DNA of 64,000 nucleotides from Podarcis cretensis (lineage: Eukaryota): assembly GCA_951804945.1 (NCBI GenBank), contig OX638152.1, positions 101,122,001-101,186,000 of the forward strand. Reading direction: 5' to 3'. Both the position numbers and the translations under genes were made by a program. Position 1 is the stretch's first letter; every line of letters begins with the position of its first letter. This document shows, piece after piece, positions 1 to 64,000 of the stretch. Under the pieces are notes generated by a model, which did not search any database, was not told where the DNA came from, and saw only the letters and a program-made list of their open reading frames with translations.

Positions 1-3000
1 ACAAACAGCAGTCTGCAGAAAACCCAATTGCTGTTTGTTCCAATTAAGCACTAAACCATGGGTTTTCCCAGAGGAAAGCAGCGGGGCAAATGGAAGTGTG
101 GATGACTGACCCCTCCAGTTCAGATTGAAAGAGTTGTTTTTTGCAGACAAAGCTTGGGGGAGCACACTCAGACACAGAGCGTTAAAGTGCAGACATCTGC
201 TTGAAAACAGCGGAACAAAAAGTAAGCGTGGATAAGTCTCTGCAACTTTCTTTTGGATGGAAAACCACAATATTGGATATAAAACAAAGAAACATAAGAG
301 CCCTGCTGCATCAGACCAAAGAACAACTCTTTCCTCAGATGCCTTTTGGAAAGGTCAACATATATATATATTAAATCAAGCAATTATAAATTGGATCCCA
401 CCAGCTAAAATTAGCCTCCACTGACTAATCAACTTAGGTTCCATTTCATTAATCTATTGATTAAAGGTTACAAGTCTAGTTACAGCTTATGATAACACAG
501 GCCTTGTTATCCAGGATTATAATATAAAAATATGAATTATGGTGTGCTTGGAAGGATGAGCACTATAGGGAGATGTGTTGGTAAGCATAAAGTGATTTTC
601 TTTGAAATCTGGAACTAGCTCTATACAGCAGTCATCTGAGAATAGTGTGGTTTTTTAGTGGCCACCAAACATGGTTAGGATTTCACTTCTGTGACTCAAT
701 GTTTTGCTTATTTTTGTGGGTATCTGATAGCATATTCTATGCCAAGCAACTTGAAATTCTGTCATATTAAAAATTAATGCAAGCAAATCAGATCAACAAA
801 ATCACTTAAGGTTCTTCTGGGAAATGTGTATTGTTCATAAAACATGACAATATAAATTACTTTAACTGAGGACAGAAATGCAGAATTAAGAACAGGGCAC
901 ATTTGTTGTTTTGAACAAGTAGCTCTCCATTATATAAAGTCAGCTACAGCTGCATTGTCAAAAAACATTGCTATACCATCCTTAATCTCCATAAGAGGCA
1001 GCACAGGAAGGTGTGAACACAGTCTCAAGGGTGACCTGCCTTTTGCAGGGTAATGGGACACAGGATTTGACATCAGCTCCATGTCCGTGTGGTACATTCA
1101 CACAAACTGGCAGTAGCCAGGGGTGGGCTTTGGTAATATGGAACCCTGAGTGAGGACAAAATTTGCCCCCAAATTTCTTTTTTTCACAATAATTCCTTTT
1201 GAAATTATTTATTTGTATAAATATAGGTGGTGGTTGTTGTTTTACTGCTGTAGCCCAGGTCGAACTGTTCAGAGTTACCAAATACTGATGGAAGTCACAA
1301 TAATAAATTTGCTCATTAGCAAGGCTGTGAAAGCTATCTGTAAATATAGAGAGCAATTTCCTCTGGGAAAGTCACCTCTTCTCTCTCTTGCATGCCATTG
1401 TTGCTAGCATGTCAGAGTGCTCCAGAAAGAGGACGACTTGTGAACAATGGTGGTACGTATGCAACGGGGTGTCATAGTCCCATGCTGTCCAGCCACGGCA
1501 GAGCTCAGTCCTTGCCTGGAGGCAGAGTCCATATGCAAGGTTCAGTCCAGCCTAAGGTCAGGAGTATCTCGGTTCATGTAGTCAGATGGTCCCAAGGTCA
1601 CGAGAAGCAAGAAGCAGCAAGGTCTGGCCAGGAACAGCAAGTGTTGTTTTCAGCCGCTGACTGAGGCTAAAAACCCAGCTTAAGAAAGGCGGAGCCAGCA
1701 GGTACATATGAAGAGCAAGAAGGCTGATCAGCAGCAGATAGAGTCTCTCTGGCTTCTGCTCCTTCAGGCTGCTGCTCAGCAGGTAAAGCCAATTCCTGGC
1801 CCAAGACACTGGGAGGAGAGGTGCTTTTCCAGGGCTAGCACAGAAAAAATAGTTTGTGACCACTAAAAACAGCTGAGCAGGCCAGATCAGCACCCCAGCT
1901 GGTCCTAGATCGTCCCCAAACTTGTCATTACAGAAGTTAATAAATGTTGACCAAATGGCCGACAACAACTTCATTTTCATACATACATTTTCACAATCCC
2001 AAATGTGGCCCTCTATTCTCCCTATTCAGCCTCCAGCAACACTACCCAGGTCATGCCTCCTCCCCAAGCCGTCCCCCTCCCTGGTCTCACTAAATGCCAG
2101 GAGTGTGTCCTCAGAACGTGATGATGGCTCTTCTTTGCCTGGATAAAGGATAGAGAGATGTGGAGGTGAAATCTAAAATTTTCTGGCTTCTGTGTGACTG
2201 CAGTGTAGCCTACCATTCAAAGGAATGAGTGGCATCCCTCATTCCATCCATTTTTCTCTCTGGCCACACTCGTCATTGCCATCAGAGCCCCCTACCCCTT
2301 TGCTACACAATGTCTAAGTAATGACCTCCATACAGAATCCCTGCTGCTTCTGGAGAGACATTATTTCTATAATCAGAATTTAACCAGGGAGTTGTTCATT
2401 TTCATAAATTTCTTCCTGGGGAGTGTAATTGTAGTCGGGTGATGGGGAATCTGTCAGTCATAGGAATGAGTGCTTTTGATATGCATTGCAGCAGAGTATT
2501 GAGGGTAGGGTGTGTGTTTTTTTCTCCTCTCCCCTTCTTCTATTTTTAAAGCTTTCCCAGAGCAAGGAAGAAAAACAGAGACAGTGTCACCGCTTTACTA
2601 AGCAACTGATGATTAAACCAAGGCAAGGAGTCAAAAGGGAGCACTTAATAATTGATTTGCATTGGTGCAACAACTTGGTGTCACTATTAAATGTGTCCAG
2701 TTGCTCCGTAGTCTTGCCCCTGGGCTCAAGGGCTATGTACGTTCTTGGCCATGCTTATGACCCCCTTTGCCTCCACCCACCCGGAGAAGAGATTGCATTT
2801 CTTGTTCAATTTACAGTATATAGCTTTTCCCCGAGATATAAGCTATATAACTGCCTCAAGCCCTGCATAATCATACATTTGTGTTATGAATTTATATGCC
2901 TTTTAGGAAGGATATTACTGAAAAACAAAACCACTATTCATGCCATTTTGATGCAGAAAGCAAGACAAGGGCATTGCATCCATCAGTGTTACATTCACTT

Positions 3001-6000
3001 TTCTTCTCCTCTTTCCCCTCCCCTACCACTTTGAACTCATTTTCTATCACTGGATCACAGATTCTAAATGAGAGCATTTGTTTGGAGCCCCCCCCTTTTT
3101 TTACTATATGTTCTGCAACCCCTTATACAATTGCAGCAGTTTAAATATGCAGCCGCCCGTCCTTTTCTCAATGGAAAGATTTGTAAATATATTCCAAGAG
3201 AAAATTTCCTAAGCTGCAAAACCAAAAGGAGCTAGGAAAATAAATGACCTACAAGCACCAGCACCAGGGTCAGTTATCAAATCTATAACATTGTGTCTTG
3301 AAAGGAAATCATGGGAATGCATACTAAATGCATGACATTATTTTCTCTTTACTCCCAAAGAGGGTATGACTTTCCTGTATTTTATTTTTTTTAAAAGAAC
3401 ACCCAACACGTTCACACTGTAGTTTGTGTCCTGGGCTCTCAGCCTTTCCAAATGGCTTGAGACTTTAAAATTTAATCAAGGGATTTCTTAATGGAGGCTA
3501 AGGAAGAGCAACATCAGAAATACACTTGACAAAAGGGTAACAAATTTCTACTTAATTATTTACAATGGCCCTCTGCTGCTACTTAGAGACAGACTTGCAA
3601 GCATCAAAACTGAGCAGCCTGGAAGGACAAGGGCATCAATTTGTCCTCACACCAAGCAAACAGCTTTCAAGATTGCATCTTGTTGATCTTGATGAAATTA
3701 CAAGTCTAGGATCTGATGCACTGTGCCAGTAATTTATGATCACAGGTCACTGTCAGTTGAATGTTTTCCATACACCCTGAGCTTACTTGTCATTTGCATG
3801 CAATTCATTTTATCATCTAAATGATATTTTTCCATCAAGCCTCCGGGCAGGCAATCGCAACCTGAAAAGGTCTGTATTTTATAAAACCGACCTTTTTCAT
3901 ACATCACAAAATTGCAGTGTTAAAGCAATTAACCTGTTAACTCCAGAACAGGGATTCTTTTGTTGTTTTACCATTTCTGGCTCGACAGACTATGTCACTC
4001 AGTTATGAACCTCGGTACTTATGGACATTTGGTCTTTCCAAAACGTTGTTTATATTTACTTTGTTGATAGGAAATATCTTTCTTTCAGGCAACCACAGAC
4101 TTTTATGTTTTGAAATTTCCAACTGCATTTTCTTTTTGTGAGATGCTGCTTTAAAAAAGAACAATGAGTAAAATTCTGAATAAATATTACTTTAAAAAAA
4201 TAAAAAATAAAAAAGAACAATGAGTGTGCAGTTTGGGGAACTGTGAGGGGGATATCCACTTTCCTCTCACTTTCCAGGACAACTAACATAATGTCTGAAG
4301 ATTTTTCTAGCTGCTAAATCCCAGAAACTTCTGGAGTTCCCAGCAGTAGTCAGAACTGGGAAGAGCACACACTTTTGGCCAGTATAAATAGGATGTTTGT
4401 GATAGACCCTTAACCCAACAACTCGAGGGAGCAGGGGGCTAGGAGAGATTTGCCAAGATTATTTACTGACAGGGTGACCAGAATGACATTTGTATTCCAA
4501 GCAAGGATGAACCACAGATGTATTTAATGGCATTATAATACTTGCTGCCTTATTTTCAGTTTCTTTCTCAATCATTCCAAACACAGAACTAGACTCCCCG
4601 CAACGCCCCGTGCTGCAGCAGACTGTGATACTGTTTTTAGCCAGTTTCCTATTAAGAAGATTAGAAGCAGATTATGGGCCACAAATTGAGATTTGGTGAT
4701 CCTAAAAAACCACTCCTGGCAGCAAATAAACTTCTCAAGTGAGACCTTTGTCATGAATTGAAATAGCTGTCTTTCGGGCTAGCCTTCAGATTGCAAGACT
4801 TCCCTGCTCATTGGCTTCAGTGTTGAGAAGGATGGGCTTGACATCAATAAAAGAACCCATAGCTGAGTGAAAGAACAAGACAGTACAGCATAGACACCTT
4901 AGACAGCAAGTTGCGAGTGTCAGCCCCCATGGCTGTTTCCATCCTCCCAAGCTGGTACCCTAGTGGGAGGGATACTAGTTTCCTGCTGGTCTGGGATGGA
5001 TGGCAGGCAGCCCCACCTAGTTGCCTTCTCCCAAGGTGTGTGTGAACTTAACTGTTTTTGTTTACTTTTCTGTTGCTATTTTGTTAATGTTGTTTTATAG
5101 ATTAAACGTTCCTCATCTATTAGACCTTGCTTTGCATGTCTGAAAGCCTCCCATATGGCAATGGTGAAGGCATTTGGAAGAGCAAAGCAATGACTCAAAG
5201 ACGCTTCTCTTTACAGCACTGGCTGGCTGCACTGTTAAGTAAAATTGCTTAATTGACACTGAAATGGAAAATGTCTGTATGTATGTTGCTAACATTAAGA
5301 AATCCATTGGAGTATACTAAGCTAGAAACAGCTCTCTCTGAGCTCTAGCTGAGTTGATAATTAACAGTTGTTGTTCTCTGTTAGTCCTCATGTGAGTGTT
5401 TAACCTTAGATCACGTGAGGGTATTCAATTGCAAATCTCCATCTTGAATGGAGTTGCTTTTCTGGTCTTTCTCAAGAAGCCACAGTGAGAACAAAGGATG
5501 TTGCAAATGAGCCTTAGGCTGGAATGTAGGGGTAGTCCTGTCATACCTGGTTACACCCCTGCTGAGCATGGCAAGTTCAAATAAAATTTATTCTAGCCAG
5601 AGCCCTAGGTTCTTGCTCTGATTCTCACTGGGCAGAACTCCACCTTACTCCACAAAGAGATGAGAACTTAAGTGATGCGCATGCATGTGCAAATTAGCTC
5701 ATGCATGCAGCTTCAGAAAACCAATGGTAAATTAGCCTATAAGATGCTGAGATGAGTTCAAAAGGTATTATCATAAAGGCACGTGTAAATCGCTGGCTTT
5801 CCTGCTATGATTTATTATTCAGACAATCCACTTTCTATGAGTGCTTCCTAAATATGTGCTTTACCAGTTATAATTACTTTGACAATGTTTCAAGATGCTG
5901 ATAGACTCATTTAATTAGCAACAGGAAAGTCAGATGAGTGATTGCATCTGACCCCTGCAGTTCACAATGGCATGAGTTCTGCCACAGCTCTTAGGCAAGC

Positions 6001-6494
6001 GCCTGGCCACTGGCTGCTTTCTTATCAACTCCTAATTAGAGGGGCTTAAGTACCTGCTTTTTAAAATACAAACTTTCTGTCTGTTGTGCTGCAGTGTGCA
6101 CAATCCTCTTCGGGTAGCTGTGAAATAAAGCAGACCTTATTGACTCAGAAATGAAACAAGTACAAAACTGTTCCTCACCCCCACCCCACCCTCCGGCTCA
6201 TGGCCTCCCAATCCCTGTGTCATTGGCATTTTTTTATTATTATTATCTACCCCGCCCACAAGGTTTCATAGAGCTTTCAGGTTCACAAAGTATCAAAAAT
6301 AAGTAAAAAAAATGTAATTAAAGGACAAACTAGGCATATGCAATTGTCACATCATTTGGTGTTATATAGCTGTTTTCATTCTTTGTTTCTTCATTTGTCT
6401 TGAAAGCAGCCAGCAAAGGGCAGTGGAGTTGGGAAAGCCAGATTGGGAGTATCATTCAAGGAAAGTTGCATGTTCAGACCCAGAGACACCCCCC

Positions 6495-7270
6495 CCCCCA
6501 AATAAAGACACATTTGACTCAAATTTTAGTTTTGGTTTTTGGCAGAATTTTATTGATTACAGAAAAGTGAGCAGTTGCATAGGCTCTGGTTCGACTAGTT
6601 ACCTACACCCTTGCAGGTAGCGCTGATCCAGAGCTCTATCATAGTTCAGCCAAGGGTGAACACCTGAGGCAGGTGAAAAGCCTGGGAACAAATCCTGTTC
6701 ACCCCCCCCCCCAGATGTTCCCCTGGACTCAGGCATGGGCACAACCCCCTTTCAGGGGTTGACCAAACCAAGTTGAGTCCCTGGGTTGCTTTAACGGAAT
6801 ACCCTTCACATAGGGATGGCGAGACCATTCTCCCATCCCTATCACATGAACCAGTGCCTATCTGCAACCTTACAAGTTGTGACGAATGGCTACATGGCAG
6901 GCGAAACCCAAATGGCAACAGCCAATCAGCCAAGTGGGGAAAATTCCTGCCATGCCCCTGCCCCAATGACAGACGACACACGACGGCATATCAAGGTCAA
7001 TCACAAAATGCCCTAAAATTAGGGAGAGGTGGGCGGGTGTTCCGAATGCACGAGCTGAAAGAGGAAGCTCTGGGACATGTGCATGGGTTTATATTGGTCC
7101 CTTGATCCGTTTAGCCTGCACTCCATTGGCCAGATTAAACCCAGCAATGAGGGACCTACCAATTGGGTGTTGTAGCTATCCAATATACCCACCCACAACC
7201 AGGAGGTCAGTCTTCAGGTCTCACCAGAACATGGGCCCTCTTTTAGGGAGGACACGATGAGCTTTAATCC
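6495..7270 (-). mobile_element. Solo terminal repeat (copy A) of an LTR-like or Ngaro/DIRS-type retroelement
   Basis: Reverse complement is clearly homologous to 58920-59683 and 42670-43000 (ggcaggggc..tgg.agga.ttttYccca.ttggctgattggc; agggtattccgttaaag; gttcaccctt; AATAAA near the 3' end). Boundaries approximate; family is inferred. Confidence 0.65.
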
Positions 7271-7284
7271 AGTAACTGGGAGCC

Positions 7285-7315
<31 letters not shown>

Positions 7316-9857
7316 GATATCCACCCACCTACACCCCTGATGTTGCTAGCCAACAATCTCTTCCTCTTTGAGCATTGGCTATGTTGACTGGCACTCAGGA
7401 TCTTCATCCCTACTTTAACCCTTTGTCCTCTCTGCAGTACCATTTGGAATCTGCTGCCCCATTCCTGCTATTTGGAATAGGTGGATAGCTCCCATTTAGG
7501 TCAGTTTCATTTGGTGTGGTGGGGTCACAACTTTTCTAAATGTTGACTTCTCTTGGTGCTGGACTAACACTCACTTCTACCTCAGAGTTCTGGATCCGTC
7601 TCACTTTGTTCAGGCTTGCTTTTCCTGAATCAGGTAATCCATCTTTACAATAGTATTGAGCTGAAGGTGTTGGTTTTCTTTTTGAAGCTTTGTGTGTTCT
7701 CCGAAAATAAGACTGAACTCTAATACCAGGGAGATTTCATTGGAGAAAGGAGTAAGTTTATGAAGAATGTATTAAGAATTGCCATGGGTTTGGTATTATT
7801 TGTTGCGCATTTATTAAAACTTCTAATAAAAGCTTTATAAAAACGTTGCCTTTGTAACTGATTTCCCCTCACCTTTGTGGTTCAAAATAAAATAAAAGAC
7901 AAGTTTCATTATTAGAAGCCCCATGTGATAGGCTACACTGCTGTATCCTGGAGAGCAAATATTTGAATTGTCATACTAAACAAGCATATGAGAGAGAAGA
8001 TTCTAACCTATCTCTTCTACCTGATATTCTAGTTTTGAATATGCACAAAGATGCAGTTGTTGCTTACAAGGCTCATCCTTCAAACATTGTCTTGGTAAAC
8101 ATGGGTCTATTATTATAGGGACAAGTCTTCTCAGCATGTGAAGATTGGAAATTTTTGCTTCAGAGTTCAGATAACCATTGTTTAGCAATACAGCTGAACC
8201 TGACTGTAGTTAATCATAACTATGGGTTAATTGAAACAAACCAGAGCCACAAACCATGGCTTATTGTTGGTTGGTTGGTTGGTTGGTTGGTTGGTTGCTT
8301 GTTTCAACTACACATAGCTGTTTGAATGCTAAGCTGTGGTTTATTATATCTGGAAGTGATTTTTAAAAATCTTTTCCTCACATGGATAAGGGGGTGCAAT
8401 GTGGAATTCTGGATTAGAGGAGTAAGATTAGGGTTGTTCTAATAATGATAAACCATTATGTATTGTTAAGTCGAAATGCAGCCCTTGTTTGTTAGTGCAC
8501 GCCTATGCATGATTACTCAGAAGTAAGTCCTTATTTTTCTTACTCGCTAGTAACTGAACTTATGATTGCAGTCTAAGGTTGCAATCCTATATCCACCTAC
8601 CCTGGGAGTAAGCCTAATTGATATAAGGATAAAGTATACAGCCTTCATCTCTAACAAAGTCCTGGAGGCCACTGTGAGGTTGCTATGCAATTCCTAGGCA
8701 AGCCTTGGGGCATGGAGTGCAGAGAGTTCTGTCATTTCAGCTTTCAGCTTTTGAACTCTATGCACATGATGTGTTGAGAGCTCTGTTGCTTGCTTTCAAT
8801 GAAGATGCTAAATTGAGACATCACTGAATCCTTCAAACATAAAGCATTTATATATGTGGATTTATTTTTAACCCTCTGCCTATGTCCATTCATTGACTGT
8901 AATGGAACAGCAGTAGATGCTTTTCACATGTTTTGCTGTAAAAGGGGGGAAAGGGAGCAAATAAAGGGATAAAGATGACAGGAGAATGAGGTAAGAAAAT
9001 GGGAGCCTAAGAATGACAACAAAAAAACCCTCTCATCCTAGCACACCACTTTTTCTTTCCTCTCTTATTTTTGGAAACTCAGTAATGATCTAGCTAAAAT
9101 GACATTCATTTTACAATGTTTTCATTAATTCTTAAATGATTTAACAACAGAAGTGTGGAATGAATAAATTATACATTAAGCATTAGAACATCAATTACAA
9201 CTTATTTTTACTGTACTACTACAAGGGATGAGAAACTGTCTTCTGATTCTTGAGACAGCTGCAAAATAAACTAGCATCTTTATTGACAGTACACAGATTT
9301 ATAAAGGATAACTTGAGATTCCTCTCATAGTCAAGTAGCATGTTCAAAGCTTATCTGAATCACTTTTCCATATGCACTATGGGTGCTTTCTTCTTCAAGT
9401 TCCCATTTTTAAGGGATAAGATGCCGGCAGCCTTATCTTTGCATAAGCCTGTTCCTCCAAAGAAAGAGTACAGGCAGGTCTGAATAGAGAAGGTAGATTT
9501 TTACAGTTAGGTTTCTCTACATTGGTGTATTTTTATCTTATCTTATTTTATTACTTTCTTGATCACATCTGTACAAGTCAAGAAAGTTGGTGTGCTGAAT
9601 AGAGAACTGAGCTTAGACTGCAGAAACTGGGTTTCAGATCCTTGCTCAGCCCTTCTGACCACACAAGCTTGTTGTGAAGATTAAAAGGGGGGATGCAGGA
9701 AGGTTGTTATAAAAATATAAATCATTTCATTTATACTGGCTGTATTATACCAGCTTATCAGTCACTCTTAGTGTAGCAGGAACCCCCCCACCCCAATCAT
9801 TCTGTTTGTACAAACTTCACACACACTCACACTCACACACTACATACACTATGCTTC

Positions 9858-10600
9858 TGTTATAAATTCATAGAAAATCAACCATACATTGGATTTGCAC
9901 TGTTCCACTTTTATTTTACTCCATGAAGGAAGGACTACAAAATGGGGCAGGTTTGATACAGGGCAGCCATAATCCCTTCAGCATCCCAGCACATACACAG
10001 GTGCCCTGCCCAGTTGCTATGCCAACCCTGATGGTCCCAGACAGAAGACAATCAAGATCACAAAGAACTTGCATATGGGAGTGGATTCAGCATGGACTTG
10101 AAACAAAGGACACTGATCAGATCTTCCCTCAGGGGGCAGGAAACTGCAAACTCCCCTTTGTCTCCTGGAAGTTCCTGGAAGTGACTCATGGGGAGGGGGA
10201 AAGGAGGAACCAGCCAGGTGACAAGACACTCAGGTTACCACCAACCCCTCCTTTCTGTAATGTATGCATGATGTTACCACCACAACTCCTCCCTCAACCC
10301 CTCCTTTCTGTAATGTATGCATGATGTTACCACCACAACTCCTCCCTCAACCCCTCCTTTCTGTAATGTATGCATGATGTTTCTGGGGGTGGGCTAGACC
10401 TAGAGGAGGGGAATTTCAAAAGTTTTTATAAGGTCTTGCACACCATTATTCTGGGTCTTTCCTCTCTCCTGCAAGTGAGGGGAATACCCTGTTGCAACAG
10501 TTCAATAAAGACCAAGCCTACAGGCTGCTGTTTTGCTCCAAGTTATCCTGGTTGGTGTCTTTGTTTTGTCCAAGGGAGCCCTCGGATTTTTCCTGTAACA
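9858..10600 (+). mobile_element. Solo LTR-like element
   Basis: Starts TGTTA and ends TAACA; TATA-like ttttataag ~10425; AATAAA ~10504; internal tandem repeat. No TSD found, so the 5' boundary is uncertain. Confidence 0.55.
10242..10381 (+). repeat. 53-bp tandem repeat, ~2.6 identical copies
   Basis: Unit caacccctcctttctgtaatgtatgcatgatgttaccaccacaactcctccct starts at 10242, 10295 and 10348. Confidence 0.95.
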
Positions 10601-11057
10601 TTAGAAAGGTTGAATGTAGGGCAGTTCTCCAGACCCATAAACAGTGCTCTTCTTCTAGATAAAAAGGTGCCAGTAGTGTGTATCCTTGAGTACCCCCCCC
10701 CCCAAAAAAAAGCTCTGCCCATAAATACAAGACCAAGGTCTTTGGGTTTATACCTGCATTGTGTTTCCTACCATGCATAATGGCACAGCTTTGAAGCACA
10801 CATTTTTTGTAACATCAGTGTATTGCAATTATCCCATACATGAACCCAAGGCTCTCCATCGAACACTGCAGCCATTATGCCACACTGGTAAAAGTCCTCT
10901 GTAAAATTGAGCACAGTGACCAGCGTATTATTGGCTATTTTCCTCTTAGCTTCTCTGCTCCAGCCCTCCTTTCCTAAACCTGTCCACTCCAGCCCACTTC
11001 TTCTGACCCTTTTACTCATTCTGTCCTCAGCTTTTGGGACCTCCTCTCACCCCTCTG

Positions 11058-11101
11058 TCTCCCCTGTTCTCCCCTGTTCTCCCCTGTTCTCCCCTGTTCT
11101 C
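11058..11101 (+). repeat. 10-bp minisatellite (CTCCCCTGTT)n
   Basis: About 4 direct copies visible. Confidence 0.9.
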
Positions 11102-11467
11102 ACCAGGATCTAGCAGCCCACTCAGTGGCAACCTCTCCAAGCAGCAACTGTTGTCTTCCTGAGCTGCTTGCATGATTCTCTTCTCACTGGTTGGCCACTG
11201 TAGGAAACAGGGTGCTAGAAAAGATGGGCCATTTCCCTGACCTAGCTTGGCTCTTCTTATTTTCACATGCTCCTCCCCTCTTGGCAACATGATGAGAATC
11301 CAGCCAGTCACTACTAAAGCCTTCCTCACCGCCATTTCCAATACACAAAATCTCCTTCTACACTACAGTCCATGCATTACTTTAATCAAGGTGCACTGAC
11401 TTTTATTTACAATTTTTGGGTTCTCTGTAAATTGTAACTCATACTGTTCTCATCATAGCACCATGTC

Positions 11468-11501
<34 letters not shown>

Positions 11502-13622
11502 TAGATGCCCTTTTTACAATCCTGGTTATATACATATTTCAGCAAAGATAATGTGTTGCATGATATATGGGAGAAAATTGTTTTAAAATGTTTTTTTAAA
11601 AGAGACTTTGAATGGGTTAAATATGTTGCTAAATCAATACAGCATACCTCATTCCAGAGTAACACTTATCTCTCTTCAAACATCCTAATTACCATCTCAC
11701 ATCAAAACATTGACAAAGAAAACTCATTTCAGATCAATTTCTTATGATAGATCCCTTTTAATGATTGCTATCCATGGAGTGCAAGTTTTAATTTGTTAAG
11801 CTGACATAAAAATTAGCTCAGGTTTTCACTTACGGTTCTCTCTTCGGCGCATGGAACCAGATGGCAGTGAAAAATCAGATAAGGGAGAAATAAAGTTAGC
11901 GGGAGAAATTGGAATTGCTTAAAACTGCACATCATTTGAAAAATATGTTTTAAAAATTGAATCCCTTTCTTTAAGCTGTTCAGCAATAGCCACTAAATAT
12001 CCTTGGGTATTTAATTTACTTTTTGCTCGTCATTAAATTAAGATGAAGAAGCACACATTTCTGACAATAGGTCAGATGAGCTCCAGTTTTTTTCTTTTCC
12101 TGCACACCTTGGATGCGTTAAACACTTTTCCCTCTGAAGGGGAGCTCCACTTCCTGTCCTAGGAGAATACTTTTCTTGCCCAGCCTATAAATAATGAGCC
12201 ACTTTAAGGTACCTGTGTAAACAGAGAAGATTCTGGCATTACACTGTGATACAACTGGAAGTCCAGGTCATGTTAATGGAAATATACCACCACATGTCAA
12301 AACCAAACAAAAAAATCATGTGGGCTCTTTCCCCATAGCTGACATTTTATATTCTTCAACAGCTTTAAAGATCCCTAGAATTCAACCTATCCTAGGTCAC
12401 AACTATTAAGATCTCCTGAAGTATCAAAGATCCTTCTGTTACCTGGATTCAATATTTAGTGGATTCCATGTTCTAACACAAGCTCTATGACTCATCAGTT
12501 TGAATAGAATTAAGAAACAAAATTCCTTAATTCCTTATTACTGGTTTAATAAATCATGTATGGTCTGAAACGGGGAGGATTGGGCGGCTGACTGGCTCTT
12601 GAAGAAACTCTGTGCCAAATCCTTGTTTTTGAAATATAAACTGTTGCCTCCTGAGAATAATTGTAGCTCATATTCTTAAGAAGGAAATAATGGAGAGAAC
12701 CTTAATCGTCTCCTTTGCTTCAAAGTGTGTTTGCTTTTTATTTATTTCTGTTAAATGTAATTAAGGAGAAACCCACTTGCCTAGCAAAATGGGAAATGGA
12801 GTCATTGTGGACTTACATTTCCTAAGGCCCGAGCAACAGAGCTAATAAATTTGCCTGGGCTGCACCACTATTTCTAGACAGGCACACACACCAACTGGAG
12901 CATTTGTAGGAAAAGGTGAATTCAAAAAGCACTAAATTCAAGTCGGAAAGGAATTCACACTGTGGCTGCAAAAGAAGAAAGGAAGACTAGGGAGTACATT
13001 AACACTTAAGAATGCCCCCCCCCCATTCTTCCTTTGCAGCTGTGTCATATAATGTCAGGTGATCAACAGGTATGCAACCTCAATCCAGCTCCCCATCATT
13101 GCCCTAGGCACTTAAAAGTCATCCTTTGGGAGATGGTGCATAGATCCATTATTAAGGTCCAGCACTTAGAAAAATAAATAAACTAAAAATAGAACCCTTT
13201 TGTGCAAGTGCTTAGCCATTCAACAAAAAGGTTCTCCCTCGCTGAGCAGCCTTTTGGACATGTACCCAAAAAGCAGATGGATCAATTTTAAAGTTAACTA
13301 AACATGGATAGAATCTCATTTTACATTATTACCAAAAATCTTTCATTTGCTTCAAAGCTCCTCCGATGTTTTCCCTAATCTAACCCACACATTTGCTTAT
13401 GACCTTCCATCATGCAAAATCTGGTGATGAGCAAGGGGTATGCAAAATTACATGGAAGTATTGACAGTCTTTCTGAATTTTCCTCTCGCTGCCTTTAGAA
13501 TTGTTCAGATGACTGAGCTCAAGGACCTTGCCCACCCAAAACTTGGTGACAACTGTATTTTCAGTTCAGAGTATGTTTATTTTTCTAGGGAGCAGGTGTC
13601 AAGCAGGTACTTCACATACAAG

Positions 13623-13945
13623 ACAGAGCCTAGGGCTTGCCGATCAAAAGGTCAGTGGTTTGAATCCCCACGGCGGGGTGAGCTCCCGTTGCTCAGTCTC
13701 AGCTCCTGCCAACCTAGCAGTTTGGAAGCACGTCAAAGTGCAAGTAGATAAATAGGTACCACTCCAGTGGGAAGGTAAATGGTGTTTCCATGTGCTGCTC
13801 TAGTTCACCAGAAGCGGCTTAGTCATGCTGGCCACATGATCCGGAAGCTGTACGCCGGCTCCCTCGGCCAATAAAGTGAGATGAGCGCCGCAACCCCAGA
13901 GTCGTCCACAACTGGACCTAACGGTCAGGGGTCCCTTTACCTTTA
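13623..13945 (+). mobile_element. Sauria SINE (lacertid-type), slightly 5'-truncated
   Basis: tRNA-like B box ggtttgaatcc, core gcaagtagataaataggtacc, 3' tail ccctttaccttta. Confidence 0.92.
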
Positions 13946-15539
13946 ACATGTATAAAATAAGAATTCCACCCATCAGCCAATGCTGCTTGAGGAAATTTCA
14001 ATACAAGCTAACATGAACTGCACCTCCCAGACTAGAAAGCAGACCAGGATGTGATCAACCACTGGATTTCACACTTCTCTGAATTTTGCAATGCTAAACA
14101 AAATAAATACCAGAATGCAGCAGAAATGCATGTTTTATGATGAAAGGTTTTTAGAAATGCATATTTTGTGAGAAAATATATTCAAATGCATGTCTTTAAA
14201 AACATAATCACAAATTAATATGGGCTAGTAATAGACTGATCTGTCCCTAGAGTTGCGGTAAGACAGTAGGCTACTAGATCCAGAAAGCAGTAACACAAAT
14301 TACTTCATGACATACATCACAGTTTTTAATGCTCTTAACACTAATATCAAGCCTGCTCTGCCCCTTTTCTGGCCACTTCCAGGTGACCACAATGTGTGCG
14401 TGTGCAGCAATGTACATATCAAACAGGCATAAATCAATTGTTGCCTGTATTCAAACCTGTGAAAAATATTGTACTAGATTTCATCTGGAAGATGAACAGG
14501 TCAGTTAAATTATGTGGATCTCCCAAAAAAAAGGGGAGAAACCACTGTGTCCCATTATATTTAGGGGACCTATGGCCTTTCAAATGTTGCTGCATTGCAA
14601 TGTTATTGGATCTTTTGCCACGCTGGCTTGCCTGATGGAGAGCTGTAGCCCAGCAAGATCTGGAGGTCCACAAGATTCCCCACACCTGCTTTATATAGTT
14701 AGTTTTCATGATGGGGAATTAAGAGAGATTAAAAGAAGAAATTCTCTTCACTTCTTTAAGTGAGTAGCTGTTATTAGTATTGCTCTCACTCCCAATCCAG
14801 TTTTATCTCTCCTGTGTCTGAAGATGTCCCACATTCTCTTTCAAAAAGAGAGCTCTGATATGCACTCAGCATAGTAACTTTATCTGTGAGAATCTGTCTA
14901 TGTTGTTTTTAGAGGTCACCCTCACCCTTAGAACAAGCCTGGGCTGAGGTCTTGAAACACTGACTGGAAAGTGTGATTATTTGCGCACGCTCCCCCCCCC
15001 TCTCTCCTGTAATAAAAATAAAAAGTGTCTGCTTCTTGTCAGAGCTTAGTAAACAGCTTACAAAATGAAGAGCAAAAATATCAGCAACACCTCTAAGTGC
15101 AAGCGCATGTGTCAGTGCCTATGACATTTTCTTTGTGCAGTGGACAATTCATCAGGAATGATCGAAGCCAGGATTAACACTGTTTAACAGCGCTTGTGGC
15201 CTTCCGTGAGACCTAGGCCTGCTGACTGAGGTTTATGTCTTCAGTCAAATGCTGAATGCATAAATATCCCTGTGCTTTTCTTCTTAATCACGCTGTTCAT
15301 CTGCAGCAAGTTGAATTCACTGAAGTGACATTCAGGCCTAGTTCAATTCACACAAACAGTAGGCGAGGGAGTAAAACTCGTCCCAAGCTGTACCCAATTC
15401 TGACTGCAACCGTGGCCTCATCTGGCCGAATCCTTCCCCATGAAAGTAATTCCCTGCACACACAAAACTTACATATCTTAGGAAATGGCTAGACTATAAC
15501 TCTTTGTCCTCATATCTAGCTTTCTAGATGTGGGGAAGC

Positions 15540-15540
15540 T

Positions 15541-15599
<59 letters not shown>
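15540..15599 (+). repeat. Compound microsatellite (GT)n(GA)n
   Basis: Seen directly; same architecture at ~37553-37600 and ~52445-52510. Confidence 0.95.
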
Positions 15600-15600
<1 letters not shown>

Positions 15601-17214
15601 GGACATATAGATAGGCAGAAACAGAGAGAGAATATTTTCTTCCCTACCTGCTGCCCAAGTGGTACAGTCTAGAGACAGTTGCCTCCCTGGCAATTAAGCG
15701 ATATATAAATTAATAAAATCATAGTCATCTATGGTTTGCATAAACTACACCAGGTAGTTGTTGGTAACATAAGAACTGACACACAGTCAGCCACTCCTTG
15801 AAACAGTTGGACTGCATGAGGGAGTTACATGTAGTCATTCAGCACCTCCCTGTCTCTGCAGTTTGTGGTAGAGTCCATCCAGGACTAGCCCCTGCACTTT
15901 CAGAGGAACAAAATTCTTACTCAGTCCCCTCAAAGAAGGCAACTAGTAGAGCCCACACTGCAAAAGGATGGGAGGGTGGGTGTCTCAAGAAGAAGAGGGG
16001 AGAGTGTGGGGTGAAGCAGACCTAAAGAGCCTCATCCCCACATCTCCTCTGCAGAGCAAAGTATCCCCATGGGGCTGCCCATATTACTCCTACGGGAGAG
16101 GGTGCTGTGGCAAATATGCCCCTCCCATACAGGAAAGGAAGAGAATTGCAAAACTTACTCTCAGTTGTCACCTCTGGTGTTGGCAGCTTTTGGCAACTGA
16201 GGGGTTATGAGAATAAAAGAGTAGCTGGGCAACTGGCACCTTTGCCTTCTAAAAGCATAGTTAATGAATTTGTTCACTTGGGGCAAACTTTTCATCAAAA
16301 TATTCAGACACAGAGGGAAAGGGAGGTCAAATCTAGACAGATTTACAAAAGAGTTGATCTTCCATTTATCTGACCCATCTAATACATTGGAGGAACCAAG
16401 CCAGAGGTGAGACATTGAGTACATCAGAGAACCCATCAATCTGTCACTTAACTTTGAATTTCTTGCCTGTGTGGAAGTCAGATATCTTTGGAAAAATCTG
16501 GCCTCTGATGTGCACAAATGTGTGTTCTTGAAATGAATGTGGATTGTCCACCATGCATATATTTTGTAAGGGGGGGAAGCTTTGATGCATTATGCTTAAA
16601 AATATTTCTTTTTCCTATGTAATCAGTATGGCACATCTTTTTCAAACCATTTCTATTAATATCAATGTTATCATTATGTATTTCAAATCCCAGTGAAAAG
16701 CAGCAGCATTATAGGTACATGCAGACTCTTAATTTCGGTTTACACATCCTGCATTTTAAAGAGCACTCGCTTTAAAACATAATGAATTCCTTTGAAAGAT
16801 AGACGGTTTGGGGCAAAAGGAAGCATAATGCACAAGGAAACTGTGAATGCCGGAGGTGCCTCTTTCCTTCTTCTAAGCATGAAGAGGGCATTGTGCATTG
16901 TCCAAGAAACAGAATTTTGAGCTGCGAGATTTGGGGTCAACTGATGACTTCAGTGTTTGATGACTGGCATTTGGGAAATCAATTTCTGTACAAAAACACC
17001 ATCTGCAATTTGGAAATAACTATAATCTCATTCAGTTCCTTTTCAGCCTTTTCCCCATGAGTGTGTGATTTCTGTCCCAGTACTGGATGAGAAATTCTGT
17101 ACTCCCTTTCCTGAGACGACACAACTACATCTGCCCAGCGGCAAAGACTGATCCCAGCCGCCATTACTATCAATGGCTATTCAGTGTTGCTAAATGAAGT
17201 CCACACACCCAGGG

Positions 17215-17320
17215 CGATAGATGGTTAGTGCTGGACTTAGGCAGGGAGAACCGAGTTCAAATTTCCACCTAGCCATGAAGCTCACTGTGTGAGCTTGGGT
17301 CAGTCATTCTCTTTGCTGCT
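17215..17320 (+). mobile_element. Old tRNA-derived (MIR-like) SINE fragment
   Basis: tggttagtgctggact...gagttcaaatttccacctagccatgaagctcactg...ttgggtcagtca; similar remnants at ~9590-9690 and ~58525-58580. Confidence 0.55.
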
Positions 17321-20290
17321 GCCATCCTCCAGCACAAGGAGTCTTCATAAGGAAACTCCTGCCAGAACTCTCATGGGTCTTTCTGGCCAATTGGATCTAG
17401 ATATAAAAATGAGGATATTTTTTTCCCCACGGGGGAGGGGGGGAGTTTGCTAAGCATTAATGCCATCAGTTTGGGGCTACTTTGAGATATGAAGGTGTTG
17501 GATATAATGAAGTAAACTTTTGTGCATCTTAAATTTTGCCCACTTTAAGCCCACTTAAATTTGTAATATATTATAAATGAATAGTTAATTGTTAGCATTA
17601 TAATGTAGTGATATTAAAATGTTTATCATGTATTGTGGTTGCTGTACTTATTGGAGGCTGGTGGAGCCTCTACATACTGGCAGGCCCAGACAGATGACGT
17701 GTGAATGTCAGTGGCATCAAGTGGCTGCTTGGGATGCTCTCTGACGGAGTACGTAAAGGGGGAAGATGTGGGGTAGGGAGAGAGCATGTCATGACCCTAG
17801 AGGCCCACAGCAGCAGAGGCTGCATTCAGACAGCACTTTATTCCATTTCATTGATGTTTATTACCTGATAATTTATGTGCTTTATGTCCTCTTTCACAAT
17901 GCAAAAGCTATTTCTGGGAATCTACTGGAATCGAGTGGATGTTTAGCACTCATCTCCATGTTAATTGCTTCCAGGGGAAAAAAATACATTTGCAACCCTG
18001 TTAACCTGGAAAATCACAAGAGTTTTGTGCTGTAATTTACCTTAATCACAAGCACACGATGAAATTGGGGGTGACGTTACAACATACAGTGCTTTCCCAC
18101 CATTCTCATGGGTGAATCATGGGGAAACAGCCCCATGAAACAGCCCTCAGTTATGCATGAGCATACATGGTAGTGACTACATTATAACCTCCTGTATCTG
18201 TAGAGCCAGAGGCTGGGCCCTCGCAGATACCCTCCCTTGCAGGGAGGCAGGGGAATGGAAGAGGAGGGTCCATCTTCAGGCCAGGGAGTTGGTCCTTTAA
18301 GGACTGAGAGATGGGTGACAAGAGAGAAAGGCAGTTTGAGAGCAGGAGCTTTGAAAGTCAGCTCTCGCTGTTTCTTGAAGTTAGGTACTGACTCGGAGCT
18401 ATCCATGGTCCTGCAACTGCTGCTTTACCTCCCGTGTGGGATTGGGCACTCACCACCAGCAGCAGCACAGCAGGGGTCTGAGATTCTCCTGGCCTCTGTC
18501 CAAGACAGTTCTTGCTATATCTGGAACACTATATTGCATAGGGCTAATGGGAGTTGTGGTACAAAACAAGTCGAGGACACCAGGTTGAGGAAAGCAGTGT
18601 CATGCAAATATGTCGATAAATATAAAGGAGCTGGTCTCATGGTTACCTAATGCAGAGCTGGTAGGTGACATCATGAGTGAGCTGGGCAGCAGAGGGTAGA
18701 CCTTGCATGCTCACCCTCTACCCTAAAGGCTAAGGAAGATGGCACTTTGAAGATACACTGAGATTAAAGTATTCATCTCAATCATTTGAAGACATGCATG
18801 TTTGGGGGCAATTTTCATCAAATGCACAACATAATTTAAGATATTCATTCGAATTTTTACTACATTCCCACTTTATATTCATAAGTGGACACCTTAAATA
18901 CCATGGTGAAGCCCCCCCCCCCGATATTAGATACTCCAGTCACAGGCCATGGTTTTCTTTGGTTTTGGATCAGATGCAAATTGTATATCCGTTGAATATT
19001 TATTAAAATGCATTACTCTGATCTAGGAAGGATTGCATGTAGGTCAAGTGTGGATGGGATTCAAATCTGCATTTGGCTTCCTCTCTCTTTTTCTCATTCC
19101 AAAACTGTTTGGAAGGACCAGGCAAAACTCGAAGAGAGAAGTGCTCACAATCAGGGACCAAAAACACAGCTCTGTTACCCCAATGAGAAAACCAATCAGA
19201 TAACATGCATTTGTGTGCTACAAGATCTGGTATGTTACAAAGACCCTGTATGCAACAAAAATAATTTGGGAAACAGAGTAGCACAAATTGCAAACACATT
19301 ACTCACAAATTAATAAAATACAGCAGGAAAGTATGGCAGTTGTAGTGCCAAGGTCCACTAACAGCAGCAGGATGACCCAACTATTAGCTGATTTCATAAC
19401 ATCTCAATAATGAGCTAACATGATTAAGAGAGCCAATGGGTGACAAGCATCATCCTGTAGGTCTCCAGCTTACTCAAATACATTAGAAGACTGGAAAACC
19501 TTGAACTTTTTCCAGCACCTGAAATGATTACACTGCTCAAACCAACAACTCAGCTTCGAAGTCACCCTCTTCATTAGCCAGTAATGACTGCAGGATTTGC
19601 TCAACTGTTGTACCTTGTGTCCATGTAGTTGCTAGGAAATTGGCTGGTTGACCAACCTCCCACTGAGCAATATAATATACCAACTGGATCATCATTCTGT
19701 TGTCTGTGGATTGTACAGTTAGAAATGACATACTTACTCGCTGTATTTTATTAGTGTGTAGGTGTTGTCCTTTCAATTTGTGATAATTATTTATAAAGAT
19801 ATTTATAAACTGTCCAATCATATACAATATCAAATCCATGTACAATGAAATATAAAGGTGCCTAAGATGCCATAAAAACAATATGATAATAATTGTCAAA
19901 ATGATTGTTTCATCTTGGAAAAAATAATAATCTGGATAGAGCTATGAGCATTCTATGAGGATGCCTGCTGAATTTCTGCTGGAAAAGTATTCCACAGCAT
20001 GGAATGGGTAGCACTAAATGCCCTCCTTGCATTTGGAGTCAACATTAGCTTTCTTATATTGTTATACTAGAGTTGGAACAACCATAGCGGTAACAACAAA
20101 GAAAACAGGCCTAGGAAGTGGATTTTTAAAATTTTGTTTCATTTATATAAGAATGTATACTGTATTATACTGTATTGTTTTAATTAGTGTTTTTATAGTT
20201 GTTCTGATTTTGTGTGGAGTGCCCTACCTGGGTGGATGGAGCAGCCAAGTAATTTACATTGTCCCTGAGAGGGGGCAATGACAATAAAGA

Positions 20291-20334
<44 letters not shown>
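20291..20334 (+). repeat. (ATT)n microsatellite, probably a LINE 3' tail
   Basis: Follows caatgacaataaag directly. Confidence 0.85.
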
Positions 20335-20336
<2 letters not shown>

Positions 20337-21579
20337 CACTGATAAAATACCAAAATGCCTTCTTTACCTCAGAGCCCTCATAAATCACCATTGTCTTATC
20401 ATACTCATTTTCACTTATTGTTAACTACTTTAGAAACCAATTGTCAGATGGAAGGGTAGGATATAAATATTTTAAATAAATATTGGGTTGGAGCCATATT
20501 TCACTTGAGTGGGCCTGTCCCAAGCATGGCTAAGTCTAGATCCAACTCAAAACATTTGACACTGAGTTTCCTTTTAATATACCTGATCTAGTAATCCAAC
20601 GATATATCCAACTGCTTAACTTTCCATGTTTTCATGTTTACAGAGTTGCATTTTTAGTAAATTGAGGACTGACCAAAGATAGTACTGCTACACTAAACAC
20701 TTAACATATGGGATTCATTACCAGCCAAGGTGGTGGTGGTGACCTTTAGTTTATAATGCTTTAAAAAAAGAAGGGGGGGTAGCATACCCAGACACAAAAG
20801 AGGCAATCTCAAATGCAACAAGATACGAAACACTGAACCATTGGGATTAACAAGTCGGCAATGAAAATATACAGCATCATGCTGTAGTTATATATCATTG
20901 AATTAAAATAGGCAAAATATACTGGATGAAATACTGTTCTAATTCTGCAGAGCCTTGTGGTCCCTTAAAGTCTAATACATTATTATGGAATAAAGCTTTT
21001 TGTTCACATTATTAGAGTTTATCAAGAAGTTCGGTGCTGTCACTTATGGACTGAATTACCACAGTGGATTTTTAGCACACTACTTGTATTTATTTGCTTA
21101 CCAATGCCAGGATTTACAACGTATTTTCTGCAAGAGGCTAACAAGGACACCTCGCTAGAAATTGTTCTAATTCTATTACCACTACAGGCAAAGGTTTAGA
21201 TTGTGAAGAATTCTGAGAGAAAGCCCTCATGTGTCAATATACACATGGAAAAACTACATGGGCTGAGGGGGGTAGCTGGTAATTTAACCTATTTCAAGAA
21301 ATCTTCATCAAGGGCAAATGCCCATGCAGAACTTCAGCAATCCATATAACATACATCATAGATCAATATATGCTGGAACAATAACGGCAATAAAAGTCAT
21401 GCTGGCAAAAAAGAACAACTTCTCAGAAGCACTGGCAAAAATGAACCACTTCTCAGAAATTCTCACAAAGCACATTCTGTGGTTAAAAGCTTTTTAAATC
21501 CTGAGAACTACAATGCAAACTTCTTCACGGGTCTCTCTCCCTGATTTCACCTGAGTTGCCACTGCTGGAGACTGAGTTC

Positions 21580-22089
21580 TGGGTAGGATGGGCTCTTTGG
21601 GCAGAGGAGGAATAATGGAGATCGCCTCCCCTTCCTGACCCTTCCAGGGAGGAGGAAGAGAAAGACAGTATAGATTTACAACAGGGGTTTGAGGGAGGTT
21701 GCAGCTCAGAGGCAGATGAGGGGAAAAGTTGGGAAATCATGGGAGAGCTGGAGCAACACCCAGCTGACACGTTGTTACTGGAAAGCATTCCAGACCCTCC
21801 ATCTCCCAGAACCCAGTGAGCCTTAAAAGTAGGAAAGCAAAGAGCTCAAGGACAGAGGGCACATAGCACCCATAGAAGAGATGATGAGAATGATGAATGA
21901 GGAAGTGGGAGAGACATTGGGTGGAGACATTGGGTGGAGATTCACTTAGGACAACACCATTATCCAAGAGGCTGGGTTCTATAGCCTCTCTCTGTAAATA
22001 GTGAAATAAAAAAGGACAGTAAGAGACTTTTCCTTGTCTTTATACTTTCCTGGGGCAACCAGCTGGGAACTACTGACAGCATCCTGACA
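21580..22089 (+). mobile_element. Gypsy-like solo LTR (degenerate)
   Basis: Ends catcctgaca with a degenerate inverse (tgggtaggatg) at the start; purine-rich body; AATAAA ~22006. Confidence 0.5.
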
Positions 22090-22254
22090 GTAGGTGGGAA
22101 AGTGCTTCCCCGTCTCCTGTTTCATATTCAGTCCAGAAGTTTTGAACTACAACTCCAACCAGCACTCATCAACTGCAACCAGCAAGGTCACTTTGGTGTT
22201 GCTAACAGAGTGGTTTGGTTTCACCCCCTGAGGCAAACTCCATTGTCTCTTGAG

Positions 22255-22640
22255 ACAGACAAATGCCAACAAGATCAGGGGACTGCTGTGGACACAGTAT
22301 TATATTGATTTCAGCACAGCTTTCAGCAAAATCTCCCACGGTATTATTGTTGGCAAGCTGGTAAAAGTGTGCTAGACAATGCTACTGTTAATTGGATTTG
22401 TAGCTGGCTAATAGACCATACCCAAAGAGAACTCATCAACGGCTCTTCATGACATTGGAGAAAAATGACAAGTGGAATACTGCAGAGTTCTGTCCTGGGC
22501 TTGATGTCTATATAAATGACTTAGACAAAGGAGTGGAAGGAATTATTGTCAAATTTGCAGATGATGCCAGAGAACAAAGGAGAATTCTTGACAGAACCTG
22601 GGCCAAAACAAAATGAATTTCAACAGAGGTAAATTTACAC
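22255..22640 (+). mobile_element. CR1 LINE RT fragment, left part of an interrupted old copy
   Basis: Decayed CR1 RT motifs (tattgatttcagc..gcttt; aaatttgcagatgat = KFADD). Confidence 0.8.
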
Positions 22641-22795
22641 TGGCTTGGGGCTTGGCTTGGTAGTACATTGGAAAAGAGGGGGGGAAGGGTCAAAGCAGCC
22701 TCCCATCAATGGCTGTGCCAAGAGGAGATAGAGGAGGAGCCACCGGCCACTGAAGCTGTGTTTGGCTCTGCTCCCGGCTCCTCTAATCCTCTTTT

Positions 22796-24859
22796 ATTTT
22801 TATTTTTTTTAATAATATTTATTCAGATTTTTTAAAGATTACAAAGAGAACATGAGAAGAACAAAAAACAAAAAGAAATACACAATACAACACAAAAACA
22901 GAAAAATACAAAGAAAAAAAATGCAATCATTAAAAAAGAAAAAAGAAAAAAACAAATTAAATCCTTTACATAACCACTTCCCTTTTACTTATTTTCTTGA
23001 CCTCCCCACATCTCCCATTTCTGTATTCAAATTCAGATTTTTATTTCAGCAAGTCCTTTCAACCTTATTTTTTAACTTAATAATTTCTTTTAATATGTTA
23101 TTATTTTACACCTTATTTACATTTAATTTAATTTATTTTAAAAACCACTTTTGCTTTATCCAATCTTAACTCTCATCCAAACTTATACTTCAATACTTAT
23201 TCTCTAAGGTCGACCAAAATTCCCTTCCACGATTTTCCCAATTTTCATATAAATAACAGGACAAAAAGAAAAACAAATTATAATTATATACCCTTTAAGT
23301 TCCCAATTTCTATTCCACCCATGCCCCCTTCCCGGTTTCAGTCCCCAACATGTGTCCATCAATCTCATATACAATCAGCCTGGAGATCTCAAGTCCAAGG
23401 CTCTTAATTCTCTCTCACTTCCTCTCTGCCGGTCTTTTTGATAGTCCTTAATATTAAAAACCAAGTCTCGGGGAAGCTCCGGCCCAACAGGATCCACCTT
23501 TCTTCCATCCAGGCCTTCATACTTAAGAACTAAGCCTATGGGGTATTCCAGATCTTGTTTCATGCTCCTTTCAAATCCAAATGTCCCCAAAGCTCCATCT
23601 TCCACCTTAATCAAATTTGTAATCCTTAGGTCTTCAGATCTCTACATAAGGAGATCTCTCCACTTTTCACTCTCCAATTCAGGCCGGACTTTCCACATCA
23701 GGTTTTTATTTTCCTTTGTTGCCATCATGTCAGCCCTCAAATTACCATTCTCCTTTAACATCTGCAAAATTTCAGCTCCCCCTTCCATTTCTTCAGGGAC
23801 AACATATATCTCCTTCTCCAAATTCTCAAAGCTCTCAAATTTCTCTATTTGTCCAGTTGAGTAGGCTTCCTGCGTCAGATCCTTGTCCTTATCAAATTCA
23901 ATGAGAGTATTCACTGTTAAATCCAAAGTTGTAGCATTTGTAGCCAAAACATCAATTTGACCTTGCAACTTTCCCAAGAGAACAAATGCTCTGTTCAGTT
24001 CAGCCAGTATTATTCCTCCACCAGCCATTCTTTGTAATGTCCCGAAGCCCCCTCTAGGGGAGTTTTAGTTCCTTGATGTTCCTTTCAGCACAAATCCAAA
24101 AGTCCAGTTAGTTTGTATCAGCCCTTCCTTTTTCAGGAGCAAATTGTAACAAAATGTAACCAGCAGAAGCAACAGAAACAAAGTCCTCTTTTTGCGTCTT
24201 GACAGCTAGTTTGACAGCTGTCAAGATCTTCCTTACCTCATCGCCAGGCTCTCGCAAAACACTCCCGGGTCCGGGGGGGTGGCGCTTCAGCTCCCAAATT
24301 TAGTTCTTTTTCTGCAGGTTCCCCTGCTTCCAATAAAGTTCTTATAATGCCAAACCGTGAAATTAAGAACTTTTACAAAAAAAGAAGAAGAAAAATTCTC
24401 CTCGACCTTAGTTAACAGGCCCTTTGCTTTAAGTTGTTTACAGATAGGGAAGGTGGACTTCCTGTTTAGACCTTCCCCGATCGTGCCGAATTTAAAAAAT
24501 TTTCTTTAGAGTTCCAATTTCCGTACTACTCACGGGTTGTTGCTTTAGAGTCCAATTGTTCACAAGAAGAAGTCAGCGCTCTCCGACAAACGGCTGTGCG
24601 GCTTCACTCCGCGGAAGAAGCAATCGACTCTCAGCACCGCGCCACTCACCCCGTCCCGTTCCGGAGCCTTTAAAAAGGCTCCTTCGCGGCTTGGGGGGGC
24701 GCAAATGGTACCCACCGAGTCCCCACGCTCACAGGCTTCACCCACCTGTGATTTTTGAGGGTCCCCGCTTCGCCGCAGCGGTAAGACCCGATCCCGCGGA
24801 GCCGATCCCTCCGGAGCTCAGAGGGAATCCGCCATTAGTCGTTGGCACTAACCCGGAAG
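22796..24859 (-). mobile_element. Full-length ORF1-only L1 derivative (HAL1-like non-autonomous retrotransposon)
   Basis: A-rich tail at the left end; CpG-rich 5' UTR ~24530-24859 with YY1-like aatggcgg and ETS-like acttccgg; 17-bp TSD tcctctaatcctctttt (22779-22795, right copy interrupted); TTTT/AA endonuclease site; single ORF and no RT. Confidence 0.75.
23375..24028 (-). pseudogene. Degenerate L1 ORF1p-like reading frame (~217 codons, one in-frame TAG)
   Basis: ORFs 23642-24028 and 23375-23614 share a frame. Heptad-like N-terminus; NLMWKVRPE and LPRDLVF resemble the ORF1p RRM motifs NLRIxGxPE and PRDIIVRF. Confidence 0.6.
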
Positions 24860-24867
24860 TCCTCTAA

Positions 24868-24905
24868 GCTTCTCAGCCTTTTGGCTAAGATCAAGTGTAG
24901 TATCT
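24868..24905 (+). pseudogene. Truncated U2 snRNA retrocopy (about U2 nt 4-41)
   Basis: gcttctcagccttttggctaagatcaagtgtagtatct matches the U2 5' end with one substitution, including the branch-recognition GTAGTA; flanked by tctaa duplication. Confidence 0.93.
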
Positions 24906-24984
24906 AATCCTCTTTTAAAGCCATCAAAGTTGGTGACTGCCTCCTGTGAGAGTGAGTAGCATACTTTAACTATGTCATCAGTGT

Positions 24985-25560
24985 GATGTGGCAGCTTAAA
25001 AGTCTAATGCAATTCTAGGTTTCATCAACAGAAGTTCAGCTCATAGTAAGTAATGGGACCACTCCATTTTACTTAGGTCAGATCTTCTCACCTGACCAAT
25101 GTCAGTTCTGGGCACCATAGAAGGATATTGACAAGCTGGAACATGTTCATCACTAAAGATGAGGAAGAGTCTGGACAAGTCCTGTAGATAAAGTCTGGAG
25201 ATATTTGGTGCAATTTAGCCCGGATAAGAGACAATTGCATTTGAGAATACTCCAAAACCTTTATATATTTGGAAGGCTCTGACATATTTTATTAAGCAGA
25301 TGTGTTTTCTGTTGGGCCAGAGGATAGGATCCAAGGATCTAAGACCAAGGATTCTAAACTAAACATTGAAAAGAATTTCCTGGTGGTACAATTTGCCTGA
25401 ATGTGGAACTGAAAGGTGGTGGACTTCATAAGAGATTTTTAGCAGAATTTGAATGGCCACCTAGTTCATCAGGGAGTTGTTGTGGTGGATTTTCTCCATT
25501 GGCCTGGGAGCTGGACTTGATTACTTTTGAGGTCTCCTTCTAACACTATGATTTTAACTA
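24985..25560 (+). mobile_element. CR1 LINE 3' fragment, right part of the interrupted copy
   Basis: gtgtgatgtggcagc..aatgcaattctagg, aaggatattgacaagctggaacatgttca, CR1-like end ttctaacactatgatt. Confidence 0.8.
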
Positions 25561-26155
25561 AGATTATGCATGTCAAAACTCACATGTTTTTGTTTAAAAT
25601 TAATGCCTGTCTGGCCTAAGTTGATTAACATTTCTATAACCATTGGGACAAGTTAATTTGTTCTGAAAATCTGCTCCTCTTCAAATCTCTCTGCCCTGCT
25701 TTACAGAAATCTGAAATGATGTCCCTGAACTCTGTTTTGAGCCCCGAGACCATGTTTATACATCTCCATAGGTACCTAACGCTGTATCATTAAGAAGCAC
25801 AATGTACGCATTACTTTGATTACCACTGTACAGTCAGGGGGCCTCTTTTGTGTTTGAAAAGGATACTCTGAACTCAGTTTGGCTGACATCCTCCCTCAGC
25901 GATAGCAGCCCTTTAATAGTAAGGTCTTGATCCCCCTCAGCTTGTGCCAGCTGTAACTGGCACAGCCCCTCAGCACTTGCCTTGATTATCACCCTTTCCA
26001 GACAGACACGAAAAGAAGGCTCTCTGAAGCACAAGGTAAGGTCGCAGTTCCTAATGCCAGCAGGAAATAATAGGCTTGCAAGTACCAATAATAGCTAGTG
26101 ATAATGAATGTCGCTGATAGAATGGCTCTGATACATGTATACAGTGTATGTGAGT

Positions 26156-26317
26156 NNNNNNNNNNNNNNNNNNNNNNNNNNNNNNNNNNNNNNNNNNNNN
26201 NNNNNNNNNNNNNNNNNNNNNNNNNNNNNNNNNNNNNNNNNNNNNNNNNNNNNNNNNNNNNNNNNNNNNNNNNNNNNNNNNNNNNNNNNNNNNNNNNNNN
26301 NNNNNNNNNNNNNNNNN
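26156..26317. other. Assembly gap (162 N)
   Basis: Run of N abutting the 5' end of a young SINE. Confidence 1.
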
Positions 26318-26660
26318 TGGGTTAAAGCCTCAGCGCCTAGGACTTGCCGATCGAAAGGTCGGCGGTTCGAATCCCTGCGGCGGGGTGTGCTCCCGCTGCT
26401 CGGTCCCAGCGCCTGCCAACCTAGCAGTTCGAAAGCACCTCCGGGTGCAAGTAGATAAATGGGGACCGCTTACCAGCGGGAAGGTAAACGGCGTTTCCGT
26501 GTGCGGCTCTGGCTCGCCAGAGCAGCGATGTCACGCTGGCCATGTGACCCGGAAGTGTCTCCGGACAGCGCTGGCCCCTGGCCTCTTAAGTGAGATGGGC
26601 GCACAACCCCAGAGTCTGTCAAGACTGGCCCGTACGGGCAGGGGTACCTTTACCTTTACC
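26318..26660 (+). mobile_element. Sauria SINE, young CpG-rich subfamily
   Basis: B box ggttcgaatcc, Sauria core, (acctt t) tail followed by (TA)n. Confidence 0.93.
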
Positions 26661-27527
26661 TATATATATATATATATATGCAAACTTCAAAGCACATCAG
26701 AAGATTAGCTCTCTCTTCACCCTTTCAAGTTTACTCACGCCAAACACAGGCACACAAAACAAAACAAAACAAAACAGTAGATTAATGAAAAGTTTTATAA
26801 AAAACCTAGGAACTTCCACCCAATTCACTGTTTGCTAACGCCCCTTGTCAACCCCACCCCGTACCCTCCCAGCTCCATCCTCCACAGCTCCTTCAAGCCC
26901 ATCTGCTCTCTGCTACTTTACCCCGCCCCCATCCCCACCTACCCATCCCCACATTGTCAATCCCCTTCTGCCCACTTCACCCAAAAGTCCCCACTTCCCC
27001 AGCCATGTGCCCCAAACTCCACACTCCACATCTGCAAGCCCATAACTGCTCCCTTCCCCTCCCCCGATTGCCCAAAACACCTCCTCTTCCTCAGCAGCTC
27101 ACCCAGCTCCCAACATCCTCCAGACATTGTTACTTACAGGGGTGATTCTATGCCCTGCGCTCCTGCCACCAACAGAAGAAGAGTGCATTTTGAAATACTG
27201 AAGGGGTAGAAAGACTTCAACCCATGACAATGAACAACAATGATGATGACTGTGTGGAGGCCTGCTCAGACCCCAGGCTTGGCTTGCCCTGTTGTGTGTG
27301 CATGGGAGTGAGCAAGCAAGGGGGCAGGTGGTTGGTGGCAGCAGCAGTGACAACAGGAGGAACATGGGAAGGCCTGAGCCACCCACCTGCCCACCTACTT
27401 GATTTGCCAACCTGCTCACTTGCTCTGCCTGCTTTTGCAATGCTGCAGCCTGACTGGCCATCAGTAGATATCCATGCAAACTGCAGCATGACAACCTTTT
27501 TGTTGCAAAAATATTATATAGCAAGAT

Positions 27528-27790
27528 AAGGTAAAGGTAAAGTGACCCCTGACCATTAGATCCAGTCGCGGATGACTCTGGGGTTGCAGTGCTCATCTCA
27601 CTTTATTGGCCAAGGGAACTGGCGTACAGCTTCCTGGTCATGTGGCCAGCATGACTAAGCCACTTCTGGCAAACCAGAGCAGCACAGGGAAACACTGTTT
27701 ACCTTCCTGCCAGAGCGGTACCTATTTATCTACTTGCACTTCATGCTTTCGAACTGCTAGGTTCTGCTAGGAGCTGGGACCAAGCAACAG
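27528..27790 (-). mobile_element. Sauria SINE, 5'-truncated
   Basis: aaggtaaaggtaaag tail; reverse-complement match to 13623-13945. Confidence 0.9.
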
Positions 27791-30619
27791 AAAAATACTA
27801 TGTATGAAGCAAACATCTAATTTGGGCATCAGACATCAATGAAAAGCACTGCTGGATGTTATGCCATGGAAATTGCCAGAATTGCCAAATTATTTAATTT
27901 TTAGAAAATTGCATTTTGGCTGGGCTTGAGCCAGAGCCAGAAATAAGGCTCAGCTGGGGGTGGGGGGATAGACAACATGGTGCCTTCTAGACATTTTGGA
28001 CATTCCTGGTTGGGCTTGATGGAATTATAGTCCACAACATCTGACTGGAGGGCACCACACATTGGCTACTTTGACCTAAATTGTACTACTTCTCAACTGA
28101 AAACTGTCCTAAAAGCAAAATAAAATGTAACAAGCTATTGGGGGAAGTAAGTGAGTTGACAGTATTGCTTGCAGACAATATTTCAAGAAGTCTCCACATG
28201 ATGGACCAACCTTTTGATAAACTTTTATCTAAAAGAAGATACGTGTACCAGTAATGCCACACGAAGTGCTGTCTTCTTTTGAGAAGGCTTTCTTGTTTAT
28301 TGCTTCATTGTTGCAGCGGAGGGGGAATCAAAGCACTTTTGCTTTAAGGAAAAGAAAAACTGTTGAGCATTATAGATTGGCTACAAAACTATCCATTAAT
28401 AAAGTTAACCTTCAGCTGTGGACTAATTAATTTGAAAATAATGAACACCCACACATTTTTAAGAAAGGAAAAGGGAAAAAGGGAAAAGAAACCTTGGTTT
28501 TAACATGAGTCAGTCACTTAAAACTAAAGAGCAATTTAAGGCTGTGTAAAGCATTCATTAATTCCCAATCAAAGAAAAGGCTAGATATTTCAAACTCCAC
28601 AGTTCAAATGAAAGCAAGGAGATTAAACCAAATGAAGCAACGTAAATCATTTTAAAGGTTTGAAAATATGATGCAGAAGGAAAAAAAGCTTTCTGCACTT
28701 AAGTGTGAGAATGTGTGCAGAGGGTAATGTTTCTCGTATCCATGAATGCAGACAACAAGGAATGAAAACTGTGATTTTAAAAGCACGACTTTAATCTTAG
28801 AGAGTGACTAACCAGCTGGTACAAAGCTTTCTCTAATCTGACAGGCCCCAGTGAATTTTGAGTATGTTATCAAATGACTATTGCCTTAATACTCTTCACA
28901 CATGTCGCATGTAAGGGAATGTTTCCAAATTATGAATTCTCTCTCCCCAGAGAGTGCAAGATTTAAAACACAGACATATCAGGGCATGGGGCACATCCAA
29001 GGGATAGAACTAGATATTTAGGAGCAAAAGGATTCTGCTAAACATAAAAAAAGTGGAGAGGGGAGGGTACTTATCCTTTTCCCAATCTGCCAATTCTCTG
29101 TGTTTTCCCCATCCTCAAGTGTTTGTTTTTAGCTGAAGTTCCCACTTATAGTTTCTGTTGCTGGGAAAGAAGAAAGGAGATGGTGGAGAGGTCAGCACGG
29201 TGTGCTGGGTGGAGCTAATCCAGCGATTCTGCCAGTGTGTTTGCACTGCACCAACATCCTTGCTGCCTCCCCCCCCCCTGCTTCCTTTTAAACAGTGGCA
29301 ACTCAGCTGTCCGGAGATCATCTGAGTGTTGCTATTATGAAACACCAGCATATTTACAGTGACATGAATTTTCAGACCCATATCTGCCATCAAATGTCCA
29401 ATCAATAAAATGTAGAATTATGGTTGCAGGATAGCCATGTAAATCAAATCTTACATTTGAGAGAAGCAGTGGAAAGTACTGACAAATGTTTTAGTTAGAA
29501 CACCCATTAGCTGAAAAGGTCGTTTATTCAGGTAGAAGGACAACTCCTCAGAAAGTAACTTTGCTAATTAAACGTAAAGCCTTTGCAGGAAAAAACAGAA
29601 ACTACTAAGCAGTGGAGGCTGGCAGTGCACTGTTATTGAAAGGAACTTTGAAAGAGCCTAATTTGCTCATCTGGTGGTGCACCAACATATGCTTCATTTT
29701 AACTGTTTTAATATGTTAACTAACAAACGGTTTGGGACCATTGTGTCTCCTCCTGCCACCCTCTGTAAGTAGGAAAAATAAGGACTTGTTTCACTCTGAG
29801 TACACAGGGCACTGGGAGCACAGAACAGAGACTAAGACTAGAAGCCACTCTCTTCCTGTGTGAGCTGAAGATTTAAGAGACAGTTGGTTGCAGGAAGACC
29901 CAGGACTCAGCCACACTTATCTTGGTTCTGCATTTCTAGGCACAGGCCTGAGCATTTCCCACTCCACCCCCCCAAGCTTCCCCCAGGAAAACCCTCTATT
30001 TACTGCTGAATCCAAGCAAACAACATCCTGTGAAACCCCCAAATTACTGTTTGCTCCAATCAGGTTTCCTGGGGAAAGCGTGGGGGGGGCACTTAGACAT
30101 GGACCAGGAAAGTGCGGACCTGGCGTCTAGAAAGTGTGGGGTGAAAGGTAAGTGTGGGTGAGCTCTCCATCACAACTAGTTCCACAAGAGCTTAACTGCT
30201 GCTATCCTGAATCTTGAAGTGGTGGTTTGCTAGCCTTTGCTGGAGTTCACCAGAGGCACTTTCTTTAGGGCTTCTTTAAACCTGGAGCCAGACCTGGCTT
30301 TACAACTTGGTTGTTCAAATGTATGTTACCTATCTTGCTTGGCCAGCTGGAATGAGATTTGTAATTTGTGATAGAAGATAATAATAATAAAAAGAAGAAG
30401 ATAAATACAACACAGTTTTCGAAAGAGAGGTTTGCAGTTGGCTGCAGCAGCACGAGAACCCGGTTTTGGCATGCATTGCAAGCTGTGGAGGGCTCCCAGT
30501 TGCATACTGGGAGAGAATACAAAAAGAATCCCTGGAGCTAGGCTGAAGAGAAGAAAACTGTCTTCTTCCAACAGTTAAGAAATAGTTCCCATTTAGCATC
30601 AAACATATTTACCCATGAC

Positions 30620-30880
30620 TGACCATTTTGAATTCAGAACAGATTGGTTAACATCTTCATCTCTTTAAAGTCTCAAATCTTCCACAGAAGGTCTATTTCC
30701 ACAGGAGTTTTGGTTAATTTCCAGCAATATGCAACTTTAATCTTAATAGTATATTAACAACAAATTCCAAATCAACTTCCAACACCACATCTTTTAAACA
30801 GCCCAATAATAGGATCAAAGGATCCATAGACAAATCACTTCCAGTTATATTTATTAGATGTCTTGACAATTTCCCAAATT
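30620..30880 (-). mobile_element. Old L1/Tx1 ORF2 C-terminal fragment
   Basis: Minus strand reads ..LINITGSDLSMDPLILLLGCL.., like the segment after the zinc knuckle in L1 ORF2. Confidence 0.5.
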
Positions 30881-32380
30881 CATTGTTTCAGGTCTCTTGG
30901 CCCACAGCTCAAACCAGTTGCATCACCTCCACCTACCCTGCAGGTGACTGTTTTGCTGAACATCCAAAACTGCCTAGGTGAGCTACCTCACCGATGACAC
31001 TTGAATTAGTATTTATTGTTAGTGAGTGAAGAGCCTGTACCAATGTTAAAGAGAGGCTCAAAGAAGGACAGGACAGCATGGCTCAAAACAGTATGTTCCT
31101 GAGGGTTCAAAAACATGTACTGCTGGTAATTCTAAACTTTGAGAGTAATAACCTTGGAAACAGTTGCCAGCCCAGCCGAAGCAGTTGGATGCTGTTAAAC
31201 TACATTTGCTTTTGTGTCCTTGGGTAAGCGATGCCCTTGTAAAATTGCAAAGCAAAAATGAGCCAGTTTCTCTCTAACAAAACAGACATAGTCCTGTGAT
31301 GTGAAATTACTGGAAAGATGTGATTTGGGGAAATTACAGTTCCTTGTTTAGTATATGCTATGCATGCCCTCCGGCCTTCCCTAACCAGTATCTCCCCATT
31401 TCATTTAAATTGTAATGATTTCCTTTAAGGACAATTACGTTGCCCAAAAGCAATGTATGCATAATCATACCACTTTGCCATGGTTGGGAGTAGAAGCAGA
31501 GTAAAGCTATTTATTAATGTGATAATTAACTGTTAATGCTGAGCAGCCTAATTATATCAGTTTAAAAACAGTTTCCATGTTCGAGGCAGGTTGCTCCAAA
31601 AGATTTCTATTCAAGATAATAAAACGCTATGAATATCACAGCAAACCCTCAATTACACATTAAAGGACTGTGATCCACCTATTTTTCCAACAAACAAATT
31701 CCAACTTCATTAGCATATTTAGAGCCATACTTCCCTCGCTGTAATTATCTGCAGTGTAAGTTAGAAATTTTTGTTTTTCAAGGGGCAGCCATTACAAGCA
31801 GGGCCATAATGTATATGGCACCAAAACAGAAAGCAATCCTTTTGAGAGAGTGTGGTTTACTTGCAGTAATTGCAACTGCTGGTTCTGCTGACTTTTAGGG
31901 TCAAACTTTTCATGAGGTGCCCCTCTCTTGGGATCCATAAAAGTGCAACCGTTTATGCCAGGCTTAAGCATTGCTTTGAACATATTGAGCTGTTTTCTGC
32001 AGAGTTAAAACCACCTCTGTTCTGGTAGCAGCAGTCAGTGATGTGCAAATTCCACTCATTCAGTTAGGGATGGGCTCAGCTGAAACACGCTTTTGGGGTC
32101 CCATTTTACTCCCAGTGACACTATCAGAAATGTGATGAGACCCAGATACCCTGTGATTTAGCCCCTGAGCCCTAACCCGCTACCTTCCCTACTCCCCAAA
32201 TTAGCTGGGTGACTGTGGCATTAGTGACATCCCACAAACCATGAGCGCTGATTTATATGTCATACTAAGACAGCACTATGGTTTGTTTCTCCCCCCGCCC
32301 AAGCTTGGTATAGGGAAGAGTAGGGCAAGTATAACTTGAGCACAGTTAGCTAGTTCACTGCTTGTTCAAATTAAGCCATA

Positions 32381-32622
32381 CAGTGGTACCTCAGGTTAAA
32401 TACACTTCAGGTTACATATGCTTCAGGTTACAGACTCGGCTAAACCAGAAATAGTGCTTCAGGTTAAGAACTTTGCTTCAGGATGAGAACAGAAATTGTG
32501 CTCTGGCGGCGCAGCAGCAGCGGGAGGCCCCATTAGCTAAAGTGGTCCTTCAGGTTAAGAACAGTTTCAGGTCAAGAACGGACCTCCGGAATGAATTAAG
32601 TACTTAACCCGAGGTACCACTG
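32381..32622 (+). mobile_element. Tc1/mariner (Tigger/pogo-like) MITE, family M1
   Basis: TIR cagtggtacctcRggtta, TA TSDs, internal cttcaggtta repeats. Confidence 0.92.
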
Positions 32623-32824
32623 TACTTCATTTTAGACTGGGACTTGCTGGGACATGCAAAGCAGGGCAATTTGTACTTTGAAGGATTTTGCCTTTACTTT
32701 GTCCCATATTCCCTTGCAGGAAACATGGGATATGGGTGAATGGTGCATTTGATAAGAATATCCTAAAGAAAAATGTTGAGAACAGCAGAAATAGTTGCTG
32801 TGAATTCAAGAGATATTTGCACTA

Positions 32825-32886
32825 TCTTCTTCTTCTTCTTCTTCTTCTTCTTCTTCTTCTTCTTCTTCTTCTTCTTCTTCTTCTTC
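32825..32886 (+). repeat. (TTC)n microsatellite
   Basis: About 20 perfect units. Confidence 0.97.
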
Positions 32887-33150
32887 ATCGTCCTACCATT
32901 CACTGTAAGGTCTCAGGAGGGGTTGCAACAATTAAAACACAATGTTAAAAACAGTTTTAAAAACTGCTGGTTTCTCATGGATGCTTGGAACTAGTTGTGG
33001 AACTCTTTCTGGTTAAGTAGATCACATTCAACATAAAAGTATAATACCTCCAGCCAAGAGTGATCCCCTCTCCAGAAAACCAAAACAGGATTCTGGGCAC
33101 ATTTGCCGTTATACTTCCAGCAGTAATCAGTGGTGAGGTGTAATACTGTA

Positions 33151-33392
33151 CAGTGGTACCTCAGGTTAAGTACTTAATTCATTCCGGAGGTCTGTTCTTA
33201 ACATGAAACTGTTCTTAACCTGAAGCACGACTTAAGCTAATGGGGCCTCCTGCTGCCACCGCACCGCCGGAGCACAATTTCTGTTCTCATCCTGAAGCAA
33301 AGTTCTTAACCCGAGGTACTATTTCTGGGTTAGCGGAGTCTGTAACCTGAAGCGTATGTAACCTGAAGCATATGTAACCCGAGGTACCACTG
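33151..33392 (-). mobile_element. MITE family M1, inverted relative to 32381-32622
   Basis: Same TIRs, TA TSDs, reverse-complement body. Confidence 0.92.
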
Positions 33393-34084
33393 TATTCAGA
33401 ATTGCTCTCTGTAGCATTTTGGTAATCTATTCCTTGTCTTTATTCCTGATTTTAGAAATTTAGGAGCAGGCATACATGGGGCACCAACATGGCTCAGAGC
33501 TTTGACAAAACAGCTGAGTCATCGTTGCTGGAAGCCAAAAAATATTTCGCAGGAGTAGCCAAAACAACCACCACCACCTGGGGGTTGGGGTGGGTTGTAT
33601 ATTTCTACCTTCTTAGAAGAAGTGCAGGGGAATCTTTTGTCAAGAATCATCTACAAGGTTTGAATTGCAGACAAGAAAAGTGGTGTGAAAAATGCTTCCC
33701 CCAAAGTCGAGTCTTACAGCCCCCTGGTAACACCTGACCGGGATGCCCAAATGTTGAGGATTTCTCCCACATTCTGGTGGTTAGTAACATTGACGTGGGA
33801 ATGAGACACATCATTCACTTTACTGGTGCATGGTTACTCTATAGAGATATTATTACAGCTGCTCTTGTTATGCCCTTGTAAACAAAACTAGTAATCAATA
33901 TAAGAAAGGCTTTGGAGAATCAACCCATCGTCATATTCCTAGAAGTACAGAACATGGCAAGAAAATCCTAATTTTTGCATCATTTTTGCAATTAAATCAA
34001 ATTGGAGGGGGGGAAGGAGTGTATAAAATATTACTTTTTACTACCTTGAAAAAACTCACTGCCTCTCAGGGAAAATGTATATTA

Positions 34085-34440
34085 AAGTTAAAGGTAAAGG
34101 TACCCCTGCCCGTACGGGCCAGTCTTGACAGACTCTGGGGTTGTGCGCCCATCTCACTTAAGAGGCCAGGGGCCAGCGCTGTCCGGAGACACTTCCGGGT
34201 CACGTGGCCAGCGTGACATCGCTGCTCTGGCGAGCCAGAGCCACACACGGAAACGCCATTTACCTTCCCGCTGGTAAGCGGTCCCTATTTATCTACTTGC
34301 ACCCGGAGGTGCTTTCGAACTGCTAGGTTGGCAGGCGCTGGGACCGAACAGCGGGAGCGCACCCCGCCGCAGGGATTCGAACCGCCGACCTTTCAATCGG
34401 CAAGCCCTAGGCGCTGAGGCTTTAACCCACAGCGCCACCG
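34085..34440 (-). mobile_element. Sauria SINE, young subfamily, near full length
   Basis: Near-identical reverse complement of 26318-26660; 9-bp TSD tgtatatta (34076-34084 and 34441-34449). Confidence 0.95.
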
Positions 34441-35269
34441 TGTATATTAGTGATAGATTAAAATGGTTAAATGCGGATATCTTGTTTGGGGTGATTCATT
34501 TCTTTCACCAAGAATTATTAGCACAAAATTTAAGACCCCTGACTGTCTACTTTTTCCTTATTTTAGAAATAAGAAATTTTGCAGCAGTTGAAGTCAATTA
34601 AAACCTAGATTATTGCAGAGCTGATAAAATTCCATTTTATTTCCCCATAACTCCTTCATAGGCCTTGTAGGAAGATTTTATATGGCTCTAGGGAATTAGG
34701 CTTCAAGCTGAAAAGGGAGGCCTTTTATCACAATGTCCAAGGCAGGTGAAAATATATATACATAGAGAATCATAAGATGTCTTCCTGAATCCTTCCTGCC
34801 TAATTTGTTTCATCTATACTGAAGTAGAACATAGAACTGTATCATGGGAACAAATATTGTTTATCACGATCTAAAACAGGGGTGGGAAGCCTTTTTCAGG
34901 CTAAAGCCAGATCTAGAACGACCCACACTCCATGGCCATTTTTAGTTGGTGAGCATATGTCAATCACCCGCCACCACAGCAGCAAAGACTTAGATGTTTA
35001 AAGCACTTAGATCAGAGTTAAGCCTCTGTTGGCTGCCTTTTAAAGAGCAAGCAGCTTTTCTTTGCTCTTAGCACTGTGGTACTTAGCACCAACCTTAATG
35101 TATCTCCAACCTTAATGCTTAGATTAATGCATATGACTGATGGGTGGGTGTGGTTTTTCCAAAATGGCACCATAGGTTAAATTCAGAGGCCTGAGGGACC
35201 TAATTAGGCTATGGGTCAGAGATTCCCCCTCCTCTGTCTATATGAAAATAAAACAACAACAACAATCAC

Positions 35270-35690
35270 AAGCAGATCCCAGGTTGGGTTACAACAATTT
35301 AAAATTCAGTATTTAAAACATTTAAAGCAAATTACAGTGACAGGAATTGGGTGGATCCTGAAAACACACATTTCATGTGTCAAAAGGCCAGGGTAATGAA
35401 GTGCATCTTCAGCATTCATTGAAAGCTGTACAGTGAAGTGCCTCCTCTGTCCGTGAGGAGGGATTTCCACAACTTAAGGGCTGCCATGGAGAATGGCCTT
35501 TTCTAGGCCATCAACTCTTGAGTTCACTGGAACTACCAATAGGGCCCCCTCTGCTTATCATAGCACCCAAGAGGGTTTGAGGGAAAGGAGGCTATCTCTT
35601 AGATATCTGGGGCTTAGGTCATTTAGGGCTTTAAACATTAGCATAAGCACCTTGAGTTGGGCCCAGAGAGAAACTGACAACCAGTGTGCA
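35270..35690 (-). mobile_element. L2 LINE 3' fragment
   Basis: Reverse of the L2 C-terminal pattern (..LKVLMLMFKALN.L.PRYLRD.L..); related fragments at ~56190-56440 (-), ~44570-44705 (-) and ~49080-49400 (+). Confidence 0.7.
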
Positions 35691-35940
35691 GGCATATAGC
35701 CTCTATGATATGGGGAATAAGACATGAACACTCAGCTTCTAAAGGATGGCTCATATATGTTCATCACAGCATTGCTTGGTGACTGTAACAAGAAGCAACA
35801 GTGTGAGTAGAACATCACTAATATATAACACCACCAATAAAAGGTTTTCTTTTACCCTCAAACACAATACCTTTCCATGGCAACAGATTTTCGGTCATGT
35901 TCAGTATATACACAGCAAGAATTTCATGAGGGTGAGGTGG

Positions 35941-36297
35941 TGTAGCACCCTGCTTGTGGTTAACGCTTAGCTGGAATGAAATATTCAACGCAGCAATAGA
36001 GAAATTAAAATAATAATTTATTTGTCAGACAAATAAATATGAGGCACAGTGGTATATGGTTACCAAGCTCTGGCCTGGCCTCCTGCCATTCTGGCCAGCA
36101 CTTATATTTCCTTAATCCAGCCCCCTTGCTCCTCCTGTGGCTGCCTCTGTCCAATCAGCCTGGTTGAAATTCCTATTGGCTGTTTGCTAGAACCAATCAC
36201 AAAAGATACACCCATTTCCTTCTGCCCTTTTATGGGAAACAAAAAGCTATATATTCTTCTATCTATAAATGACAAATAAGTAGTAATATATCTTACA
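35941..36297 (-). mobile_element. Short solo LTR-like element
   Basis: TGTA..TACA ends, three CCAAT/ATTGG boxes, minus-strand TATA-like and AATAAA; no TSD. Confidence 0.4.
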
Positions 36298-36414
36298 TGT
36301 GTCTCAACAAGGAACCTTAATTACCAGCTCACCTCGCCCTATTGCCCTCCAAAACAGATGGTTAATCTTAAATTTTTATCTTAAACAGATGTCAAGGATC
36401 TTGAGTTCACATCA

Positions 36415-36553
36415 TCATTGAAAGATCTTCTTCTCTTGAAGGTCTTTTAAACAAAGGCCTGACAACCATATGTGTGCTCTAATGATGTTTCCTGCTTGGC
36501 AGGGGGGCTGGGCTGGTGGCTGATGGCCCCTGTGATCTCTTCCAACTATATGA
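36415..36553 (+). mobile_element. CR1 3' end
   Basis: Aligns with 43860-43990 of the young CR1. Confidence 0.8.
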
Positions 36554-37553
36554 AATAAGAATCTAGCATAAGGATTTAACATTTCTTAGCTTCCAATTCC
36601 TTTGCATAATTACATTTAAGCCAATATATTTAATACATAACATAGATAGCCTTTTAGAAGAATAAACCTTTTCAAAGTAAAAAAGGAAGGAACATTTTAC
36701 AGCCTCAAAATAAGATAGAAAGAAAACCTCTTCCTCCAGCCAAGCCAGTTGCCTTTTTCACTGCTCTTGACCTTTCAACCTTAGGAAAATATGGCTCAAG
36801 TTTAATGGGAGGCACATGGTTTTATTTTACTATTTACCCACTCTTAATTATGTTTATCTCTTTTTTTTAATCTTCTGTAATATGTAGGGTCAGTGTAACC
36901 TTGGCTGTCAGCCTGTAATTCCCTTTTTACGACTTTGAGAATTGTTTTCTGCTATAAATCAGGGGGCCCCCTTGTCCAGGAGAATAAACATCTTGCCAAG
37001 GTTCTTAGGCAGCTGGTCTTCTGCCTGGCATGAACATTTGAAAATCTTTAAGCTCATTTTAAAATACAGGCCCTGATCAAGCCTCAATAAAAATGCAGGC
37101 TATGATTAGATGCCTCAGTGGTAGAGCCCTGAGGCACTTGACTGGCTTTTGGTGATTCTTTGACTGAGGGTGCTGGGGCAGGCACATTCTTGTGAAAAAC
37201 ACAAAAATAAAAAATGCCTGCAACAAACTAACACACATAGCCAAGAACAGGCTAGTCCTAGACCCTGTTGTGCTGGTTTTCTTCTCGTAAGACAGCTTTT
37301 TATATGCATAAACACTCAAAGCTGATATCCCCCCACCTGCAGTCTGAAATGGTCAAATCGACTCCACTATCTCAGCAATACCACTTCACTCTGCCACATA
37401 AGTAGACTAGCACTAGTCTACCAGTCACCAAGTGTAGAATGGCATGTATAGATAAGCCTGAATTTGCTAGTAAAAAAAATAAACACTGACAATTTTTAAA
37501 TTATAGGCTTGATGTGTAAAGTCTGGGGTTGGATGAACCGCTTTACATATGTT

Positions 37554-37603
<50 letters not shown>

Positions 37604-40600
37604 ATAGTCGTCATGAGGAAGACAAACTGTGGAAACAAATAAACAGTGAGGACATTATGGGTGGTGGCACCCTGTGTTTTAAGCTTGTGATTTTATTATC
37701 TTTGGGTGCTTTTTGCTTGGCTATAGTAATGTTTTTCTGCCAATAATTTTATTTGTCTTGAATGTATATAGTGGTTGGTGCTTTACTTTTTAAAATCTTA
37801 CTGTGAACATTCGACTGGGTGGTGTACAAATATTGTAAGCAAGCAAATAAATAAATAATTTCTCCTCACTGCTGCTACTTCAACACCATCCCTCCTCCCT
37901 GGATTAGAAGTTTTTTTCTCCTTCCTAAAGTGATGCTGGCCATCAGGGATCAAGGACTGGACATGAGAATTACATAATATTTACTTAGCCAATGAGATCT
38001 GGATATGTTATGGTGCCACTGACGGCAAGCAAAGCCAATTGCAACGGACGCCAATGCTGTCTTGCATCAATCCCCTGAATGATCACTTTGCATGAATGAA
38101 CACTTTTTTGCTCCTTTTTGGTGTAAACCTAAACACCACCCCAAAGTACCGGGGAGACTTTTTTGATGCTGACAAAAATATTCACAGAACACACACCCTT
38201 TCTGCCACAGTCCCAGAAGTCATGCTGCTTTCTCAGTTAATTAAAAATGGATAAAATTACCATGGCAAGAAATAAACATCTTTTGAAGTGCACTTTAGAG
38301 TTTAATGGCATTGTCATTTGTGAATGGTTGGCAAGGGTTCCATAGGTGTTTTGCTGTTTCCTAATTCTTCACAGATTTCAAGAGGCCATATCACACATTA
38401 GCAGATGCAATGGATGAAAGGTTTTGTGACAAAAACATTAGTTAAATGGTGGCTACTTTCCATCAGGGAGGTCTGTGGCTTGGAAACAATGAGAGGCCAT
38501 GGTCATTTATATGTCAATCTCATTAAGAAAATGTCGGCCATTTTAATATAAGAAGTAAGCAGCTGCAATGGCTTCATTCCAGTTGCGAGGGGGTAATGTG
38601 GCCTGTTATGTCAAGTCAAATTGTGACTCCATCAAGATAAAAAAACCAGAATTTTCAACATTATATCTGCTCTATTACACTCTCTTTACATTTAACAATA
38701 ATTTACTGTGAGTGTAGGGGAGAGAACCTTCTAGCCATTTGTTAGCAACAAGGCTTGGAAAAACCCTTTCCTTGCAGATAAAAGGGAAACCCTACTGGGC
38801 ATTCATTTGGTCACAATAAAAACTTGCTGTGAGAATGCATTTACTATATCTCCTATGGGCATCTAGTGAGCAGAGTAGGGACTATGTTCCTCAGTGATCA
38901 TTGTTCCCATATGAGGTTCAGAGAACTGGCGCCTTACCTTATTCTGCACCAATAGTTGGGAGGCAGCTTCCATGTAGCAGTTCCAAAGGGCTCTGAGTAT
39001 TTGGTGACCATTGGTTATCTTTTATTATTTCACTTTCCTATGTTTGGTTTGGCATTATCTGGGTTATTAATAGGTTCATTTACACTAATGTTTGCCTGGT
39101 TTTACTTATTTATTAAGTTTGGTGTTGGCTGAGTGGGAATTTGAACCCAGGCCCTAGTCCAATCCTCAACCCTCTGCACTCTGCTAGTTCACAATTGTCC
39201 ATTTGTACCTATTGCACCCCATAAAAAGGCAAGCCATATTTAGGGTATCAGACAACAAAAAACAGCTTTACCCATACCACCAATGAATGCCAAGGTCAAC
39301 TAAGAAACACTCCAGTGTGCTTTGTTTTTTGAGGCACATTGTGTGTTCTTTGTGACATAAAGTGTGAGCCAGCCCTTATCAAAACAGACAAATACACACA
39401 CACAGAGAGAGAGAGAGAGAGACAAAATCATGCATTTTGTCACTGGAGGCAACATGACCCAGACTTCTTAGTCCAAGAGCTCTGTTCAGCAGAGCAATCT
39501 GCAGTTGTTAAGCTGCATGAACATGTGAAGGTCACAGATTTGAACTCCACACCTGGCTGAGTTTTTTGTAAAGATGCAGCTGGGCTGTGGAAACCAATTT
39601 TGTACAATTCTGAAGGTGCCTCCAGCACGACGCTGCCAGGGACAAGTGATTTCATATGGACCTGTTTCTTATTCCAGCCATTTGACTCCCCCTGATTCAG
39701 GAGACCAGCGAAGCAGCAGAAGTAACAACAGCAATGAAAATATAATCTGGTGTTCTGGATTTAATGTCCCTCAAACTCAAATTGCTAGCTGAATACCCTC
39801 AACCGCTACCCAGCTTAAATGAATATGGCCTAATTGGTGGAGGGCTCTATATTACCTTAGCAAGGACATGATGACCACAATCAACATTTTATAAATGCCA
39901 GACATTAATCTTCCTCTTTGTGCCTGCTGCACTTTAGCTGCCAACCTGTTTCAAGTAGCCCTCTGCCTTCGTGCAAACATTACTCATGCTGTCATTGTTA
40001 TTTGGGGATCACTCTCCAAAGATGAGAAGTATAGTGGCTCACGCTAAGTGGATTAATATGCAGATGTAACATCAGTTCATTACCAGTTTCAGCAGCCCAT
40101 AAAGTAATAAACATATGTGGGAAAGAGCTGGATAAATGCATACACTGTGCAATCCTGTGCAGGCCTACTCAAAGGCAAGTCCTATTGACCTCCATGGGCA
40201 GACTCTCAGGTAACTGGGAGCACCACTAAAGCCCCACTGATTTCAGCAAGAAAGCGAGTTCAATATATGCTGAACTCAATGGGACTTAAATATCTATTTA
40301 ATTCTGGCTGGGTCACGCTTTGTGTGTTTTTACACAAGGTCCTGTGACATTATCTGTGGCTAAAAGAAAAGTCTCCATGCTCTGAGGAGCTTAACAATTA
40401 AAAGATAGTTGGAAATAACTTTTCTTTTCTCTCCAGTTATCTAGAATTAATTGTTATGGGCATTGGGACAGTTATTTATTTGTTTGCTTGTTTGCTTCTT
40501 CCATTTACAGACTGTTTAATTGCCACACACATATGCATACGTGGAAGACACCTACAAACACCCAATCCACAAAGAAAAGTAACATTACGTAAAACAGTAT

Positions 40601-41234
40601 GTCTATAGTCAAACGCTACAGGGGACAGACCATTTTGCAAAAAAAAATTGCAAGTAGGACAATGATTAACATTTAAAGGGTTTCTAACTAGCAGTTCTTC
40701 AGGTGATACAGCTGCAAAATGAAACAAGCAGTCTGCTGCTATAATTCTATGGGCAACTGACAGCATTTGGGACCACCCCAGGGGGCGGGGGGGGGAGAAT
40801 AATGGCCACTTACTGAATTCCAGGGTGAGCAGCTGTTGCGACCCACTGCAGCGCCTCCTGAGCCCCACGTAGCCTTGCCATTTGGTATTCAGTCATTGCT
40901 GCATCCTCCTGGCCGACGCAAAGCATCGTGGGCAACTGACAGGCCCACTGTTCAAATTCAGCCTATTCATGGCAGCCTTGTGCACGGAGCTTGGGGAGCT
41001 GACCTGAAGGCTGCAGTCTTCACTCAGGTCCGCTCCATAAAAGGCAGCCAGCACTGCTCCTAGCACTCCTCCTTGGTTTTTCCATCAAGATCTTCATCGG
41101 GTCAGCTTGGATCGTTCTTTGCAGAGCACGTGGCTTGCCAGGGCCATTTTCACACGCACTATCCCTCCTTGGATTTTCGCAGTGACTCCTCTTCACTTTA
41201 GATGGCGGCCACCAGCAATCATCTGCTGAGGCTC

Positions 41235-41585
41235 CCACTAGGTCCGGACTGTCATGCCAGCAACTCCTGTCAAGCAATTCTGAGCAAACAATGGCCATGC
41301 CTGGGTATATAGCAAGGAGCCTGTCGAAGTCCTCTATGATGGCCCAAGTCAGGTTGATGCCTTTTCTGTAAGCCTTTCCATCCCAGTTGAAAGACTGTGG
41401 CATCAGGAGGGCCGACTTTGGGGATTCCATGGTGGGTACAAATTCTTGACATTTCATGCCCCTCCACACCAAACATGAACTCTGGACATCTGCTGGAAAG
41501 CCAAGTTTTTTACATCTTCTGCTGGCCTGGGCTGAGTGGACAATACTGTGCCCACAACTCCAAACCTTCATCACCGTCATACCTG
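41235..41585 (-). pseudogene. SGNH-hydrolase-like ORF remnant of an Ngaro-type retrotransposon
   Basis: KVWSCGHSIVH (block I-like), LGF..V..WRGMK, IVCSELL.R..W; lies directly downstream of the recombinase on the same strand. Confidence 0.7.
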
Positions 41586-41629
41586 AAACTAAGGATTTAA
41601 CAAGAATGGGTAAGTTCCTGGAGGCTGTG

Positions 41630-42300
41630 ATGAACATATTTCTTTGTAAGCTTTAGATATCCATTGCCCAATAGCTTTTATTCCGCCCATGGGCAGACCC
41701 CAATATGCTGCCATTGTGGCTGCCCCTGTTCTGAAAGAGTGTGCAGCAAACTCGGATGCCTATAGACTGCATGCCTCCATCGCCTTGCACAGCAGCTGGT
41801 AAACGGATGCCTGGCAAGGCACAAATGATCTTCGTGAATGAGGAGAGGGTCTGGCCCAGGGGGTCTAAAATCTAGTTGTCTCCTTAAGTCCGTTACTGGT
41901 CATGGGCCTTTATGGTTTGATGTTGCCAGTCTAACTAGTGTGTCTTTACCCAATTCAGTGATTTTGGAGGAGCGGATCCAGATCGCCAGTTCCAAGCAAA
42001 TCATTGTTAAGTCCTGAAGTAATAGACCTCTCAAGAGGGCATCACCACTGCCCTCGTTTACACACTTTGGGGACTCATGCCCTGAGTTAAATGGTCTGCT
42101 TTCCTACTTTGACCAGCATCCATTTCTCAGTGCCCTGTGTATACTACAGAGGAGGTCAAATGTCACTGGATTCCTTCCATCCCATAACCTGCGCCAGCCT
42201 CCGAGGGACCAAAAATGTCTCACTGGGGTAAAGTGAATGAATCGGGCCAGAAATAAAGCCAATTGTGGTGTGGGTCATAAGGTGCAGTGTGTGGATGGCA
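41630..42300 (-). pseudogene. Tyrosine recombinase remnant (DIRS order, Ngaro-like)
   Basis: Hand translation gives IWIRSSKITELGK, RPPGPDPLLIHED and EFAAHSFRTGAATMAAYWGLPMGGIKAIGQWISKAYK (HSFRxGAAT..GxWxS.AY catalytic box); frameshifted. Confidence 0.85.
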
Positions 42301-42669
42301 GGTAATTTGGCCCCTCTGCATTACATTTGACTAGGAGGCCTTCTGTCATAACGGTGGAGTGCACTAGTCTGAAAGAAGCAATGAGGTTTGGCTAAATGAC
42401 CTAGTTGGGGGCATAAGGGGTTGGTTGCAAGCATGAGAGGTTTGGCAGCAAGCCTTGTTTGGCTCGACTGGCGGTAAGTCATTGGGTAAGCCTTAGGACT
42501 CAGCTATACAGCTGCAAATAAAATGATTTTAGTGTATTTTAAGTGCAACATACAATGTGACACTAGATGGTGATGGTGAGCCTTATGGAAAATTCAATGC
42601 ATTTTTAAAAAATGCTTTTTAAAAAAGCATTTTCAGAACGGTATTTATATGTGTGCAGATTCCACCTTA

Positions 42670-43000
42670 GTTTTGGTTAGAAGGGAGGTTGCAGCCTCCG
42701 CTTGCCCCTCCTTGGTTAAGGGTATCCCATTAAAGGGATCCGCGAGGAGTTGCTTCTGTTCAACCCCCCCCGGCCCACCATGGGGCCTTCAACAAAGTAC
42801 CCCTATTTGATGTAGGTCATAGCCCTCCCCCCGCCCCAGTTGTGGTTTACCCTTAGATATACTTCCAGCAGACAGGCTAGAGTTGATTAAATGGCTTTAC
42901 CCAATGTCTATGCCAAACCTTTCACACCTGTATCCAATAAAGTTATGACCTATTTGAACCCAAAACCTATATGCTGCTGTCTTGTCTGGTTATTTCATTA
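42670..43000 (+). mobile_element. 3' half of terminal repeat (copy B), same superfamily as copies A and C
   Basis: aagggtatcccattaaagggat, gtggtttaccctta, ccaatgtctatgccaa, caataaagttatg. Confidence 0.65.
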
Positions 43001-43139
43001 CATAGGAAGAGACTGGGTCATGGGGCCTTGGCGCACGCGCGCACGCGCACACACACACACACACACACAGGGAGAGAGGGAGAGAGAGAGCTAATTATGC
43101 TGTTCACCTGGTCACAAAATTTCTCTATATTCATATATA

Positions 43140-44038
43140 GAGTGGTATCTCGGGTTAAGTACTTAATCCGTTCTGGAGGTCCGTTCTTAACCTGAAACTG
43201 TTCTTAACCTGAAGCACCACTTTAGCTAATGGGGCCTCCCGCTGCCGCCGTGCCGCTGGAGCACAATTTCTGTTCTCAACCTGAAACAAAGTTCTTAACC
43301 CGAAGTACTATTTCTGGGTTAGCGGAGTCTGTAACCTGAAGCATATGTACCTACATCAAATAGGGGTACTTTGTTGAAGGCCCCATGGGGGGGGGGGGGG
43401 TTGAACAGAAGCAACTCCTCGCGGATCCCTTTAATGGGATACCCTTAACCAAGGAGGGGCAAGCGGAGGCTGCAACCTCCCTTCCAACCAAAACTAAGGT
43501 GGAATCTGCACACATATAAAGCATATGAAGGACACTGACAAACTGGAACGTGTCCAGAGGAGGGCAACCAAAATGGTCAAAGGCCTGGAAACGATGCCTT
43601 ATGAAGAACGGCTAAGGGAGCTGGGCATGTTTAGCCTGGAGAAGAGGAGGTTAAGGGGTGATATGATAGCCATGTTCAAATATATAAAAGGATGTCACAT
43701 AGAGGAGGGAGAAAGGTTGTTTTCTGCTGCTCCAGAGAAGCGGACACGGAGCAATGGATCCAAACTACAAGAAAGAAGATTCCACCTAAACATTAGGAAG
43801 AACTTCCTGACAGTAAGAGCTGTTCGACAGTGGAATTTGCTGCCAAGGAGTGTGGTGGAGTCTCCTTCTTTGGAGGTCTTTAAGCAGAGGCTTGACAACC
43901 ATATGTCAGGAGTGCTCTGATGGTGTTTCCTGCTTGGCAGGGGGTTGGACTCGATGGCCCTTGTGGTCTCTTCCAACTCTATGATTCTATGATTCTATGA
44001 TATGTAACCTGAAGCATATGTAACCCGAGGTACCACTG
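43140..44038 (-). mobile_element. MITE family M1 split by a composite insertion (43349-44000)
   Basis: Left part 43140-43349 and right part 44001-44038 are collinear with 33151-33392; tatgta is duplicated around the insert. Confidence 0.9.
43528..44000 (+). mobile_element. Young 5'-truncated CR1 LINE (intact ORF2 C-terminus plus 3' UTR)
   Basis: [38 protein letters not shown] is open to the stop at 43920; (ATTCTATG)n tail. Confidence 0.97.
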
Positions 44039-44714
44039 TATATTTCTATTCATGCATTCAGAAGTATGTTGGCATGGGGGGCTGCAGCTGGAGGAGGGGA
44101 GCAATTACGTATGTGCTTCCCTGGCATACCCAACTCCACTCTTGCATTAAGTGGGAAGATATGAAGGGAGGCTTGTAAGTGCATTCAAGCAAATGCACTC
44201 CCAAGCCCTCTTCAGACCTTCTCACTCCACATGTTTGAGTCCTCATACGTTATTGTGAATTAATGAATAGAGCTAGCACTCTCCTACTTCACCAGCCTGT
44301 GGCAAGCGTTACTGAGACAGCATATGCAGACACCTAGGAAACATACTAATTTTGGGAAAGCACAACATGGGCAGACCAGATGGCATACAATGGCCATCAA
44401 AGACATGTCTCAGCACTGAAGCAAAGCTCTCCGCAGCTTAGCCAGCTACAACCATGCTACAGACTGTTGTAAAAAAAGATTAGGGCAAATGCAGTTGGAG
44501 GATGCTGAGAGACTGATTCAGCAACAGTCATGTGGGGACTGTACTGATTTCTCCCTAATAATATTCATCATTTTATTATTTATATGCTGACCATCTGACT
44601 GGGTTGCTCCAGCCACTCTGGGCAGCTCCCAACAAAATATTAAGAACAGAATAAAACCTGAAACATTAAAAAAACTTCCTTGTACAGGGCTGCCTTCAAA
44701 TGTCATTGTTTGTC

Positions 44715-44952
44715 CAAATGAATGGATGAAATGGATTGGTAGTAGATTGGGGACTGGGGGGAAATGGAAATCTCTCTTCACACAAGATGTGACTACATGG
44801 AACTGATGCCACAAATAGGGATGACAGCTAAAATGGTCTTTAAAAGGGACTGGACAGATTACTATTCATGGCTACTAGCTAAATGGAGGTCATGCTGCTA
44901 AATAGCCCGGCCATGTTCAGAGGCAGCTTATCTTTCACTGCCAAATGCTGGA
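44715..44952 (+). mobile_element. Old CR1 3' fragment
   Basis: Degenerate CR1 ORF2 end and 3' UTR; a similar fragment lies at ~54765-55098. Confidence 0.6.
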
Positions 44953-45672
44953 TTTGTTCATTCCTCAGGCAAAGGGGGAAGAGAAGTGGGATACAAATCT
45001 TTACTGAAATGTTTTAAATGAACAAATATGCAAATGATTTGATTCATTCAGAGCAAATTCCTTTCTGCAAAACAGAAATTAAACTACATCAGCTTGCACA
45101 TCACCCCATTCCTAAAGCAAATTTCTGGCTGATGTTTTGTTCTGGCATTTCAGTGTTATGCTGTAACTTCCAGCTGCAATAATTCTCCCTTTCATAAAAT
45201 GCAGAATTTTACAAGCAGTCCAAAGGCTGCCTAAATAAATTGAAATATTCGCCTCTGTGGAGATATTACAATCCTGTCTTGTTCATATTTGGTGATGGAT
45301 TTGAAACACACTTTTTATGTTATTGCTTTGCCTCACTGCTTTGAGGAAAGCTTGGACAACTTATTTTAAGAAAAGAACAACTAGATCAGAGCACATGCAT
45401 CTGCTCTCATGTTCAAATTCATTTCCTTCTTAGCACCGCTTGATTTCCAAAATTAGAGGATCTGGGGATCACTGGAATACAAACAGTGTGAGCTATTAGA
45501 ATTTCTCCCATTCCCAGATGCACAGCAGTTGTCTGCAGATGGCCATTTAGTGCAAAGATTTTGCATGTGCCTCCAGTTCATTGTCCCTGCCCATTTCTTC
45601 CACAAGTAAATCTGTGCTCAAAGCAGATCATGCAAAAAAACGAAGTATAACTACAGTAATGCAGTAACAATA

Positions 45673-45932
45673 CAGTGGTACCTCGGGATGCGAACGGGAT
45701 CCGTTCTAGAGCCCCATTCGCATCCTGAATGGAACGTAAGACGCAATGGCACGTCTGTGCGTGCACGGGTCGCGTTTTCCCACTTCTGTGCATGCGCGTG
45801 ACGTCATTTTGAGCGTCTGCGCATGCGCGAGCGGCAAAACCTGGAAGTAGCGTGCTCCGTTACTTCCGGGTTGCCGTGGAGCACAACCCGAAAGCACTCA
45901 ACCTGAAGCACATTCAACCCGAGGTATGACTG
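45673..45932. mobile_element. Tc1/mariner MITE, family M2
   Basis: cagtggtacctcggg ... cccgaggtatgactg TIRs, TA TSDs, CpG-rich body. Confidence 0.88.
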
Positions 45933-46449
45933 TACATAAGAAGACATAACACTGCAACATAACACTAAAAATTGTGAATCAAGTAAGCATGCAGTTTACC
46001 ATAGGACACATCAAGGCAGCCAAGGAGCTGATGGCTACCACAGTCTCTCACCCCTCACAGCTGTTCCTCTGGCAGCAACTCCTTTCTGAAGCTTCCTCAG
46101 CAAAGGTGAAACCAACCACCCAATGAGGGGAAGAACTTTTCCCTCACACCTCTTCCTCTGGAAACAGCTCCCTTATGGACACCAGTGTTTTCTTAATTTC
46201 TGATCTGCTCCGGGCTCCGGGCTCCTGACAACCATGCATCTGATGTGTGATAAAGCCATCCGTACAACTTGGTGGGAGAATACAAAGAACCAAACCAGCC
46301 CAGAGCTCCTCCTGATATAGAAGGGATTATCTGTATGGACTGAGAGACACATTAAAAGTTATTGTCTGCATTTCTGCATCATTGGGTGTATTTAGTTTTG
46401 CTTTGCGGCATTGCAGTTGTCCCCTATGCTGTACAATCAAATGTCTATG

Positions 46450-46613
46450 CAGTGGCGTAGCGTGGGGGGTGCAGGGGGGGCTGGCCGCACCGGGCGCAAC
46501 ATGGGGGGGGCGCGCTCGCACTCGCAGCTCTCTGCCCCTACTAAAATCCACAGGTTAGGGGGCGCAAATTACTTGCCTTGCCCCGGGTGCTGACAACCCA
46601 TGCTACGCCACTG
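46450..46613. mobile_element. hAT MITE
   Basis: TIR cagtggcgtagc/gctacgccactg; perfect 8-bp TSD tgtctatg. Confidence 0.95.
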
Positions 46614-46886
46614 TGTCTATGAGACCTTTGCATGAATACCTCTGTAAATCAAAGGGGCCCTTGTCTCTGATTTAAATCAGCCTCACTGGATGGATCCACA
46701 TATCAGTGTAACTTTTTTAAAATGCCACAGTAAATATTTGATTTGGTTCCAATCAGAAGAGACCAGTGCCCTACACACTTGAACTCACAGGTTCCACTAA
46801 CTTCTAAAAGTCACTTCATACTTTGCTTTTCAAACTCAGGTCTGAACAACACCCTAGTTTAAATGGAGAAATACCGGTGTGCTTTG

Positions 46887-47130
46887 CAGTGGTACCTCAG
46901 GTTACATACGCTTCAGGTTACATACACTTCAGGTTACAGCCTCCACTAACCCAGAAATAGTGCTTCAGGTTAAGAACTTTGCTTCAAGATGAGAACAGAA
47001 ATTGTGCTCTGGCGGCACGGCAGCAGCAGGAGGCCCCATTAGCTAAAGTGGTGCTTCAGGTTAAGAACAGTTTCAGGTTAAGAACAGAACGATCCGGAAC
47101 GAATTAAGTATTTAACCTGAGGTACCCCTG
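46887..47130 (+). mobile_element. MITE family M1
   Basis: Collinear with 32381-32622. Confidence 0.9.
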
Positions 47131-48402
47131 TACAGCATAGGCTTCTGTATAATTAAACAGGGAAGCGCACTCAAGAAAGACTGAACGCCACTTCTGTTTT
47201 GATTACATGGAAACCTTCCCATTTTAAAGCATGTTCTCCATGCGAAACTGAACATGTACAACACATATGTTTTGTCATTTAAAATCAGCTAATCATTCCT
47301 GAGTTTTAAAAGGGAAATGTGAAAAAGCCATATGCTGTGTTAATATGGGGAATGTGGAGTTTGGGAGGTATACAGTGTGCTCTTTTTGCGAAATTCATCC
47401 ACTGGTAATTCAGTTTCCAGAAAAAAGACATCACAGTGGAATATCACTCTAGCTCATTGCCAACTAGTTGTTGAATCTTTGCAGTCATTGTATGTTGTGA
47501 TTATTTCAGTATACTGATAGATGCAATGCCATGTGTTCAATGCAATATTGCTGATGATTTCTTTGGCTCTCCTCTGATTATTCTCACTGCCCTGGCAATT
47601 TGTACTCACATCAGTGGAAAGCAGGTGATGTCAGGCCTCATAATGGATGGTCACTGTAATTATAAAAAATATGGAAAGAAAATTGCTTTTTAGCCAGTAA
47701 TATCTTGTCAGAGATTTCATCTTGAACTAGTTAACTTGACAAATTTACTGAAACTCTGGATAATTAAATTCCTGTAGCATGTAGCTGTCTTGTTTGATAT
47801 TATTTTATACCACTTTTTAAACAGGGAAAATCATTTAATTGGCATTATGGACTCATTAAGCACTGCAGTGGGTTTTCAGCCAGGTCATGGCTAAACAAGC
47901 TAATGGCATGTTTTATTCAGGTCTCTGAGAGCCATTCTTTGTGGGGGAATCACCAATATCAGGCATTGGTATTTAAGGCATTGTTTGCTTATAACCATTT
48001 CGGTGTGGCACAATTGTTTAAGACAGTTCCTAACAGCAAGGCCAAAGATAATAATTCAAAACCACTTGAGAGCAGCCTTCACAGATTAGCCAACCCACCC
48101 TGACTCAGTGGGGGGCAGGGGTGCCCTACATGACCAGGAGGGGGAGAATGAAGGGGGAATGAAACGAATCCAGCCTCCCACTCAGCTTCCTGAACAAGTG
48201 ATCCAGCCAAGACCACATGAGCAGCAAATCTCAGCTGGAATGGTTCAGAAGACAGGGGTGCAGTTCCTGAGATTGTGTGCCCTGATGTTATCACAGAAGC
48301 CCATGTGTGCATATGTCCACTAAATGTCATGCAACTGCCCCATGGCACATTAGTAGGCCTCAAGAAATAACAATGGAATTTTTGTGAGCTCCAAATGACC
48401 AC

Positions 48403-48648
48403 CTAAGGTCAACAAACTTTTTCAGCAGGGGGCTGGTCCACTGTCCCTCAGACCTTGTGGGACTATATTTTGAAAAATAAAATAAAATGAATGAATTCCT
48501 ATGCTCCACAAATAACCCAGAGATGCATTTTAAATAAAAGGACACATTCTACTCATGTAAAAGCACGCTGATTCCCGGACCATCCACGGGCTGGATTTAG
48601 AAGGCGATTGGACCATCCAGCCCCCGGGCCTTAGTTTCCCTACCCATG
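48403..48648. mobile_element. hAT-like MITE
   Basis: Degenerate TIRs ggtcaacaaact ... agtttccctaccc. Confidence 0.6.
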
Positions 48649-51600
48649 AACTAAGGAAAAGTCAAGCCTTCTGTCTCTCTGCATGAATCACTACCTATGA
48701 TTGTCTAGGCCTCTTTCAGATCACAGCCAGAGTAGTACTGCAGTAAAATTATCCCCTCCACCTTCTGCAGAAGTCTATGAATGTTAACATGCATGACACC
48801 ACATGATGTCAGGTGATTGACAGATGGGTGGCCCCACTTGTCTGTCAAAGTGGTCTGTAGAAAGTTGGCCACTTTTGGAGCTGGCCCTCCAGCAAAAAAG
48901 TGGTTCCTTCACCCCTGCCCTAGATGACTGAGGACCCTGATACATGAAGGTACCAGATACCTGAAAAACAAAAGGAAAGCACCATCAAGTCCAGAATCCT
49001 GTTCCTACAGTCGCCCACCAGATGCCTGTAGAAAGCCTGCAAAAAGGAATGACTGCTCTCCTCCCAACCTGTCCATGTACTGAGATCATCTTCAGAAGTT
49101 CTCCTTCAGGTCCCACCACCATCTGATGTAAGGTGTGTGGTGACCAGAGAGACAGCCTTTTCAGTGGTGGCACCCACCCTGTGGAATTCTTTCCCCAGAA
49201 AGGCCCACCAAGTGCCAACTTCAAGGGAGGGCGATTTCTGCAAAGGTGTTTTTTATTTTCCCAAGCTTTCAAATGTAATTAATATACCAATAATTTTAAC
49301 AAATACATTGTTTGTATTTTATTTGTATTCTATCTTGGTTTTGTAAAGTGCCCTCAAACCTCTGCTGAAGGATGCTACAGAAATATTTAAAATCAATAAA
49401 TAAAAATAATTCTGGTGCATTCCTCCACTAGATCACTGAATTGCTCCTAATGCAGAGAGAGAACAGAATTTCCAGCCCTTGAGAAAACCATCTGTGGTGC
49501 ATCTGTGGGAAACTCTCCTGCTCTCTCTCTGCTTCCTGCCTTCCAATTAGGAAGAATGCCCAGATCAGTGACTCATACACAGTTTTTCCCCCATAAATTT
49601 TATGAAACAAAAGCAGAATACTAAGAGATAGCCTTCTGTGAGGGAGACCACTCTTGCCCTTGCACAGGCTTTTTCAGTGTTAGAGAAATGTGCCTCCAGT
49701 TTTGAATCTACCTCATCTTCCAGAAATGTAGGGAACCAATCGCTCCTCACAGGAGTCAGTTAAAAACAACTCCTCTTTTAGCCTTTTCAGCATAACTTAG
49801 TGGTAGAGAAGCACTTTGGTTTTATGTTGGTTCCATCCCTGGAATCTCCAGTGAAAATAATCTTGTGACAGATCAGAGCTGGCCCAGAACATTTGATGGT
49901 TTAGAATCATAGAGTTGTATGGTTCATCTAGTCCAATCCCTTGCAGTGCAGGATGCTGCAAGGATGTGGAGCTACAAAAGCTACAGGAAGGCCAGTCAAG
50001 TTATTTTGCAAGGAACTCCTCCTTGACAGCAAAATAAAATAAATAATAATAATAATAGATTAAAGTAGCTGTGCTTTCAAGGTATCCATTATCAGCTGCC
50101 TCATCCTAGCTAACAGTAGGGCCAGCCCTAAGATTGCCCTGCTTGGCAGTGACTTTGCAGGCTAACAACACCAGTCAAACAGAATAAACCTGCTGTCGGC
50201 CGCCTCCTAACATCTTTACCTGAGACACGTGTTCTCCTAAAGGTTCCTTTATTTATACATGTGTTATGATGAGTCCAAGGTGGGAAAGAAGGCGTAAAAT
50301 TGGTAGCCTGCCCCAGGCCTGTAAATATCTCATTATGGTCCAGGAAAGGAATAATTGGATAATCAGTTCCAAAGGCTTTTGGACCAAATGACCACATCAA
50401 ATCCTCACTGTGTGTGCGAAGCACCTGGAGACACTTAAAGGAGGTGGAACCATTCAACTAAATGCACAATTGCTCCCTGGCAGCAGGTGTTCAAATCACT
50501 CAATCAATTAAAATAAATAACAAATTAGAGTAAACTGCAGGCATTTAATTGGAATTCCAGGGGAAGAGGAGGTGCTGGGAGTGAGCTGGATGGCTCTTTA
50601 GGGGATGGGGGATTGAGGCTGGTGGAAAAGGGGAGGATCGATTATGCCCAGCATCCACAGTGAGCTCTGTTCTTGCATAGGTTCTGCCTAAATCACAGCC
50701 CTCTTTCAAAAGCAGAGGTGTGAGAGCCACAGCATGGGCTGAACTCACGTTCAGGTTTAGCAGCCCTGTTCTTCTGCCTGTAACAGCACAGCAGATGAAG
50801 TTTGTCCCATTGCTTATCTCCATGCAATGAAGCACATCTGCAAAGCTGTCGATGAGGGAGGAACAATCTGATCTAATGGGATATGGTCCTTGGCAGGACA
50901 AAGGCTCTTCTGGCAACTTGGAGCTTACCTAACTATTGACGAGTTTTCTGAAGAGATACATGGGAGGTTCTATCAGGATCTATTGACAACTGGGCACAGA
51001 GGTCACCAGGAATACTGGAAGTGAATAAATTACTGCTCGGTGTCTGCCTGTGTGGCACAACCACAACAGATCATGCAGCAAAGATAGAGCTGATTCGGGG
51101 AGCTGATTCACACATGCAAGTTAACCCTGGATCAGCAGGCACCAGCCTTTCTAGGACTTTTTGAGCATTGTGCTCTCAAATCACTTCTCTTTCTGGGATC
51201 ATACATAAACAAACAAACACACACAAGGGTGGGGAGATAGAAAGAGAGAAAGTGGGTGCACATGTGTATCATTTCCCCACAGAATAATCTTAATAAAATT
51301 CAGATCCAGTGGAATTAAACTGAGCCTTGAAAAGCGTGGAAAGTGCATCACTCTTGCAACTTCAGCTCATTATACTTTTCAAAGGAGAAAAAAGCAACCA
51401 CCCTCAACACCTCATGCACCCACTAGTGCCATATCAACAACCCCTGTCTCATTCCTCTGTTGCTGGGCTCCTTCCTGACAGAAGCCCATTCCACAACAAC
51501 CTGAGTTGCAAAAGAAGGAGGGAACCTTGCAGAAGTCAAGAACTTATTCTGTGTCTCTGTGGCTCCTGTCTGCAAGAAAAGTTGTTGCACATGCTTAGAG

Positions 51601-52442
51601 CCTCTATCGCCAGTGGGAATTTGAGGACTTAGGATGAGTTTTTGACTTTTACCCATCACCTCTGTTGTCTGCTTCTCCCACACACACCCTTTTGAAACTT
51701 GGCAAATAGGATAAATGAGAGGTGGACAAAAAACAGGATTGGGAAAGACTGGCTTTGGGTAAGGACTGGTGTCAAGGCATTACCAACTGGGCCAGAACTC
51801 TTCAAGCAGCAGGCATGATGGGTGACAAAGATGGGCTAAGTCAGCCACTTATTTATTATTATTTATTTAGAAAATGTCTTAATTGCTTTAAATTCAAAAT
51901 AACCTCCAAGTGATATGCAAAAAACAGGGGGCATGAAACACTTCAAGAAGTACCTCTCTGATGAGCACAGTGGTATCTAGTGGTCTGGGGATCCGAAGCT
52001 GTTAAGGGCTTTATAGGCCAAGACTAAAATTTTAAAATAACATATTGTTATGAATCTGTCAGTGCAAAACACCCTGAATTCCAGATTAAGTTAATGCTAG
52101 AATTTAATTAAGGTTGGGATGTTAGAACGGGGAAGTAACCAGACTCATGTGCATTTAAGATAGACCCAAGTGTGTGTGGACTCGCTGATAAGCCTTTGTA
52201 ATCGGCATTTGTGAGAGCTAATTCAGGCAGGCAGACATCTTAAATTGTGAGTCCTCCCTAATTCTATGAAATTAACACAATTTCTACCATTGAGGGCATC
52301 AGGTTCAGAGGCATAATGGGCCTGGGGTTTTTGTTGTTGTTGTTGTTTTGGTTTTTTTGATGTTGGAGAGCTGGTATTATGAACCTCATCACCAGTTTCC
52401 AAAGCTCACCAGCACCACTGTTTTATGAAGGGCAATGAATGG

Positions 52443-52513
<71 letters not shown>

Positions 52514-53325
52514 CAACACAGAGAGAGACCCAGGGACAAACAGAACATAGTTCAAAAGAGACACTTTACACAATGAGCTACCAGTCACCAAGTGATGAAT
52601 CAGTCCTTAATTGATTGTTAGGACAGAGAATGTTTGTGATAAAACTACAAAGAGAATGCGCGATCAGGGCTCTATAGCAAGTAATTTACTTGTTTCATAT
52701 GCAAATATGTCTGAAAATCACAGAAGTGGCTGCTTATCCTCATACCACTGAGATTTCAGAAACAAAGATTGTAGTTGAGGTAAAAAATAGAATCTCCAGA
52801 ACTCTGACTATCACTTATGTCTCTCATTTATTATAGGAACATATAATTATGTTGTTTTAAATGGTTAATTAATGAATTCCCTCATACGCACGGCACTTTA
52901 CATTTCAGCATGTGAACATTATTAGATTACTGCAAGTCACCAAAGCCAGCTCTTAGGAGACAGTTGCCCTGTTCCAGCTCTTGTAGGGTGTGCTTTAGAG
53001 AGATCTGAAAGCTCTAGTTGCATCTGAGACTGTCCACCCAGTCATATATTTTAATTTACATTCAATTGAGGCCCATGAAGTGCAGGTAGGTAGACCATCT
53101 TCAGGACAGAAATGGGAAACATGCATTTTGATTAGCGTTGGCTTATAGGTCTGATCTGAACCATTGCTCTACCGGACCTAGTGATACGTACTGAGAATCA
53201 TGCTCCAGTACACAAATATCCTTAGGAAGATTGTGACCACTGTCTCAAAAGAACACAAATATTTCAAAACATGCCATGTTGCAATTCTGTTCATTGGTTT
53301 TGAATCATTTTTTTTCTCTAATTCA

Positions 53326-53367
53326 ATAATAATAATAATGATGATGATGATGATGATGATGATGATG
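53326..53367 (+). repeat. (AAT)n(GAT)n microsatellite
   Basis: Seen directly. Confidence 0.95.
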
Positions 53368-53697
53368 CCACTGTTTAAATCCAAGCCATAGTTACTTGGG
53401 ACAATTTCTAAAATGTCCTTATACTAAAAATAAAAAGAGCAATTAATCTAAGGATGTGCAGAGCCAAGATGAGATTTTCCTCCTAATCTTCATTTAAAAC
53501 AGTTCGGTCCCCTTGATATTCCTCAGGCATCTTGGCAGAGGAGGGACACCCCCCCCCTTTTTTTTACTTGAATTTCTCTGTAGGCATAATTTGGGTGGCG
53601 ACTTTATAACCACTGTAATCCACTTCTTAGAACGGTTTCCTATTGCACGTCGAATCGTGTGTAGATTTTGTCAATGGCTTGCAGTACATGACAATAC

Positions 53698-53711
53698 CCT
53701 CTAGATGGCAC
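53698..53711 (+). promoter_or_regulatory. Candidate CTCF site
   Basis: cctctagatggcac closely fits the CCASYAGRKGGCRS core; motif match only. Confidence 0.4.
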
Positions 53712-55934
53712 TGTTTACTGTCCTTAGAAGGCTTGGAAATTTCTGTTTTCTAAAGGAGGATCAGTAGCGAACTGACACGGTGCTGTCACAACCTAATCCT
53801 GCCTTAAATTTATGTCAACAAATTTTCAAAGGCTTCTGCAGAAACAGGATGCTGTATTTTCCACTTGCTCTTTGCAACTGTTTTGCTTGTTGTAACAAAA
53901 AACTGAACAATAACTATCAAAATTTATAGATATTTCACTAGATAGATGATAGATAGATAGATATTTCACAATGTCCACTGGGGGTTCAGTTTTTCTGCTA
54001 GCTATTATGATTGGTTTAATTGCACAGCAGAGCTACATCCATGTTGCTTTGATGTCTGCATTGCAACATAGCACACTCAGAGCACTACTCGGGTCTCCTC
54101 CCTAGGGAGTAAGGGTGTTCATGACTGCAGCCACAAGAGTGCTTTCGCAAAGCCAAGGACCTTCCCTCATCGGAGGCTTACAATGCAACCTCTATAGATG
54201 TCCAACCCAGAAGGAAGCCCCAACTGAGTTCACCTAGCTGGGAGCAAGCAGGAATGTCTAGGACTGCCCTCTTTCCAAAGCCCTTGGTGCTTCAAGTCGT
54301 TTGTGCCGCAAATGCAAACCCTGCTTTGGACAGAATGCTAGTTTGCTTTACGAACGACTTTCTGCCACATTCATAACTACCCTGTGTTAACCTAAGCAGC
54401 GAGAGAAGGGCTCAAAGGTGATTTAAGCCTCATACACGAAAACACTCTGAATGTTTTCATTACATCAATTACTGCTATTTTGTGTTCATTAGATCAATTA
54501 CAGCTATTTAGATGTAAATGTCTTAAATTAGGATTAACAACTCTGCCACTCTCTCTCTCTCCTTCGCTCCTTCTCCCTTTAGAGAAGGGAAGGATAATGG
54601 AGATAAAACTGTAGCCTGCCAGAGCCTGGCTCCAAGTGAGCCGCCATAAGTAAACTGAGCTACGCGGAAGGGGACATTCCTCCAGGTGAGGCCCCCGAAT
54701 GAGCTGTGCAGGAGGGGAAATGCTAGCAGGTGTAACTTGTTGGTGAGAAGGGGTTAAAACTTTGCAGTGCCTGCATACAAAACTATGATACAGCCACACT
54801 TGGAGTACTATGTGCAGTATAGATATCAAAACGGATATTGTAGAGCTGAAAAAGCTGCCAAAGTGATCAGAACATGTAAGGGGGTTACATAACAGAGCTG
54901 TGTAAAATGATGCACTGTGTAGAGCAAATGGATTGGGAGGAATCCCCCTCCCCCATAATATTAGAAGATGGGGCCCGTCTACTGAAGGCAAGTGTTGGAA
55001 AATTCAGGAGAGACAAAGGGAAGTAGTTATTCGGTCAACATATAATTAAACTATGAGATTCACCTCTGCAAAATCAGGATGATGGCCGCCAACTTAGGCC
55101 CTTGTCCTGACCCACCACAGCTCTTCTTACGTTCTTGCATAGTGAGGTCTGCCATCGTCAATCTGTGATACATCCCCAGGACCAGAAAAGCCTCAATAAC
55201 ACAAAGCATGTGTGCAGTGGTGAAGTTGACCTTGGACTGATTCACTTCAGATTCCAGGTGAAGCGACCGCCTGCCTGCCTGCTCCAGTATACTCAAAAAT
55301 ACCTCCCTGCTCATGGAAAACCAGGTGTCATACAGACAATTAATAGACCTGCCTTTACCCAGCTCCTTCCCGACCAGCTGCCCGAACATCTACTGATCAC
55401 TCAAACCATTCCATCATTTCTCTGGGCTTCCCCTTATGCCTGCAACATCAGGGGTAGACTAACTGGTACCTTCTAGAGATTGCTGGACACTGTCTCTCAT
55501 CATTCCTAGCCGGCATGGACAATGGTCAGGGCTGAATCTAATTGTAGTTCAGCAATATCTTGAGAACCCTGTGTTGGCTGTCCATCCAACATGGCTCCAC
55601 TCTCTTTCCTTTCAAAGGACTCCTCAAAACCTACCTTTTCCATGAACCCTTCAATTCAATTCTCTAGTCCCCATGCCTTGCTGTAACTAAGCCCAAATAG
55701 ATGTCACTGCAATAACCTATATTCCTTCCTTGTTTGTTAGCGAATGGGGGGGGGGGGTTGTTTTCAAGGTCTGCACCCTTCAAAACACTTTATGACCCAG
55801 GACAGTTTACTATACAAATGAAAAACAACAAAATATAGGTTTTTTGAAACACTTGATAGAATGATAGAGTGAGGTGCACAATAAAATTGTCAGTGGTAAA
55901 ATAGTTACTTAAGTAGCTTAGGAGAATAGAAATA

Positions 55935-56184
55935 CAGTCGTACCTTGAAAGTCAAACAGAATCCATTCTGGAAGTCTGTTCAACTTCCAAAACTTTCGGA
56001 AACCAAAGTGTGGCTTCTGATTGGCTGCAGGAAGCTCCTGCAGCCAATCGGAAGCCGCGGAAGCCCCGCCGGACGTTCGGGTTCCAAAGAACGTTTGCAA
56101 ACCGGAACACTCGCTTCCAGGTTTGCGGCGTTCGGGAGCCAAAACATCTGAGTACCAAGGTGTTCGGGCTCCAAGGTACGACTG
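55935..56184. mobile_element. Tc1/mariner MITE, family M3
   Basis: Perfect 13-bp TIR cagtcgtaccttg, TA TSDs, internal palindrome gattggctgcagg..cctgcagccaatc. Confidence 0.92.
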
Positions 56185-57784
56185 TACTCTAAAGGCAACA
56201 GACATAGCAGAGTAGGTGCCTGATACCCTTCGATGGAAGATAGCTCTTTCTTCCTGGTCAGCTCCCAGCTTACCTCTGCTGGTGGACATACCTGGGGACC
56301 TCAGCAGCTTGCCAAGCTGATGAGGATGCAGAAGTTTAAGGTGCTGGGAATCCAAGCCAAAGGCATTAAAGGTTAGAACCAGCACTTTGAATTGGACTTG
56401 GAAATGAACTGATAGCCTGGGCATCGCTTCCATAGCTGGCAAGGCCGGTTCGCGGAAGGCTCTTTATCCCAGTTGCCACTTCCCAGCCCTTCCTCTCTCG
56501 TCTCCTTGTGTTGAACTATAGAGCCTAAGCCCCTCTCTGGGCAGGAATCTGTTCTCTTGTACCTGTAAAGCACCATGTGCAATGGCGACACTCTTCTGAC
56601 AATGATATTCAGGAAGTTGTGTTTCGTTTCACTTGGAAGAACTCAACCAGCTGACCCGCCTCTCCTCAAACTCACTACCCGCACAATCTTACAGCGCAAA
56701 GTAGCACAGTCCGGCAACAGAGGCTTTCTTATCAGAATGGCTATGGTTTTCTCTGTCTACCTAGATGCTTTCTTGGCTCCAGACTTAGCCATGTTTAGCA
56801 CCATGTTTGAAACCAAGGGGATATAAGTTAGTTGTTTGTGACTAATATATTCCATTGATTTCAGTGGGTCTAAGCATGACTAAGTCTGGGTCACACCCAT
56901 TGTTTGCTAAGTTCTTTATCAACGCTACACGGATCTTTGAATAGCAACCCTCTTTAAGTTCCTCCCGGAAAGTTCCGATATTTGCAATTAAGTTGTTATC
57001 TTTTTCTGTTTGGCTGCGACTTATGAAGCATCACAATTCACTTAAAGACGCCCTCTCTGTTTTGCATTCCCTCTTGTGAGATCTAGAAGTTTGATAGGGT
57101 GACCAGTTGTTCATCCCTCTGTTGCCGTCTGAACTCCTTATGATGCTCCCAGCAGACGTGTGTTTTATGGCACCCACAAAGCACAAAGGGTACAGGGCAA
57201 CCTGATAAGAAAAAGGACAAAGTGACTACTTTTTATTGACTGCCTGTTGAAATATCCATTGTCCTTTATAGGCTGGCTCAATGCGTAATCAGTAGACATG
57301 GGATACAGCTAAGAAAATCCTTAAACAGACTAAGCTTCCCAGAAACACAAACTATTTGCTCGGCGTCTTTACTGTGGCCTTAGTCTTGGTCAATAATATC
57401 TCTGTTTACCTTGATGATTATCAGAGCCCTTTGGCTAGTTAATGCCTCTTAGGAATTTAGCCAGTAAATTGCTGAATTGGTCCACAGTGCTGGGATTAAG
57501 GGTATCTTTGTGGCTGATTTGACATCTGGCTCACCACAGACTCCTCTCCTTGCAAACATTAATTATGAAAGCCTTGTGCAGGAACCTGAGATGAACAGAA
57601 CACCATAAGAAGAAGTCAAAAACCCATCTAGTCCTGCATTTTTTTTCTAGGAGTGGTCAATCTGACAGCCATGGAAAGGCCATAAGCAGAACAGGAGAGC
57701 AACTGCACTCATCTCCCCCGATAATGAAGGGGAAAGCCACCATGCCAAATCATGATATTCATATGCAGAAGCAAAGAAAGAAAA

Positions 57785-57860
57785 AACACTTGTGGCATCT
57801 TCATGATTAAACAGGAACTGCCACCAATCTGTTAGTCTTTAGGGTGCCACAAGGCTCTTC
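57785..57860. mobile_element. Remnant of a Penelope-associated inverted-repeat element
   Basis: cttgtggca ... tgttagtctttagggtgccacaag; the complementary arm type is also at ~20950-21000. Family assignment from recall. Confidence 0.45.
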
Positions 57861-58685
57861 GTTGCTTTGAATCATCTGCCCCTTTGGAAATTCATGTCCA
57901 GAGATGTAATTTGGCAGCTTTTGCTTTCTTCTTTGTTACAAGAGACTTAACCCTGCTCTTGGAACAGGGCTCCAGTTGTGGAAAAGTACAAAAATACTGG
58001 AAAGAATTCTGCTCTCCGTGGTTGACTCCTTCTCACACAACTTTTCCACCGCTTTCCCCACCCACCTTTTAATCCATGTGAAGATACTGAGGATAACTGA
58101 AATTACTTCAGTTTTTTTAATCAGACATCACTGTCAAATATTTTCTAGTGAGAAATCCTTTTAAGATGTTTACTGTGTTATGACTGGACATTCATATTTT
58201 GGGCCAAATTAAGCTTACAGTTATTAATATTAATCTGTAGTGCTTTGTGGGATATGAAAGTCTGCCCAATGCTTGCCTCGTTTATTATTGTTGTTGTCGT
58301 TATTTAAATTTGTCAATTGCCTTTATCTTGCCCAGGGCAATCCAAAGCAGCTTACAACCAAATAAACGGAGAATAAACCCCACATAGGTACATTAAAACC
58401 AAGAGGATAGAGAAATACATTAAAAACATCCCACGATTCCCACCTACTTCTAAAAGGCCACAGATAGATAGAGGCCAAAGGCCTGGTTATAGAGGGAAGT
58501 TTCTGCCCGGCACCAAAAGATGAATATTGTTATCCTTACAACAGCCTTGTGAGGCAGATTAAGCTGAGAGAATGTGACCTTAGTGGTTGAGAAACTCCAT
58601 GCACCTGCTGCTAGGACTGGTTTATCAGACTGGTTAGCTGAGAAATAAACAGATGCCAATTTAAAAACAAGCTTACTGTATAAAT

Positions 58686-58808
58686 CAGGCATAGGAAAAC
58701 TAGGCTCTCCATATGTTTTGGGACTACACTTCCCATTATCCCTGTTAGCTAGGGATGATGGGAGTTGTAGTCCCAAAACATCTGGAGGGCCGAGTTTGCC
58801 TATGCCTG
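58686..58808. mobile_element. Palindromic hAT MITE
   Basis: caggcatagg/cctatgcctg TIRs, whole-body fold-back, 6/8 TSD. Older relatives at ~27950-28075, ~55448-55590 and ~61140-61278. Confidence 0.88.
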
Positions 58809-58919
58809 ATTTAAATATATCTGAGTTCTAAGCAAGAGCAGGGCTAAATGTTGAAAATATCAGTTAGGAAGGTGCTTCCACTTCTGATTCTCCATAGGCC
58901 AGTTATACGGGAAATGGTA

Positions 58920-59683
58920 TCATCATCAATGAGGGCACAGATGACCTGACACCCACCATCAGCGCAGGCAGGGCCATGCCCTGTCCTGCACTGGTTGGTT
59001 GCTCATTTAATCACCCTAGTATTAGGCCCAATTGGGTGGGGAGGTGGGAGGTGGCAAGGGAGTAAGATATAAGCCTCTGCACAATGTAGCTCCTTCACTT
59101 TCGCCTCGTGCAGCGGATCACCCTCCCTCCCTTCTTTATTTGGTAGGTTGTGTTTGACCTTGCTATGGACGTTGTTGGTCATCTGCCTTGTGGCAGGGGC
59201 CTGGTAGGATTTTTTTCCCATTTGGCTGATTGGCATGGGCCATTTGGTTTTTGCCTACCTCATAGCAATCGTCACAGTTTTGTAAGGTTTGGCGGTTAGG
59301 GATTGGATCAGCAAGCGGTGGGGGACGGGAGGTGTGGCCATCACTAGCCCCTCCATGCAGATAGGGTATTCCGTTAAAGGAATCCAGGGGTTGTCCGAAG
59401 CCCATGGAGGGATAGGGCCATGCCAAGACCCCGAGGGAACCACACTCGGGTGAGCTGAAGACGACTGCCATTGTTCGAGTTCCCCCTGCTGGTGGTTCAC
59501 CCTTAACAGACTCCTACAAGGGAGGCAGGAGTCTGGTTTAGTACGGATGCCAATGCCTAAGCCAATACCACTCACATTCTTTATTCAATAAAGTTGTGGT
59601 CTAAATTTTGCCCATTAACTTAAACTTAAATTATGTCTCACTGTGTCATTGTTTCAGGGGCTGGGTGGTCTTGACACGCAACA
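58920..59683 (+). mobile_element. Solo terminal repeat (copy C) of an LTR-like or Ngaro/DIRS-type retroelement
   Basis: TATA-like gatataag ~59066, AATAAA 59587-59592, homology to copies A and B. Confidence 0.65.
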
Positions 59684-61500
59684 CAGGAAGATAGGAAGCT
59701 GCCTCATATTGCGTCAGACCATTGGTCCAGTTAACTCAGTATTGTCTATCCGGCCTGGCAAGGAGATGCTCGAGAGTCGACCCTGGGACCTTCTGCAAGC
59801 AAAGCCGATGCTCCACAATCGAGCTGTGGCCCTTCTCCCTTCACTTCTATTCAGCGGAGCTTTGTTCAAACTGCTAAAAGAGAAAGGCTGGTGTTTGTAT
59901 TGATTGGTTGTGATACATTAGTTGTGCTTTAGCTTAGTCCTGATAAGAAGAAAGAAAGTCAAATAAATAAAGTTTGCGATTCTAATTTTTGCAAATGTTA
60001 TTATTTTTGGACTAGCCCTACAAACAATTACGCCAGAAGCAACAAACCATACAGATTTACATCATTCCACTATTTGTCATTCCAAAAAGCATCTGATGCC
60101 TCTCTCTTTCTGCCGACCTGGTCATGAGTGAGTTGACTTTGCTACCATTCAGGCCGATGATAGTTTGGAATCCTACAGCCATTATTCAACTGACCAGTCC
60201 TGTGGACTTCAATTATTCATCACTCATTGACTTCATTAGTGCTGCTTATTTAGAAGAACAGATTAATAACAGAGACTTGAATATTGTTTGTTTAAGTGTG
60301 TGTACACCCTCCCCTGCAACCCTGCCGCCAGCACACAGATAGCCATTTAGTAAAACACTGAAAATCAATGTTGAAATGGAGAAAAAAAACCATGCTAATA
60401 AGCAAGTTGTATATTTATAATGCAATTATCTGACCTCTTAGAAGGCATATAATTTAATGTGGTTATAGTGCACCATATATCTTGCAGTGACTGGAATGGA
60501 AGCTGTCCTTGGTGAGTAAGTGCTTATTGGCCCAAAAGAGAGGGGCAAAAAGGCAAATTTGTAAAGGAACATTGTGCACAACGATTAACAGGAAATGAAA
60601 ATGAATGAAGTGGCAGAATTTGGACAAAGATGAAGTTCCCCTTCAGCTGATTGGGTATATATATATATATATACTGCAGATACATTTGATGTAGAATGTC
60701 AACTCACAGATGGAGTTGAGCCAGATGATCCATTGGTGATCTTGCTGCTCTATGGTCTGTGAAGAGCTCTAGGGTTGTGAGCAGAAGAAGGGTGCTGTAA
60801 TCCCAGGCACACTTGCTAGGCAATAAGTGTCATTTAGCTCAAAGGGACTTACTACTGAGCATACAGTCTTGTCACCACAGGCCTATAATAACTCTACGTC
60901 TCGTCACCTGTTTTTCAATTCCAGGACTTCGCTCTAAAAGCAATGAAAACCTTAAGGAAGAAATCCCCATTACTATTGTGGTATCGTCAAAAGAATACAG
61001 GAAATTTCAGTTACCATAGCAGTGAGGAGCTGAGATGTTCTGCCAAATTAAAATCAGCAGGCTTCCTTAAGAAAAAAAGAGAATTACTATTAAACTACTT
61101 TAAGTATATTAAAAGAGGTTTTTGGAGACGCTATATGCCAGGAAAGAGGAACCTGTCATCCTCCAGATGTAGTTGGGATACAACTCCATCACTGTTGACC
61201 ATTGGCCATGCTGCAGGTGGCAAATGCGGATGGAGAAGTCCAAAGTATTTGGGGAGGCACAGAATCCCCACCCTTGATATAAAGGGACCAGAGCTTTTTT
61301 CAGCCAGAACGTACCAGAATTCAGTTCCTGCACCTCTCAGGTGAGTGCCATTGTCATTAGAAGAGAACAAGGGAGGCATTCATGGTGAGTTATGGCACTT
61401 CTTTTTCTAGAGTAAAAACAGTCAATATTTGTTCTGCATTTTCTAATGCTAATGTATAATGTCAATATGTCCATTTTGGTGATGAACCAACCTTGATTTA

Positions 61501-61759
61501 CCGTATTTTTTGCTCTTTAAGACTCACTTTTTCCCTCCTAAGAAGTAAGGGGAAATGTGTGTGCGTCTTATGGAGTGAATGCAGGCTGCACAGCTATCCC
61601 AGAAGCCAGAACAGCAAGAGGGATCACTGCTTTCACTGCGCAGCAATCCCTCTTGCTGTTCTGGCTTCTGAGATTCAGAATATTTTTTTTCTTGTTTTCC
61701 TCCTCCAAAAACTAGGTGCGTCTTGTGGTCTGGTGCGTCTTATAGAGCGAAAAATACGG
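61501..61759. mobile_element. Tc1/mariner (Tc2/pogo-like) MITE
   Basis: TIR ccgtatttttYgctctWtaagac, TA TSDs. Confidence 0.9.
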
Positions 61760-62188
61760 TAATCACTCGATTTGTACATTTGTCATGCATGCTGCCTTTC
61801 TCCCGCAATTGAGGGGGCCCGGGCCGCACAATATTAGCGTACCCTGTAGCGTGTACACATGTCAGCATGCCCTGTAGCACGCTTGAGCCATGAATGGGCA
61901 CCCTCTGCAGCATGCTGACATCTCTCACACACGCTGCAGGGAAAGCTGATGTGGCATGCGAACGTCCCACAGCTCACACATCTGACGTGAGCTCACCCAG
62001 CGGTGTGCATGCACAGCTGTTGCAGAACTTGGGGGGGGGGCTTCACTGTATTTTTTGGGAGGGGAGGCAGCCCCTGCCCTCCCCACTCAGCACACATGAC
62101 ATTTGTGGATCTGTTCAGGTCGAATTGGTTTAGAGTCTAAGTGTGCTGAGAAAACAGCTGATACTGAACATAAGTTCTTTGTCTAGGA

Positions 62189-62374
62189 CAGGGGTAGTCA
62201 ACCTTTTTATACCTACCACCCACTAATGCATCTTTCTTGATAGTAAAATTTCCTTACCACCCACCAGCGCTCAATGGAAAGAGGATTCAGCTTGTGCCGT
62301 AGAACCCCCTACCACCCACCAAGAATCCTGAAACACCCACTAGTGGGCGGTAGGGACCAGGTTGACAACCCCGG
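62189..62374. mobile_element. hAT MITE
   Basis: caggggtagtcaacc/ggttgacaaccccgg TIRs; TSD gtctagga/gcctagga. Confidence 0.9.
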
Positions 62375-63001
62375 GCCTAGGACCTGATTTTAGATGCTAG
62401 ATTACATTTTTGTGTGTTTTTATTTATACCTTCTTGTAAGATGGCAGTACATATTCAAGTACTTACCAGAAATAGTTGGAAATTGTGCTGTTGTTGTTTT
62501 CCAAATTGGATGCAAGTGATTGTTGTGCTTGACACGCACGCTGTTATTTGCAGTTTATTAACCAACAACCAAAGAGATGGCAGCCTGAACCATTGTGGCC
62601 CATTGCACACAATGTCTTTGATTGTGGTGTAAAAAGTTACAGGACTTACAGAGTAATGCACAGATTGGAAGTGAAGCGGTGTGGCCGTTCTGAAATGTTT
62701 GTAGGCAGAAACAGTATTGAACGTGGGATCACACATGCCTGCCTCAGTAGCATCCAGAGCACAAATCATTATGTGTAATAAACAGGATATCGTGCATAAA
62801 ACACTCCATTCAATAGCACATGCAGCACATACTGCAAGGACAAGAACCTGCATAAATAGGATTACGATTCTTTACATGGCTGCTCAGAATTCAAGTGGTA
62901 AAAGTACTGGATTACAGCCTCCACCATTGCTTTTGGTAGGGAACCAGAAAGACCACTTCACAAACCTGCTGCCTGTTTGGGGCATCTGTTTGTAACCGAG
63001 G

Positions 63002-63657
63002 ATTCTTTGGCGATCACTCGTAGCCAAGTAAGATTGTCTGCCATAAACACAGTTTTAACAATGAGTCCATAAGTGACTATGGAGGCCAATTCTGGATCCA
63101 CACGTCCTTCCACAGTAGGGACATTGGTTTCCGGGTGGGAGTTGATCACAGTGTAGATTTGCCAAGCGTGCCTTCCTCTTAGCACGTTTCTCCCTTGCGT
63201 CCTGAGTTTGAGTGTCTTCGAAGCCCATGACACCTTTGGTAAAGGCTGTTCTCCAACTGGAGCGCTTGCAGGCCAGTGTTTCCCAGTTGTCAGTCTTCAT
63301 ACTACATTTTTTTTAGATTTGCCTTGAGAAAAACCTCTTTTGTTGACCACCAGCATTACTTACACTTACCATTCTTAAATTGGGAATAGACTAGTGGCTT
63401 TGGAAGAGGATCATCAGGCATCCGCACAACATGACCAGTCCAACGAAGTTGATGTTGAAGAATCACTGCTTCAACACTGGTGATCTTTCTTCTTCTAGTA
63501 CTGGTATTAGTTCGCCTGTCTTCCCAAGTGATGTGTAAAATTTTTCGGAGACACCGTTGATGGAATCTTTCGAGGAGTTGGAGATGGTGTTTATAAGTGG
63601 TCCATGTTTCACAAGCGTATATTAAGGTTGGCAGTAGAATAGCTTTGTAAATAAGCA
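63002..63657 (-). mobile_element. RTE-clade LINE 3' fragment
   Basis: YACETWTTY..FHQRCLRKIL..QLRWTGHVVRM..WETLA..RSSWR and a C-terminal CPYCGRTCGSRIGLHSHLWTH zinc finger; frameshifted. Confidence 0.92.
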
Positions 63658-64000
63658 GCTGTGGCTACAGAATCAGATGACCAAGGCTACGCGCAGCTTC
63701 CTGCCTTGGAGCTGAGGAGTCTCATGTTGTGAATCAATATGGAGCCAGCCAATACAATTCTGTCTTTATAGGCCACTTACCTGCCCTAAACTGTGTGAAA
63801 GCATATATATGCACATATATGAATGAATCTTGTTCAGCAGCGGGGATTATTAGATCTGAATAAATCTTTAAGCTGTTCATGCACAACTCAAACTTATTTT
63901 TCTTTCCCTCCTTTTCTTCTAGGCCTCTGAAAAACTGGAAGCTGGGCCGTTTTAGCTGCCTGGTTCTAATTGTGAATCTTCATGCCTGCACTGGGATGGT

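Follow-up and report, generated by a model that had tools for sequence, protein, structure and literature searches.

Described counterparts of the inverted U2 chimera

The closest described counterparts of the locus studied here are the inverted, 3′-truncated chimeras in which U1, U2, U5, or U6 is joined to an L1 or SVA element, and for which Doucet et al. (2015) invoked twin priming (PMC4476161). As set out in the portions of that paper drawn on here, inverted chimeras make up 7 of 30 repeat-associated copies and, for U2, 1 of 58 characterised human copies, and the lizard survey concerns U6 only, interpreted as template switching (PMC4476161). Twin priming has also been proposed by Law and Burns (2026) for antisense tRNA-half/LINE-1 and 5S/LINE-1 chimeras in mammals (PMC13174262). 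Tailless U2 retropseudogenes are known as well, including in the anole (PMC5322556; PMC4476161). Two further systems bear on the comparison: HAL1 elements, defined as ORF1-only, poly(A)-tailed, and flanked by a target-site duplication (TSD) (PMC5322556), and the Utopia and Keno elements, which insert into U2 genes (PMC4640811). The published inverted U1, U2, U5, and U6/L1 chimeras run counter to a premise of the first-pass annotation of this DNA, namely that snRNA-LINE chimeras usually lie in the same sense (PMC4476161).

In the window (the whole 64,000-nucleotide stretch of lizard DNA that was analysed), a 3′-truncated U2 copy lies head-to-head with the 5′ end of a non-autonomous L1-derived element, and one TSD surrounds both. 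The locus resembles the chimeras of Doucet et al. in its 3′-truncated and inverted snRNA, its single TSD, an endonuclease site in the sense of the retroelement, and microhomology between snRNA and target; it differs in its lizard host, in having a full-length non-autonomous L1 derivative as partner, and in a 5-bp repeat of the TSD start at the junction (PMC4476161). The frequency of the class differs too, with 24 of 100 listed U2 loci here compared with 1 of 58 in human (Fisher p = 8e-5, for two sets that were selected differently), and 10 of the 24 partners are non-L1. With the chimeras of Law and Burns the locus shares a 5′ piece of RNA that is antisense at the L1 5′ junction, the RNA start facing the L1, whereas theirs involve mammalian L1 and other RNAs (PMC13174262).

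The remaining systems are each similar in part. Tailless U2 retropseudogenes are cut in the same short region of U2 and primed by target complementarity, and at least 28 of the 100 listed loci here are of this kind, but they stand alone with a TSD of their own, whereas the window piece shares that of the element. The element looks like a HAL1 (≈2 kb, L1-type 5′ UTR, single ORF, A-rich tail, TSD, and no reverse transcriptase), yet its 217-aa ORF has no detectable similarity to the one L1 ORF1 compared or to a Pfam family. A U2 break near nt 38-39 is common to this locus and to Utopia and Keno (PMC4640811), but the U2 in the window is a retrocopy and antisense to an unrelated element. In open-access text we came across no inverted snRNA chimera described from a reptile or with a non-L1 LINE as partner; the supplements of PMC4476161 and PMC13174262 may hold cases. 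The window locus is most likely of the published kind, an inverted 3′-truncated snRNA/L1 chimera, and what is new is apparently one of degree: the frequency of the class in this genome and its apparent sharing by non-L1 elements.

Anatomy of the window locus

The locus comprises the following features, given in window coordinates.

22779..22795, + strand: left (tail-side) TSD copy, with its 14-bp core at 22782-22795
22796..24862, − strand: full-length non-autonomous L1-derived element of 2,067 bp, with an L1-type 5′ UTR, one short ORF, and an A-rich tail at the left TSD
23378..24028, − strand: 217-codon ORF of the element, with one stop in the window copy and matching no known family
24860..24862, no strand assigned: microhomology, 3 bases common to the consensus 5′ end of the element and the target
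24863..24867, + strand: 5-bp filler with the sequence of TSD-core bases 1-5
24868..24905, + strand: U2 snRNA nt 4-41, 3′-truncated and antisense to the element, its last 3 bases overlapping the TSD
24903..24916, + strand: right copy of the TSD core, ending at TTTT/AA, a site of L1-endonuclease type and the first nick of the element
24903..24975, no strand assigned: older multi-copy repeat fragment (≈73 bp), the immediate target

On re-reading the sequence, we find the left TSD copy at 22779-22795 and an interrupted right copy (24860-24867, taken up again at 24903-24916), both as the first-pass annotation had described them. Its duplicated TSD start is likewise present, 24863-24867 repeating the first 5 bases of the core, as are the antisense, head-to-head placement of U2 at the 5′ end of the element and the microhomology of U2 with the TSD, the last three U2 bases being shared with the right TSD copy at the snRNA/target junction. 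The Rfam U2 match on the + strand covers 24865-24942 with 44.9 bits and E 6e-7 (gathering score 46). Set against a full-length copy in the same genome (L022), the piece spans nt 4-41 with a single mismatch, at a CpG (by eye); the start at nt 4 proposed earlier is retained, and the end moves from nt ≈38 to nt 41.

The 5′ end of the element could be placed by comparison with its relatives. Among 29 other copies, 19 begin GGACTTCC, so that 24860-24862 are at once the 5′ end of the element and target sequence. Because these bases belong to the element too, the distance to U2 shrinks from the ≈8 bp first assigned to only 5 bp (24863-24867), and the TSD is certain over 14-15 bp and amounts to 17 bp with the microhomology counted. 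An exact TSD of 14-15 bp encloses element and U2 together, and a 5-bp partial repeat of it stands also at the inner junction. The TTTT/AA at 24913-24918 fits the L1 endonuclease in the sense of the element, not in that of U2, by the consensus site given in PMC4476161.

The surroundings are more layered than the nest of CR1, HAL1-like element, and U2 that had been proposed, with a ≈73-bp piece of another repeat as immediate target and a further repeat piece at ≈22715-22760, visible as a depth peak. The outer flanks of the locus, which we take to be CR1, are collinear in two other copies (L092 and L132). Contigs from four public runs could be aligned, at the left flank only. One of them (organism F) is identical to this flank over 22400-22782 (383 bp) and continues for 37 further letters, and contigs of organisms C and E extend 29 letters beyond the left flank, the length expected at an empty site entering the old repeat. 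By letter count only, the contigs on this flank hint at relatives without the element. The 3′ end of the element has almost no depth in contigs of three relatives (C, D, and E), where absence proves nothing. A search of the assembly, which says nothing about alleles, found no copy of an element-only junction elsewhere.

An assembly artefact, in which a U2 read was joined to the end of the element, is very unlikely, given that the TSD matches on both sides, that the U2 fragment has a substitution of its own, and that 23 other loci on different contigs have an equal layout. The 383-bp identity of the public-run contig with the left flank also speaks against it.

U2 fragments across the genome

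An exact 22-nt word from the U2 core occurs 129 times in the genome; the 100 listed places were fetched and the other 29 left out. Most U2 fragments at these 100 listed loci (of 129) end at nt 36-41. In a long-range scan, for which the sequence after U2 was sought again far upstream, 20 of 91 loci were positive, compared with 1 of 273 in the swap control (TSD of 12 bp or more). Five more shared-TSD loci appeared among 39 longer-flank or new stretches (the new ones being the last 9 loci), where the looser cut-off of 11 bp or more and 8-kb flanks gave 6 of 117 in the swap control. With L066 (11-bp TSD) added, and with L099 (no tail and no repeat match) and L104 (low complexity) removed, U2 and an antisense tailed retroelement share a TSD at 24 of the 100 listed U2-core loci (129 in the genome).

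In these chimeras, U2 overlaps the TSD by a mean of 3.2 nt, and by 2 or more in 15 of the 22 chimeras scored. A TSD-start filler of 4 or more bases is absent from all 23 chimeras other than the window, 3-base matches occurring in L111, L004, and L097. Same-sense partners were sought in a mirror test, which was positive at 6 of 91 loci, three of them A-tailed near-full-length U2 copies and the others tandem or chance. By eye, a sense Sauria-type SINE comes right after the U2 5′ piece at L087, L095, L110, and L175, with a shared TSD only in L095; there, a 10-bp TSD surrounds U2 nt 1-70 and the SINE, and the locus is likely a template-switch chimera.

Solo U2 is the commonest resolved class: at 28 of the 100 listed loci, a TSD of at least 12 bp adjoins the U2 piece. 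The TSDs of resolved solo pieces are mostly 11-20 bp long, and short ones exist; at L069, a solo U2 has a short TSD or none, and the empty site is visible in paralogous repeats. About 40 of the 100 listed loci have no clear TSD. At seven loci without a long TSD (L011, L013, L015, L027, L089, L098, and L182), the U2 fragment ends in a short tandem repeat of its last five bases, which suggests primer slippage or a different enzyme. At four others (L012, L028, L088, and L116), the U2 segment is partly re-copied in tandem at the junction, suggesting repeated re-priming.

A gapped pattern run genome-wide identifies exactly two U2 pieces at a 5′ end of the element type, those of the window and L111; in a looser version, two of four matches are unrelated solo U2 copies. 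L111 contains a second full-length relative, 69% identical; a single base separates its 5′ end from U2 nt 1-39, and one TSD of 15-16 bp surrounds element and U2. The first-pass annotation had suggested counting antisense snRNA fragments at the 5′ junctions of the family: antisense U2 is found genome-wide at the window locus and L111, and none of the 29 other 5′ ends sampled has it.

We give almost no credence to the U2 piece being part of the family's own 5′ end, against which the 0 of 29 other 5′ ends and the mere two cases genome-wide speak, or to its stemming from Utopia or Keno. The truncation at nt 38-41 does lie near the Utopia/Keno site, where downstream U2 starts at nt 39, and reptile Utopia is described, in the part of the source drawn on here, as having weaker target specificity (PMC4640811), but U2 in the window is antisense to the element, no Utopia or Keno body follows the fragment, and solo copies share the truncation range. 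Such an origin was rejected on orientation, and the element does not lie between two halves of a U2 gene.

Partner elements of the chimeras

L1-type elements are the partners in 14 of the 24 chimeras: nine with matches to L1 ORF2, the two full-length elements, L084, L020, and L106, the last assigned weakly, its partner being a 41-nt A-rich stub. One L1 partner (L174:4166-7729) retains an unbroken ORF2 stretch of 1,188 aa within a 5′-truncated copy of 4.4 kb. The L020 partner, 1.16 kb long, is a short A-tailed non-autonomous element with no relation to that of the window at the DNA level; the inverted U2 piece lies at its 5′ end, and a second copy of it is located inside L205.

The other 10 partners are non-L1 (L064, L073, L090, L096, L118, L023, L184, L004, L066, and L080), eight of them assigned by homology or a published tail and two, L004 and L066, by tail only. 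Five (L064, L073, L090, L096, and L118) belong to a family that we term X, and the L184 partner shows a weak protein-level match to it. The L023 partner belongs to a second family, Y; this is a LINE present in multiple copies, with domains for APE endonuclease and reverse transcriptase (RT). The RT of family X scores 42-60 bits against human ORF2p, below the 565 bits that an L1 partner from the lizard reaches. The two families, X and Y, are 35% identical to each other and 23-28% identical to lizard L1, and both have microsatellite tails; by ORF2 distance and by these tails they fall outside the L1 clade. They may be akin to the RTEX clade, which they resemble. Family Y is young, its copies (L212:472-6027 and L213:800-5654) being 95-99% identical, and encodes an unclassified upstream ORF of ≈400 aa ahead of the APE endonuclease, the RT, and the microsatellite tail. 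The L080 partner is a SINE of Sauria type with an (ACCTTT)n tail, the tail given for Bov-B-related Sauria SINEs (PMC13295347; PMC6007223).

Origin of the chimera

We consider it very probable that the U2 piece in the window was written in during the element's own insertion, by twin priming in trans. The features in support are the class of 24 loci, the shared TSD, the nick in the sense of the element, the overlap of U2 with the TSD, and the match to the published twin-priming chimeras (PMC4476161). Priming of the second-strand 3′-OH on U2 RNA in trans, already put forward in the first-pass annotation, fits both the 24 of 100 listed loci and the published model (PMC4476161).

In such an event, L1 ORF2 protein would nick at TTTT/AA and the element RNA would be copied from its tail, after which a second nick 14-17 nt away would leave a 3′ overhang. 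The finished element cDNA may then jump to the overhang, copy 5 nt, and let go; the end of the overhang would pair with U2 nt 39-41 and prime a U2 copy back to nt 4, and the ends of the element cDNA and the U2 cDNA would be joined. Because the 5-bp repeat is situated between the 5′ end of the element and that of U2, the simplest reading has it copied by the element cDNA and not by that of U2. The filler is thus most simply explained if the element cDNA began a normal jump onto the overhang and released it before U2 priming. The earlier account had U2 priming first and a slip back to the target afterward; this order is likely not the right one, since the repeat adjoins the 5′ end of the element. 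The joined product is likely an inert by-product.

The letters can be read equally as a normal insertion of the element with a 17-bp TSD, the 5′-side copy of which was later split by a tailless U2 with a 5-bp duplication of its own. Two such events explain the 5-bp repeat directly and in fewer steps, whereas under a single event this repeat is unusual, being absent from all 23 other chimeras, and calls for extra steps. A TSD of 17 bp is within the range of the element family, no resolved class is larger than that of the solo U2 fragments (28 of 100 listed loci), and short- or no-TSD solos exist alongside the ≈40 of 100 listed loci that lack a clear TSD. At L175, a SINE with its own short TSD lies right beside the U2 piece, so near-coincidences do occur.

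A later U2 insertion would, however, have to hit no more than 17 bp from the 5′ end, in the orientation and with the boundary seen at the 23 concerted-looking loci. The chance of a U2 fragment falling within 17 bp of a 5′ end of the family in the right orientation is 0.001-0.003 per 100 fragments, and it comes to 0.03-0.17, at most, with all TSD-bearing repeats taken as targets (an assumed 300,000, which is very generous). The scant depth of the element's 3′ end in the contigs of three relatives suggests, in addition, a young family and little time. Because this chance expectation is tiny against the 24 concerted-looking events observed, we hold to a single event and regard two as improbable.

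The second-strand cut and the joining of the 5′ end are the least understood step of LINE insertion. We lean, if only slightly, toward a broader reading in which retrotransposition in this lizard lineage is routinely accompanied by second-strand priming on U2 as a side reaction, at more than 10 times the human share and not specific to L1, extending to microsatellite-tailed non-L1 LINEs and Bov-B-dependent Sauria SINEs; in which U2 fragments show exactly where the second strand was nicked for several LINE clades; and in which the window locus keeps an aborted jump of the element cDNA onto the overhang. Inverted U2 pieces would then tag the 3′ end at the second nick, and the aborted jump, if true, would establish in what order the steps at the 5′ junction occur. 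Should twin priming in trans also serve non-L1 LINEs and a SINE of Bov-B type, it would belong to target-primed insertion in general instead of being a quirk of L1, and the lizard genome would offer dozens of natural cases.

The element family and its open reading frame

The element family is ≈2.15 kb long, and the window copy, at 2,067 bp, is ≈96% identical to its nearest copies. A degenerate motif for the 5′ end of the family has 1,605 matches, and the TSDs, usable in 16 of 20 fetched copies, are 8-20 bp and mostly 15-18 bp long. Over its first ≈450 nt, the element matches the 5′ end of an autonomous L1 copy (L205) at 85% identity. The features of a HAL1 are present in the missing ORF2, the poly(A)-like tail, the TSD, and the L1-derived ends. 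The designation HAL1-like in the first-pass annotation therefore describes the layout well, but the homology to ORF1 that it implies was not detected with Pfam, BLASTP, or hhalign.

The 217-codon ORF has stayed intact in the majority of 150 scored copies, which range down to 67% identity, and is found also at L037:178-831 (− strand). It matched no Pfam family and, by BLASTP and hhalign, showed no similarity to the ORF1 of the one lizard L1 that was compared, which shares its 5′ UTR; the hhalign profiles were shallow, and that L1 ORF1 itself lacks a match to the ORF1 Pfam family. One unnamed database homologue, at 51%, came from a search over near lengths only. The ORF may be an ORF1 that has diverged strongly, or else an ORF of unrelated origin that was captured and is under constraint. 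We describe the element as a non-autonomous L1 derivative with the looks of a HAL1 and treat it as a candidate member of that group.

Two minor features of the family were also observed. The window copy lacks ≈90 bp found in sister copies near the 3′ UTR (≈23110), and at L038 (G000:C9:80055506-80055864), two copies of the family lie head-to-head ≈35 bp apart.
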